A stretch of DNA of 63,715 bases, counting the filler, from Collodictyon triciliatum (Eukaryota), in the NCBI GenBank assembly GCA_043381765.1. It is 11 parts of 11 records of this genome, joined end to end, with 100 filler letters (N's around TTAATTAATTAA, not from the genome) between each part and the next. Parts side by side here need not be neighbours in the genome. Positions count along the whole stretch, not along the records: positions 59,164 to 61,684 come from JBHJMP010004546.1; 10 more parts are not named here. The stretch is one strand, 5' to 3'. Below the pieces are notes generated by a model. That model was given only the letters and a program-made list of their open reading frames with translations, ran no database searches and was not told where the DNA came from. This document shows positions 1-63,715 of the stretch, piece after piece. A program made the position numbers and the translations under genes. Positions within the stretch are counted from its first letter, which is position 1, and each line of letters opens with the position of its first letter.

Positions 1-1098
1 TTTTTTATTCCTTTTTTTATTCCTTTTTTTATTCCTTTTTTTATTCCTTTTTTTATTCCTTTTTTTATTCCTTTTTTTATTCCTTTTTTTATTCCTTTTC
101 TATTCCTTGATTTGATGTTGAGATGCTCTTACGATGAATAGAGCCAGAAGTGACTCTCTATTAATCCCACACAGGCGCCATACTCCCACCACACAGCCCC
201 GTGCACAATACACTCGCGGTCTCAATCCAACCTTGGAGGAAGCGCATCGTCCATTCCACCAATCACGCACGCCAGGCCCGTTAGTCCTTTCAACACGCGT
301 CCCCGGCCCGCCTCAGGCCACTTCTCCAAGCAACCGAAATCCTGACCGACTCAGCCGATGCCGATATGCCGCTGCCTGTTCCCGGGCCTCATACTCCTTT
401 CCTGGCAAATAAAACTCTGTGCTTTTTCCTTAACGAGGCATTTGTGCTTCGTTTATGTTTTTTTTTTGTAATTTATCTTAATTTTTATTTTTTTGGTATT
501 CTTTACTTCTTTTCCTTGGCCGTGGGCGCTGAGCATCATCGCCTGTCAAGTGCTGTTGTCGGTGCTGCGAAGCTGGTCTTTTTCGAGGGGTGTGATGCTT
601 CTTTGGTCGCTCCAGTAGAGGCGGCTTTGGTTGTGGGTGAACGGCTGTGTTTCTCTTTGGGAACGAGCCTCATCGCAGATCTGCTCCTTGGTGAACTGCT
701 GCTTGTTTCTTATTCTTATTATTTGTATTATTTCTTTTACTTTTTTAAAAGAATTACTCCTTATTTTTAATGTTTTGCGTTGCTTTTTTATTGCTTTTTT
801 ATTGCTTTTTTATTGCTTTTTATTGGTGTTCACTGGTTTTCACCGGGTTAATTGACTTAATGTTATTTATTTTCATTTGCTTGCCTCCGTTTCATATGTA
901 TATATATGGGAGACAATTATATCATTTTAACTCTGTCACCTCGATGACGCCTTTCTTCTTTGATATTATCGAAGAAGGTTTTCCTCATTTGCGCATTTCT
1001 TCTAATGGTGACCATCTATCAAAGAATTCTATTATCTGAAATTGATATCTTAATATTCAACATTTAGGTCAGGCGGTCAGACATATTTTGTCGACAGT

Positions 1099-4000
1099 AT
1101 GCTTGATTCCATTTATGCGGCGGCAGAGGCTTCCGTCACTGACGTAAATAACGCATAAATATACTGCTTTGATTAATCTTTTGGCTATTTTGAATACTAC
1201 TCGTCGATTATAATAAAAAAAAATTAGCGTGAATCGTAAAATACACTTGGTTTGATTTTACTGACAACTAAAGCATAAAAACGATGTGCAGATTCAAATA
1301 AAAATGTTTGAGTGTGCAATCGTGATCGGAAAAGGGGACACAATCGAGAATGTTGCTCCGTTGGCTAAGCTGATAAATGACACTAGAAAGGTATGTATTT
1401 CAAAAAAAAAAATGGCACAGTCTATTTCACATGGGTTCATATTTATCGTACTTATTAGACAAAATTACATATCCATTTTTTTCATATACCATAAGACCGT
1501 CGGTAAATACTTGCCTTTGCACGTCGAATTGACCACTATCCCACACTACTTAAGAGAGCAAGTCAAAGAGGTTTTATTTCATTTAACTAGTCTTATGCTG
1601 TAAAATATTGATGCAATCCATCCTTTTTGTGACAAATATGTAATGCATTGTTTCTTGTAATCGAACTAAGAATATAAGCATAAGAAAGACTTGGAATCTA
1701 CAAACTCTTTTCCTCTTCTTTAATCACGTATTTTTTTTTGTCTATAGATCGCCCCAGCCGCACCGATTTATCAAATATTTTTCATTATTAAACGCATATT
1801 GACCGAGATTGAATTTCGATTTGGGTCAATGCTTTCTCAAATAAAAAAGTCGGAGTCAATCGATGAGACAGTGCCTATTGCCAAAGAGATTAGCAGTCTT
1901 CGCAAGGTATCTCTTCCTATATATCGGTGAATATTTGTTCAAGTAATATAATATATGTATAAGTCGTTTTTATCTGTAAATTAACCATATCTTTTCTTTC
2001 CCCTTTTTTTTACATTGAAAAGTCTATTTTAAGAGACAAATCGCTGCGCAGCTTCATGTCTCTTTATCCTGATATGTTCAGTACTCCTATACATGGGAAA
2101 TCGGCTCGACAGTCGTGCTACATCGAAAAACTATCACCAAGAAGTCTGACTCAAGCGATAGGTCAGAGGGGAGATAGAAGCTCAATTGATTTAGCATCAA
2201 ACCGTATTTTGGACCTCAAAACACAGATTATTTTCCAAGTGAATGATCTTCACGACCAAGTCAAAATAATATCTGCTTTGATGGAGCAATCAACAATCAT
2301 GAGTGATGCTGTTCGATATAACCGAGTTTTGATGGAAACTCGAAAAGTTTAGTTTTACTTAATTTGATTTGTTTGTTTCTCATATCCTCTTTTCTTTTTG
2401 TTTCCCTTTTTTTCGCATTTTAGTGAGTTTATTTGGTCATAAATATGCGTTCCTTTGGAAAAAAATTGCAACTTTTACAGATAGAAAAATATACTAGGAA
2501 ATGGAAAAGACGGTTCATCTTCTAAATCTTCAACCAAAAAACACTGAATCAATTTATTTAAAAAAATCCGACTTTGCCTCTAAATCTCAAGAGCATATAT
2601 ATACGTCTGCAAATCAGGTGAGTCATTACAAGAGAACCATTTACTTTCAATAGAAAAAGGAATGGAGTGCCTTTATTTCAAGAGTCCATAATGTTTTCTT
2701 TTGAAATTTTCTTTTTAACCTTTCGTGTCTGATAGGCTCTATGCGAGATGTTTTCCATCACTGAATGCATCAGAGAATCTTTATCTCCTTTGGCTTCTAT
2801 CCCTATGATAATGAAACTTTCTTCATTTCTTGCTGATTCTATAATGGTATTTACTACTTTCGTGAAACATTTATTATCACTAATATTTTTACATTCTCAA
2901 TTCATGAATGGGACAAAGAAACTTAATCTTTTTGTAATGCTCATACGAATTTACTTAAGGTTGCTAAGGATTTGAGAGGAAATAGAAGCACCATTTCTCG
3001 GAGAGGAACTGTGACTGATCGATTGGAGCCCGTGAGTGAGGTTCGCGCATCTGGGAGTTCAGACTGGAACCAAAATCCTTCATTTTTGAGCATGACCTTG
3101 CCTCCAATGCCATTCCATCGGGTTTTTATTATTATTATTATTAATAATAATAATAAAAAAGAAAAGCATAATTCATGAATCTATATTTTGAAAACTTTTT
3201 GAGCTACTTAATTCACGACTCTTTGAATTGCGACTATATTTTTGAAGGATATCTCTCAACGGCAAATGGAGTCTGAAGAATATTTAGAGGAATTAAGAAG
3301 CATCTCCACATCGATACTTAAGGAAATATTTGCTATTATTGATGAAATATCTGTAAGTTTAGCATACATAATTGCTGTAAAATTCCCTGTGTATTCCTTA
3401 CATCATATCCTATTCATTTAGGATCATTCTTTTCAATCTGTTCATAGAATTTATCTACTTAAACCATACAAACTTTTAGAGTCGATTCAAGGCGACTGAT
3501 TCACTCGGAATGTCTATCTTTATGGCCAAATCCGTTGCCAACATGCGGACGGTAAGACTTTGAAGGAAGGAAACGAAGCAAACATTTTGGAATGAAGACA
3601 TGAAATATCAACCACGTTTTTTTTTTTTTATCTTTACCCTAGATTCTCAAGGCGTTTCCTAATAGCGAGCGGGTGACTTTTTTGAGACGCAGAGTTCAAA
3701 GAGAGAGTTTCGATTATCAAAATGTATCCTTATATTGATCTTTTGATACGGATTTGTCCTTGTTGCTTGACTGACATAATGCACAATTCCCTCTTTGAAT
3801 TTACATTCTTTTTTTCTTCGTTTTTTCTTCAAATACACATAACCTTTATTAAATTCTGTAGCTGTCAGCTTGACTCTAACTGAAAAGGAACATGTGCAGG
3901 TTTTTTTCTGGGGTCTACTAACCTAATTTTTGCATTTGCTTGATGATTTAGGCCGTTCACTTGGGGCTAATTGATGTTAAGGACAGACTGAAAGCATTAT

Positions 4001-4210
4001 CGGATTCTTTTTCGACTGTGTCTAAACTTCCCGAGGCTATCAAGATGGCGAATATTTTGAAAGATATTAAACTTGTATGTTGAATGTGTTTCACAAAAAT
4101 CGTATTGAATAAGGGAAAATTGAAACCGCTATGCTTCTTCAGTGCAGTATTTGGTTATTTTCATGCTCTTTAAAAAAATTGATGTGTTTGCGCTAGCTTA
4201 GCTTCAATAT

Positions 4211-4293
<83 letters not shown>

Positions 4294-6322
4294 GAATATG
4301 GATAATATGCTCAGTGCAATCGATGATTATCAAAATCGGAAAATTTCAGTGAAGCCGTCCAGGTCCACTCGAAGAGAAATTCAATTAGAAACAGACGTAT
4401 GAGATTCTCGATTCAATTTTGTAAAAACATAGCCTTTTCATTTTCGTCCAATACATGGTTGTTATCAAGCCATCTATTCTCTTTGAAAATCCGACTTAGT
4501 TGCAAAACAAATAACTAATTGTTTTATTTTATCAGCCATCAGCGTCTCGTGGAACGGAAGATAGTAGTAAGCAAGAAACTTCATTTAGACTTGAAACAAC
4601 ACCATTTTCTCTAGAGGCGTTAATCCAGCAGATGAAGCAGGTTATAGTAGAAAAAAGTGTGTAAAGAGCACGCAACTAGAACTATGACATTATTGGATTT
4701 AGTTCTTTTGTTAATTTTATTTTCATTTAAATATTAGATATGTGGTGACCCATCACAGGGATCACAGGTTTCAATGTCTACACCACAATCCATTTCCAGT
4801 AAATTAAACAAGTTGAGAGAGTATGTTTGGTCAGACGAGGAGGAGGCAAAAAGAACGCTGGAAAGTATTTTTTTTAGAACATAAGCTCATATAAAAAATG
4901 GAAGAAAAATACAGGAAAATCGAGTATATGTTTAAATTATCATTCGTATGTATTTATTGGTCCTAAGATTTATCATCTCTATTATGCGCATTTGCATATT
5001 ATAGTCGAGAAGGAAGTGGAGGTGATACAACAAGAACTTATTCTTGTCAATATTGAGAGACACAAACTCACGTTGTCAGTTATGAATCTAGACAGAAAGA
5101 TTAACATGATTGGTAAGGAGTTGGTTCTATTAGGATTCATGTCTCAGCCGTGCTTTTAATCGTTTTTTTTCTTTTTCGAATTGAAAAAATTAATTAATTC
5201 AAACAGTGAAGGCTCAAAAGATGGAAGATGAAGACTCTGATGAGATTTTACAATTCTTTGATGAAAATGCTAGATCTGAACATCCTCTTGGGAATCAAAA
5301 AGAGGTTTATAATATTAATTTTTTTATTGATGGATAATATGAAATTCAAGACAAAAATTAGTCAAATAATATTACAGGCTTCTTTGAGGTCCTTTATGAA
5401 TGACAATTAATTGAATGTTATTTATTTTGAAAAACATATATTTTCCTTCATCTCTATCAACCACGATATTTCAAATATTTCTACATTTAATTATTATTAT
5501 TTAGTATTATGAAAAAATCTTGTTTCTGTTGAGGCGAGACCCACACTATATAACTGCAATGATGCCGCATGTAACTCACGAGGAACTTGACATCCTTGCA
5601 CAAGTGAATTTTCTTTCAAAAGGAATAAATGAAAATTCTTTTTGAATATATTTTCCTTATTTGTAAAGATAAAGTCCTGAATTACTGACAATGGATAATA
5701 TTTTTTCTGTTTCACTAGACAATCAACAACTCTTTGTTCTCTGATATCTTTCTGTATAGAGAGGAGGCTATGCTTCTCAAAATCATTACAGTTAAGTTAA
5801 AATTACTCTTTTTTGAAAATGAAGGTTTATACTTGAACTGCTATCCTATGACAGAGCCTTTCTGTTTCTTTTCCTTTTATGTATTTACTTATTTTCACTT
5901 ACAATATTTATGTGTTAATTTTTGTAGTTCTTTTGCTCTTATTTTTTTTATTTTCTTGTCTTATTGTTATAAATTAAGATTGGTAAACATTTTTTCCATT
6001 TTGAACTAACCATATTTGTTACTTACAGAGTGTAATGGCCAAATCATTTGAGACATGCAAAGATGTCCGAAATTTTCTTCGCTCAAATTCTTTGGTTACT
6101 AAGTTAATGTCAGGATATACGAGGTATTCCAATTTATCAATATTGCCATTGATGTTTTGACTAAAAGCCCATATCATGATAAGCCCCTTAAATCAAGTAT
6201 ATTGCTGCTTTAATTGTTGCAGGAGACAAAGCGGTAAGTTACATCTCCATGAAATATTCAAGTATGATATAGAGAAGTTAATTAAAGGAGATACAAATAA
6301 CCTTGAACTGGACCCAGTGAAG
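1099..6322 (+). CDS. Multi-exon RasGAP of the Gap1/IQGAP-related type with a long helical N-terminus; 3'-truncated at contig end
   Basis: Spliced exons 5505-5603 (YYEKILFLLRRDPHYITAMMPHVTHEELDILAQ), 5719-5790 (TINNSLFSDIFLYREEAMLLKIIT), ~6029-6123 (FETCKDVRNFLRSNSLVTKLMSGYTR) and 6223-6322 (RQSGKLHLHEIFKYDIEKLIKGDTNNLELDPVK) match the LFFLLQ..REE.LLL..LLRAN..MMTTYTRRGPGQ..LEINPLK pattern of this family. A coiled-coil exon lies at ~5004-5112. The start at 1099 (MLDSIYAAAEASVTD|GT) is inferred. Confidence 0.8.
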
Positions 6323-6386
6323 GTAACTCTAAAAATGAATTACAACACAAAATTTCTGGAAGGGGCGGATGGAAACCCCATACCAA

Positions 6387-6482
<96 letters not shown>

Positions 6483-6582
6483 NNNNNNNNNNNNNNNNNN
6501 NNNNNNNNNNNNNNNNNNNNNNNNNNTTAATTAATTAANNNNNNNNNNNNNNNNNNNNNNNNNNNNNNNNNNNNNNNNNNNN
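6483..6582. other. Artificial contig-joining spacer N44-TTAATTAATTAA-N44 (also at 13066, 19648, 26221, 32793, 39364, 45934, 52500, 59064, 61685)
   Basis: Identical 100-nt cassette with stops in all six frames, ten times; genes on either side are unrelated and truncated. Confidence 0.98.
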
Positions 6583-6606
6583 ATAATGATAATAATGATA
6601 ATAATG

Positions 6607-6653
<47 letters not shown>

Positions 6654-6871
6654 CATAATCATAATCATAATCATAATCATAATCATAATAATAACAATAA
6701 CAATAACAATAATAATAATAATAACGATAATAATAATAATAAGCGGGAAGTTCCATCAAATTCTGTGATTACCATTTCGTATCCTTCATGTATTGTCCCC
6801 CTGCCTTAAAACCAAGGTATGAATTGCTTCATCGTGGAGTTTACCATTTGGCATACATTATATTTATTCAG

Positions 6872-7856
6872 ATTAAATACGGGGTGAAAGCATCTTCTGG
6901 CGGCGGTCGTTCGAGTGCCCGTGAGACAATCGGCCGTGTGGCAGCAGGCGCAATTGCAGAGAAGTTTCTGCTGGAGGTTTGCTTACCAAAAGCATTTTTC
7001 CAATTATTTTTTTGATCGTCGAATCACATTCGCTGCAACCACATTTTTGATTCTTGTTATTCTTACCTGTTATTCGTCCTTACTCACACAACACTCGTGT
7101 GTGAAGTAGTATAATTCAATCAAGATGCATAATTTCTCTGGTTGAATTGTTTCTCCATTGCTCAGGCATACGGTGTTGAAATCATCGCGTGGGTTAGCGG
7201 TGTTGGCCCTGTCCAAGCGAGTCGTGACTTTGAATCCAAGAACGTTACTCGCGATGAGATTGACGAGACGTTCATTAGATGCCCTGATGCTGTATACCTC
7301 TATGTTTCTATATAATTCATATTCACCATACAAACATCGAATACTTTCCGTTATGGTTTTTGGTCCCCAAACTCCCTTACTGGTCAGTTTCACTCTTTGT
7401 CCCTTGGATATAATGACACCGATTGAACACTGTAGGAGGCACGCCCTTTGATGATGAAGCAGATTGATGAAGCACGTGAGGTTAGAATAGTGTTAATTGA
7501 AGTTTCTTACGTCTCCTATTTTGAATATGATATCTTAGGATTTCCTTAACAAAAGGATTCGCGTTTTCTTTTCGCAATCTTTACGATCATTATCTCACCA
7601 AGTTCTAGTGTGTTTTACACTTAATCAGCCCTGATGACAATAGGCAAAAGACTCTATTGGAGGAGTGGTCACTTGTGTTTGTCGCAATATTCCGCCCGGA
7701 TGGGGAGAACCTTGCTTCGATAAACTCGAGGCTCTATTGGGCCACGCGATGCTTTCCATTCCTGCGACGAAGGGATTCGAGGTTGGAAGGTAAACTTGCT
7801 AATCTATTGATGTTCGACATTACACAATCTATGTATCTATGTATCTATGTATCTAT

Positions 7857-7945
<89 letters not shown>

Positions 7946-9707
7946 CATCCATCCAATTTTATTCCAACTTTCCAAGACTATGTTTACAAATATATTTTTA
8001 TAATTTCGTAATCAATGCGCTAATTTATCAAAAAATGCGTATTTCTCTATCGAGATATCAACTTCGATGATATATGGTTAATGTTAACTTATTAACTACA
8101 TCAACTCGTGCCGATTACAGCGGATTTGAGGGCGCCACAATGCGCGGTTCTGCACACAATGACCTATTCATCCAGAAGGGAGACCGTCTGGGAACTGTTT
8201 GTATTGCATCAATCCAAGCTGATATCCCTTATATATAATCGCCAACTTGGCCAAATACACCGCGCATTCCAGATAACCACAAGAAAAAAAATCTCGATAT
8301 TATTAATTTGCATGTCAATCTTTCATCTCATCAGGTCACAAACAACAGCGGCGGTATTCAAGGAGGCATTACCAACGGCGAAAATATCGTCATGCGCATC
8401 GCATTCAAGCCTCCAGCAACCATCGGGATGGCCCAAGTATGCACGACCGATTCCGATCCGCATAGACTCTTTTCTTTTTTCTGCACACTTATGCGAATTT
8501 GTGGTAGTAATCCCAGAGGCATATATAATCATTAATCCAATTTAACCAGGAAACTGCCACTTTTGACGGAACCCCAGCAACCCTAGAAGCCAAAGGACGC
8601 CATGACCCATGTGAGTAGCTGCCCTTTACTCTAATTTTTTTCTCTCTAACAATATATATATCTATAAACACATGATTTCACCCTTGTAATTTTTCTTAAT
8701 ATTTCGTAGTTTATCTATCATTCACCTCTTCTCCAATATTTTCTTCTTTGATTTAAACTGTATCTAATTTTTTAAAACTTATTCTATTTTACCTGCTACG
8801 CTTGCATCTTCACACATAAATATGGGCATAAACAAAAATATTGGCACATTTATAAATACATTCATAAATACATTCATAAACACAATCATAAATACAATCA
8901 TAAATACATTCATAAATACATTCATAAACACAATCATAAATACAATCATAAATACAATCATAAATACATACATAAACACAATCATAAATACATTCATAAA
9001 CACAATCATAAATACAATCATAAATACAATCATAAATACAATCATAAATACAATCATAAATACATACATAAACACAATCATAAATAAATTCATAAACACA
9101 ATCATAAATACAATCATAAATACAATCATAAATACAATCATAAATACAATCATAAATACATTCATAAATACATACATAAACACAATCATAAATACAATCA
9201 TAAATACAATCATAAACACATTCATTAATACGTTCATAAATACAATCATGAATACATTCATAAATACATTCATAGATACATTCATAAACACATTCATAGA
9301 TACATTCATAAACACAATCACCCACGCCTGAATATTCGCATCGCAAGACCTAACGCCCCTGCCTCACAGGCGTTGTCCCGCGCGCCGTGCCGATTGTGGA
9401 GGCGATGGCTGCACTCGTCCTTGCCGACGTGGCCCTTCTGCAGGAGGCGCGCATCCGCTCCATACAATGTCCCGGTCCCTCCCAAACTCATCCTTTCTTT
9501 TCTATCTTTTCTCCAAAGAAAAGCATCAAAGCGATTGCCTCAACAATACTCGATATTTTGTCTCGCCACGTCTGATGTGCGCCATTGATTATCACAGTTG
9601 TGGCGCCGTCAAACTTCCCGTCCGTCTCCTTCCCACACAAGAAGACTGCCGAGTCCAGCAAAACACAAGAGCCCAACGCCGACGAGAAGCCAGTCTCGAG
9701 CGAATAG
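6872..9707 (+). CDS. ARO2: Chorismate synthase (5' exons missing beyond contig start)
   Basis: Exons encode [95 protein letters not shown] and [26 protein letters not shown], all signature motifs. GT-AG introns. The last exon and stop at 9705-9707 are inferred. Confidence 0.97.
8852..9320. repeat. Intronic 12-bp minisatellite (ATAAATACAATC / ATAAATACATTC / ATAAACACAATC / ATAAATACATAC variants), ~39 units
   Basis: Directly visible tandem array inside the chorismate synthase intron 8611-9369; it generates the spurious ORFs at 8779-9346. Confidence 0.95.
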
Positions 9708-10139
9708 TGCTGCCTTTTGCTAGATTACTTCTCCATCGATAAAGAAACCCCACTTACCTTCTTATTGTCCTCTTCTGACCAGAGTTCCTTTTCTTTCTTT
9801 CTTTTTTTTTTTTCCTTCCTTCTCTCGCTCAAGAACCACCGTCTGAGTAACTCATATCGAAAGTGTAACTTGCGCATCCAACAAACCATATGAGAAACCG
9901 GACTACACGTATATTGCGCTGTTAAAATCCTGCTTCTCGATGCACTGTGCAATCGCCTTTCTTTTCCCACTTTGTCAGCACCAGGTCACGCACTTGTCCA
10001 CTTGTCCAAGCAATCTGGCGAGCATTGGACTTTCTCTCATCCCTTTTGTGGTGGCCTTCCTCTTCGTCGCCCAGCCGCGGGTATGAGCGAGTATGACTAT
10101 TTGGTTTTACTCCGGGTTTATGGGAAGGGCTCTGTGGAT

Positions 10140-10477
10140 TTACTTTTTGCCGGCGTTTGGGTCGTCCGTGGCCACCTCTGCAAAGCGCAGCCCCATCCGC
10201 GTTGATGCCTCTTTGAACTTGACTGTGCAGTTATTTACGCATCCGTTTTCCTTCTCGTCTAGCTTGGCAGTCTTTGGTTGATCCACACAGCTCTGGAAAC
10301 AGTGCTCGACGAGCGAGTTGTACATTTTGACCATGTCTCGGGCCTTTTACATGATGGTTGTGTGAGAGATTCGCTGCTTCTTTCCTCTTGTGTTTCATTT
10401 TACTTCAGCGTTGGGAAATACGCTGCGACCATTGCAATAAAAAGAACACCAAAAAACGGGAATAATAATACTAATAC

Positions 10478-10537
<60 letters not shown>

Positions 10538-10810
10538 GTAGCGACCTCATTGAAAAGAGCAAGACAATAAAACAAAAAAAAATGATAAAAAAGAATAGGA
10601 GGAAAATATTTTTTTTTCCTTTATTCGATTCAAAGTATAGGAAGAAAATATAATAAAAATGAGACGAAAGAATGAACAAGACGAGAGAAAGGCAGGAATA
10701 GAAAATAGGGGCGCTAAGAGAAAGTTGGAGGGCAATACCTGAATGTCATTCAGACGATCCATCAGAGCCTTTTGTGCAGGGTCATCACCAAGAAGTTGCA
10801 TCGGATTCAT
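10140..10810 (-). CDS. TIM9: Mitochondrial intermembrane-space small Tim chaperone, Tim9-like (2 exons: 10810-10739, 10343-10140)
   Basis: MNPMQLLGDDPAQKALMDRLNDIQ|ARDMVKMYNSLVEHCFQSCVDQPKTAKLDEKENGCVNNCTVKFKEASTRMGLRFAE: twin CX3C motif with 15-residue spacing and the Tim9-type YNSLVE.CF..CV / KF....R.G.RF pattern. Confidence 0.85.
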
Positions 10811-11206
10811 CTTGCTTGGAGAGTTCGTTATGCGGTTTAAATTAGACTCAAGCATTTACATGCTTCCTTAGACGATAGGTTTTCTTCTTCGCGAAGCCTC
10901 TCTCACCCAACTAGAAGAGTCACCTTTCCACCGCCCTCAACCACGATCGGCAGCTGTGATCATCAAAAGGAAAGTTTGATCTCGATCGATTGTGGTGAGT
11001 CCATTTCTGGAATAAAAGACAAGGGTGGAAGAGCGCGTCTTAATCTGGACAAGTTCTTCAGAAGGCCAACAACCAAACCAGATTGGGCTGCGAAGAAGAG
11101 AAACAAATCGTCGAAATAAAAATAAATAAAAAACAAAACAAAAAACAAATACTAACGACAATCATTGGCGTACAAGGAGGAATAATTTGGGATTTTTTTT
11201 TTATTG

Positions 11207-12358
11207 CTACAGGCAACAGACAGTATTATTTTTGACCTGAGCAACATAAAGTCTTCCATCAGGCCCAAATCTGCACCCGCTAGCTCCCTTGCATGATATT
11301 TTTCTGAGCAACAGGAACTCCTTACTGTAAAAGAATATTGACCCATTCCAATAATCCGTTACAATGAATCCACCACCAAAACTTCGGGCCATCCCATTTC
11401 CGTAGCATGTCGTCTCGATTTTATGCCTTTCAATGAATTGTCCATCTTGATCGAATACAAGGACAGCTCGATTACCGCCTTCGACGACCAAAAGTTGCTC
11501 TGAATCGTTTATAGCCAGGCCATAAGGTTCCCCCACTGGAGCTTTAGATGAGCTGTCTCCTATGTGGCATATAAAATCTCCATTCATAGAATACTTGAAC
11601 ACAGACCCTTCATTACAATCTGCAACGTAAAAACTGCCGTGCTTGTCAACAGCCGTGAAAAAAGGAGACATTATTTCAGGCTCTAGCGAAGCTTCACCAG
11701 ACATTCCATTCCACCAAACTGGGTTTCCACACATCCTTATCAATGTTCCATCCAAACGAAGAACCCAAATGCAACTTGGTTCGTTGCTGCAAGCAACATA
11801 GAGTCGTTCTCCATCGTTTGAAAATTCCAGCGACCGAGGGTACCTGAAATCAACACGTGCTTCCACCTTGAATACCTCAATAAACTCGAGATTCGGAGTG
11901 AAAACCTGGATGCGATTATTACCAGAATCTGCAACATAGACATTCCCTGTCGCAGGGTGGATAGCTAAATCATTTGGTTTGCGAAACTTACCCAGCTCCG
12001 AACCTTCACTGCCAACTTGAATTTTTATTTCCTCTGTTATCGTTTCCCATTTCCTTGGAATAGAATATCTCCCCGAATGAACAATCCTTGTCTTTGACAA
12101 TCCTGATTCCGAAGACACAGACTCATTTACAAGGTCAGCAATACGGTCCCAGGCTACATGGACCGGACGAACATACGACAGGTTTGCATGGAATGTGCTG
12201 TTTGTTGATAAACACGATTTCAAGACACTTAACCACGGGATGAATAATCCAGCCATATCTTTGTGTGAAGTTCGAGTGCGGGCGCGGGCATTCACTTGCA
12301 TAATGGCTCGAAGATAGTGAGACGAAAGGACGTTTTGTTGCTCAGTCAATCCATTCAT
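11207..12358 (-). CDS. Intronless NHL-repeat (beta-propeller) protein, 383 aa
   Basis: GSEGSELGKFRKPNDLAIHPATGNVYVADSGNNRIQVF and PYGLAINDSEQLLVVEGGNRAVLVFDQDGQFI are NHL repeats; single uninterrupted ORF. Confidence 0.85.
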   Translation of the reverse strand: MNGLTEQQNVLSSHYLRAIMQVNARARTRTSHKDMAGLFIPWLSVLKSCLSTNSTFHANLSYVRPVHVAWDRIADLVNESVSSESGLSKTRIVHSGRYSIPRKWETITEEIKIQVGSEGSELGKFRKPNDLAIHPATGNVYVADSGNNRIQVFTPNLEFIEVFKVEARVDFRYPRSLEFSNDGERLYVACSNEPSCIWVLRLDGTLIRMCGNPVWWNGMSGEASLEPEIMSPFFTAVDKHGSFYVADCNEGSVFKYSMNGDFICHIGDSSSKAPVGEPYGLAINDSEQLLVVEGGNRAVLVFDQDGQFIERHKIETTCYGNGMARSFGGGFIVTDYWNGSIFFYSKEFLLLRKISCKGASGCRFGPDGRLYVAQVKNNTVCCL

Positions 12359-13483
12359 TTTGTTTGCTGAAGCCCGGCAGCCATCAAGCTATGCGTTAAT
12401 AACCAATTAGAGGCCAGCTTCTGATCTGGGATTATTGTGACACTTTTTGTTTTCTTCGTCTATTAGATAAAACTTGTGATGAAGAAAGTGGTACTTGATC
12501 AAGCGCTCGTTTCTGCCAGAAAGCTACTTGGGCCATGAGTTTTTGGTAAAAGCTTATTATCTCAGAGTCTGCACCCTCGCAGAAACTCGCTATCTATTTG
12601 GAATGCTGTCAGTCAACTCTGTTCTTGTTGGGTCATAATGCTACAAGGGAAGAACACCTGATCGCTGCGCACGTCAAGCTCGCTCGCCCGGGCCCGAACC
12701 AAACTGATCTCTGCCATGATGGACTCCTTGGTTTGTCGTATGAAACAGCCTCAGTCTTTTCTCTCCCCCTCGCCCTCTCCTTTTCATGGTTATTTTGATT
12801 ATTATACTTTTGTTATTGTCACTGTTGTTATTATTGTAATTGTTGCAATTATTTTTTTTTTAATTCTTTAGGTGTTTCGATCAATTTTTAGGACGGATGT
12901 TTTTCCTTGCTGCTTCGGAAGTGATCTTTGTTTTGGTCCGCGCGCGTTCCAGCACAAACCGAAAAACCGATACTTGAATCAAATATCACAAAACAAAAAA
13001 CGAAAAACGAAAAACAAAAAACAAAAAACAAAAAACAAAAAACAAAAAACAAAAAACAAAAAACANNNNNNNNNNNNNNNNNNNNNNNNNNNNNNNNNNN
13101 NNNNNNNNNTTAATTAATTAANNNNNNNNNNNNNNNNNNNNNNNNNNNNNNNNNNNNNNNNNNNNTTTCATTTCTTTCATTTCTTTCATTTCTTTCATTT
13201 CTTTCATTTCTTTCATTTCTTTCATTTCTTTCATTTCTTTCATTTCTTTCATTTCTTTCATTTCTTTCATTTCTTTCATTTCTTTCTTTTCTTTCTTTTC
13301 TTTCTTTTCTTTCTTTTCTTTCTTTTCTTTCTTTTCTTTCTTTTCTTTCTTTTCTTTTGTCCTCTCATATCAATTATTCTATTGGTTATTTTTATTTTGC
13401 CTGTTCTTTGCTGGAGTTGTCTTCGCAGCTATCTACACAATGGTTTACATGAGATATATCCTTTCCCTGGGATGCAGTTCAGA

Positions 13484-15737
13484 ATGGACTCTACGGTTTA
13501 TCAGCAACTTTATCCAGCAATATTCCTTCGCCAGCAGTTGGAACGAACAACCACTCATAACTTTGTGCAGAGACGACATCTTCCAAAATCATCGCTCGTG
13601 GTAACTCTCTTCTCATCCACCAAAAATATGAATATCCTGGCGAGCACAAGTCATGCTCTCGGATCGTCGAATCATTGATGCTGAGACTGATTTATTACAT
13701 GGCGCAAACTCACTAATACTGTGAAAACTGCACTTTTTATCGGTAGTGTGAAGTTCTTGGATCGAAAAGTTCATTATGCTATGATGAGAGAGTCCATTTA
13801 TCTAATGTAATCAAGTAGAGGAAATATCCTGAATTATCTGTTGAAGGTTGCTTTATAGATAGTGGATATATCTTTTGTAAATTAAAGGAGCTAAGAATAA
13901 CTGTAAAATGGTATTTTAGCATTCAATATCATCTTCATGCGAAGCACGAGTCGGAAATACTATTGTAATAGCGGCACTAATAACCGACGAAAGTTTGGAG
14001 ATAGGGACAAAAAAGTATCCAATACCAAAAATAAGCCTCTCATTCGAAAATATGGCACTGCCTTGCTACTTGTATTCAAAGTTGGAACAGGAGAATGTAT
14101 TGTTATTACTATTTTAATTATAAACTAAAGAAGGAAAAACAAAAATGATTCGATGTATTGTAAAATGTTCTAAAATTATTCCACAATCTTTAATTTATTA
14201 TTCTCATTTTCCTCAATTATAAAAGATAAAGTTAAATTTGTGCTGTCGACAATATTTGTCTGATTTTCGGCACATATAATTAAATAGATTAAATCGAGAA
14301 TACCGTCAGTCGTCAAAGTGGTAATGTCGGCTCTAGAGAATATAGCCCCTACTAAATCATTACCGTGGTAAATTTATTTAGGTTTTTTTGCATGTCTTCT
14401 TTTTTTTCTTGTACAATGAAAAGTTGCAGAATCTTAATTTGAGTTCACTCCTATCTGTATAATTTTCTTCTTGTCTTTAAAAATGCAAGCCCGGGCGAAC
14501 TCGTCGTTGATGTATTTGGGTATGATGGAAATTTGGCACAAGCTGTGTTCATGGCCAGCCTTTGTTGCATCACAAGATTCGGACAAGAGCACGATGTACC
14601 GATTCTGATTCCAGATAGGATCCAAATTATCAGTATCGGAGCGATTTCAGTACAAGGTGAACACATAAAAAATAATAATAAATAAAATGTATAGTGACTA
14701 TTCGGATTTCTTTTCTATCTAGCCCAATACTATAGTGCTGGTGAATTGATTTCATGTCTCAATGTGATATATGTGCAATTTACACAAGAATTGTGATACA
14801 ATGTGACTGGATGAGGTTATGATAAAAGTGTAAATGTCAAACTAAAAAAGTCTGCAAAATAGGAAAAGAAAAACATATAATCCAGCCAAACGCTTCAGAA
14901 GAACGGGTGTGTGGGTGTGTTAAGGATGTCCTTATCGACATATGCAACACTGAGATGTTGGAAACGTATGGTATGACTCAAGTATGAATCTCATCTCCAC
15001 AACATCGTAAAAGAATAAAATAGCCAAGGTGTGAATGCTTTCCATAGAACATGCACCGCACAATATATTCCTCGTTTGACAAGTTTTGCAATTGAAAGTC
15101 ATAACTAGCATTTACGCTGCGGGTGCAGGCTCCAAAAAATAGATATTTTTTAACGAAAATTTGAAAATACTGTAGGAACAAATCGGTAAAATAAGTCGGT
15201 GGACTAAAGATATCAAGCAACATGATTCTTTCCGAGGTATGGTAGAATATATATATTTCGCCTCGTCTTATGTGGCGCATTATGAAAAACGGGTATCCCG
15301 CCTCTGACTTTATTATGTACTCATCCCAATATGTGCAGTTGCCATGTTAAAAAAAATAATTATGTGTCCACTCTTTCATAGAATGTAATGGTAATAGTAC
15401 TGAACATTCATGTACCTGATCTTCAGGAAAACCTCCGGAAGCAAAAGTCAACGCTGATACTTCCAAGCGAGTCAGACCAGATGATGCCACCTTAGAACAT
15501 CCAGATGATAAACTGGTAAGAACTTTGCAGAACATGATGATAAATCCGAATCGTATGACCAATTAACTTATCAAACCAGTCCTCGTTACTCCCAACTTCT
15601 TATTGCTGTATATTTTTTTTTATACACCCGTTGAAATAATTCTCTACTTCTCGCAGCCTTTTCCGCTTGCAAAGCAGACAGAGGCCCATGCCGAGGAGAT
15701 GCTTTATGAGCTGACAGACTCAGAGGACGACAGCTGA
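13484..15737 (+). CDS. Multi-exon gene(s); possibly a divergent RNase PH-like exosome subunit (Rrp43/Rrp42-like). The 3' exons may belong to a second gene
   Basis: The N-terminus MDSTVYQQLYPAIFLRQQLE resembles Rrp43 F..I.P..F...L. An exon at ~14490-14657 gives LVVDVFGYDGNLAQAVFMASLCC, resembling LD.DGN..DA...A..AAL. Further GT-AG-bounded exons run to an acidic C-terminus (ELTDSEDDS*). Exon chain not fully resolved. Confidence 0.35.
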
Positions 15738-16997
15738 GGAAATGCCGAGTGCGAGTGTCTTGTCCTTCCCTTTTTCTTTTTTCTTTTTTTTTTATCTTGC
15801 ATTCTGAGTCACTGACAGAGCGTCGGCAAGAAAGAAAATCGCAATCAGCAATGCCACCACTTCCCTTGAGAAAAACTTCTGTCGAAATAAACATATATTC
15901 CACATAAGGACGCACTGCAAAACGCAAGCCTAACGCAAAAAAAAAAAAAGACTAAGAAAATACAAGTGCAGCCCCAGAAATGACGCTCTTGTAATACGTC
16001 ACATCTGCATCACCACACATCATCACAGAGCGCAGCCATCCAACGTGTGATTCCCCTTCCATCATGGGCGATTAATTCAAGTGTTCTATTGCTTCGGATG
16101 TTAGGACATTCGGCTCATCATTCTCGAAATCACCTTGAATCCTCTCTTTTTCTTTCTCCTTTCTTGTTTTTAATTATTATTTTTTTCCCCTCCTTTGACC
16201 GACACTACACAATGACGCTATCGGTGATATCATCGCATACGCATGCGTCCAGTGTCACAAATCTACGCTATGAATCGTCACTGAGGCCACCTATATCAAA
16301 ACCCAAAGCGCAACAACGGCCACGCATTGAGTGCGACGAAACCCACACCACGCACGTCCACAGACAAAGCTTGTATGACCAAAGAAAAATATACCAATGG
16401 TCGAATCACGTCCCAACTTCACCCCCCAAAAAAAAAAGCACGAAAAGAGAAGCTTTGAGGAAGAACGAGCAGGACGTTATTGCGAGCCATGGCCTTGAGT
16501 TCTTACCTTTGCGTCTTCCCAGAGAACCTTTGTTCCCTTCTCAATAGAAAGTCGCGTGACGAGACTCGAAACAAAGAGAAGGAAGAAAAGATTCCCATAT
16601 TGCAAGGAATAGGAAAAGAAAACTCACCAGCACATACAAATAAATCCCGCACCCATTATGCAAGCGCGCCGTATCCAAACCATCCTATCCCACGTCAACC
16701 CAAAGGCAAGTACTTAACTTCATCACGATACACAATACTCTTTGGCTGACTCCACCCCCAGTGACCATATATTAGAATGCCTAACCTCCTGTGCATAAAT
16801 AAGAACCAGCAGAAAATATCATTGTTTATCCTTGGTTGTCTCCAAACCTGCTTCTTGAAGTCACCACAAGTCTCCATTTATTTAATTATTATTTAATTGT
16901 TGTTTTTTTTTATTTTGAATAAAAGCAGGGGCTTCAAAATATCGCCACATCAGCCGGGTTAAACAGTGAAGAACTGCGCAACTTAATCAATCGCCAA

Positions 16998-19462
16998 ATG
17001 CAAACAGAGGGCATCCAAATCGCAGCCGGTGCGTCACTGAAGCCCGAGTTTCTTGAGATTCTTTCGCCCGCTGCCCTGACCTTTGTAGCCAATCTGAACC
17101 GGTTCGATTCTTTTAAGCCCTGGCTATCCCTCCAAATACTTCCTTATGCTTAAACACCAGTTCTTTTTGTTCAACTTTGTTTTTTGTTTTTTTGTTTTTT
17201 TTATAGCTTTTTTTTAAAAATAACCCAAGATACCGCGCATTCATTATAAAAGCCTTTTGTGTTGTTGAACACGCCTCTATAATGTTGAATGGACTAGCCC
17301 TAGAATAGCTCTTCTCTCGCTTTGTTATATTCATACAATATATATTACATAGAAAGTTCAACACCCGCCGTCTGGAGCTTCTTGCGCAGCGCCAAACACG
17401 ACAAAAGGAAATCGACGCTGGAAAGTTCCCGACTTTCCTGACTGAAACCAAGCACATCCGTGATGGTGACTGGAAGGTGACATTGACTCGCATGATTATC
17501 TTCGAGTCTCATACTTGAACACGAAAACACTTTAAATACTTCATGGGCAGGCTCCACACGTGAATATATACATCACATCATAAGCTCTGTCATTCGAATG
17601 TATAATTTCTTCAAACCAACCGCGATGCCCGTCTCTTGATAGGTTGCCCCGATTCCCAAGGACATCCAAGACCGCCGTGTGGAAATCACCGGCCCAGTCG
17701 ACCGCAAAATGGTCATCAACGCACTCAACTCTGGGGCAAGCTGCTTCATGGCTGACTTTGAAGACTCCCATACACCCACGTTCGAAAACAATATCTACGG
17801 TCATATCAATATGCGCGATGCTGTCCGCAAGACAATCAGGTTTGCAGCATCCTTCAGCCTCAATTCGCACAGATAGCTACGCATGGCCACACAACAAGAT
17901 ATAATTTGTCTTTCAGTTACATCAAAATACACATAATAAAATATGAGGGTCTAATTTAGTCTCTTCTGAATAGCTACAAGACCCCAGAAGGTAAGGAGTA
18001 CAAACTGAACCCCACCACAGCAGTGCTATTTGTCCGTCCTCGTGGTTGGCACCTGGATGAAAAGTACATCACACTCGACGGTGTTCCGATCTCTGGCTCA
18101 TTGTATGACTTTGCCCTCTTCTTTTTCCACAATGCTGCTGCGTTGCTGGAGAGAGGCTCTGGTCCGTATTTTTACTTGCCGAAGGTTTGTGTTACGCCTT
18201 TTTGAAGCATTTATACGTATAAAAAGATAGGAAATTGCTTTAGGCATATTGGTTTCATTCGCATATGAAATGATTCAAACGGTGTGATTTTTTTCAATTA
18301 GATGGAGAGTCACCTCGAAGCGCGTCTCTGGAATGATGTTTTCAACTTTGCGCAGGTTTCTCTCTTTTTTTAAAAATAATAATTAATTATTATTTCTTTA
18401 TACTTTTAATTATCGGTAATGTGTGATTCTGGTGGATTTTGCTCTTACATATCCCTCTTGCTACTCGGTAGGATGAACTTGGAATTCCCCGTGGGTCCAT
18501 TCGTGCCACCGTTTTGATTGAGACCATCCTTGCTGCCTTCGAGATGGACGAGATTCTTTACGAGCTTCGTGACCACTCCGCAGGTAATTAGTGCATTCCA
18601 GCATACTCCGCATGCTGCACATGCATTTTGTTTTTAGAAGAAAAAACAAACTAAAGAAAGAACATTGTTCTAACTGCAAGTATACACCTTTGCATCGGAT
18701 AACTCTACATCTTTGTTTGCAAAGGGCTCAATTGCGGTCGCTGGGACTACATCTTCAGCTACATCAAAAAGTTTCGTAACCATCCGCAGTGTATCCTTCC
18801 TGAAAGAGGCCAAGTCACAATGACCGTGCCCTTCATGAAAGCGTATGTGGAGCTCCTCATCAAGACGTGCCACAAGAGAGGCATCCATGCTATGGGAGGT
18901 AAAGAGAACCCGCGAACACTTTTTGAAAAGATGCATTTGATAATCATCAGCGGCAACCTTTCGATGCTTACGATTTGGGACAGCGATGATACTAGGATGA
19001 TTTCGATCAGCAACTCTAATTCTCGTGTTCAATTCACAAGGTATGGCTGCTCAAATCCCGGTTCGTGACAACCCAGAACTCAATAAAGCCGCCATGGACA
19101 AGGTGACAGCCGATAAGCTGCGGGAGGTCACTGCCGGTTAGTGATGTGATTGATTTTATCTCAGAGTCATAGAGCTCGATCCTTTTTTCTGTAACTATCA
19201 TCAACCATGCCTATATATTCAATGAAGATATTCTTTCACAGGTCACGACGGAACTTGGGTGAGCTGCAAACCTATTTCAACCCATTGGCTGGCTGAGCCG
19301 TCCACGCTTGAGCATTCTACCCCATTAATGATATCATATGAAAATGCGAAGATATGTGTTGGTGACCGCTTTGTCTTTTCAGGTGGCCCACCCCGGTCTT
19401 GTGCCCTTGGCGAAGAAGGTCTTTGACGAGCATATGAAGACGCCAAACCAGATTCACATAGC
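16998..19462 (+). CDS. MLS1: Malate synthase A (glyoxylate cycle); 3'-truncated at contig end
   Basis: Exons encode [128 protein letters not shown] and GHDGTWVAHPGLV. The frame is open back to an acceptor at 16928, so the start may be upstream. Confidence 0.98.
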
Positions 19463-19747
19463 GTATGCCGAAGTTCTTCCACTTTTATCATTGTTGTTGT
19501 TATTGTTATTCTTCTTCTTATTATTATTAGTATTATTATTAGTATTATTATTAGTATTATTATTAGTATTATTATTAGTATTATTATTAGTATTATTATT
19601 AGTATTATTATTAGTATTATTATTAGTAACAAGCACTTATTATTAGTNNNNNNNNNNNNNNNNNNNNNNNNNNNNNNNNNNNNNNNNNNNNTTAATTAAT
19701 TAANNNNNNNNNNNNNNNNNNNNNNNNNNNNNNNNNNNNNNNNNNNN

Positions 19748-19845
<98 letters not shown>

Positions 19846-20257
19846 CTCTGTTATTTGCTGCTCTTCCTTTTTCTTCTCCTTCGACCTCCTCTACAGCAGA
19901 CCTCACCGGCTGCAAGTTATGAGAGACACACAAACGCAACCACTTTCTGGTCTGAGGGCTAGCCACTCACAGTGTTTTTTAAGGGGCTTGCATGAAAAGA
20001 ATCCACCAGTGAACTGGGAAGGAAAAAAAGAGAAAGAGAAAGAGAAAGATAAAAGAGTGAAAGAGTGAAAGAGTGAAAGAGTGAAAGAGTGAAAGAGTGA
20101 AAGAGTGAAAGAGTGAGAGAGTGAGAGAGTGAAAGAGTGAAAGAGTGAAAGAGTGAGAGAGTGAGAGAGTGAAGAGAGTGAAAGAGTGAAAGAGTGAAAG
20201 AGTGAAAGAGTAAAAGAGTGAAAATGAAAGAAAGAGAGAAGAAAAAAAAGGCGGGTG

Positions 20258-23200
20258 CTAAAACTCGGCAACAGCATCTCTGGTTACTTCGCTAGCGGTG
20301 TTGCGAGAGGGAATCTGTGTTTCAGAGTCTTTCAGCCAGTCGACTTGTGCGATGAACCTCGCCAATACATCACGGCATTCTCTGACTTGGTAACCGATGA
20401 CTTTGTGGTTTCGCTGTCCTTTGGCTTCTTTCACCGGATGGAACTCGAAAGACTGACAGTTCGACAATTCATTTCGCGCACGCCTTGATACCTGAGCCAT
20501 CAATTATGGCACGTCAAGAAAAGTTTATTTCAAAGAGATTTTAAGAAATAATAATACCATTTTGATAAACAAAAAAAAAAAAAATAAGTTGCGCAGACTG
20601 TTTTTACAGTTATACTTACGTAAACACCATCCTCCTGACTAAGCTGGCTTAGCTTATCAGACTCTCGGACTGATTTGAATTAAAGGTTAGGGTCTTTCGG
20701 AAACTATCTTGTGTGCCACATTGGAACCATTTCATTCAAGCTTTTTTTTGAGCGAGATATGCAAAAATATAACTGTAATGCGTTTAGTGAATGAGATGTG
20801 ACAAAAAAAAATATCCATTTACCAGCATCCCCGATGACATCATAAATCATTTCCTGCTTATCTATGCAAGATGGTCATGTCATGAGATGATAAAGCTTAT
20901 CTCCTGAAAGAAATCGCCTAATGAATAAGTATTCTCGAGAAAAGTTACCTATGATTCCATTCAGACACTCTCCCATACTGATTCCGCTACTTACAGATAA
21001 TTTACCCAATCCATCTTGTTGACATGATATACTCAAGAACTTCGGCAACTAAAAACAACAAGAAACGAGTTTATTAAATTTTTTTTTTAAAAAAAAAAGG
21101 CATGCTTAGTTATATTCTATCGTTTTGAGTTTTGGTTGATAGTGAAGTAACAGCATCCATAAAGCACATTTAACAAAATGCACCTCAAATCCAAGGCGAA
21201 TGGCAAGCTCAAGTTGTTCCTGTATCTTGACTCTTGAGTCCCTTTTTTTGCTCATCATCTGGGCGATGGAACAAAACATTTTTTTTGATAATGTCACACA
21301 AAAGTATTGTTTATACTCTGAAGATATGTTGCGGTAAAAATAAATTAAAACAGTAAATGGATGAATGGGCATTTCGCATATAAAAGTATGATTGGATTAC
21401 TGTGCAGCTATGCGCACTGACTTGCAGTACTTCAAAATCAAAATGAAAGCAGAGATTTTCAATTCGAACGTACAACTCTATTAGAATGGTGTACTATTAA
21501 AACCATAGTCTTTAAAGTTCGTCTATTATTATTAATTTTTCGAGCAAAATATGAATGATTATTTTTATTATTTTATTTTTATTGCGGAACTTATAGTGAC
21601 TGATTTTATGGGCTGAAAAAAATATCAAAAATATAGTTTGATAAACAAATTCTTCTTACCAGATATAATATCAAATAATTTTTTAGGATCTTCGTTAACT
21701 AAATTCATGATGGGCTCGAAATTGATGTGAAATGTCAGAAAAACTCCGTGTAAGCGTTCAATCAATGGCTGAGATGACTGAAGAGCCTTGAATGTATCTG
21801 TCGATATTACAGACATGATAATCTCTTCTACGCGCTCTTTCTCAAGAAAACACTCCTGAATTTTCTAAGAATACGATGGTTGTCAATATCTATTCAAGTT
21901 TACTTATTAACAAGAATTACTCAAAAAATACCTAGAAAAATATCTCTGAGAGATAGGATGAATAAAGTGTTTTGATAAGTATTAATTTAGGCATACAGTT
22001 GATACTAGCTTCTTGAACAGGAATGTTTTTCGTGATGTGTAATCGCGATTGACCACACAAATCCAAAAGAAGTTCACCGGTATTATACCAAAGTCAAGGA
22101 CATAAAATGCCATTTTTACGAAACTAAACCTGCATGTAGCAAAAAAATTGACCCAAATCACTGGCGTAAATCACTGGCATAAACCAATAAAAATAGAAAC
22201 AAATAAACAGATAACACATTTATGAAATAAAATAAAGTAATCGTAAGGGGCCCACTCACGATTTGGCAATCGAAACACTGACATAAAAAAAGAATCCGCA
22301 CAAAATAGTGACTAGATATGTCATCAAGAAATCGATCGGTGCTACTGTAAATGATGAGACTGTGAATATTGCCCATTCATACACTTCAGTTGGTAACTGA
22401 AGGAGATCAGATGTCTTGACAATTTTTAGCAAATCCTGATCGAAGGTCATCAAAATGTACTGTGATATGATCGCAAGGAAAGATGCCAACATGAGCAGAT
22501 AGTAAACTCTCCATGGATTCAACCAGTACTCTTCCATACTCGAAATGTTCCTCCATGAAGTAGCGTACAGGATCAAATGAATAAGAAATACTGGAATAAT
22601 CACGTAGAAGCGTGCATAAACATAGCCACGCTCAAAAAAACTGAAATTCAATCCCACTTCTTTGTACAAAGTAAAGTATATCAATCCATAGAGAAATAAC
22701 TCCAAAAAAATTCCAAGTATGCACAAACTGAACTCTCCATATGCATTCAAAAATAAAAGGAAGTATAATGGACTGATTAGGACATTGACAATATAAAGCA
22801 GCAGAATAAAGTGATTTTTATCATTTTCATGCATGTATTTTTTTCTTTTACCCCATCAATTTCCAGTTCAAATTTGTTTGAAGAAACCGTTTGTACTCTT
22901 CTTCCAACGATTGGTCAGTAAAATTTAATATTCCCGTGTACTTTAGCACTTTATGTGATTCTTTCATGAATATTATTCTTTCTTCAGAATTTTTCAGTTC
23001 TACTTGCTTGATTTACATCATGCATATAATGTTGTAGTTAGCTGGTTGATTATATTTTTTTGGAATTTGATTGCTTCGAATTATTTCATCGACTTACCGA
23101 CTTGCGACCATCGTTTTAAAAAAATTAGTTCAAATGGTAAATACCAAAAAAAAAAAAAAAATTACATCGTCTACATGGATCCCTTCTACAATTATATCTT

Positions 23201-26065
23201 CAGAATGTAGTTTAACTTTCTGAATGGTCTTCATATCTTGATTGCTTTCTTTAATATCAGCAGTACTTCCTGGCGAAATAAAATCACTAGAATCATGTCG
23301 GTTTGTAGATAAATCGGTCCTGGATACACTGAATATAGGCTTCTTGCCATCTGCAGTTCTTATTTCGTGGACTGTGAGCTCGTGCATCGGCTGAGTGTAA
23401 TATTGAAATATTGTGATATGTGAGATATTTTATGTCATCGTCGAGGAAGTTACGAATCGGATTCGAATGCTGAAGTTAATTTGGTGCATATACGGTGAAA
23501 CCATTTTTAATCCTTACCTTAATTTGATTTGCCAGAGATTTGTTTATTATTACTTCACCACTCACTTTACAATTGAGACAGTATTGCGCTTCGTCATAGG
23601 CTTCATTGATATTTTAGAGTTAAGAAAAAAAGGATTTTTGTTTCAGCAGAAATAACGATATGTATGAGGGTAAAGTCCAAAATCAGAAAGAAAATGTCTT
23701 GTTTTTTTTTTAAAAAAAAAATACGCCAATCACATATCATAATTTGATTTGTGGAGCCAAGATTTTTTTTATTCTTCCTTTCAATTATGTGTAGGATGGT
23801 GGATGATTTGTGGTGCGACGATAATCATATTTATTATTTTATATGTTTGAATAACAAGAATTACCATCGCCCACTACATCAAATGTTCTCTTTTCACAAC
23901 CAATAATTCCACCCATAAGTTTTCCCTCTCCGATTCCGACACTTATAATAATCTGGAACACAATTAATAAAGTGAAATATATTATAAAATAGATTTTTAT
24001 TTTTCTGTAGTAATTTAATTACGAAAACTGCAGGATATATCTGGTAAATAAAATATGAGAAAAAAGTTTTGATGTGCTCACAGCAGCCTGAAATTCTGAA
24101 ACTTGATTATTGTAAGAATGTGCAATCTGAATGGCGATTTCGACACATCGAAAACTCTCTACGATATCCCCGAAAAGTCCGCTGACAACCTTGGAAAAAA
24201 ATCAGGAGTAAGTGTTTTCTATAATAAACTTCCCGCTGTTTTTTTTTTTTTTTTGAAATTCAAACAATATCTAATCACCATTATTTCTTGACCTTGTTCA
24301 AGTAATCACCACCGATATAATTTATGGGAGAGATTTTTCGGTGTGATTAGTGTGAAAAATTTATAATATATCAATTACAAATAATGAAACTTTGAGATTA
24401 TATTGATTACGTTTTTCTTTTATTTATACCTTTAGATTTGACTCGATATAAGCCAGCTCTATGATTAGATGGGCCGATTATGGTTTAAATATGCTTTAAT
24501 AAATTTTTTGATCAAAAGATTTTATACTTCATTTTATTTATGTATTGAACTTACGCCTTGATGGAATTTATGACGTGTCTATAAGTTTTTTTATTCACAA
24601 TAAGATTGATATTTCATATATACATGTTTATTTGTTCTGGTAGAAAGTATATAAAATGCATATGATGATTCATCATTCAATTGATTAAAGATTCTTACTT
24701 GTAGCATTCTTTTGCGATTCTTATAGAATCCTTTGTTACTCTATCTTCAATTCCATGAATATCAAAGTTGAAAATAATGACACAGGCCTTCTCCGTTTTA
24801 TAGGAAGGGTATGAATCTAACATACTTGTCATATCACGACAAACTGGACTAAACAAAGTATATGGAATTAATATTCCTATTAATGTGAAAAGGATAATAA
24901 TAAAAATGCGTCCAAGTATAATTTTTTTTAGAAAATGGAAACCTTGGAAAAATCTTCAGCAGGAGCATTTTTGTTCGCTGCTTTGATTTTATAGCCACCG
25001 AGTGTAATGCCATAATTTTCTTTTGGAAAATAAACATTCTAAAAAAAACCCAAATGAATCAATCTTCCCCCTAAAATATTTATCATAATACCAGAAAATA
25101 ATACGAAGCTTATTCTGTTAATATATTAAATATATTGATAGAACCTTCTGTCATTGTAGTCAATTAATTTCGCGACACAAATTGTAAAAAATGTCCCGAT
25201 GATGAGAGGACAAATAACTCGGAATATAGCGATGCCAGATACGTTCAAAAGAGTGAATAATATAATAGCAGTCAAAACGGCATAGACGATAAGCAGTGAA
25301 ATAAAAAAGTCTCTTCGAATAACCGTCATAAACACCTTTATAAATATTGGAAGAATTTTAACAAATAAGTTCATATTGATGTCGTTCGATGTGTCACATA
25401 TGATATTTTACTAACCATGATCACAAATATTGTTTGCATGGGTGGTCCGGACACAGTGATAAGATAGTTTCTTCTCTCCAACATGAAGCAAATCTCCACA
25501 AGGAAAAATGCCAAGGGGTGGACGAAGCAATATGTCCTATAAATTTTAGAGTCTTGATTTTACACAACTTTGATTCTTTGAAGAATAGATAACATCCTGG
25601 AGGACAATTCAGGGTAGTTATTTCTAAAATATGCAAAAAAAAAAAAAACTTGCTTTTTGAAAACCACATCCTTTAGTGATATAGATGAGAAAAGCAAACA
25701 GAAAAGCAATGTCATCAAACTTGGAAGGTAATCTGGATGGAAGTGGTAGTTCCCACTAAGTTTTAAAAGTTTGTCAAAAACTATTCATCGAAACGTCGTA
25801 TGGACATTTCAACTCATACTGAAAGGAATGGTTTTCTATCAAAAATACGCCGTACAGACGAAAAGGATGCACCATTTTATTATTGAATTATTGTGCAGAA
25901 ATAAATATTACTCTGTTACTACATATATGACAACAGTAAGGCCATTTGAAATTGCCGCCAAAATCATAAGAAGGAAAAACGGAAGTCTTTGTGATTGAAC
26001 TTGATGCTCATAAAAGTCTGACTCCATCTGCGGATCAAGAAACCTAAATTTCAATGAGCTAAATC
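20258..26065 (-). CDS. Multi-pass membrane class III nucleotidyl-cyclase-like protein (TM-C1-TM-C2) with degenerate catalytic sites; 5'-truncated
   Basis: N-terminal LKFRFLDPQMESDFYE, then TM exons. C1: KQRTKMLLLKIFP, IIFNFDIHG, GLYRVKSKGQEIMVVSGLFG, ISVGIGEGKLMGGIIGCEKRTFDVVGD. Second TM block at 22834-22261. C2: LEKERVEEIIMSVIS, LSVSSGISMGECLNGII, IYDVIGDAVRES, ending in ORF 20503-20258. Confidence 0.8.
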
Positions 26066-26565
26066 ACCGATATGTGTAGTACAATGTTATTTATCATATT
26101 CCAAATTTCTATTAGTCGAATACATACATACATACATACATACATACATACATACATACATACATACATACATACATACATACATACATACATACATACA
26201 TACATACATACATACATACANNNNNNNNNNNNNNNNNNNNNNNNNNNNNNNNNNNNNNNNNNNNTTAATTAATTAANNNNNNNNNNNNNNNNNNNNNNNN
26301 NNNNNNNNNNNNNNNNNNNNTGTTTGTTTGTTTGTTTGTTTGTTTGTTTGTTTGTTTGTTTGTTTGTTTGTTTGTTTGTTTGTTTGTTTGTTTGTTTGTT
26401 TGTTTGTTTGTTTGTTTGTTTGTTTGTTTGTTTGTTTGTTTAAAAAAGAAGATATTAATGACGAAAATAGGAATAAGCCAGAATGCAGTTTCAAATCCCA
26501 TAAAGTGCTGTATCGATTGAAGGTATATTATCCTTTCATGCCTGTGGAAGAGTGCCTTCGTATGA

Positions 26566-31248
<4,683 letters not shown>

Positions 31249-32452
31249 CCTGCAAAAATCAAAAGTTGACAATGATGGAAGTACTGAAAAGGAATGCTCC
31301 CTTATTCATATGTTTTCGTAGAATCATGCAGATATAAGCGCTCTACAATACTGGAAATTATACAATATGGTTCTGAAATTTCGTAAACACAGCAACGAAA
31401 GCCTACATACTGCACCATATCATGCGGGTGTATATGTATCAACCAATGGTGTCCTTACTTCTTATGTGGTTCTACTGAATCTTTCTTGTTCTTGAATTGG
31501 TTCATGAAGCTTACACGATTCAAGAATCGCCTCCAAACCCAACAACCACACAAGACACTCTTTGGTCTGCTGAAGCCTTTGCATTCTGACGGGGATGGTT
31601 TCATGCAGAAAAGATAAAAATGGAGCTACTTGATGGTCTTTTGGTACGCAATAATGCTGGAGGGCTTAAGTATACAAGGCCTTGTGCGCATTATGGGTAT
31701 GATGTGGGTAAGCCTTGGAAATTGTATCTATGATGCTCCACTAGTCTTTGGGTGGTATGCAAGTAATGGGTGAGGTGCTCTTTGAAAGGATAATCGGTGC
31801 ATTTTTGATTGACATTTATTCATAAAGGTTAGTTGGGTATATGATAAGCAGTTTTCCTACAGTTCAATGCAGCAAACTCAAAGGAAAGGCATGGCTTTGA
31901 CTGGAATAGTCTGTCTAAATAGATTCAGCTGTACGATTGCCAAGCCTTCCCAAACAATCAATTTGATGATGAATTTATCTATCTACATCCTTGTATCCTT
32001 GAACTTTGAAAAAAAAAAATGTATAGGAGAAAGCCTATGAATAATTTTTGTCCCTCTAAAATCACATCATAAATCGCTCGATTGCGCTCTGATTGTGTCG
32101 TAGGTCTACTTTCAGAGGCCCAACAACTTAATTTTAAAATAGGAAAGATGAGCTGATAGATTTTTAAGGGAGCGGAGTCATTTGAGATATATGGTTGGTT
32201 GCGCACGCACAGAGTGATTTTGACCTCGCAGCTGATGAAAAATTACCCTTGGTGCTTTTGGCACACCTCAGCAAACAACCGCTGCTTGTCTGCTCTTTAT
32301 ACAAAAGAAATTAATAGCACAGAGTTATGATTGCGGCGTGTGGGTCCTGCTATCAGATGGGATTACCACAAACGTGTATTGACAGCGGCAAAAGCAACAC
32401 CACGCGGGCGAGTGCGCTCCATCTGGAGTTGCTTTGATAAAAAAAATAAAAC

Positions 32453-32525
32453 TGGAGCCGACGGGAATCGAACCCGCTGCCTCCCGCATGCGAAGCGGGC
32501 GCTCTACCATGTGAGCTACGACCCC
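32453..32525 (-). tRNA. tRNA-Ala (anticodon CGC), intronless, no encoded CCA
   Basis: GGGGTCGTAGCTCACATGGTAGAGCGCCCGCTTCGCATGCGGGAGGCAGCGGGTTCGATTCCCGTCGGCTCCA folds as a cloverleaf with G3:U70 Ala identity pair, anticodon arm CCCGC-TTCGCAT-GCGGG and TTCGA T-loop; T-rich tract downstream. Confidence 0.97.
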
Positions 32526-32662
32526 ATCTTGTTCAATAGGGGAAAATTGCATACTATGAAGTATTGATATAAATTTATTTTTTGTTTATTTTTTTTCCCA
32601 TTACTTCACTCTCTTTTGCTTTTTTGATCATCGCTTACGATATAACCGCAAACGCGAGCACG

Positions 32663-32792
32663 ATGGAAAGCAGAGCCGACCCGCCACTCGGCGCAAGCAA
32701 GCCGGCCACAGAGACTGCACGAGAGCGACAGGCTCGCATCCGCCAACGCGTCCTGCAGAACAAGTCGGAGCGCCTGCAAAACCTTGTAGCTG
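32663..32792 (+). CDS. N-terminal fragment of a possible Get2/CAML-like tail-anchored protein insertase subunit (cut by contig end)
   Basis: MESRADPPLGASKPATETARERQARIRQRVLQNKSERLQNLVA resembles the basic N-terminal helix of CAML/Get2 ([23 protein letters not shown]); only 43 codons visible. Confidence 0.4.
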
Positions 32793-32892
32793 NNNNNNNN
32801 NNNNNNNNNNNNNNNNNNNNNNNNNNNNNNNNNNNNTTAATTAATTAANNNNNNNNNNNNNNNNNNNNNNNNNNNNNNNNNNNNNNNNNNNN

Positions 32893-32990
<98 letters not shown>

Positions 32991-33067
32991 TAAAAAAGGA
33001 ATCAAAGAGAAAATCGAGACAACTGCTCTCAAATTTCAAGAGTAACATAAAATACTAAATGTGGGTA

Positions 33068-36000
33068 CGAGTGAATGTATACCATTGCATGCATCACAGT
33101 TAGCTTCGTCCTTTGGGGTCAGTAAGAAGTAGGGATTGTCCACACAACCAACGAGAGGCTTTCGCATTATACCATTTAGTAAAAGGCTACAAACATATAT
33201 TAAATCGATATTGGGGAATAGGTCTTTAAAGAATATATTACTTCACCAATAACTCTTTCGACTTCGCAGATTCGCTTATTCATTCCGATTAGACCAAATA
33301 TATTGTAAAAGTCCTATAATTTAACCATGCACAATATTTTGTTGGTGAGAGTATAAATGAATAGAACTGTGGCTGTTATGTTGGGTAATACATTAGGATA
33401 TATAAAAATTGAAAAGAGGCAAGTGAAAAAAATCTTAGTTTAGTGATAGTTTGATGTGAATTTCTTATTAGCTCGACAGAAACTCGATACCTCATACTTG
33501 CACTCTCTGAAATCAAGGTTTTGATTAACACATCCCGTCCGGGTCAAATATTCATCCTCTGTGCAGTACGGTGTGCCATCGTTTTTCACATAAAAGTAGC
33601 CATTGCAAGCACCAAAGCTAAGGCGAAGTTAAAAGCTTTGAATTTTCACAATTGAGAGTTTCATTCATGAGAGAAACAGGGGAAAGCAGAGAAAAACAGA
33701 GAAAAAATCGATAAATAAATCAAAGAAACAGTGCGTTCGTGCATCAGTAATCGAATATGTAGTATCCATTAGAAAAAGACTACCATTGCCAATTTCTCTC
33801 TGTTAAAAGAAATTCACTCTCCATTCCTAGACATCCGTACTCTGGGTCTTTTCTGTACAGATATTTGTTGTTGCAGTATCCACCTGAGCAAATGTAGTAT
33901 AAGACATAGAATGTCTGGTAAATTGTATGACTGATTGAAGCAGTAATAGATTGGGTGGATGATTCAACCTTCTTTGCAGGATTCTTTCGAGCACGGGTTT
34001 CTTATGTCTATCGCACATTTCAGAATACTCTGCTTATAAGGGCAATTAGCAGTCCCCCATATGCAGGAATAACATCGGTCGATTGCAAGAAATGAACAGT
34101 CCTGATGGTTATTTGAATTATCGAACTATTTCAACGGTTTGCTTAGGTGTTTCCACATCATATGGATATGGAAATGAATAAGTGATTGAATTGAAAATAG
34201 AGGAGCTAAATCAAAATAAAGAGATAACTTAAAAATCAAAGCCAGAGACAAAATGCAAAGTGTACTTCACCTCGTAATAGTAACCCATTTCATCGCAAGG
34301 TATCAAAGGTAAGTCAAATATGCAAATATTAATATCTGTGTCGAACTTTCCTCCTCTTGATGTGCATTTAGTGGGTGTTAGCTTATCTGAATAGCATAAA
34401 CTGGCTCCAACCTCAGAGGTGCAAACCGGACAAGAGCCTATACAAGACTCTACATCGGAGCACTATGATTTGAAAACATGTAAATTTCATAGGTTTCCGG
34501 TTCGCTAACTTTTCATATCCTTTTTGTTCAAATATAAAAATAAGGCGTTACAGTTTTGGAGTCGGAGCCAACGATGATCCCATAAGAAGAGGCACAAACC
34601 TCTCCCTTGCATTGGTCTTCAGTATTCATCCATTCCTACAATTTCAGTGTCACTAAAGAAAATAAAACTACCCTCAACGGAAAAAAAAAAGTTCATTTGA
34701 TGTTCCAAAGAGGAAACTTTATATATTATTACAAATAAATGAAACTTGAAACCTCCATCCAAACCCTTCCAGGCCACCAACTATACTGATACTCTCCATA
34801 ATAGTTGTTATAGAAATCACAAATTGACTTGGTATTCACAGGTTTGACGACGCATAATCCAGTTCCATTTGCAAACAAGGGTTCCCAGTGGTATTCATAC
34901 CTCGAAAGCTAGTTCAAAGATACCGTAAAAATCAAGTAAGATAAAGAAAAAGAAAACTACAGTAGAGGGTGTGGCAGAAGCAACAAAGGGGCCAACATCA
35001 TATTTTAAATATACAAAATCCCAGAAAATCAATTCAATCAAAAAAAAAATGAGACAGTAAACATCGCTATTTATCATTCATTTTTAAATATTATTAAGTG
35101 GTTAAGCTGACTTGTTTGCAACCAATTTCATCCAAATCCTCCACATAACAAAATGGAGAAGAACACTGGTCATGAAGGACCTGCGTATAAGAGGAAAAAT
35201 TATAATACCATGGATTGGGAAGTAAAAAGGGTATTGAAAACGGAGATTAAAAGGTGATATATCACAATTAGTAATATCTACATCATGGGTTGGTGCCGGG
35301 CATATATTTGTAGGAATACAGTCATCCAAACTAGCTTCAGGCAAACGACATGGATAGGAAAGACGATTTTTTTCGAAGTCTCCACCACCCTACATAATTT
35401 ATATGCTAAGACAGCAATAGAGGATGTATTTACAAAAGTAAAAATACAGAAGAAAGGAACAGATTTTAATAGAGGCAAACCTCTGAACAGGCAAACTCAT
35501 CGGATGACGTGCTGTAGCATCCCCTTTCAAAATTTAGCTAAGGATAATTTTATTTCAGAAAAAAAGCTTCGAGATATGTACCAAAAAAAAAAAAACATTA
35601 TCATATCTTTACAATTACCATTTGACATGTTGAATTGTCGTGGCAAAACCCACAAAAACTCGATGATGTTGTATTTGTGCATTCCGTTTCCGATAGGGTG
35701 GGGTTCCAGTTACATATCATGTCCGAGAGACAAATTTCCTCGCTGATTATGGTGTACTAAAGCAACATTTGAAGTTTATCACTTATCAACCCCATTGCAA
35801 TGCAATATGACGAGAAATCTTAAAGGATGGTTATGTTAAAATATTTCATTCAAAGATGCACATAGGTTTGAAAGACCTGTTTTCCCGTTCCTGTGAAATA
35901 ATTTGACGTTTGTCCTTGGCAATTATTCTCCACTGTTTTATTTCTAAAAGCCTCCGCAAATGTGTCGTTACTCGAGTCAATAGGAATCCCGAGGTAGAGT

Positions 36001-38870
36001 TCAAGGTAATGTCTCACTTGTTCAGGCATATGGTTCAAGTAGCACTAAATCGCAGAGCCCACCGAAGAAAGGAATGAGGTATATCAGAAATACTAATTCA
36101 AAAAATAGTGCATTTGAACAGGTTACTCTTCACGGATGAAGATTAATCGAGAGGTAATACACATGCCTGAATATGAATATCTATCCAATTTTCAGTGGGT
36201 ATTTGACAAACACCGTGAAGACAAAAAGTTTGACAGTCTGTATTGCTTTCGCATGAGCGGGCTGTTCCGTCTCCAAATATCAATCGCTATTTAGATTCAA
36301 GAAAAGTTTCAGTAGTATTATAAACGTGATCAATTCATTCATACAGTAATATATAAGCAAATGAACTTAATGGCTGAACCCAGGAAAGGGGAAATAGAAA
36401 AGAAACTAGCATGCTATTACGTGGCATTGAATGATGAAGTTCTGGCTAGAACTGTATATGGTATCATCGATCAGCTGGAGGGGTTTGTATAAGTTACTTT
36501 AGAGTTATTTGCAGGTTGACAGAACATTCCATTACGTAGTGATACGACAAAAAAAAAAGCACCTTCCTGCGGTTGCTGACGCAACCATTGTTGAAGTCCA
36601 ATCCATCATTATATTGATAAACCATATCTATCAGTGTGGACCGAGATTCAAACGGATGTTTACATTTCTCTGCAGCTTCATCAGGGGGGTTATCTAAAAA
36701 TGACTATATGTGCTATTTGATAAACTATTTTTTTTAAAATTAAAATAAGATTATTTGCTGCTGAGAATAATTGAGGTTACGGCAATAAAATGAATCGTTC
36801 TTGGTGCACAGCATATCTGAGTGCCGAGACTAAATAAAGTAATTATAATAAAATGATGCCTCAAATGCATTCACTCATGTGTATCCTAAAAGTAACAGCA
36901 ATTATGTATTTCGGTGGGAAATTACAAGAGGTCGCAACAGGGGTCAGCATTCCATTCAGTGCTATTGTATTCATGGGGACAATATTTTGTCTCTGTTAAA
37001 TAGCTCCCAGAATACTATGCCATATGGGTTAAAAAGTCAAGACAAAATTTTTTTAAAAAAAATAAACCTATGGTAAATTGCATGACGAATACCCGATCTA
37101 AGAAACAGATAAAAATGAATGCCCAAGTAATTTAAAAATATAGCTTAAGAAATCCTTAGAAAATTCACCATTTATCAAAACTACCTGAGGTACCTCGGCA
37201 GTAGCATTGCTCCAACAATTCATCCATGCCTCAGAGAAGGTCAACAAGATAATCTAATTTCGTATTCATCAATCAATCTGATACAAGGCATCATATGTTG
37301 TCTTTCAATATCTTTTTATGATAAATGTAGGACGAGATACAGCCACACGTACAATTTCTTAAATTGTTGTGTATTATTAGGATATCGATATGTATAATAA
37401 AAAAAAATTGACCATACTCTCCATCTCTGGTCGTTAAGTGCAGACCAACCGACCACACTGCTGAGAGCAGCAATTGAATCTTGAAGCTGAATAGACCTCG
37501 ATTGGAATTGAATGAAATTACATGCTTGAGGGGTGTAAGGACTCAACATAATATTATCCAATTGAGTTGCCTAAAAATAAGTGAGTGAGATGGAATTGAT
37601 GGCATTTTATGATCTTTTTCTTCAATTATGACGTTGGATACAAATACACAGTTGTATAGGTTTGTAAGTCATCAAGATAACTATGTAGATTTTCAAACAA
37701 AAGAATTACATTTACCTGCTCGTCTTCAATGTTGTGTATCGACAAAATACATTCAACAGTGGAACTGAGCACAGCTCCCTTTTTTAGGTAAGCAGACTGG
37801 TACCTCATTTCATTAAGAAAAAGGTAGGAAAGCCGATTGGAGCGATATTCAGGGTTATCACTTGCCATTCTAAAGCACCAAATATGTCAGAGGATGTAGC
37901 ATTTTATTTCGATTTTAATGAAAAAGTCGAAGGCTACTTTGAATCATTTATAATGGAAGTTTGGTGATCTATACATTAAAAAACCATCACCAAACTGAAA
38001 ATATACAAGAATATACGAATTCTAACCCAATATCTGACATCATGGACATGAATGGGTCATCACTCGGCGGCAAAGGAACCAAGTATTCCCCCTGAAATAA
38101 ATTTTCGTCGCAGACATACTTTGTAGACGTTACTATTGTATTCCCACACTGTAATTGCGCAGTTTCTGTTCAAATATCATGTTAATAATGATAATAAAAA
38201 TAAAAATAAAATACCAATAGATTAGGCCAGTTCATGCCCAATACTATGTTGTTGTTTATTCGATATTTGCACAATGCTGCTAAAAATCAGCAACCATCAG
38301 AATCAAAATCGCCATGATATACGATAGATAAATAAGAATAAAAAAGGCACCATATAGTCTTGATGTCATAGGACTGGAGCAACTACACGCCGTGGTTCCC
38401 CAGCAGAACTGCGGCCCGATCTCTTCCCCTGGCATCAGCTCGGTCTCGTTAATTCGAACCCCATTCACGAAGACGTCCTGATCAAAGTCCACAGTGACCA
38501 GAACACCACGATAGTAGTTCAGGTCATCAAGCTCAAGATCAAGGAGCCGTTGCGAAGCGGAAGTCACCGACAGACACTCTATTGAATAGAGTCCAAAGTA
38601 TATAATTGAATTGAGAAGGGCAGAAAATATGGCGATAGCTGGACAGCAGGAGGGAGAAAGGAAAGTTGTTGTTTTTATTTGATCTCTACTCTTGCCTTGC
38701 CTCCACCTTTTCGACGCTCTATGACCTATATTTTAAACTCTTTTCTTTTCTTTTCTTTTTTTCTTGCTTCCTAGTTCCAAGGGATAAATGCACAAACCAA
38801 CAGTTATCCCCACCAGCACGGAAAGCACGCAGACGAAGAGAATATTCTGCCTCAGAGAGCCGATCGACAT
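33068..38870 (-). CDS. Large multi-exon secreted/surface Cys-rich protein of unknown function; 3'-truncated
   Basis: Signal-peptide-like start MSIGSLRQNILFVCVLSVLVGITV at 38870. Many GT-AG exons rich in Cys, Trp and Tyr, e.g. PQFCWGTTACSCSSP, CSDVESCIGSCPVCTSEVGASLCYS and YSWWPGRVWME. Confidence 0.7.
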
Positions 38871-39567
38871 CGAGCCTGAAGCAGGACCTAAAGTGCAGTT
38901 AGACAGCTTATGAACTATCGAGGCTTATTGCTTCGATCGACAACGTGCGCTGAAAGTGGGTGAGAACCTTGCTTCTGTTTATGTTTTTCGGTTTTTGGCT
39001 TTTGGTTTTATCATCGGCTCTAATGGCTTGGTAGATCGCTTCCGTAAGTTCGTGGTGTGGAAAAGAGAAAATAAAAGGCAAGGTATTGAAGTCTAATAAT
39101 TCGTGCTATTTATTAATTTTAGATTCTGGAAGCGGTATACATCTTTTCTTTCCTGTTTGATTATATCTGTTCTAATACGGACTGGGATATTTTATGTTTA
39201 TTTTCCACATATATGAATGAAGAAATTCAGTGAAGTAAGGCCATAGATGGAGAAGTTTGAGTGGGGCGCGTTGTCAAAAACCTCATAACAAAAAACAAAA
39301 AAACAAAAAAACAAAAAAACAAAAAAACAAAAAAACAAAAAAACAAAAAAACAAAAAAACAAANNNNNNNNNNNNNNNNNNNNNNNNNNNNNNNNNNNNN
39401 NNNNNNNTTAATTAATTAANNNNNNNNNNNNNNNNNNNNNNNNNNNNNNNNNNNNNNNNNNNNTATGTCTGCCGCATGTGTCTGTCTCCTATAATAAAGG
39501 CAGCAACTGTCTCGCATGCGCAATGGGTGTCCATAGTGCTGTCTCTTTATTCTCTGCGGACGGGTGT

Positions 39568-40449
<882 letters not shown>

Positions 40450-41160
40450 GGGTTGGTCTTGTTGTATATGTGTGGGAGTCTGAAGAGGAGCGAAGAGGCC
40501 GGAGCTGTGGGAATTCGTGTGTGTATACGTGAGTTGGTTAAGTTAAGCTCGCCTAAGACTTGTTGCTACTTTGTGTGTGGCAGGTTTAAGTATGGTATAT
40601 TGTCCAGGGACTTTCGACTGGTCTTTTTTTTTTTTTTTTTTTTTTTGGGACTTGTAGTCTCGTTTGGCTCTTTTGTTATTCTTCTCGAGACTTGATAGAA
40701 CAGCGCGTAATCAAGAGAAAGGTTTGTGGATCGGGCTCCAGAATCCAAGGAGAGCAGAGCAAGGGCCACACAAGACCACGCGAAATAAACTGAGCGACTG
40801 AAATGAGTTCCACAAAGAAGCGTGTGATTCATATCCAAGACATATGTCGTGTTGCGCAGGAATCCGGGGCAATTGCAACATCTGCTTGAGGGCCACTTTC
40901 TGTGAATGTGGTCCGAGTGGTTTTGATCCTTGGAGACCAAAGGCTTCAGCAGTGATTCATCCTTTCATATAATTTTCACGGATGCAGACATGGGCGGGCG
41001 TAATTAATACGAGACAAAATTCGAACTTGGCGGCAAACCAAGGAGCCTGCGAAGGCAAAGGTGGGAGTGGTAGAAGTCTTTTGTTTAGAATGTGCGTGGA
41101 CATTGAGCTGGGAGCGTGGTCTTTCCCAATTAATCTGGAGTATTTCAGCTATTCATAAAA

Positions 41161-44100
41161 ATGCCACAAATTGGGGCTGGTTGGAGAACATTCTAGATCG
41201 ACCCACACCTTTGTATGTGTATAGTATTTGATAATATTATATGTGATTAAATATGTCGAGTAGAACTTGAGCAATTATTTACCCTTATAAATCTGTATTA
41301 TAATTATATTCCACAAATAATCATATCAGAAAAGTCTATCACAAACACCCGCGATCTGATGCGCCAGGTGGAGTCGCCGCGTCCTAAGCAGAGAGATTCT
41401 CCGGCGCAGTTGATTTGCAGGACAGGGTTCACAAACTTAAACAATCACCCCAACCAGTTTTCCTGTAGCCACGTAATTCCAGAGGATATCAAGTGATCTC
41501 AAATGTTCCGAGGGCTTCTTGCGCAAGGACAGTCACTGATTCAGAGCGCATCNNNNNNNNNNNNNNNNNNNNNNNNNNNNNNNNNNNNNNNNNNNNNNNN
41601 NNNNNNNNNNNNNNNNNNNNNNNNNNNNNNNNNNNNNNNNNNNNNNNNNNNNNNNNNNNNNNNNNNNNNNNNNNNNNNNNNNNNNNNNNNNNNNNNNNNN
41701 NNNNNNNNNNNNNNNNNNNNNNNNNNNNNNNNNNNNNNNNNNNNNNNNNNNNNNNNNNNNNNNNNNNNNNNNNNNNNNNNNNNNNNNNNNNNNNNNNNNN
41801 NNNNNNNNNNNNNNNNNNNNNNNNNNNNNNNNNNNNNNNNNNNNNNNNNNNNNNNNNNNNNNNNNNNNNNNNNNNNNNNNNNNNNNNNNNNNNNNNNNNN
41901 NNNNNNNNNNNNNNNNNNNNNNNNNNNNNNNNNNNNNNNNNNNNNNNNNNNNNNNNNNNNNNNNNNNNNNNNNNNNNNNNNNNNNNNNNNNNNNNNNNNN
42001 NNNNNNNNNNNNNNNNNNNNNNNNNNNNNNNNNNNNNNNNNNNNNNNNNNNNNNNNNNNNNNNNNNNNNNNNNNNNNNNNNNNNNNNNNNNNNNNNNNNN
42101 NNNNNNNNNNNNCCTCGAAGCAATTGTCAACATAATCGTTGAGGAGGATGCGGAAGTTGGGGATTTCCCTTGCTTGGAATACGTTCTTCAAGAAAAGATA
42201 TTTGAGACGCTGGTCAAATATGCCAGTGCTGACGTATGTACTCGTATATATTTGGGGCTTCTTGAAAGAAAAAATAAAAGAAAATCGATTTACATGTTCA
42301 TTTGCCATATATTGTCTATTTATCGATATTTTTAACATAGAAACCGAGAGGAATGAGAACTCATATATTTCATGTCCTGGATGATGTTATTGTCAGAGTG
42401 AAACAGCCGCTTATACCACAAATCAGTATCCATCGTTCAATAACAGAGCTGATGAGAGTTTTTGGGGATATTCAGGTTAAGGTTCGAGCGAGTTTATATC
42501 TCTGGCAGCATAGTAAAACATGCCATTTTGAAGTCCAGGATTAGAATCCATCATATGTTATCATAAAAATACACTCAAAAGGGTGTTTATTGAATTTGAA
42601 AGGAAGAAGAAAATTTAAAATCAAGTATACAGGGTTAACAGATCAATTGTTAGTTCTATAACCATCATCATAAAATCAAGGATTTGGAGGAAATCAACGC
42701 GTCAGTCAACTTCATTTCTACAATATGCACAAAACTACATGAAAAGCCTGCACTTGTGCGCGTCTTTTGCGAGCAACAAACAACAGGAGAAAAGGTTTAT
42801 ATATTGTATTTTATGTTCATCCAGAAATCCTGTCCATCAGATCATTTAATAAGTTCCATCTAACCAGCATGTCATACCAAGATATAACTAGATTTCCCTT
42901 CAACCCAGATATATCAAAATATTTTTACATTTTACTTTTCCTCCTTCGAATCGAATAAAGGAATTTTTTTTTTATACTTTTCCTCGAAAAAAAACCTTTA
43001 AAGCCATTAGATACTTAATTAGTATACAACTACAGAAATACGTCAGGTTGTTACCATTGTCCATCTTGCAGAAGTACATCCACCAGGGCGATAGCCTGGG
43101 GTCAAATGCTAGGTGTGGAACCGTTTGTTTACTGCAACTTTTGGACGATGATATAGTCGATGATGTTGTATCAAAGTCTGGATTCATTCCAATACTTGTA
43201 AGACATATATTGCCTATCATTCTGAGCTAGTAGTAATAATCTTCTACAGTTATAAACGAGCCATTAGTATTTTATTGATAAATTTGACTTGATTCTGTAA
43301 CACCCCTTTATTCATAGATGGACATTATTCAAAACGCTTACACACAGTTGCCTACAGATAAAATAATTGGGCAGTCTAATCCAGCTTTTGATTTCTATCA
43401 AGAACTCTTAATATTTTGTAACACGCTTGCACAAACAGGACATCCAGTAAGTTGTTTGCAAGTGACCATACCGTTATTAATGAGTTTTGATATTTGGTTG
43501 TGAGATACGTGACTAAGCTATGTTCTTAACCGGTGGTCTGGGTCTAAAACCAAAACAAAAACATATGTAGAAAAATATATCTCATTAGCTTTCTTCCGAC
43601 TTAGAAACTTGTGGATGCACTTGGAAATTCTCTGATGGTCCATTTTTTGAAAGGAATCATCCGACCTGCTTTGTTGCAAACGTGAAATAAATATATAAAT
43701 ATATAAATATATAAATATATAAATATATAAATATATAAATATATAAATATATAAATATATAAATATATAAATATATAAATATGTAAATATATAAATATAT
43801 AAATATATAAATATATAAATATATAAATATATAAATATGTAAATATGTAAATATATAAATATATAAATATATAAATATATATATAAATAAATAAATAGAT
43901 TTTATATTGGGGTCAGTAGATGTCTCAATGTAAATGGCTATCCTAGATTTCGAACCTTTCTTCCCTTCATCTCAATATAGTTCAGATCGTGCGGTCTGCA
44001 TCGCCATCCAATATGCCATAACCATAGTAGAAAGCCTTAGCAACGGAAAACTTGCCCAAAAGTATCTGCCATTCTTTTGTGATCAGGTTACTTCTTTTGG

Positions 44101-45766
44101 CTATACTCATCGTTCACAGGGTTAAAGAAAGTCATATACTTAGCTTATCCTCCATCTTCTCTTTTATTTTAATCTGTGAGGTAGACCTATGAAGAAAATG
44201 CGAAATTCAACATAGCGATGATTATGATAGAGCGAATCGGTTCATTGGAGGATAATGTATTTTTTTCTATACTCTTTAAATATCTTCTACGAAAATTATT
44301 CATAGTAGACAACATCCTCTGAATTTTCGTTAGATAAGCCACTTTAATCATTTCTGTAGCACTAACGGTCTATATTACTATTTAATGCACCAACAGAATT
44401 TCAAAATTCACCCCATTTTTTGGACCCTCTAAATCATCCATTGCCTAGATTCGTACCAAAGCTATGCATTTCTTCGAGGTTATCCTGGAGCACCATCAGG
44501 ACACTGCGATATACTACTTGATATCACAGCACATACCTACTTCATCATATGCAGAAATGAATGTTAAAAAAGAAGCCATCAGCACCAGGGATGCGGAGAA
44601 CGAAGATTCAAGCCAACTCATGAGCCGATATTCTACTGGAGTTTCGAGGTCTCGTGATTATCCTTGTCTTCCGTGATATGACCTTACACTTAGAGGGAAA
44701 ACGCACTCACTTTATGGCAATTATGATTTTTATTCTTACGTGGTTATCGTCGTACAAGTAGCTAATATTGTTTTAAGGATTTCTTTCTTCCTCTCTATGC
44801 TCGCAAACCTAATAGCACAAAAATAATATTTTAATTTCCTATGTTAGATATCAAAATATGCTGAAATGGTTGTCCCCAGACCCCCGCTCTATTGAATTTT
44901 ACCATAACTTTACCTTACGCTCGGTTGTTCAATCCCTTCAATCAGATTATCGCAAACATCAATATACGGCGAAGGTTGGATATCTATATATTTAATGACA
45001 TATAACCTTAGAAACTATTGAGATATAATTAACGTTCATTTTATATTCTAATTATAATCCTTTCACATTTTAATAATATCGGATTATTTATCTATATCCT
45101 GTGTGTGAATAAAGTTAATAAATAAATAAATTATTACCCTGTTTCTTTCCTCCTGGCACATTCAAGTTGAATACAAGAACAAGCTCATTTTCTCTTATCT
45201 TGTGTATGGTTTAGATGTCCAGCTTAGAGAAACCAGAAAGCATTTTCTTGAAAGTCTTATTCATGCGCATCGAAAAGATACTCCAGCAACCACTATCAGT
45301 TAATATACTCCTGACAAGATTACTGATGAGCATTGTTACTGGGGGCGACTTGTATGTCATCGACTACCTTTTAAACCCAAACAACCCCGTGTCTTCCGTT
45401 GCTACCAAATCGCTGCTTAAGTCCCTTGAAAAGGTAATTGCTAAAAATTAATTATGTATCAGCATTAACAATGCTTTTGTTTTTCTTTGGGAGAGTGTAT
45501 CGCCATATCTGAATAACAAAGGTCTTTTTCTTTTCCTTCTTGAATATGAAGGTATCATTATAGCAACTTGTTTCTCTATGGCTTTATAATCCACTCAATG
45601 TTAAAATAAACGAGTTCTTGGAAGCAAAATCTGACAGACAAGCTTGGGTTGCATTTCCTCAGGTTTCGAGAGAGGGCACAACCACTTCATCCAAAATTGA
45701 AGGCTTTTCAAGAGCCCTGGCTTCTTATCACACACGACTGCAGACCCAGCCGAGCAATTCAAGGAG
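41161..45766 (+). CDS. FHIP/FAM160 (FTS-Hook-interacting protein, RAI16-like); 5' part interrupted by gap 41553-42112, start uncertain, 3'-truncated
   Basis: [80 protein letters not shown] and the C-terminal [29 protein letters not shown] match conserved FAM160 blocks. Confidence 0.85.
43687..43885. repeat. Intronic (ATAAATAT)n; one of many simple repeats, e.g. (TTTA)n 4209-4292, (ATCT)n 7850-7944, (GAGTGAAA)n 20055-20222, (GA)n 27340-27418, (GATA)n 30255-30364, (ATT)n 47494-47600
   Basis: Directly visible simple tandem repeats, mostly intronic or at contig ends. Confidence 0.95.
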
Positions 45767-46286
45767 GCATCCTTTGTAATAAATTTGTATTTTCACACAC
45801 ATTGACACTATAAACGTGCGAGTATAATTTTCATTCTATTTTAAAAATCCAAACAAAAAAAAAACCAAAAAAAACCAAAAAAAACCAAAAAAAAAACCAA
45901 AAAAAAACCAAAAAAAAAAAAAAAAAAAACAAANNNNNNNNNNNNNNNNNNNNNNNNNNNNNNNNNNNNNNNNNNNNTTAATTAATTAANNNNNNNNNNN
46001 NNNNNNNNNNNNNNNNNNNNNNNNNNNNNNNNNAGAAAAAGAAAAAGAAAAAGAAAAAGAAAAAGAAAAAGAAAAAGAAAAAGAAAAAGAAAAAGAAAAA
46101 GAAAAAGAAAAAGAAAAGGAAAAGGAAAAGAGAAAGAGAAAAAAGAAAAAGGAAGCGAAATGGAAAGAGAAAGAGAAAAAAGAAAAGAAAAAGGAAGTAT
46201 GGGAAAAGGAAACTTTGAAGGCGATAAAGGGATTAGACCTGTGAATGATGCAGCAGAGTGGTCATAGGATTAAAGTAGCAGCCTCG

Positions 46287-50123
<3,837 letters not shown>

Positions 50124-52599
50124 GCATAATACAATAGTCTTTTTCCAATCAAAATTCTCTTTTCTCTTGCCCTTAAAAGAGAAATATGATTTGGAAATAG
50201 AAATACAATCTACTATCTGGCAAAATGACTTTAAAAATTATGAAATTGAAGAGCTGCCCTAATCAGATTTTTTTTTCACAATATTTCGCTCTGTTTTTTT
50301 TTTCACATGATTATTTTTCGCTTTGGTCCTTTGATGAAGTTCATCTTGGTAGATTCGGAACAATTTTCATGTTATGAAAGCACAAAAACATCTCTAAATC
50401 AATCGTCACCAACTTTATTGAGTCGATAGCATTTTCTGGCATGAACCACGTCCTTTGAAAAACTTATACAATTGTAACTCTAGTTTCACATATTTTCTTT
50501 CCTTGTTTCTTTTCTATTTCCTTTCTCTCAAAAGAGGCGTTTATTCTATTTTGTTTACAGAAAAATAGCTTTCGACTCTCTTTTGAATGGGTTTATTGTA
50601 AAATTTTATATTGATAATTATCCTTACTACAGCGCAAATGAGGTATAAGTTTTCTCTCATAACTTATCATATTCGAAATGTAAATTTTAAGAAATACATT
50701 TCCGTCTGTTGTCTAGCTTTATTTTATGTACTTCTAGTGACTTTTCAAAATATTGATTTTTTTTTTAACAATTTAATCAGCATCAATAAAATTACTTCAC
50801 ATTATAATCATAAAAAGCATATTCTCGAATTGGTTCTTGGCCAACATATTAATTCTTTTTTCTAGAAAACATATCGAGATGGTGATTGCTTCAAATTGCA
50901 CTTTATGTATTTCCATATGAATGTATTGTTTTTTTAAATACACAGACCTACAAACGAACTGACCGCTATTGGGTCACGATGAATGTATGTTTTGCCAAAA
51001 AAAAACATTTGAAATCAGGAAGCGAATCAGGAAATTGATGCTCTGGTTCATTATCTTCGGATACCCTATCACAATCTCTCTCAAGTAACGAGTCTTGTAT
51101 AGACCTTTTCTTCGGGTCGGGAGCACCAACCAATTTTTTTAACGGAAAATCAAGTTCCTAGACTTGCAAGAAATATATTGTGATGTCCTCTCTCGACTTT
51201 GAACACGTCTTATATGATAAGTTGCCGAAGCCATACCAAGCAACCCGATGGTACTAATCCTCTGTGATTCTAATCAAACCGTGATACAAAGTAATCTACG
51301 GTCATCGATGAAATCAGACGCCAAAATCCACCGCAATAATAATGCTTTTGTCAGTATGATTGGCTGCTCCGTAGATATCCCAAACCATATCTTCTCTTGT
51401 TGGCTTATGAACGAACGGCACTTATCCCATCAACTTCAGTATTTATATACACAAAGTGGTGTTAATTTGGAATATGTTATATATAAGAATACATGCAACC
51501 CAGAACTCATCGCTATCGATTCCACAAGTTGTTCATTTTCACTCCACTTTACTCCATTGATTAGCAGAGTAATATTTTCGTAAGGTTGTCATCGTACTCT
51601 CTCCAGTTTATATGATTCTTCAAAGACATTTTTAATTGGCTTTTTTTTTAAGGTTTCAAATTTATTCTCATCATTCTTATCATTCAAAAATAAAAGACGA
51701 TGGTTAATCTCATTATCGGGCATCGCATTCTGTAACATGGTCTTCACACTCAATGCTGAGACTATACTATACTAACGCAATATATGTTTTGAAGGACCAA
51801 TAAAACAGAAATGCTTGATAATATTTGATTTTGCTTGAACTCTAAGCTACCATATGCACGTTGTTGACCAAGCGCCCTATCTCTACTTGGTAATTGGTTA
51901 TGTACCGATTCAAAGAATGAGAAAGATATAGAAGAAAAAACTAGATAATCGATGAACGAAAATGGCTATTCCGTGAAATATAGGGTCCTTGAAGTATAGT
52001 TTGAACTTTGCCAGGAGGACTGGCTTGGTGTGTGGAATGAGCATTTGGTGCGTGTTTGCTTGCATCTATGACAGCGTGCTGAAACAGGCCAAGCAACGCC
52101 CCAAGCCTCCCAAGCCTCCCGCCTGATCTGGACATTCCGTTGTGGAAGTCACTTGAAACTTTCAAAAAATTATTATAATTGCGGAATTTATCTGAAAATA
52201 GAGCGAGTATGCAGCAAAGCGTGTGGGAACTCGACATAATCTAAATTTAATGTGGATTATATATTTCCATGCAAAGCATGAAAGTTCGGTATTCCTGGAA
52301 CTGCTTAGGTGAAAGGTCGGGTACTTTTGCTCCGCAAGCAACTGAATCGCGCTTGTGTTAATCTAAGAGCAGATGGATCAAGAGAACAAAATGAACATAA
52401 AAAAGAGAATAAAAAAGAGAATAAAAAAGAGAATAAAAAAGAGAATAAAAAAGAGAATAAAAAAGAGAATAAAAAAGAGAATAAAAAAGAGAATAAAAAN
52501 NNNNNNNNNNNNNNNNNNNNNNNNNNNNNNNNNNNNNNNNNNNTTAATTAATTAANNNNNNNNNNNNNNNNNNNNNNNNNNNNNNNNNNNNNNNNNNNN

Positions 52600-55500
52600 T
52601 CTATTTGGCATTCTATCGGGTAGCTGTCTATTGAAAGAGAAAATGAAAACAGGGCTGGGATTTTCATAGCTGAAATTATGATTGAGCTCCATTTTACATC
52701 AAAGTTCGCCAAATATGACAAAACTTGGAAATGTGTGGAGAGGGATTTCAAGATTTGAATATTTCCCGTTCTTGTCTGCCTTGATTGCTCTATCATGAAG
52801 AAAACGAAGGCAAGTGGAATAAAAAAGCTCAGGAAAATCAAGAATATGTTCACTCCTTTCGGTGGGCATTTAGTGCAATAGACACCAGTTTTTCCGTATC
52901 CATTTTCACAAACACTACATAATGGCCCAGTGTATCCATCAGCACAAGTTTTGTTTCCTCCGTTACATGCGTTTTCATTCAAGCATTTATAGGCGACATA
53001 TTCTCCATTTGTAGTTTGAGCCTGCCAATATCCAGTGGCAACAGTTGGTTGACTGGTTCCTTCACATTCAAATCCCTCAGGACATGTTTTACAATATTTT
53101 AATCCATAATCATCGCTGTATGTATCTGAAGGACATTCGTAGCAGTTTCCTTGCTTTTCATACCACCCTGGTTTGCATTCACAAGTGGAGTTTCTTAACT
53201 CAAATCCCTGTTTGCATTCGCAATCGGTTGAATTCATCGAACCGTTGCTTTTTGTCGTAAATTTATCGCCACAAGACAAGCAGAAATTTGTGCCGTTTGT
53301 TGGTTTGTATGAGCCAAGTCTGCACGGAACACACTCACTTCCATCCTCAAATTTTCCCGGAGGACATGTGCAAATGCCATCATGTGACACATAACTATCT
53401 AAGCACTTGCAATCATCTATTGATTTGGAGCCTTCTTTTATTGTGGTTGAGCGTGTCGGACATGAGCTGCATGATGCGCTTCTTTCTGAGCTGTAGCTTC
53501 CATTTGGACATGAAATGCATGACGAATTATCAAAAGAGCCAGTTTTGTTGTTGAATGTACCAGCTTGACACGATGTGCATGATGCTTGACCATCTCTATC
53601 ATTCCAAGTACCTTCTGGACATTCAATACATGATTTGTTTCCATATGAGCCGGAGTTTGAGTTGAATGTGCCTTTTGGACAAGCATAGCATGAGTTCGAG
53701 TCTTTAATGATGTCTTCTTTTTGATAGAGTCCTGATAAGCATAAGCTGCATGAAGCGCTTCTTTCGGAGCTGTAGCTTCCATTCGGACATGAAAAGCATG
53801 ATGATTGATTGTATGAGCCAGATTTGTTGTTGAATGTCCCAGCTGGGCATGATGTGCATGATGCTTGACCATCCTTATCATTCCAGGTACCTTGTGGACA
53901 TTCAATGCATGATTTGTTTCCGTAAGAGCCGGAGTTTGTGTTGAATGTACCTTTTGGACAAGCGTAGCGTGATTTTGAGTCTTTTATTCCTTCTTTTTGG
54001 TAGAATCCTGATAAGCATAAGCTGCATGATGCGCTTCTCTCTGAGCTGTAGCTTCCATTGTGACATGGTATACATGATGATTGGTTGAATGAGCCACTTT
54101 TATCGTTGAATGCACCAGCTGGACATGATGTGCATGATGCTTGACCGTCTCTATCATTCCAAGTGCCTTGTGGACATTCAATGCATGATTTGTTTCCATA
54201 TGAGCCGGGGTTTGAGTTGAATGTGCCTTTTGGACAGGCATAGCATGATTTTGAATCTTTTGTGATTCCTTCTTTTTGATAGAATCCTGATAAGCATAGA
54301 CTACATGAAGCGCTTCTCCGGCTGAACTGTAGCTTCCATTTGGACATGAAATGCATGATGATTGATCGAACGAGCCACTTCTGTTGTTGAATGTACCAAC
54401 TGGACATGGTGTGCATGATGCTTGACCATTTCTATCATTCCAAGTACCTTGTGGACATTCAATGCATGATTTGTTTCCATATGAGCCGGAGTTTGAGTTG
54501 AATATGCCTTTTGGACAAGAATAGCATGATTTTGAGCCTTTTATGAAACCTTCTTTTTGGTAGAATCCTGATAAGCATAGACTGCATGATGCGCTTCTTA
54601 ATGAGCTGTAGCTTCCGTCTGGACATGACATGCAGGATGATTGATTAAATGAGCCAGTTTTGTCGTTGAATGTGCCAGCTGGGCATGATTTGCAATCATC
54701 TCTGTAATCATTACCATAAGTTCCTGCAGGACATTTAACACATGATGATTTTTCTGTAGAACCAAATTTTGGGTTATAAGTACCATCTGTACAGTTGATG
54801 CACGAGTGTTGGCCGATATGTGGATTGTATGAGCCAGGCTGGCATAGTTCACACGTTGATTCGCCAGACTTTGATGAAAATCTTCCTCTTGGACATAGCT
54901 GACAGCCGCTTATACTCTTTGATGCAACATTGGGATTGTGGGAACCAGCCGGACATTTTTCACAGGTGATTGATTTTGTTTTGTTTGAGTAAGTTCCAGT
55001 GAGGCATGGACTACAAAATTGCTTTCCTTCCTCATTGATGAAATAACCAGCAGGACAATCGAAGCAGCTTGACTTTCCATCGACGCTGTTGTATGTTCCA
55101 GGTTCACATAGCAGACAGGATGAATTTCCAGTACCTCTGATGGTTGGATTGAATGTTCCTGCAGGGCATGGAGCACACAACTTATCTCCTGCATTGCTGT
55201 AAAATCCAGCAGTACAATTATTACACGATACTCAACCCTTGAAATTATTGAACGCTCCAGCTTCGCATTTTTTGCATACTGATTGGCCCAAAAGATAATT
55301 GTATGTCCCTTCCTCACAGAGAAGACAATCTATAAGGCTTGTTGAACCAGTTGATGGATTATAAGTTCCAGTTGGACATAATAAACAAGAGGTGAGCTCA
55401 TTTCCATTATTGTAAGAGCCAGTCGGACATTTTTCGCATGCATTTGATTGCTGGTTGAAAAAAGTATCCTCCTTGGCATGGACTCCAGACTTTGATAAAT

Positions 55501-56672
55501 GTGTCTGTGCTTGCTGAAATTATTTTCGAATCAAGAGTTGCAAAAACACAATTAACGGAACCGGTGTGACTCAAAAGTGTTCGAATTCCTCTTCCATCTG
55601 ATATTGTCCATATTTTGACTGATTTATCACTGCTTCCAGAGTACAGTTTTGTTCCATCAGTTGATATTGAAATGCTATTTAATGAGCTTAAATGTCCCAT
55701 GAGGGTTCTAATTAACATGCCATCTGATACGTTCCAAATTTTGATTGTGTTATCGCTGCTTCCAGAGAGGATTCTTGTTCCATCTGGAGAAGTAATGACG
55801 CATCTGACAGCATTTCCGTGACCGGTTATGGTTCCTATTAATGCTCCATCTGATAAATTCCATATTTTCATTGAAAAATCAGCACTGCCTGATATTATTT
55901 TGCTGTTATCAGGAATGATAAAAACAGAATTCACTCCTTTTGTATGTCCAGATAATGTTCGAGTTAAAATTCCATCTGAAACTCTCCAAATATTTATATT
56001 CTTATCATCGCCTCCTGATACTATAAGATAACTATCTGATGTTATTGAAACGCTTCGACCAGCTGAAGTATGTCCGCTTAATGTTTTTAATAGTAAACCA
56101 TCCGAGAAATTCCACATTTTTATTGTGCTATTACTGCTTCCTGACACTATTTTTGTTCCATCAGCCGAAACAACTACACTATTCACAGCACTTACATGGG
56201 CATTTATCGAAAGAGCTTGGGAACCATCGGCATAATTCCAGATCCTTACTGTGTTATCGCTACCTCCTGACACAATTTTCGTTTATCTGGGCTTAAAGAA
56301 ACGCTATTCACTGAAGTTGAGTGGCCTGAAACAGTCAAAATCAAACTGAAATCAGGAAAATTCCACAATTTTATTTATGTGTCATCGCTTCCTGACAAAG
56401 ATTTCGTGCCATAAGAGAGGACTGATATTCCATTTATTTGACCTCTATCTTCATTCACAATTTATTGTGACTCCATTAAAAAAATTACATATTCTTATAG
56501 TATTATCACTGCTTCCAGAAATAATCTTTGAGCCATCAGTAGAAATTGAAACAGTGTTTACTATTCCGGTGTGCCCATTGAGTGTGCAAATTAATCTCCC
56601 ATCTAACATGCTTGTTATTTTTATTGTCTTGTCACTGCTTCCAAAGACAATTTTTGTTCCATCTGGTTTTAT
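52600..56672 (-). pseudogene. Intronless WD40 + Cys-rich (GCC2/GCC3, ephrin-receptor-like) repeat + multi-TM protein gene, disrupted
   Basis: WD40 repeats (GH..SV..V....DG.KI.SGS.D.TIKIW) at 56672-55480, then CPAGTY-type repeats, then PTVATGYWQ..C..GYTGPLCSVCENGYG and TM segments. Lesions: frameshifts near 56282, 55460 (T6 run) and 54320 (+2), and an in-frame TGA at ~55232. Confidence 0.85.
53460..54690 (-). repeat. Near-identical internal tandem repeat, ~279-bp (93-aa) unit, ~4.4 copies
   Basis: Anchor TGGACA.G..TAGC.TGA recurs at 53676, 53955, 54231 and 54512 (spacings 279, 276, 281). Confidence 0.9.
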
Positions 56673-58330
56673 TACAACGTCCTTGTCAAATGTCTTTTCA
56701 ATTCGGTCCATAAACAATTGTTCACTTCTTTATATATTAACATACTGTCTCCATTTCATCTTTCGAAAAGTCACTTGTTCATAAAATCTGGAAAGATCTG
56801 TCTGGTATCTTGATTTCATAGATACATATTTTCGAAATTTTTCATTATCGACCGTTCATGAATTATGTTTACTAATTTGTCTCTAATCGATTAAAGATAC
56901 TGTCAATGTATCAAACTGCTGATTATCTTCAAAATTCGTAGCACCAAAAGAAATAGAATTTTGTAAATCTGCTGCCATGTTTATCCCTGAAGGCATTGCA
57001 CTTTTTTCTCGCGCAAGAGTATGTTGTGATTTTTAAGAGATTTGCTGTCATGTCTTGTTTGGTGTGCTGTGTAACATAATTTCTTACCTGTTTCATCCAC
57101 CATGTAAACCAAATTAAACTTACCTGTGTTCATTCCAACTATTTTTTTGTCGCTAATAAATAAAACTGCTCTACAGAAAGTTCATGTATATAAACATATT
57201 CTTGAGTTTTTGATTTTGATTGAATTTTGAATTTGAAATATCTTTCTTTTTCAAATAATAATAACTGCCAAGCTATCTGTTTGTATCATGTATTTAAAAT
57301 TGTACTCTGTTTGATGAAAGTCCTTCTTCTTCATTTCAAAGAACTCATCCCATAGTGTCTCCTTTCAACCTGATATATTCTTCAGTAATGATGTTTTTCG
57401 GACAATACTAATAGATATATCAAAAATGCAGTATCTTAAGTAATATGACATGATATATTGTTAGTTCTTATGGAGATTGGTTGAAACAGTTTGGTTCCGA
57501 TGTCCTCAAAAATGTGATTCCTGTAAATAAAAAATGGTTTGTACTTATTTGGATTGACTTTGACGTTATATTCGATACCATTTACAATATCGCTGGGAAT
57601 GATATGATGAAAATGCGATGTAGCCCATTATTTGTGTTTTTACGGTATTTCGAGATTCTTGAAGATGGCTTTTTTAACTTTTGTAACTCTTGTCGTGAAT
57701 AAAAAAAAACTTTTGTAACTCTGCCCTTTTTAATAGCATTCGTCATATTCTCATCTTAAGGATAATGTTTGATTTATAAAGCGCAATAGCCTCTTTACAA
57801 AATGTTCCTTAATTTTATAGTGTGATAAGCTGTTAACATTAGCTTTGCCAAGGACGGTAGTACACGAGACAGTCCAAACAATGGAAAGCATTCTTTTCGG
57901 GACAAAAGGAATAGAAAATCATAGAAATAAAAAGTCACAATGTCATCTCTCATAACTGGATTATTTTTTTTAATCTTGCGGGTCTATCTTGTGAAACTAT
58001 TCCGACTGACTTTAAAGCGTACAAAAAACTTTTCATCGATTGTTGGGAGTTGTGATTTCAATATGTAACATCTTGCAAACAGATAAGTGTCGGTAACCAA
58101 ATTATGGCACAATAAAACCGTATCGTTGATTTTGTCATAGTCATTCGCATTCTTTACAATCGGCTCCAGAGATGTTTTCACATTAAGATAGTCTGTTTTT
58201 ACAGATTTTAGATTCTCAAACTCAAGGCGTTTTCTTTTCTTCATTTGAACGTCTTTTTTTACTTTTTTTCTTTAGGAAACTACCGAGTTTTCAATTTAAT
58301 AAAACATTAGTCAATCAGTCAATTTAATGA
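56673..58330 (-). mobile_element. Fanzor1 element copy 1 (decayed; 3' part including RuvC-II/III deleted)
   Basis: ATG at 58244 gives MKKRKRLE..NVKTSLEPIVKN..KINDTVLLCHNLVTDTYLFARCY, then YMIQTDS.AV, KK/IVGMNTGKFNLVYMVDETG and RQY..K.EQLFMDRIEKTFDKDVV. Many frameshifts and stops; homologous to copies 2 and 3. Confidence 0.85.
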
Positions 58331-59766
58331 ATACAAACAACAGTATAAAATCAATTTATGTAAAATTAAGCATCTACCGAAACTTTCAAAATATGCGCAT
58401 TGTGGCAAACAAACACATAAAGTTTTTTTTAGTAAGTGATTGGAGACAAAACGCTGGGAGCTGATTCGGCGAGTTCGAAAGGACGGCGGTATAGCCATTG
58501 CAGCTGAAAGTCAAGATATCGGCCCCAAACAACATTATTATCGCCACAAGTGTGGATAGTGTGCTTTTTTGAAATGCATGTTTGATGGCAGGTTATAGGG
58601 TGGGTTCTGTCTGGGACAAGGTAAGGGCTTGTTTGTCATCCTTGAATTTTAATGATGATATTGTATAATGGATAATAAAATAAAAATTGATTATAGGAAT
58701 AGAATGAGATTATTAAGTATTTTTAATCTTTATTATATATACTAATCAAACTACTATATTATTCAGGTTGTTTCTTGGATTCATTAAAGCACTTGCTTTT
58801 GTCAACCCAGATTTAATTCGATGGTTGTCTGTGCAATAAACTGGACTATATATGTGTACACTTTCGTTGTATAGAAAGGTTGTGTTTTGAAAGGGGTAAA
58901 ACCAACCTCGTCACAACCTTTGTTATGAATTTTATCCATTTACAGGCTGAATGAGACCGAAGATAAATGAAAAGAAAAAGAAAAAGAAAAAGAAAAAGAA
59001 AAAGAAAAAGAAAAAGAAAAAGAAAAAGAAAAAGAAAAAGAAAAAGAAAAAGAAAAATAGAAANNNNNNNNNNNNNNNNNNNNNNNNNNNNNNNNNNNNN
59101 NNNNNNNTTAATTAATTAANNNNNNNNNNNNNNNNNNNNNNNNNNNNNNNNNNNNNNNNNNNNAAAAGAAAATAAAAGAAAATAAAAGAAAATAAAAGAA
59201 AATAAAAGAAAATAAAAGAAAATAAAAGAAAATAAAAGAAAATAAAAGAAAATAAAAGAAAAGAAAATAAAATAAAAGAAAAGAAAAGAAAAGAAAATAA
59301 AAGAAAAGAAAAGAAAAGAAGAAAAATGAAAAAAATGAAAAAAATGAAAAAATGAAAAAATGAAAAAAATGAAAAAAATGAAAAAAGAAAAAAGAAAAAA
59401 AGAAAAAAGAAAAGAAAAATGAAAAATGAAAAAAGAAAAATGAAAAATGAAAAATTGAAAATGAAAATGAAAAAAAAAGAAAAAGAGAAGAATGAGGGAA
59501 AACGGCCAGGGAGATTCATTTGCCAGTGAGCAGACTGGTGATCATTGGCAAAACACCGTATTGGCACTGCAACAGACGCGAGATAGCCGGTCGTGCGACT
59601 TGTCGCATTACTGGTATGCAGGGAAGCATTAGCACAGAATTTTTAAAAAAAATTCCAGAATAAACCACCGTTACTTTTTAGTGATGTCGTCTCCAAACAT
59701 GTCGCGTTTTCTGCGTTTACATAAATTGTATGGCACAAACGGCTTCACATGCTCTGTTTTATAGTC

Positions 59767-59890
59767 CTAGGCTGTAAGATATACCAATCAAAAGATTGGT
59801 AAACGTGGTGCGCTAGTATCAAAGGTCTCACCACTTTTTTTCACAAAGATTGTGTAGTGGTGAAGGCTGCCAGGAAAGACCCGACAGCCT
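59767..59890 (-). ncRNA. Candidate Fanzor omega-RNA scaffold (three stem-loops, possible pseudoknot)
   Basis: Just 3' of the RuvC-III region: AGGCTGTCGGG-TCTTT-CCTGGCAGCCT (59890-59864), TCACCACT..CACAA-TCT-TTGTG..AGTGGTGA (59863-59828), then GACC complementary to GGTC of stem-loop 1, then TACCAATC-TTTT-GATTGGTA (59801-59782). The position is where TnpB/Fanzor omega-RNAs lie; boundaries are inferred. Confidence 0.6.
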
Positions 59891-61670
59891 ATTTTTTAAA
59901 AGAAGGTGTATGCATATTTTGAAGGATTGAAAGTTCTTTGTTGAGTATATTTTAGCGCTGTTAAAGTCCCTTGTCAAGAATATAGTTTGTTTGCTTTCTG
60001 GGCGATTGCATTCTTTACATATGGGACATCTATACACTTTTTTCCTATTTCCTTTCAGTGTCATATATTACAGTTCTTTTTCGCAGATACAGCACACCTT
60101 GGAGGTTCTAAATTCATCTGCACTAACTGTTTCAAAAAGTTTGGATAGTATTTTTCGTAATCCTCTTCTGATTGTTGGCATAAAATGCTTCATCTGAGAT
60201 TTTCTGCTCCAGTCTCCATACGCCAGTACAACATCATCGCCCAAATGTCTTTTCGATTCGGACCATAAACAATTCTTCACTTCTTTTTGTATTAACATAC
60301 TGTCTCCATCTTTGAATCGAATAAAGGAAAAAAAAAAAAAAAACATTGTCTCCATATCATCTTTCGAAAAGTTACTTGTTAATAAAATCTGGATAATTCT
60401 ATCTGGTATCTTGATTTCATAGGTATATATTTTCGAAATTGTTCATAATCGACCGTGAATGAATTATGTTTACCCAGTTCTGTCTCTAAATCGATTAAAG
60501 ATACTCTTGATGTCTTAAACCGCTGATTCTCTTCAAAAGTCCTGTGACCAAAAAGAAATAGCACTTTGTAAATCTGTTGCCATGTATATCCCTGAATCAT
60601 TGTAATTTTTTCTTTTTTTCTCGCACAAGAGTATGTTGTGATTTTTAAGAGGTTTGCTATCATGTCTTTTTTGGTGCGGTGTAACGTAATTTCTTACCTG
60701 TCTCGTCCACCATGTAAACCAAATTAAACTTGCCTGCGTTCACTCCAACTATTTTTTTGTCGCTAATAAAGATAACTGCTCTTCGGAAAGTTCATCTATA
60801 TAAACATATTCTTGGGTATTTGGATTATATTTGAATTTTGAATTTGAAATAGCTTTCTTTTCAAATAATATTGACACCGCCAAGCCGTCTGTTTGTATCA
60901 TATATTTTAAATTGCAGTCTCTTTGATGAAGGACTCTCTTCTTCATTTCAAAGAAATTATCTCATAGGGTCTCTTTGCATCCTGATATATTCTTCTTTAA
61001 TACTGTTTTTCTAGTTGATCCTAATACATCTATCAAAATGCAATATCTAGAGTAATATGACATGGTATATTGTTAGTTCTTATAGGGATTGGTTGAAGCA
61101 GTTTGGTTTCAATGCCCTCAAAAATGCAATTCATGTAAATCAGACACGGAATGTACTTATTTGGATTGACTTTGATGTTATATTCGATACCTTTTACAAT
61201 ATTGCTGGGAATGATATGATGCAAATGCATTGTAGCCCATTCTTTGTATTGTTCCAGTATTTCGAGATTCTTGAAGATGGATTTTTTAACTTTCGTAATT
61301 CTGCTTTTTTAATAGCTTCCGTAATATTCTCATCTTTAGGAACTGTTTGATTTACAAAGCACAGTAACCTCTTTACAAAATGTTCCTTAATCTTATTATG
61401 ATAAGCTGTTAACATTTGCTTCACCAAGTACGGTAATACATGAGACAGTCTAACCAACGGAGAGCGTTCTTCTTGAGACAAAAGGAATCGGAAATCATAG
61501 AGATAAAAAAAGTCATCATGTCATATTTCATTTCTGGTTTTTTATTTTTTTTTTTAAAAAAAACTTACGGGTCTATCTTGTGAAACTATTCCGACGGTCT
61601 TTAAAGCGCACAGCCCCCCCCCCCCCCCCCCCCACCTTTTTAAAAAAAAAAAAAAACTATCATAGATTGT
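59767..61670 (-). mobile_element. Fanzor1 element copy 2 (decayed; 5' end lost at gap, 3' end present)
   Basis: YMIQTDGLAVSILF, RuvC-I VGVNAGKFNLVYMVD, VVLAYGDWSRKSQMKHFMPT, RuvC-II ADEFRTSKVCCIC, second Cys pair CPICKEC and RuvC-III TRDFNSA: the TnpB/Fanzor1 motif order. Confidence 0.9.
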
Positions 61671-61784
61671 CATCTAAAAAAAAANNNNNNNNNNNNNNNN
61701 NNNNNNNNNNNNNNNNNNNNNNNNNNNNTTAATTAATTAANNNNNNNNNNNNNNNNNNNNNNNNNNNNNNNNNNNNNNNNNNNN

Positions 61785-61829
<45 letters not shown>

Positions 61830-61834
61830 TTTTA

Positions 61835-63660
61835 TTAAATTGACTAATTGATTGAAGTTTTATTAAAATTGAAAACTCGGTAGTTTTCTAAAGGAAAAGG
61901 TAAAACAAAGACTTTCAGATAAAGAAAAGAAATCGTCTTGAGTCTGAGAATCTAAAGTCTGTAAAACCAGACTATCGAAATGTGAAAACATCTCTCAAGT
62001 TGATTGTAAAGAATGTGGATGACTATTACAAAACCAACGATACTGTTTTGTTATGTCATAATTTGGTTACCGACACTTATCTGTTTGCAAGATGTTACAT
62101 ATGGAAATCACAACAACTCCCAACAATCGATGAAATAGTTTTTTTTTTGTACGGTTTAAAGACAGTCGGAGTAGTTTCACAAGATAGACCCTCAAGATTA
62201 AGAAAAAAAAAACCAAAAATGAGAAATGACATGATGAGTTTTTATCTCAATGATTTCCGATTTCTTTTGTCCCCAGGAGAACGCTCTCCGTTGGTTGGAC
62301 TGTCTCGTGTATCATTGTGCTTGGCGAAGCAAATGTTAACAACTTATCGTAATAGCATTAAGGAACATTTTGTAAAGAGGTTTCTGCGCTTTATAAATGA
62401 AACAGTACCTAAATATGAGAATATTACGGAAGCTATTTAAAAGACAGATACAAAAGTTAAAAAAAGCCATCTTCAAGAAACTCGAAATACCAGAGCAATA
62501 TAAAGAATTGATTAAACGCATTTGCATGAATCATTCCCAGCGGTATTGTAAATGGTATCGAATACGACGCCAAAGTCCATCCAAATAAGGACATTCCATG
62601 TCTGATTCACATGTATTGCATTTTTGGGGCATTGGAGCCAAACTTTTTCAATCAATCTCTATAAGAACTAACAATATACCATGTTATATTACTCAAGATA
62701 CGGTATGTTTGATAGAGCTATGTATTAAGCGGAAAAACATCATTAATGAAGAATATATCCGGATGCAAGGAAACCCTATTGGATGATTTCTTTGAAATGA
62801 AGAAGAGGGTCTTTCATCAAACAGACTGCAATATTTAATACACAATACAAACAGACGGCTTGGCGGTGTCATTATTGTTTGAGAAGAAAGGTATTTCGAT
62901 TTCAAAATTCAAGTATAATAAAATATAGTTCCAAGAATATGTTTATATAGATCAACTTTCCGAAGAGCAATTTTCTTTATTAGTGACAAAAAAAATAGTT
63001 GGAGTGGATGCAGGTAAGTTTAATTTTGTTTACATGGTGGACGAGACAGGTAAGAAATTACGTTATACGGCTCACCAAAGACATGATAGCAAATCTCTTA
63101 ATAGTCACAAAATACTCTTGCGCGAGAAAAAAGTAAAGTACAAGGATTTTGGGGTATACATGGCAACAGGTTTTAAAAGTGATATTTCTTTTGGTCAAAT
63201 GACTTTTGAAGAGAATCAGCAGTTTGAGACATTAAGAGTATCTTTAATCGATTTAGAGACAGAACTGTGTAAACATAATTCATACCGGTCGATTATGAAT
63301 AATTTCGAAAATATGTATCTATGAAATCAAGATGTCAGATAGAATTATCCAAACTTTATGAACAAGTAACTTTTCGAAAGTTGGGATGGAGGCAGTATGT
63401 TAATACAAAAAAAGTGAACAATTGTTTATGGACTGAATCGAAAAGACATTTGGCAAGGATGTTGTAGTGGCCTATGGAGACTGGAGCAGAAAATGTCAGA
63501 TGAAACATTTTATGCCAACAATCGGAAGAGGATTATGAAAAACACTATCCGAACGTTTTGAACAAGTTAGTGTAGATGAATTTAGAACCTTCAAGATATG
63601 CTGCAACTTCGAAAAAGAACTGGAATACATGCCACCGAAAGGAAATACAAAAAAAAAAAA
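61835..63660 (+). mobile_element. Fanzor1 element copy 3 (decayed; homology fades into A-rich sequence near window end)
   Basis: Same 5' leader as copy 1 (ATTAAATTGACT..TTGAAAACTCGGTAGTTT), start codon mutated to ATA, NVKTSLKLIVKN, intact RuvC-I KKIVGVDAGKFNFVYMVD, VVVAYGDWSRKCQMKHFMPTIG and RuvC-II SVDEFRTFKICC. Multiple frameshifts and stops. Confidence 0.9.
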
Positions 63661-63715
63661 AAAAAAAAAGGAGTAAAGAAGTGTAAAAAGTAAAAAAAAA
63701 AAACACACAAAAAAT

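Follow-up and report, generated by a model that had tools for sequence, protein, structure and literature searches.

We focus here on a 63,715-nucleotide stretch of the Collodictyon triciliatum assembly GCA_043381765.1 (the window), which consists of 11 assembly pieces separated by spacers of the form N44-TTAATTAATTAA-N44 and whose last three pieces (52600-59063, 59164-61684 and 61785-63715) contain one Fanzor1 copy apiece. The original prediction, of three homologous segments with a set of Fanzor-like motifs in a given order, holds: the segments lie on three separate pieces and are 82-88% identical. Pairwise blastn gives 81.8-88.3% nucleotide identity over segments of 273-1269 nt, far above chance, and copy 2 searched against the whole window finds only the three copy sites and one 27-nt homopolymer match. 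The copies were delimited by blastn, tblastn and frameshift-aware alignment against P0003, an intact database relative of 648 amino acids that is colinear with all three. Copy 1 (56670..58331, minus strand) corresponds to codons 1-518 of P0003, with 57% identity over 508 aligned codons; copy 2 (59844..61613, minus strand) to codons 78-642, with 60% identity over 559; and copy 3 (61831..63655, plus strand) comprises a 5' leader followed by codons 1-580, of which 571 are aligned in the frameshift-aware alignment. tblastn of P0003 on the copies gives E values of 1.4e-141 (copy 3), 8.9e-68 and 1.4e-56, and the alignments show no gaps resembling introns.

Copy 1 starts with an 87-nt leader (58245-58331) in common with copy 3, followed by an ATG at 58244 (minus strand), and is truncated at its 3' side at 56670-56673, where a WD40 repeat comes directly next in the same frame. 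This neighbouring WD40-repeat coding region (55407..56717, minus strand; Pfam WD40 E 4.9e-53) has a repeat period of 126 nt and lies outside the element. Copy 2 is without its first ~77 codons, the 5' truncation falling at the poly-G/low-complexity end of its piece. Its end at 59844 comes from our reading of the frame, the frameshift-aware alignment stopping at 59853, and the homologous segment that includes sequence 3' of the frame spans 59716-61613 (minus strand). A 46-nt insertion at about 60312-60357 is found in copy 2 only. Copy 3 gives way to poly-A at 63655, at about codon 580 and close to the end of the window.

The basic N-terminus reads MKKRKR in copy 1 (58227-58244, minus strand) and IKKRNR in copy 3 (61919, plus strand), where the start codon is ATA instead of ATG. 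VKTSL is found in copies 1 (58167-58181, minus) and 3 (61982-61996, plus), and IQTDG in copies 2 (60884-60898, minus) and 3 (62845-62859, plus), its version in copy 1 being IQTDS. At RuvC-I the sequence is VGVDAG in copy 3 (62998-63015, plus), VGVNAG in copy 2 (60732-60749, minus) and VGMNTG in copy 1 (57122-57139, minus); the catalytic Asp is present in copy 3 only, with Asn in the other two. Yoon et al. 2023 (bioRxiv 10.1101/2023.08.09.552727) give DPG at RuvC-I as a Fanzor motif, and its Pro is found in none of the copies. Because they read DAG, NAG or NTG, the source copy may already have lost the DPG signature. YGDWS is present in copies 2 (60206-60220, minus) and 3 (63473-63487, plus), and RuvC-II reads DEFRTSK in copy 2 (60098-60118, minus) and DEFRTFK in copy 3. 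The RuvC-II Glu is shifted C-terminally, to about six residues before the zinc finger, in both copy 2 (DEFRTSKVCCIC) and copy 3 (DEFRTFKICCNF), while copy 1 is truncated before this region and the zinc finger. The two Cys pairs, CCIC (60074-60094) and CPIC (60008-60031), and the RuvC-III motif RDFNSA (59954-59971), all on the minus strand, complete the order of CxxC...CxxC zinc finger and then RDxN in copy 2 only; in copy 3 one Cys is replaced by Phe and the copy ends before the second pair. All three catalytic residues occur together in none of the three copies.

The Fanzor1 identity that had been proposed from these motifs is borne out by sequence comparison with solved proteins. A profile of 24 relatives matches SpuFz1 (8gkh) at E 1.6e-75 over profile positions 3-608 of 622, PpFz1 (9cf0) at E 2.1e-74 and GtFz1 (9cer) at E 2.8e-54; at E<=1 it matches no TnpB or Fanzor2 chain in the PDB, the other matches being two unrelated proteins at 0.084 and 0.47. 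PpFz1, from Parasitella parasitica, is the only solved protein matched directly by a piece of the window, at E 8.2e-7, the alignment running GDDVVLAYGDWS...DEFRTSKVCCICEKEL in the window against GADAVLVLGNWS...DEFRTSSFCPKCESDL in PpFz1. It is longer than the window family, the profile match being split into two stretches that are ~110 residues apart in the chain. All 24 relatives keep D364-P365-G366, E555 and R603-D604-N606 unchanged, and the D-E-D residues and Cys pairs, on whose register the prediction had been staked, are found in register with the solved Fanzor1 proteins. SpuFz1, from Spizellomyces punctatus, aligns with the family profile over nearly its full length, and is of similar size (~600-650 amino acids). 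In register with the family it carries D(P)G at RuvC-I, the Glu of DE(F/Y)(R/K)TS immediately ahead of the zinc finger, and RDxN at RuvC-III. It has been shown to be an omega-RNA-guided dsDNA endonuclease (Saito et al. 2023, PMC10432273). The window copies, on the other hand, are pseudogenes, and the intact members of the family come from metagenomes and giant-virus contigs, whereas SpuFz1 is fungal. TnpB (IS200/605, IS607) and Fanzor2 have in common with the family a split RuvC with zinc finger and the logic of an OMEGA-type guide RNA; the window family, however, exceeds TnpB in length, and its alignment extends along the N-terminal region of Fanzor1. The pair of kinked helices in REC2, a structural hallmark of Fanzor1 in the account of Yoon et al. 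2023 (bioRxiv 10.1101/2023.08.09.552727), would be present here too if the alignment to the N-terminal half of SpuFz1, which alone speaks for it, is a guide. Pfam recovers no family at E below 0.1 on seven ORF pieces of the copies, two unrelated families reaching 0.1, under the cut-off; PF07282 matches weakly overall (16.6-24.4 bits), the stop-bridged C-terminal piece reaching only 16.6 bits against a cut-off of 26.3.

Frameshift-aware alignment to P0003 shows seven frameshifts and nine stops in copy 1, ten and five in copy 2 and six and five in copy 3; each copy thus has 11-16 disabling lesions, not the few that had been reported. The 19 in-frame stops (nine TAA, seven TGA and three TAG) stand opposite many different residues, and the frameshifts, which occur in both signs, are for the most part confined to single copies. 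Differences between copies are spread evenly over the codon positions (0.129-0.157, 0.114-0.121 and 0.112-0.163 per first, second and third position), and decay has therefore been neutral. Of 1441 three-way columns, 143, 91 and 92 carry a substitution found in a single one of the three copies. In copy 2 a frameshift falls right after RDFNSA, with the true tail, NILNKELSIL..., in another frame. Copies 1 and 2 have in common a one-base-shorter A run that breaks the frame just before RuvC-I. With this break and the Asn in common, some of the lesions are not independent, and it may have been an already dead copy that multiplied. No copy is now able to make a working nuclease. It had also been suggested that an intact ORF could be rebuilt from the N-terminus of copy 1, the Asp of copy 3 and the C-terminus of copy 2; as described this fails, because each chosen stretch itself carries several breaks. 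The last ~65 codons are found in copy 2 alone and are broken twice there. Some frameshifts in homopolymers could be errors. Alternative genetic codes were considered and rejected, the stops being of all three kinds and no code opening the frames; scans of ORF length under such codes were uninformative in this AT-rich DNA. The poly-G and poly-A ends and the piece boundaries point to a poor assembly.

In terms of element ends, none of the copies in the window has both. A candidate left inverted end, TTTACATAAATTG (58352..58364, minus strand), is proposed 108 nt upstream of the copy 1 ATG, and a candidate right inverted end, CAATTTATGTAAA (59716..59728, minus strand), downstream of copy 2. They form a perfect 13-nt inverted match, whose score of 26 is within chance for the region searched (shuffles mean 20.5, sd 2.6, max 31). 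The left candidate has terminal TTTACA...TGTAAA in common with the right ends of viral relatives. A candidate omega-RNA scaffold region (59716..59900, minus strand), proposed from one sequence, comprises the 3' end of the copy 2 frame and ~128 nt downstream. Folded as a single sequence, it gives -53.2 kcal/mol (z -3.81, with 1 of 200 shuffles as good) and three long predicted hairpins. The window holds no second copy of this region, and a profile of viral 3' ends searched against the window with nhmmer reaches a best E of 3.2. That no transposase is visible in the window, as first noted, is confirmed, tblastn with the DDE_3 protein of viral relatives giving a best E of 1.1 over 15 residues.

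The closest relatives with DNA context are found in giant viruses. In IMG/VR, 226 of 265 pattern-matched stretches encode a relative, and the giant-virus relatives (loci L001-L077) are 28-47% identical to P0003. The ORF is complete, at 593-706 amino acids, in 35 of 36 viral relatives examined; these units have a basic MKKKK-type N-terminus and motifs like those of the window family and, unlike the window copies, are intact. Ten giant-virus loci are 87-99% identical across a unit that extends from ~460 nt before the ATG to ~80 nt past the stop, with unrelated flanks. Inverted ends of 22-28 nt, beginning TACACCYTTGAA, occur in 24 of 34 giant-virus loci (counting the 22-nt end), and right ends finish in GGTGTAAA, to be compared with TGTAAA in the window's candidate end. 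The units end 44-147 nt past the stop codon; beside ten aligned ends there is no matching target duplication. A small 116-aa ORF is present in 37 giant-virus loci, and a DDE_3 transposase lies upstream in the loci of 34 of 78 relatives (51.4 bits, cut-off 28.6). Neither of these, nor the 22-28-nt ends, is detectable in the window. For the viral 3' ends, RNAalifold predicts ten pairs with a long alignment and none with an ungapped 48-nt set, so few because loop lengths differ. More speculatively, the viral units suggest that the right inverted end might pair with an internal TIR-like stretch and form the omega-RNA stem next to the guide. With their clear boundaries and conserved 3' end, these units could help in the search for the omega-RNA.

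The nearest ESM Atlas clusters are 92-100% from viruses, Nucleocytoviricota being commonest, and in a quick tree (midpoint root, 58 rows, 25 of them without known origin) the window copies and P0003 form a starred clade amid lineages with viral rows. This position hints at exchange between virus and host. NCBI/ENA matches to the window copies comprise only four short fragments at 63-88% identity, and a search for closer fragments returned only two, at 71-72%. A scan of prokaryote genomes found six distant relatives (22-31% identity) on small MAG contigs and none close, and a metagenome scan for the locus of P0003 itself found one distant locus only, at 21% identity. Two freshwater-metagenome DNA runs contain 0.05-0.06 of the sampled words; the runs listed include no RNA run. 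As contigs, these two runs give many short pieces, 85-99% alike, over the Fanzor part and Cys-rich repeats; none of those listed spans the stretch, and they thus offer no check on copy number, ends or the junction at 56670. The high genomic copy number suggested earlier is not supported, given that the three pieces, being neighbours in the record, are not a random sample and that the databases hold only those four short fragments. A search with the Cys-rich protein gave one match.

Taken together, these homologous segments, with motifs in register and neutrally accumulated lesions, are very probably old pseudogenes that decayed independently and derive from a single mobile element bearing Fanzor1; in the window the element has no transposase of its own. 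The intact protein, of ~640 amino acids, would have had a basic, NLS-like N-terminal tail, a REC/WED region and a split RuvC with Asp at RuvC-I, Glu six residues before the CxxC...CxxC zinc finger at RuvC-II and RDxN at RuvC-III. Homology to SpuFz1 suggests that it acted as an omega-RNA-guided double-strand DNA endonuclease whose guide RNA was presumably transcribed from the gene's 3' end and the element's right end. Mobilisation was probably in trans, by a transposase encoded elsewhere, which in giant-virus relatives is of the DDE_3, Tc1/mariner-IS630-like type.

It is also conceivable, but improbable, that the copies are endogenous viral fragments, giant-virus DNA integrated into the host, and not a transposon multiplied there. 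In its favour are the 226 of 265 IMG/VR stretches, which place the intact relatives overwhelmingly on giant-virus contigs, the viral make-up of the nearest ESM Atlas clusters and the branching of the window copies and P0003 among lineages with viral rows; the tree is, however, a quick search with a midpoint root and many rows of no known origin. The three copies, moreover, diverged separately, with 6-10% private substitutions each, no other virus-like gene is found on the three pieces that bear them, and IMG/VR contains no relative of the neighbouring Cys-rich/WD40 gene, a weak negative. In the viruses themselves, furthermore, the gene is confined to a transposon, a separate unit bounded by inverted ends and able to pass between virus and host. 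Still less credible is that the genes are intact and active and the breaks due to sequencing or assembly error, introns, a variant code or programmed frameshifting. The assembly is indeed fragmentary with poly-G and poly-A ends, several frameshifts lie inside A or T runs, and introns are known in Fanzor genes of some eukaryotes, as reported in PMC10530073. No single reassignment, however, opens frames closed by stops of three kinds at many residues, and the frameshifts, both plus and minus, differ for the most part from copy to copy. The copies are also colinear with an intronless relative, with no gaps bounded by GT..AG, divergence is flat over codon positions, copy 3 has lost its start codon, and copies 1 and 2 have lost the catalytic Asp. 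Finally, the frame MFMDRIEKTFDKDVV|IKPDGTKIV... crosses the copy 1/WD40 junction, and copy 1 continues into WD40 within an 88-codon ORF (56451-56717), as expected if copy 1 were part of a domesticated gene that fuses the Fanzor N-terminal region to WD40 repeats. We give this almost no credence: the Fanzor part upstream of the junction carries 7 frameshifts and 9 stops, the spanning ORF is only 88 codons long, 14 of them ahead of the junction, none of the metagenome contig pieces listed bridges 56670, and a deletion or a chimeric contig may account for the junction.

Fz1 is known in giant viruses (PMC10432273), and Fanzor genes are reported to be multicopy, with up to 122 per genome, and associated with Mariner/Tc1 (PMC10530073). 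Yoon et al. 2023 (bioRxiv 10.1101/2023.08.09.552727) describe the SfAV-type Fanzor1 element as a non-autonomous transposon with Fanzor1 only, short TIRs and a TTAN duplication. Its layout is the one that the window suggests: a ~2 kb unit with one Fanzor1 gene, no transposase and, as a candidate in the window, a 3' guide RNA scaffold that runs beyond the right end. Since these three sources already record Fanzor elements that are multicopy or non-autonomous, their carriage by giant viruses and the Tc1/mariner link, and Fanzor1 is an established family, the finding has little significance by itself, and the window's clade may already figure in published supplementary lists of Fanzor loci. The practical gain is a correction: the copies are dead, intact natural relatives exist (P0003 and the giant-virus ORFs), and no rebuilding is therefore needed to study the clade. 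More tentatively, the decayed copies might be fossils of traffic between giant viruses and this freshwater eukaryote, left by a Nucleocytoviricota-associated Fanzor1 transposon that once multiplied in the host; we consider this possible but doubtful, and if it is true, such relics could link uncultured giant-virus lineages with a host group. An Rfam search of the window recovers one tRNA.

Pairwise blastn places the three homologous segments at 56670-58331 (copy 1, minus strand), 59716/59844-61613 (copy 2, minus strand) and 61831-63655 (copy 3, plus strand). They are 81.8-88.3% identical, with about 1.4 kb alignable in common, and a blastn search of the whole window found no further copy besides these three. 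The motifs read in them by the original prediction are all present, at the places and in the order that it described. Copy 2 also carries a private, frame-breaking insertion of 46 nt (60312-60357, minus strand), T-rich and in part repeating the adjoining ATGGAGACA....

The raw ORF pieces of the copies gave no match in Pfam. The C-terminal piece of copy 2, with TAA read as X, reached PF07282 below threshold (16.6 bits against a cut-off of 26.3) and, among solved structures, matched Parasitella parasitica Fanzor1 (PpFz1) at E 8.2e-7 across YGDWS...DEFRTSK...C..C. At E<=1e-3, the protein collection gave 30 longer relatives (among 235 candidates) and the representative library gave 521 clusters. 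The best of these, P0003, is an intact 648-aa protein from metagenome assemblies with the N-terminus MKKRKRQ..., and it is colinear with all three copies (tblastn E 1.4e-141, 8.9e-68 and 1.4e-56). Along positions 3-608 of its 622, a profile of 24 relatives matched the structure of SpuFz1 (8gkh) at E 1.6e-75; it also matched PpFz1 at 2.1e-74 and GtFz1 at 2.8e-54. No TnpB or Fanzor2 chain appeared at E<=1 among solved structures, where the only other rows were two unrelated proteins. None of the 24 relatives departs from D-P-G in RuvC-I, from the Glu in (N/D)EFRTSK or from R-D-x-N. Yoon et al. (bioRxiv 10.1101/2023.08.09.552727) name as Fanzor signatures DPG and a Glu placed six residues ahead of the zinc finger. 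On these matches and invariant residues, the predicted assignment of the three copies to Fanzor1 is correct as to family.

The state of the copies was read by aligning P0003 to each with a frameshift-aware dynamic programme. Copy 1 spans P0003 codons 1-518 (508 aligned) with seven frameshifts and nine in-frame stops, copy 2 codons 78-642 (559 aligned) with ten frameshifts and five stops, and copy 3 codons 1-580 (571 aligned) with six frameshifts and five stops; none of the three alignments contains an intron-like gap. A changed genetic code was considered as the cause of the breaks and rejected: the 19 stops are of three kinds (TAA nine, TGA seven, TAG three) and stand opposite many different residues, so no code change opens the frames. 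Key positions are lost as well. The start codon position of copy 3 is ATA, the RuvC-I Asp is Asn in copies 1 and 2, the Pro of DPG is kept in none of the three and one zinc-finger Cys is gone from copy 3; RuvC-III is reached only by copy 2, in which the frame shifts directly 3′ of RDFNSA. The copies differ from one another as often at codon position 1 as at positions 2 and 3 (0.129-0.157, 0.114-0.121 and 0.112-0.163, respectively), so their divergence is neutral. Of the 1441 columns that they share, 91-143 hold a substitution private to a given copy; the copies are old, non-functional relics that go back to a single source sequence. Length differences that break the frame mostly occur in one copy only. 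Copies 1 and 2, however, both have an A run one base shorter immediately 5′ of RuvC-I as well as the Asn codon, and either they descend from an already dead copy or the homopolymer change arose twice. The proposal that an intact gene could be assembled from three complementary pieces was thus too optimistic, given 6-10 frameshifts and 5-9 stops in every copy; intact natural relatives of these dead genes do exist.

Such relatives are found in giant viruses. Pattern matching in IMG/VR picked out 265 stretches; a relative is encoded in 226 of them, and 77 loci were retained. In the ESM Atlas, the closest clusters carry PF26935 (DUF8286) and are 92-100% viral, with Nucleocytoviricota the most frequent. 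The ORF is complete in 35 of the 36 viral loci examined, at 593-706 aa and with an N-terminus of the MKKKK type. In a group of ten loci, 87-99% identity extends across a unit whose limits lie at about -460 and about +80 relative to the ORF; the flanks are unrelated, and the unit terminates in inverted repeats of ~28 nt. More widely, a unit end A(A/G)GGTGTA lies 44-147 nt past the stop (34/36 loci), with a 22-nt inverted partner upstream in 24 of 34; the inverted ends, of ~22-28 nt, read TACACCYTTGAA...TTCAARGGTGTA (loci L009-L029, e.g. L009:5480-7930; L001:4630-7950). The flanks of the ten aligned unit ends, mostly TA on the left and mostly AA on the right, showed no matching target duplication. 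A divergent DDE_3 (Tc1/mariner-IS630-like) transposase occurs in 34 of 78 loci, and in 37 the nuclease gene is directly preceded by a small ORF of 116 aa. Within the last ~150 nt of the viral unit, the 3′ end is conserved over distant lineages, TTGATTTTAC ... TTTAAATGTTCAARGGTGTA (3′-end alignments A3 and A4); TTTACAC(T/C)TTT is able to form 10 pairs with the right end itself, and a hairpin of varying sequence occupies the same place just before TTTTAAAT in 17 of 20 diverse units. With covariation assessed by eye and by single folds, this region looks like a putative omega-RNA scaffold whose last stem would use the inverted end.

In a quick midpoint-rooted tree with SH-aLRT values, built from 58 rows of which 25 have no known origin, the three copies and P0003 form one clade, starred and on a long branch, among lineages holding viral rows. 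Distant relatives, 22-31% identical, also occur on six small contigs that are assigned to bacterial MAGs (L079-L084), with labels including Flavobacterium, Planctomycetia, Chitinophagia and Fonsibacter; Yoon et al. judge such cases to be mis-binned or recent transfers.

The ends of the copies themselves are largely truncated. Copy 1 is cut at 56670-56673, where it runs in frame into a WD40 repeat, a junction that could reflect a deletion or a chimeric contig; none of the freshwater-metagenome contig pieces listed bridges it. The 5′ side of copy 2 is cut by poly-G and copy 3 ends in poly-A, and a 3′ flank is present in copy 2 only. There, the last ~70 coding bases and 128 downstream bases fold strongly (z -3.81, single sequence), which fits a candidate omega-RNA scaffold in this one sequence. 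The 13 nt at 58352-58364 and those at 59716-59728 match in inverted orientation, at a level within chance; the match has TTTACA/TGTAAA in common with the viral right ends and could mark candidate element ends. Metagenome contigs over 58381-58860 hint that similarity might continue upstream, which would speak against these ends. As originally noted, no transposase is visible, and our search of the window found no transposase relative.

In the literature, Fz1 proteins are described from giant viruses as well as from fungi, protists, arthropods and plants, and SpuFz1 performs omega-RNA-guided DNA cleavage (PMC10432273); Fanzors are multicopy, up to 122 per genome, are associated with transposons of the Mariner/Tc1 and other types, whether autonomous or non-autonomous, and carry an NLS in about 60% of cases (PMC10530073). 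Virus-borne Fanzor1 can be a simple non-autonomous unit with short TIRs, in which the guide-adjacent stem is made in part by the TIR (Yoon et al.). All our observations on the copies and their relatives fit these descriptions.

The 63,715-base window is not a single locus; it consists of 11 assembly pieces with N44-TTAATTAATTAA-N44 spacers between them. The first nine have almost the same length (6464-6483 bases), the tenth has 2521 bases and the eleventh is cut by the window end; 41553-42112 is a further stretch of 560 N. Copy 1 lies towards the end of piece 9 (52600-59063), copy 2 on piece 10 (59164-61684) and copy 3 on piece 11 (61785-63715). These pieces are neighbours in the record, so the closeness of the copies is uninformative on copy number, leaving the suggested high genomic copy number unsupported. 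The assembler probably stopped at them because of simple sequence at their ends (58935-59063, 59164-59500, 61614-61684, 61785-61830 and 63656-63715), comprising (CTTTT/CTTTTT)n-type microsatellites, a poly-G run, (ATT)n and poly-A. Window G+C is 0.30-0.44 in 2-kb windows, and short relatives of piece 9 are present in two freshwater-metagenome DNA runs.

Beside copy 1 lies a long, apparently intron-poor coding region (52600-56717, minus strand) in which Pfam finds WD40 repeats (E 4.9e-53), then many Ephrin_rec_like Cys-rich repeats (E 1.1e-47); its C-terminal part is hydrophobic and the frame changes several times along it. It has one database relative and none in IMG/VR, and freshwater-metagenome contigs pile up on its Cys-rich repeats. 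Elsewhere, a tRNA-Ala with anticodon CGC (32452-32526, minus strand) is the sole Rfam or ARAGORN match in the window, and an open frame of 383-393 codons, the second or third longest, lies on an unrelated piece (11207-12388, minus strand). A short-period tandem repeat at 8779-9346, probably a minisatellite, is open in several frames on both strands and so yields low-complexity 'proteins'.

Follow-up and report, generated by a model that had tools for sequence, protein, structure and literature searches.

A probable omega-RNA scaffold beside a decayed Fanzor1 gene in Collodictyon triciliatum

A decayed Fanzor1 gene and its copies

The DNA analysed here, which we call the window, is a stretch of 63,715 nucleotides from Collodictyon triciliatum, assembled from 11 parts joined end to end. 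It is eukaryotic, with 32-41% G+C, and has host-like genes at 11165-12673 and 53237-56351 that encode an NHL-repeat protein, a cysteine-rich Ephrin_rec_like repeat protein and WD40 repeats. On the minus strand at 59828-61613 there is a 5'-truncated Fanzor1 gene, which we refer to as copy 2. It aligns to residues 78-642 of P0002, the nearest intact relative (648 aa), but only in three frames and with in-frame stops. Copy 2 retains the EFRTSK, CxxC and TRDFNSA motifs, while at RuvC-I the family motif GVDPGK is replaced by GVNAGK, a change of D to N. The stops, the frameshifts and GVNAGK together indicate a dead member of the family. The RuvC-III motif TRDFNSA (59954-59974, minus strand) is 64 nt upstream of the first hairpin described below.

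The assignment to Fanzor1 comes from the C-terminal part of the gene. A 204-residue read-through of this part (P0001; 59828-60442, minus strand, with an X at one TAA) matched 17 proteins of 370-656 aa at E<=0.001 from 310 candidates, with a best E of 3e-39. A profile of 14 of these 17 relatives (A2) matched SpuFz1 (8gkh) at E 2.3e-56, PpFz1 at 1.3e-54 and GtFz1 at 5e-41. Judged by protein similarity, the gene is a member of the Fanzor1 family, as a dead copy. Pfam searches of eight ORF pieces returned nothing relevant, and PF07282 was found under the cut-off in two of four full-length relatives. The ciliate code (table 6) was tried as an explanation for the in-frame TAA and rejected, as the Fanzor frames are still broken when it is applied. 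Table 6 does lengthen many frames, which is expected in AT-rich DNA; the standard code is enough to keep the Ephrin_rec_like and WD40 ORFs open, and the NHL-repeat frame was scanned only as a table 6 reading.

Three decayed copies of one Fanzor1 element are found inside 7 kb of the window (56739-63715). Copy 1 (~56739-58331, minus strand) has lost its 3' end, aligns only to 60227-61500 of copy 2 and has WD40-repeat ORFs on either side. The 5' end of copy 2 is cut near 61520-61613, next to poly-G and poly-A runs. Copy 3 begins at 61831 on the plus strand, head-to-head with copy 2, and leaves the window at the equivalent of 60038. Copies 1 and 3 have a common 5' end near 58331 and 61831, starting ATTAAATTGACT, about 85 nt ahead of the ATG. 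The nuclease is dead in copies 1 and 2, where the ORF can be read through, and copy 3 runs off the window. Between the region upstream of copy 1 and the downstream flank of copy 2 there is a long purine-rich microsatellite at 58950-59500, with GAAAAA/GAAAAG-type units and (GA)n, broken by two 44-N masked blocks. Since copy 1 is 3'-truncated and copy 3 exits the window, no second copy of the 3' end or of the hairpin region is present within the window, and for this reason we used more distant relatives as the comparison.

Predicted fold and the former reading frame

Read as RNA from 59890 down to 59767 on the minus strand (RNA position i is 59891-i), the region is predicted to fold into three stem-loops, H1, H2 and H3. 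This bears out the sequence-only reading, which had described three adjacent stem-loops of 11 bp with G:U pairs, 8 bp with an inner 5 bp, and 8 bp. The minimum free energy of the region is -46.7 kcal/mol, whereas its shuffles average -25.3 (z -6.07), and none of 200 shuffles folded equally well; on the plus strand of 59767-59890 the z-score is -4.25. H1 pairs 59890-59880 with 59874-59864 in 11 bp, including two G.U pairs, around a loop of UCUUU. H2 has an 8-bp outer stem (UCACCACU/AGUGGUGA; 59863-59856 with 59835-59828) and a 5-bp inner stem (CACAA/UUGUG; 59854-59850 with 59846-59842), plus an A-run. H3 is an 8-bp stem with a 4-nt loop (ACCAAUCU../..GAUUGGU; 59801-59794 with 59789-59782). Around H3 the predicted fold alone gives a closing stem of 6 bp, in which CUAG(C)GC (59816-59810) pairs with GCCUAG (59772-59767), and the 3' strand of this stem holds the last structured bases. 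The linker GACCUUUGAUACUAGCGCACCACGUUU (59802-59827, minus strand) contains the 5' strand of the closing stem and also the GACC of a proposed pseudoknot that we discuss below.

Folded individually, with 300 shuffles for H1, H2 and the H3 core, the domains differ in how much they depend on the strand. On the minus strand H1 reaches -19.2 kcal/mol (z -5.2) and on the plus strand -10.4, and this gap, together with the two G.U pairs, indicates that the fold favours the sense (minus) strand. H2 (-11.5 kcal/mol, z -3.5) and H3 (core -8.2 kcal/mol, z -4.5) are about equally stable on both strands. The H3 domain with its closing stem has -16.0 kcal/mol and a z-score of -4.3. An Rfam search of the region gave no match at or near the gathering score (snR10 had E 6.9, and MIR1514 matched elsewhere at E 0.37).

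The hairpins had been placed just after the RuvC-III region. They are indeed downstream of RuvC-III, but they do not simply follow the gene, as the ancestral reading frame crosses H1 and ends within H2. In a tblastn alignment of P0002 (frame -3), the ancestral frame shifts after RDFNSA and then reads NILNKELSILQNMHTPSFKK, a stop and AVGSFLAAFTTT, opposite NILNNALSILKIPHTKLFKKQAVGYSSTALTVT in P0002; from this alignment, H1 and the 5' half of H2 are the former last ~17-20 codons. H1 falls within the ancestral C-terminal coding frame (AVGSFLAA), and at its foot there is a premature in-frame UAG (59889-59891, minus strand) where P0002 has Q (KK-stop-AVGSF versus KKQAVGYS). The UGA that ends the ancestral frame is inside H2 (59841-59843, minus strand), and intact P0002 is about three codons longer. 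The structure at 59890-59767 is therefore on the strand of the gene with the ancestral stop within H2, a position at which an omega-RNA would be expected.

Close copies of the region were found in metagenomes. All 17 sequencing runs listed are freshwater or lake metagenomes or unlabelled, none of them is on record as RNA, and in 13 of the 17 parts of the stretch are present, amounting to no more than 0.23 of its words. Reads assembled at at least 80% likeness gave short contigs of ~80-300 nt; none spans the stretch and none bridges 59763-59792, while 59793-59951 is covered at ~90-97% identity. Among the differences listed, those at 59883 (four contigs) and 59851 (two contigs) turn Watson-Crick pairs into G.U and so retain the pairs, those at 59875, 59876 and 59849 are in loops, and those at 59846 and 59843 disrupt pairs of the H2 inner stem. 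Positions 59830 and 59835 of the H2 outer stem are also changed in the loose ends of contigs, again among the differences listed, with the partner positions not displayed. The differences listed include no double change of the compensatory kind. One ~90%-alike contig, read with its loose end, retains the 6-bp base of the H3 stem and has a changed apex, and one paralogous contig ends at ~59778. These close-copy substitutions are compatible with the structure, although they do not amount to a covariation test, and part of the conservation could be at the protein level because the hairpins overlap former coding sequence. It is true, as had been remarked, that the stems are clean although the ORF is dead, but with the present data this is no evidence of selection on them.

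By eye, the flank downstream of the hairpins (59613-59762) has more G+C than the element. A lake-metagenome contig over these positions is 98.7% alike, above any copy of the element, which suggests that 59613-59762 is single-copy host sequence; the contig looks like the same locus and not another copy.

Structured RNAs of giant-virus and metagenome relatives

Protein-guided scans supplied the best 80 of 531 metagenome loci, the best 80 of 389 viral loci and five loci from genomes (MAGs). All of these relatives are at most 47% identical to P0002, and among the loci kept many are on giant-virus MAG contigs. The five MAG loci (L161-L165) are on contigs filed as bacterial (Alphaproteobacteria, Bacteroidetes, Gallionella) and encode Fanzor1 relatives of 27-39% identity; the binning of these contigs is probably mistaken and their origin viral or eukaryotic. 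The 125 distinct 3' tails that we cut, each from the RuvC-III motif onward, come from the first 160 loci. Across these loci, on giant-virus and freshwater metagenome contigs (L001-L160, for example L003:3348-3505 and L093:4262-4423), there is an RNA-like element of ~160 nt, conserved and strongly covarying, which extends across the 3' end and stop codon of the Fanzor1 ORF. Rfam had no match for the three viral or metagenome loci tested.

Two groups of tails were aligned. In the majority clade (57 sequences, selected by fixed motif positions) there are 29 predicted pairs, six of them with compensatory changes, and identity stays at 90-100% up to GGUGUAAA and then collapses sharply. The clade nearest to P0002 in protein has eight sequences (alignment A6: L082, L003, L006, L083, L008, L001, L081 and L007) whose proteins are mostly 44-47% identical to P0002, with L006, L007 and L008 at 41-43%. 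Its alignment has 49 pairs, 22 with compensatory changes. The architecture of this closest clade starts with a 12-bp hairpin A and a module B that has an outer and an inner stem. A near-invariant linker CAAUCNGUUGAUUUU leads from there to a last domain with hairpins C and D, closed by UUUUAC/GUGUAAAA. A loop-linker pseudoknot within this clade (UCAAC/GUUGA, read from the alignment) was considered and rejected, as it is perfect in only three of the eight sequences and its partner is invariant.

The window tail had no blastn match to the 125 viral and metagenome tails, and the motifs GUUGAUUUUAC and AAGGUGUAAA are absent from it; TTGATTT is found in 123 of the 125 relatives' tails and AGGTGTA in 100 of the 125, and the window tail has neither. 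Scanning the viral contigs for an exact pattern of 18 specified bases at the junction of H2 and linker gave 0 matches. The window's AGGACUAUAAAAC has a likeness by eye only to the viral terminal motif AGGU(G/A)UAAAA, and we do not claim it.

The covariance model of the closest clade (R2) matched the window at 59781-59894 on the minus strand with 22.7 bits; with the caveat that E-values of these models are rough, this is E 1.3e-5 in 8.7 kb and E 9.6e-5 over the whole window, where the runner-up among the 14 matches listed has 8.4 bits. As a control, R2 was applied to 15 loci of other viral clades; in all 15 the true 3' site scored between 11 and 60 bits, and the best off-site match was 15 bits in 82 kb. 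A sequence-only model from the same alignment (R3) scored the hairpin region at 3.9 bits (E 1.5, subject to the same roughness), rank 4 of 14. The difference between 3.9 and 22.7 bits indicates that base pairing carries the match, and not residual coding similarity. The model of the majority viral clade (R1) had no match at the hairpin region at E<=10 with filters off.

In the R2 match, H1 corresponds to hairpin A, with 11 of 12 model pairs formed, mostly by different letters. The H2 outer stem corresponds to the outer stem of B, with 5 of 5 pairs including one G-C to C-G swap relative to all seven viral rows, and the H2 inner stem corresponds to the inner stem of B, with four of six pairs formed. 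The model then aligns GAGACCUUUGAUACUA of the window with the conserved linker CAAUCaGUUGAuUUua of the relatives. In the 8-row alignment with the window row added, 93.8% of cells are paired, against 44-47% when the partners are slid, and changes on both sides are found in 27 pairs, compared with 5-6 after sliding; none of 500 shuffles reached the observed values, although the alignment was fitted to the model, which favours these figures. Only H1 and H2 were matched. The 20 of 49 R2 pairs in helices 6-8 have no counterpart in the window, the mapping of the last stem was forced, and a 27-nt window insert that includes H3 stands opposite 70 model positions. Under the covariance model, conserved secondary structure with compensatory changes relative to the viral clade is found for H1 and H2 only, and structure-level homology to the covarying RNA of the relatives is supported for these two. 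H3, which is specific to this lineage, is a short substitute for the guide-proximal domain of ~70 nt in the viral relatives.

These results also bear on whether the hairpins are chance by-products of the former C-terminal coding sequence and the AT-rich tail, with no role as RNA. That explanation would suit the position of H1 and most of H2 within the ancestral frame, the close metagenome copies with no double compensatory change among the differences listed, and the silence of R1 at the region. It has to contend with the z-scores of the region as a whole (-6.1) and of H1 by itself (-5.2), with an R2 match of 22.7 bits found only here and with the low score of the sequence-only R3. The C-terminal peptides of P0002 and of the viral clade are also unlike each other in this stretch, yet the pairs are kept. 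We consider chance or coding-driven hairpins very unlikely.

A further element of the sequence-only reading, a pseudoknot, found no support. The complement is literally present, with GGUCUU at 59881-59876 and GAGACC at 59829-59824, but the H1 stem already uses two of its bases and the H2 stem another two, and matches of this kind are at chance level. A 6-bp complement, with G.U allowed, occurred within 109 nt downstream in 41% of 5000 shuffles, and the 4-bp GGUC/GACC match in 23% of 5000 shuffles. GAGACC is unchanged in the loose ends of diverged metagenome contigs while neighbouring bases vary. In the relatives the 3' strand of the proposed pseudoknot aligns to a near-invariant single-stranded linker, CAAUCNG (the third-last base varies), and the homologous viral hairpin loop varies, being quite different in L006 and L008, with no covarying partner. 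A pseudoknot in the window is thus unsupported.

Identity of the RNA and comparison with known systems

Taken together, we think it quite probable that a Fanzor1 element, with its nuclease gene decayed in this copy, has its omega-RNA (fRNA) scaffold on the minus strand from 59894 to ~59760. This part of the original proposal is supported, since R2 matches this place and strand and R3 does not, and it is the pseudoknot that lacks support. Most likely the scaffold is an ordinary part of a known system, a diverged new member beside a dead gene.

A role as DNA is another alternative. The repeats could be inverted repeats at the right end of the transposon that a transposase or recombinase recognises as DNA and not as RNA. 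IS200/IS605 TnpA uses subterminal palindromes, and H2 and H3 do fold equally well on both strands, but H1 is only about half as stable on the other strand and the viral homologues are rich in G.U pairs (for example, UG in five and GU in two sequences at one pair). Fanzor1 elements are moreover not IS200/IS605 in the account given in the sections cited of 10.1101/2023.08.09.552727. Compared by eye only, the 5' end of copies 1 and 3 and the hairpin region share no terminal inverted repeat. We regard a DNA-level end as even less probable than chance hairpins.

Mimivirus transcripts follow a 'hairpin rule' for their 3' ends, the relatives are mostly on giant-virus contigs and the hairpins straddle the stop codon, so a termination or polyadenylation signal of the messenger, inherited from a giant-virus ancestor, might be imagined. 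It is the least probable of the three alternatives, given an architecture of ~160 nt and several stems, in which single-stranded linkers are conserved and conservation drops sharply after the last stem, far beyond a terminator, and given the equivalent layout described for Fanzor fRNA in the sections cited of PMC10530073.

For the omega-RNA scaffold, by analogy with Fanzor and TnpB systems that have been characterised, we infer transcription, processing, protein binding, a scaffold end and a guide. The sense strand would be transcribed through the 3' end of the gene, and the last ~17-20 codons with the following ~80 nt would form hairpin A (H1) and module B (H2), followed by a short guide-proximal domain made of H3 and the closing stem. 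The Fanzor protein would bind this scaffold, and 15-21 nt transcribed from the DNA just past the end of the element would serve as the guide for DNA cleavage beside a TAM. The viral relatives' scaffold ends with the closing stem and AAAA, followed by variable sequence. By analogy, the A-rich tail GACUAUAAAAC and then the putative start of the guide would be at 59736-59766 on the minus strand, which would place the end of the scaffold between 59781, where the model match ends, and ~59757, the closing stem at 59767 plus GACUAUAAAAC, with the guide next. This would fall inside the 59780-59700 that the sequence-only reading gave for the element boundary. With a dead gene beside it, the scaffold could be active today only if an intact copy elsewhere supplied the protein.

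The closest comparison is with the RNA of the giant-virus and metagenome clade. The two are alike in strand, in offset from RuvC-III, in the overlap of the last codons and in the order of hairpin A (H1), module B (H2) and a linker that contains UUGAU. They differ in that the clade has a 70-nt domain with hairpins C and D, whereas the window has a 27-nt segment with H3 and lacks GUUGAUUUUAC and GGUGUAAAA.

Among characterised Fanzor1 systems, SpuFz1 of Spizellomyces punctatus (8gkh) resembles the window in having a Fanzor1 protein and a sense-strand scaffold at the 3' end, as given in the passages cited from Saito et al. 2023 (PMC10432273). Those passages describe a scaffold of 75 nt with two stems that lies past the stop codon, a guide of 15 nt and 'ghost' loci that have no ORF. 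The window RNA differs from it in being ~125-135 nt long with three stem domains, the first two overlapping the end of the ORF. The two are also alike with regard to the pseudoknot, as the SpuFz1 omega-RNA is described in the same passages as lacking that of TnpB (PMC10432273) and a pseudoknot in the window is unsupported. In the portion of Xu et al. 2024 cited here (PMC11423790), on the GtFz1 and PpFz1 RNAs, Fz1 omega-RNAs have 2-4 stem-loops, so the three of the window are within range, and the stretch between SL1 and the guide is poorly constrained, which fits the replaced third domain of the window. SL1 is 7 bp in all three solved Fz1 RNAs in that portion (PMC11423790), while H1 has 11 bp and H2 has 8 bp.

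The layout itself has precedents in the sections of these papers that we cite. The omega-RNA or fRNA is at the 3' end of the element with the guide beyond it (PMC10432273; PMC10530073), an omega-RNA may overlap the ORF (PMC10432273, legend), and a conserved fRNA fold can extend into the coding region (PMC10530073). The mimivirus Fanzor2 ApmFNuc, which we liken to the window by layout, is described there as having a conserved fold from the coding region to the right end of the element, with the guide past it (Jiang et al. 2023, PMC10530073), but it differs in that it is a Fanzor2, is carried by an IS607 element and has a conserved non-coding stretch of ~200 nt beyond the ORF (PMC10530073). The ISDra2 and ISXfa1 TnpB omega-RNAs (reRNAs) follow the same principle, with a scaffold that runs over the 3' end of the nuclease gene and a guide taken from flanking DNA. 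In the sections cited of Yoon et al. (10.1101/2023.08.09.552727), the pseudoknot is common to TnpB and Fanzor2 and functionally required in the ISDra2 and ISXfa1 TnpB RNAs, in contrast to the window, where it is unsupported.

For the window, the result is the routine annotation of a decayed mobile element, and it confirms that an omega-RNA scaffold can be spotted by a reader from raw sequence. The comparison also gave a covariance model that can be used for a large Fanzor1 family, represented here by well over 100 distinct loci mostly on giant-virus contigs, whose guide RNA has no Rfam entry, as judged from three loci tested. By analogy, the scaffold may work like the 'ghost' omega-RNA loci of Spizellomyces, and it may equally be a fossil. 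A bolder view, which we consider unlikely, is that a eukaryote-resident branch of this mainly giant-virus family has retained the two ORF-overlapping modules, reduced the 70-nt domain to a minimal 8-bp hairpin and kept intact scaffolds beside dead genes by trans loading from a few intact copies or through another RNA-guided role. If true, this would be a natural miniaturisation of an omega-RNA, with 'ghost' guides outside fungi. That the guide-proximal domain has become shorter in nature may be of interest for work on miniaturising Fanzor guides.
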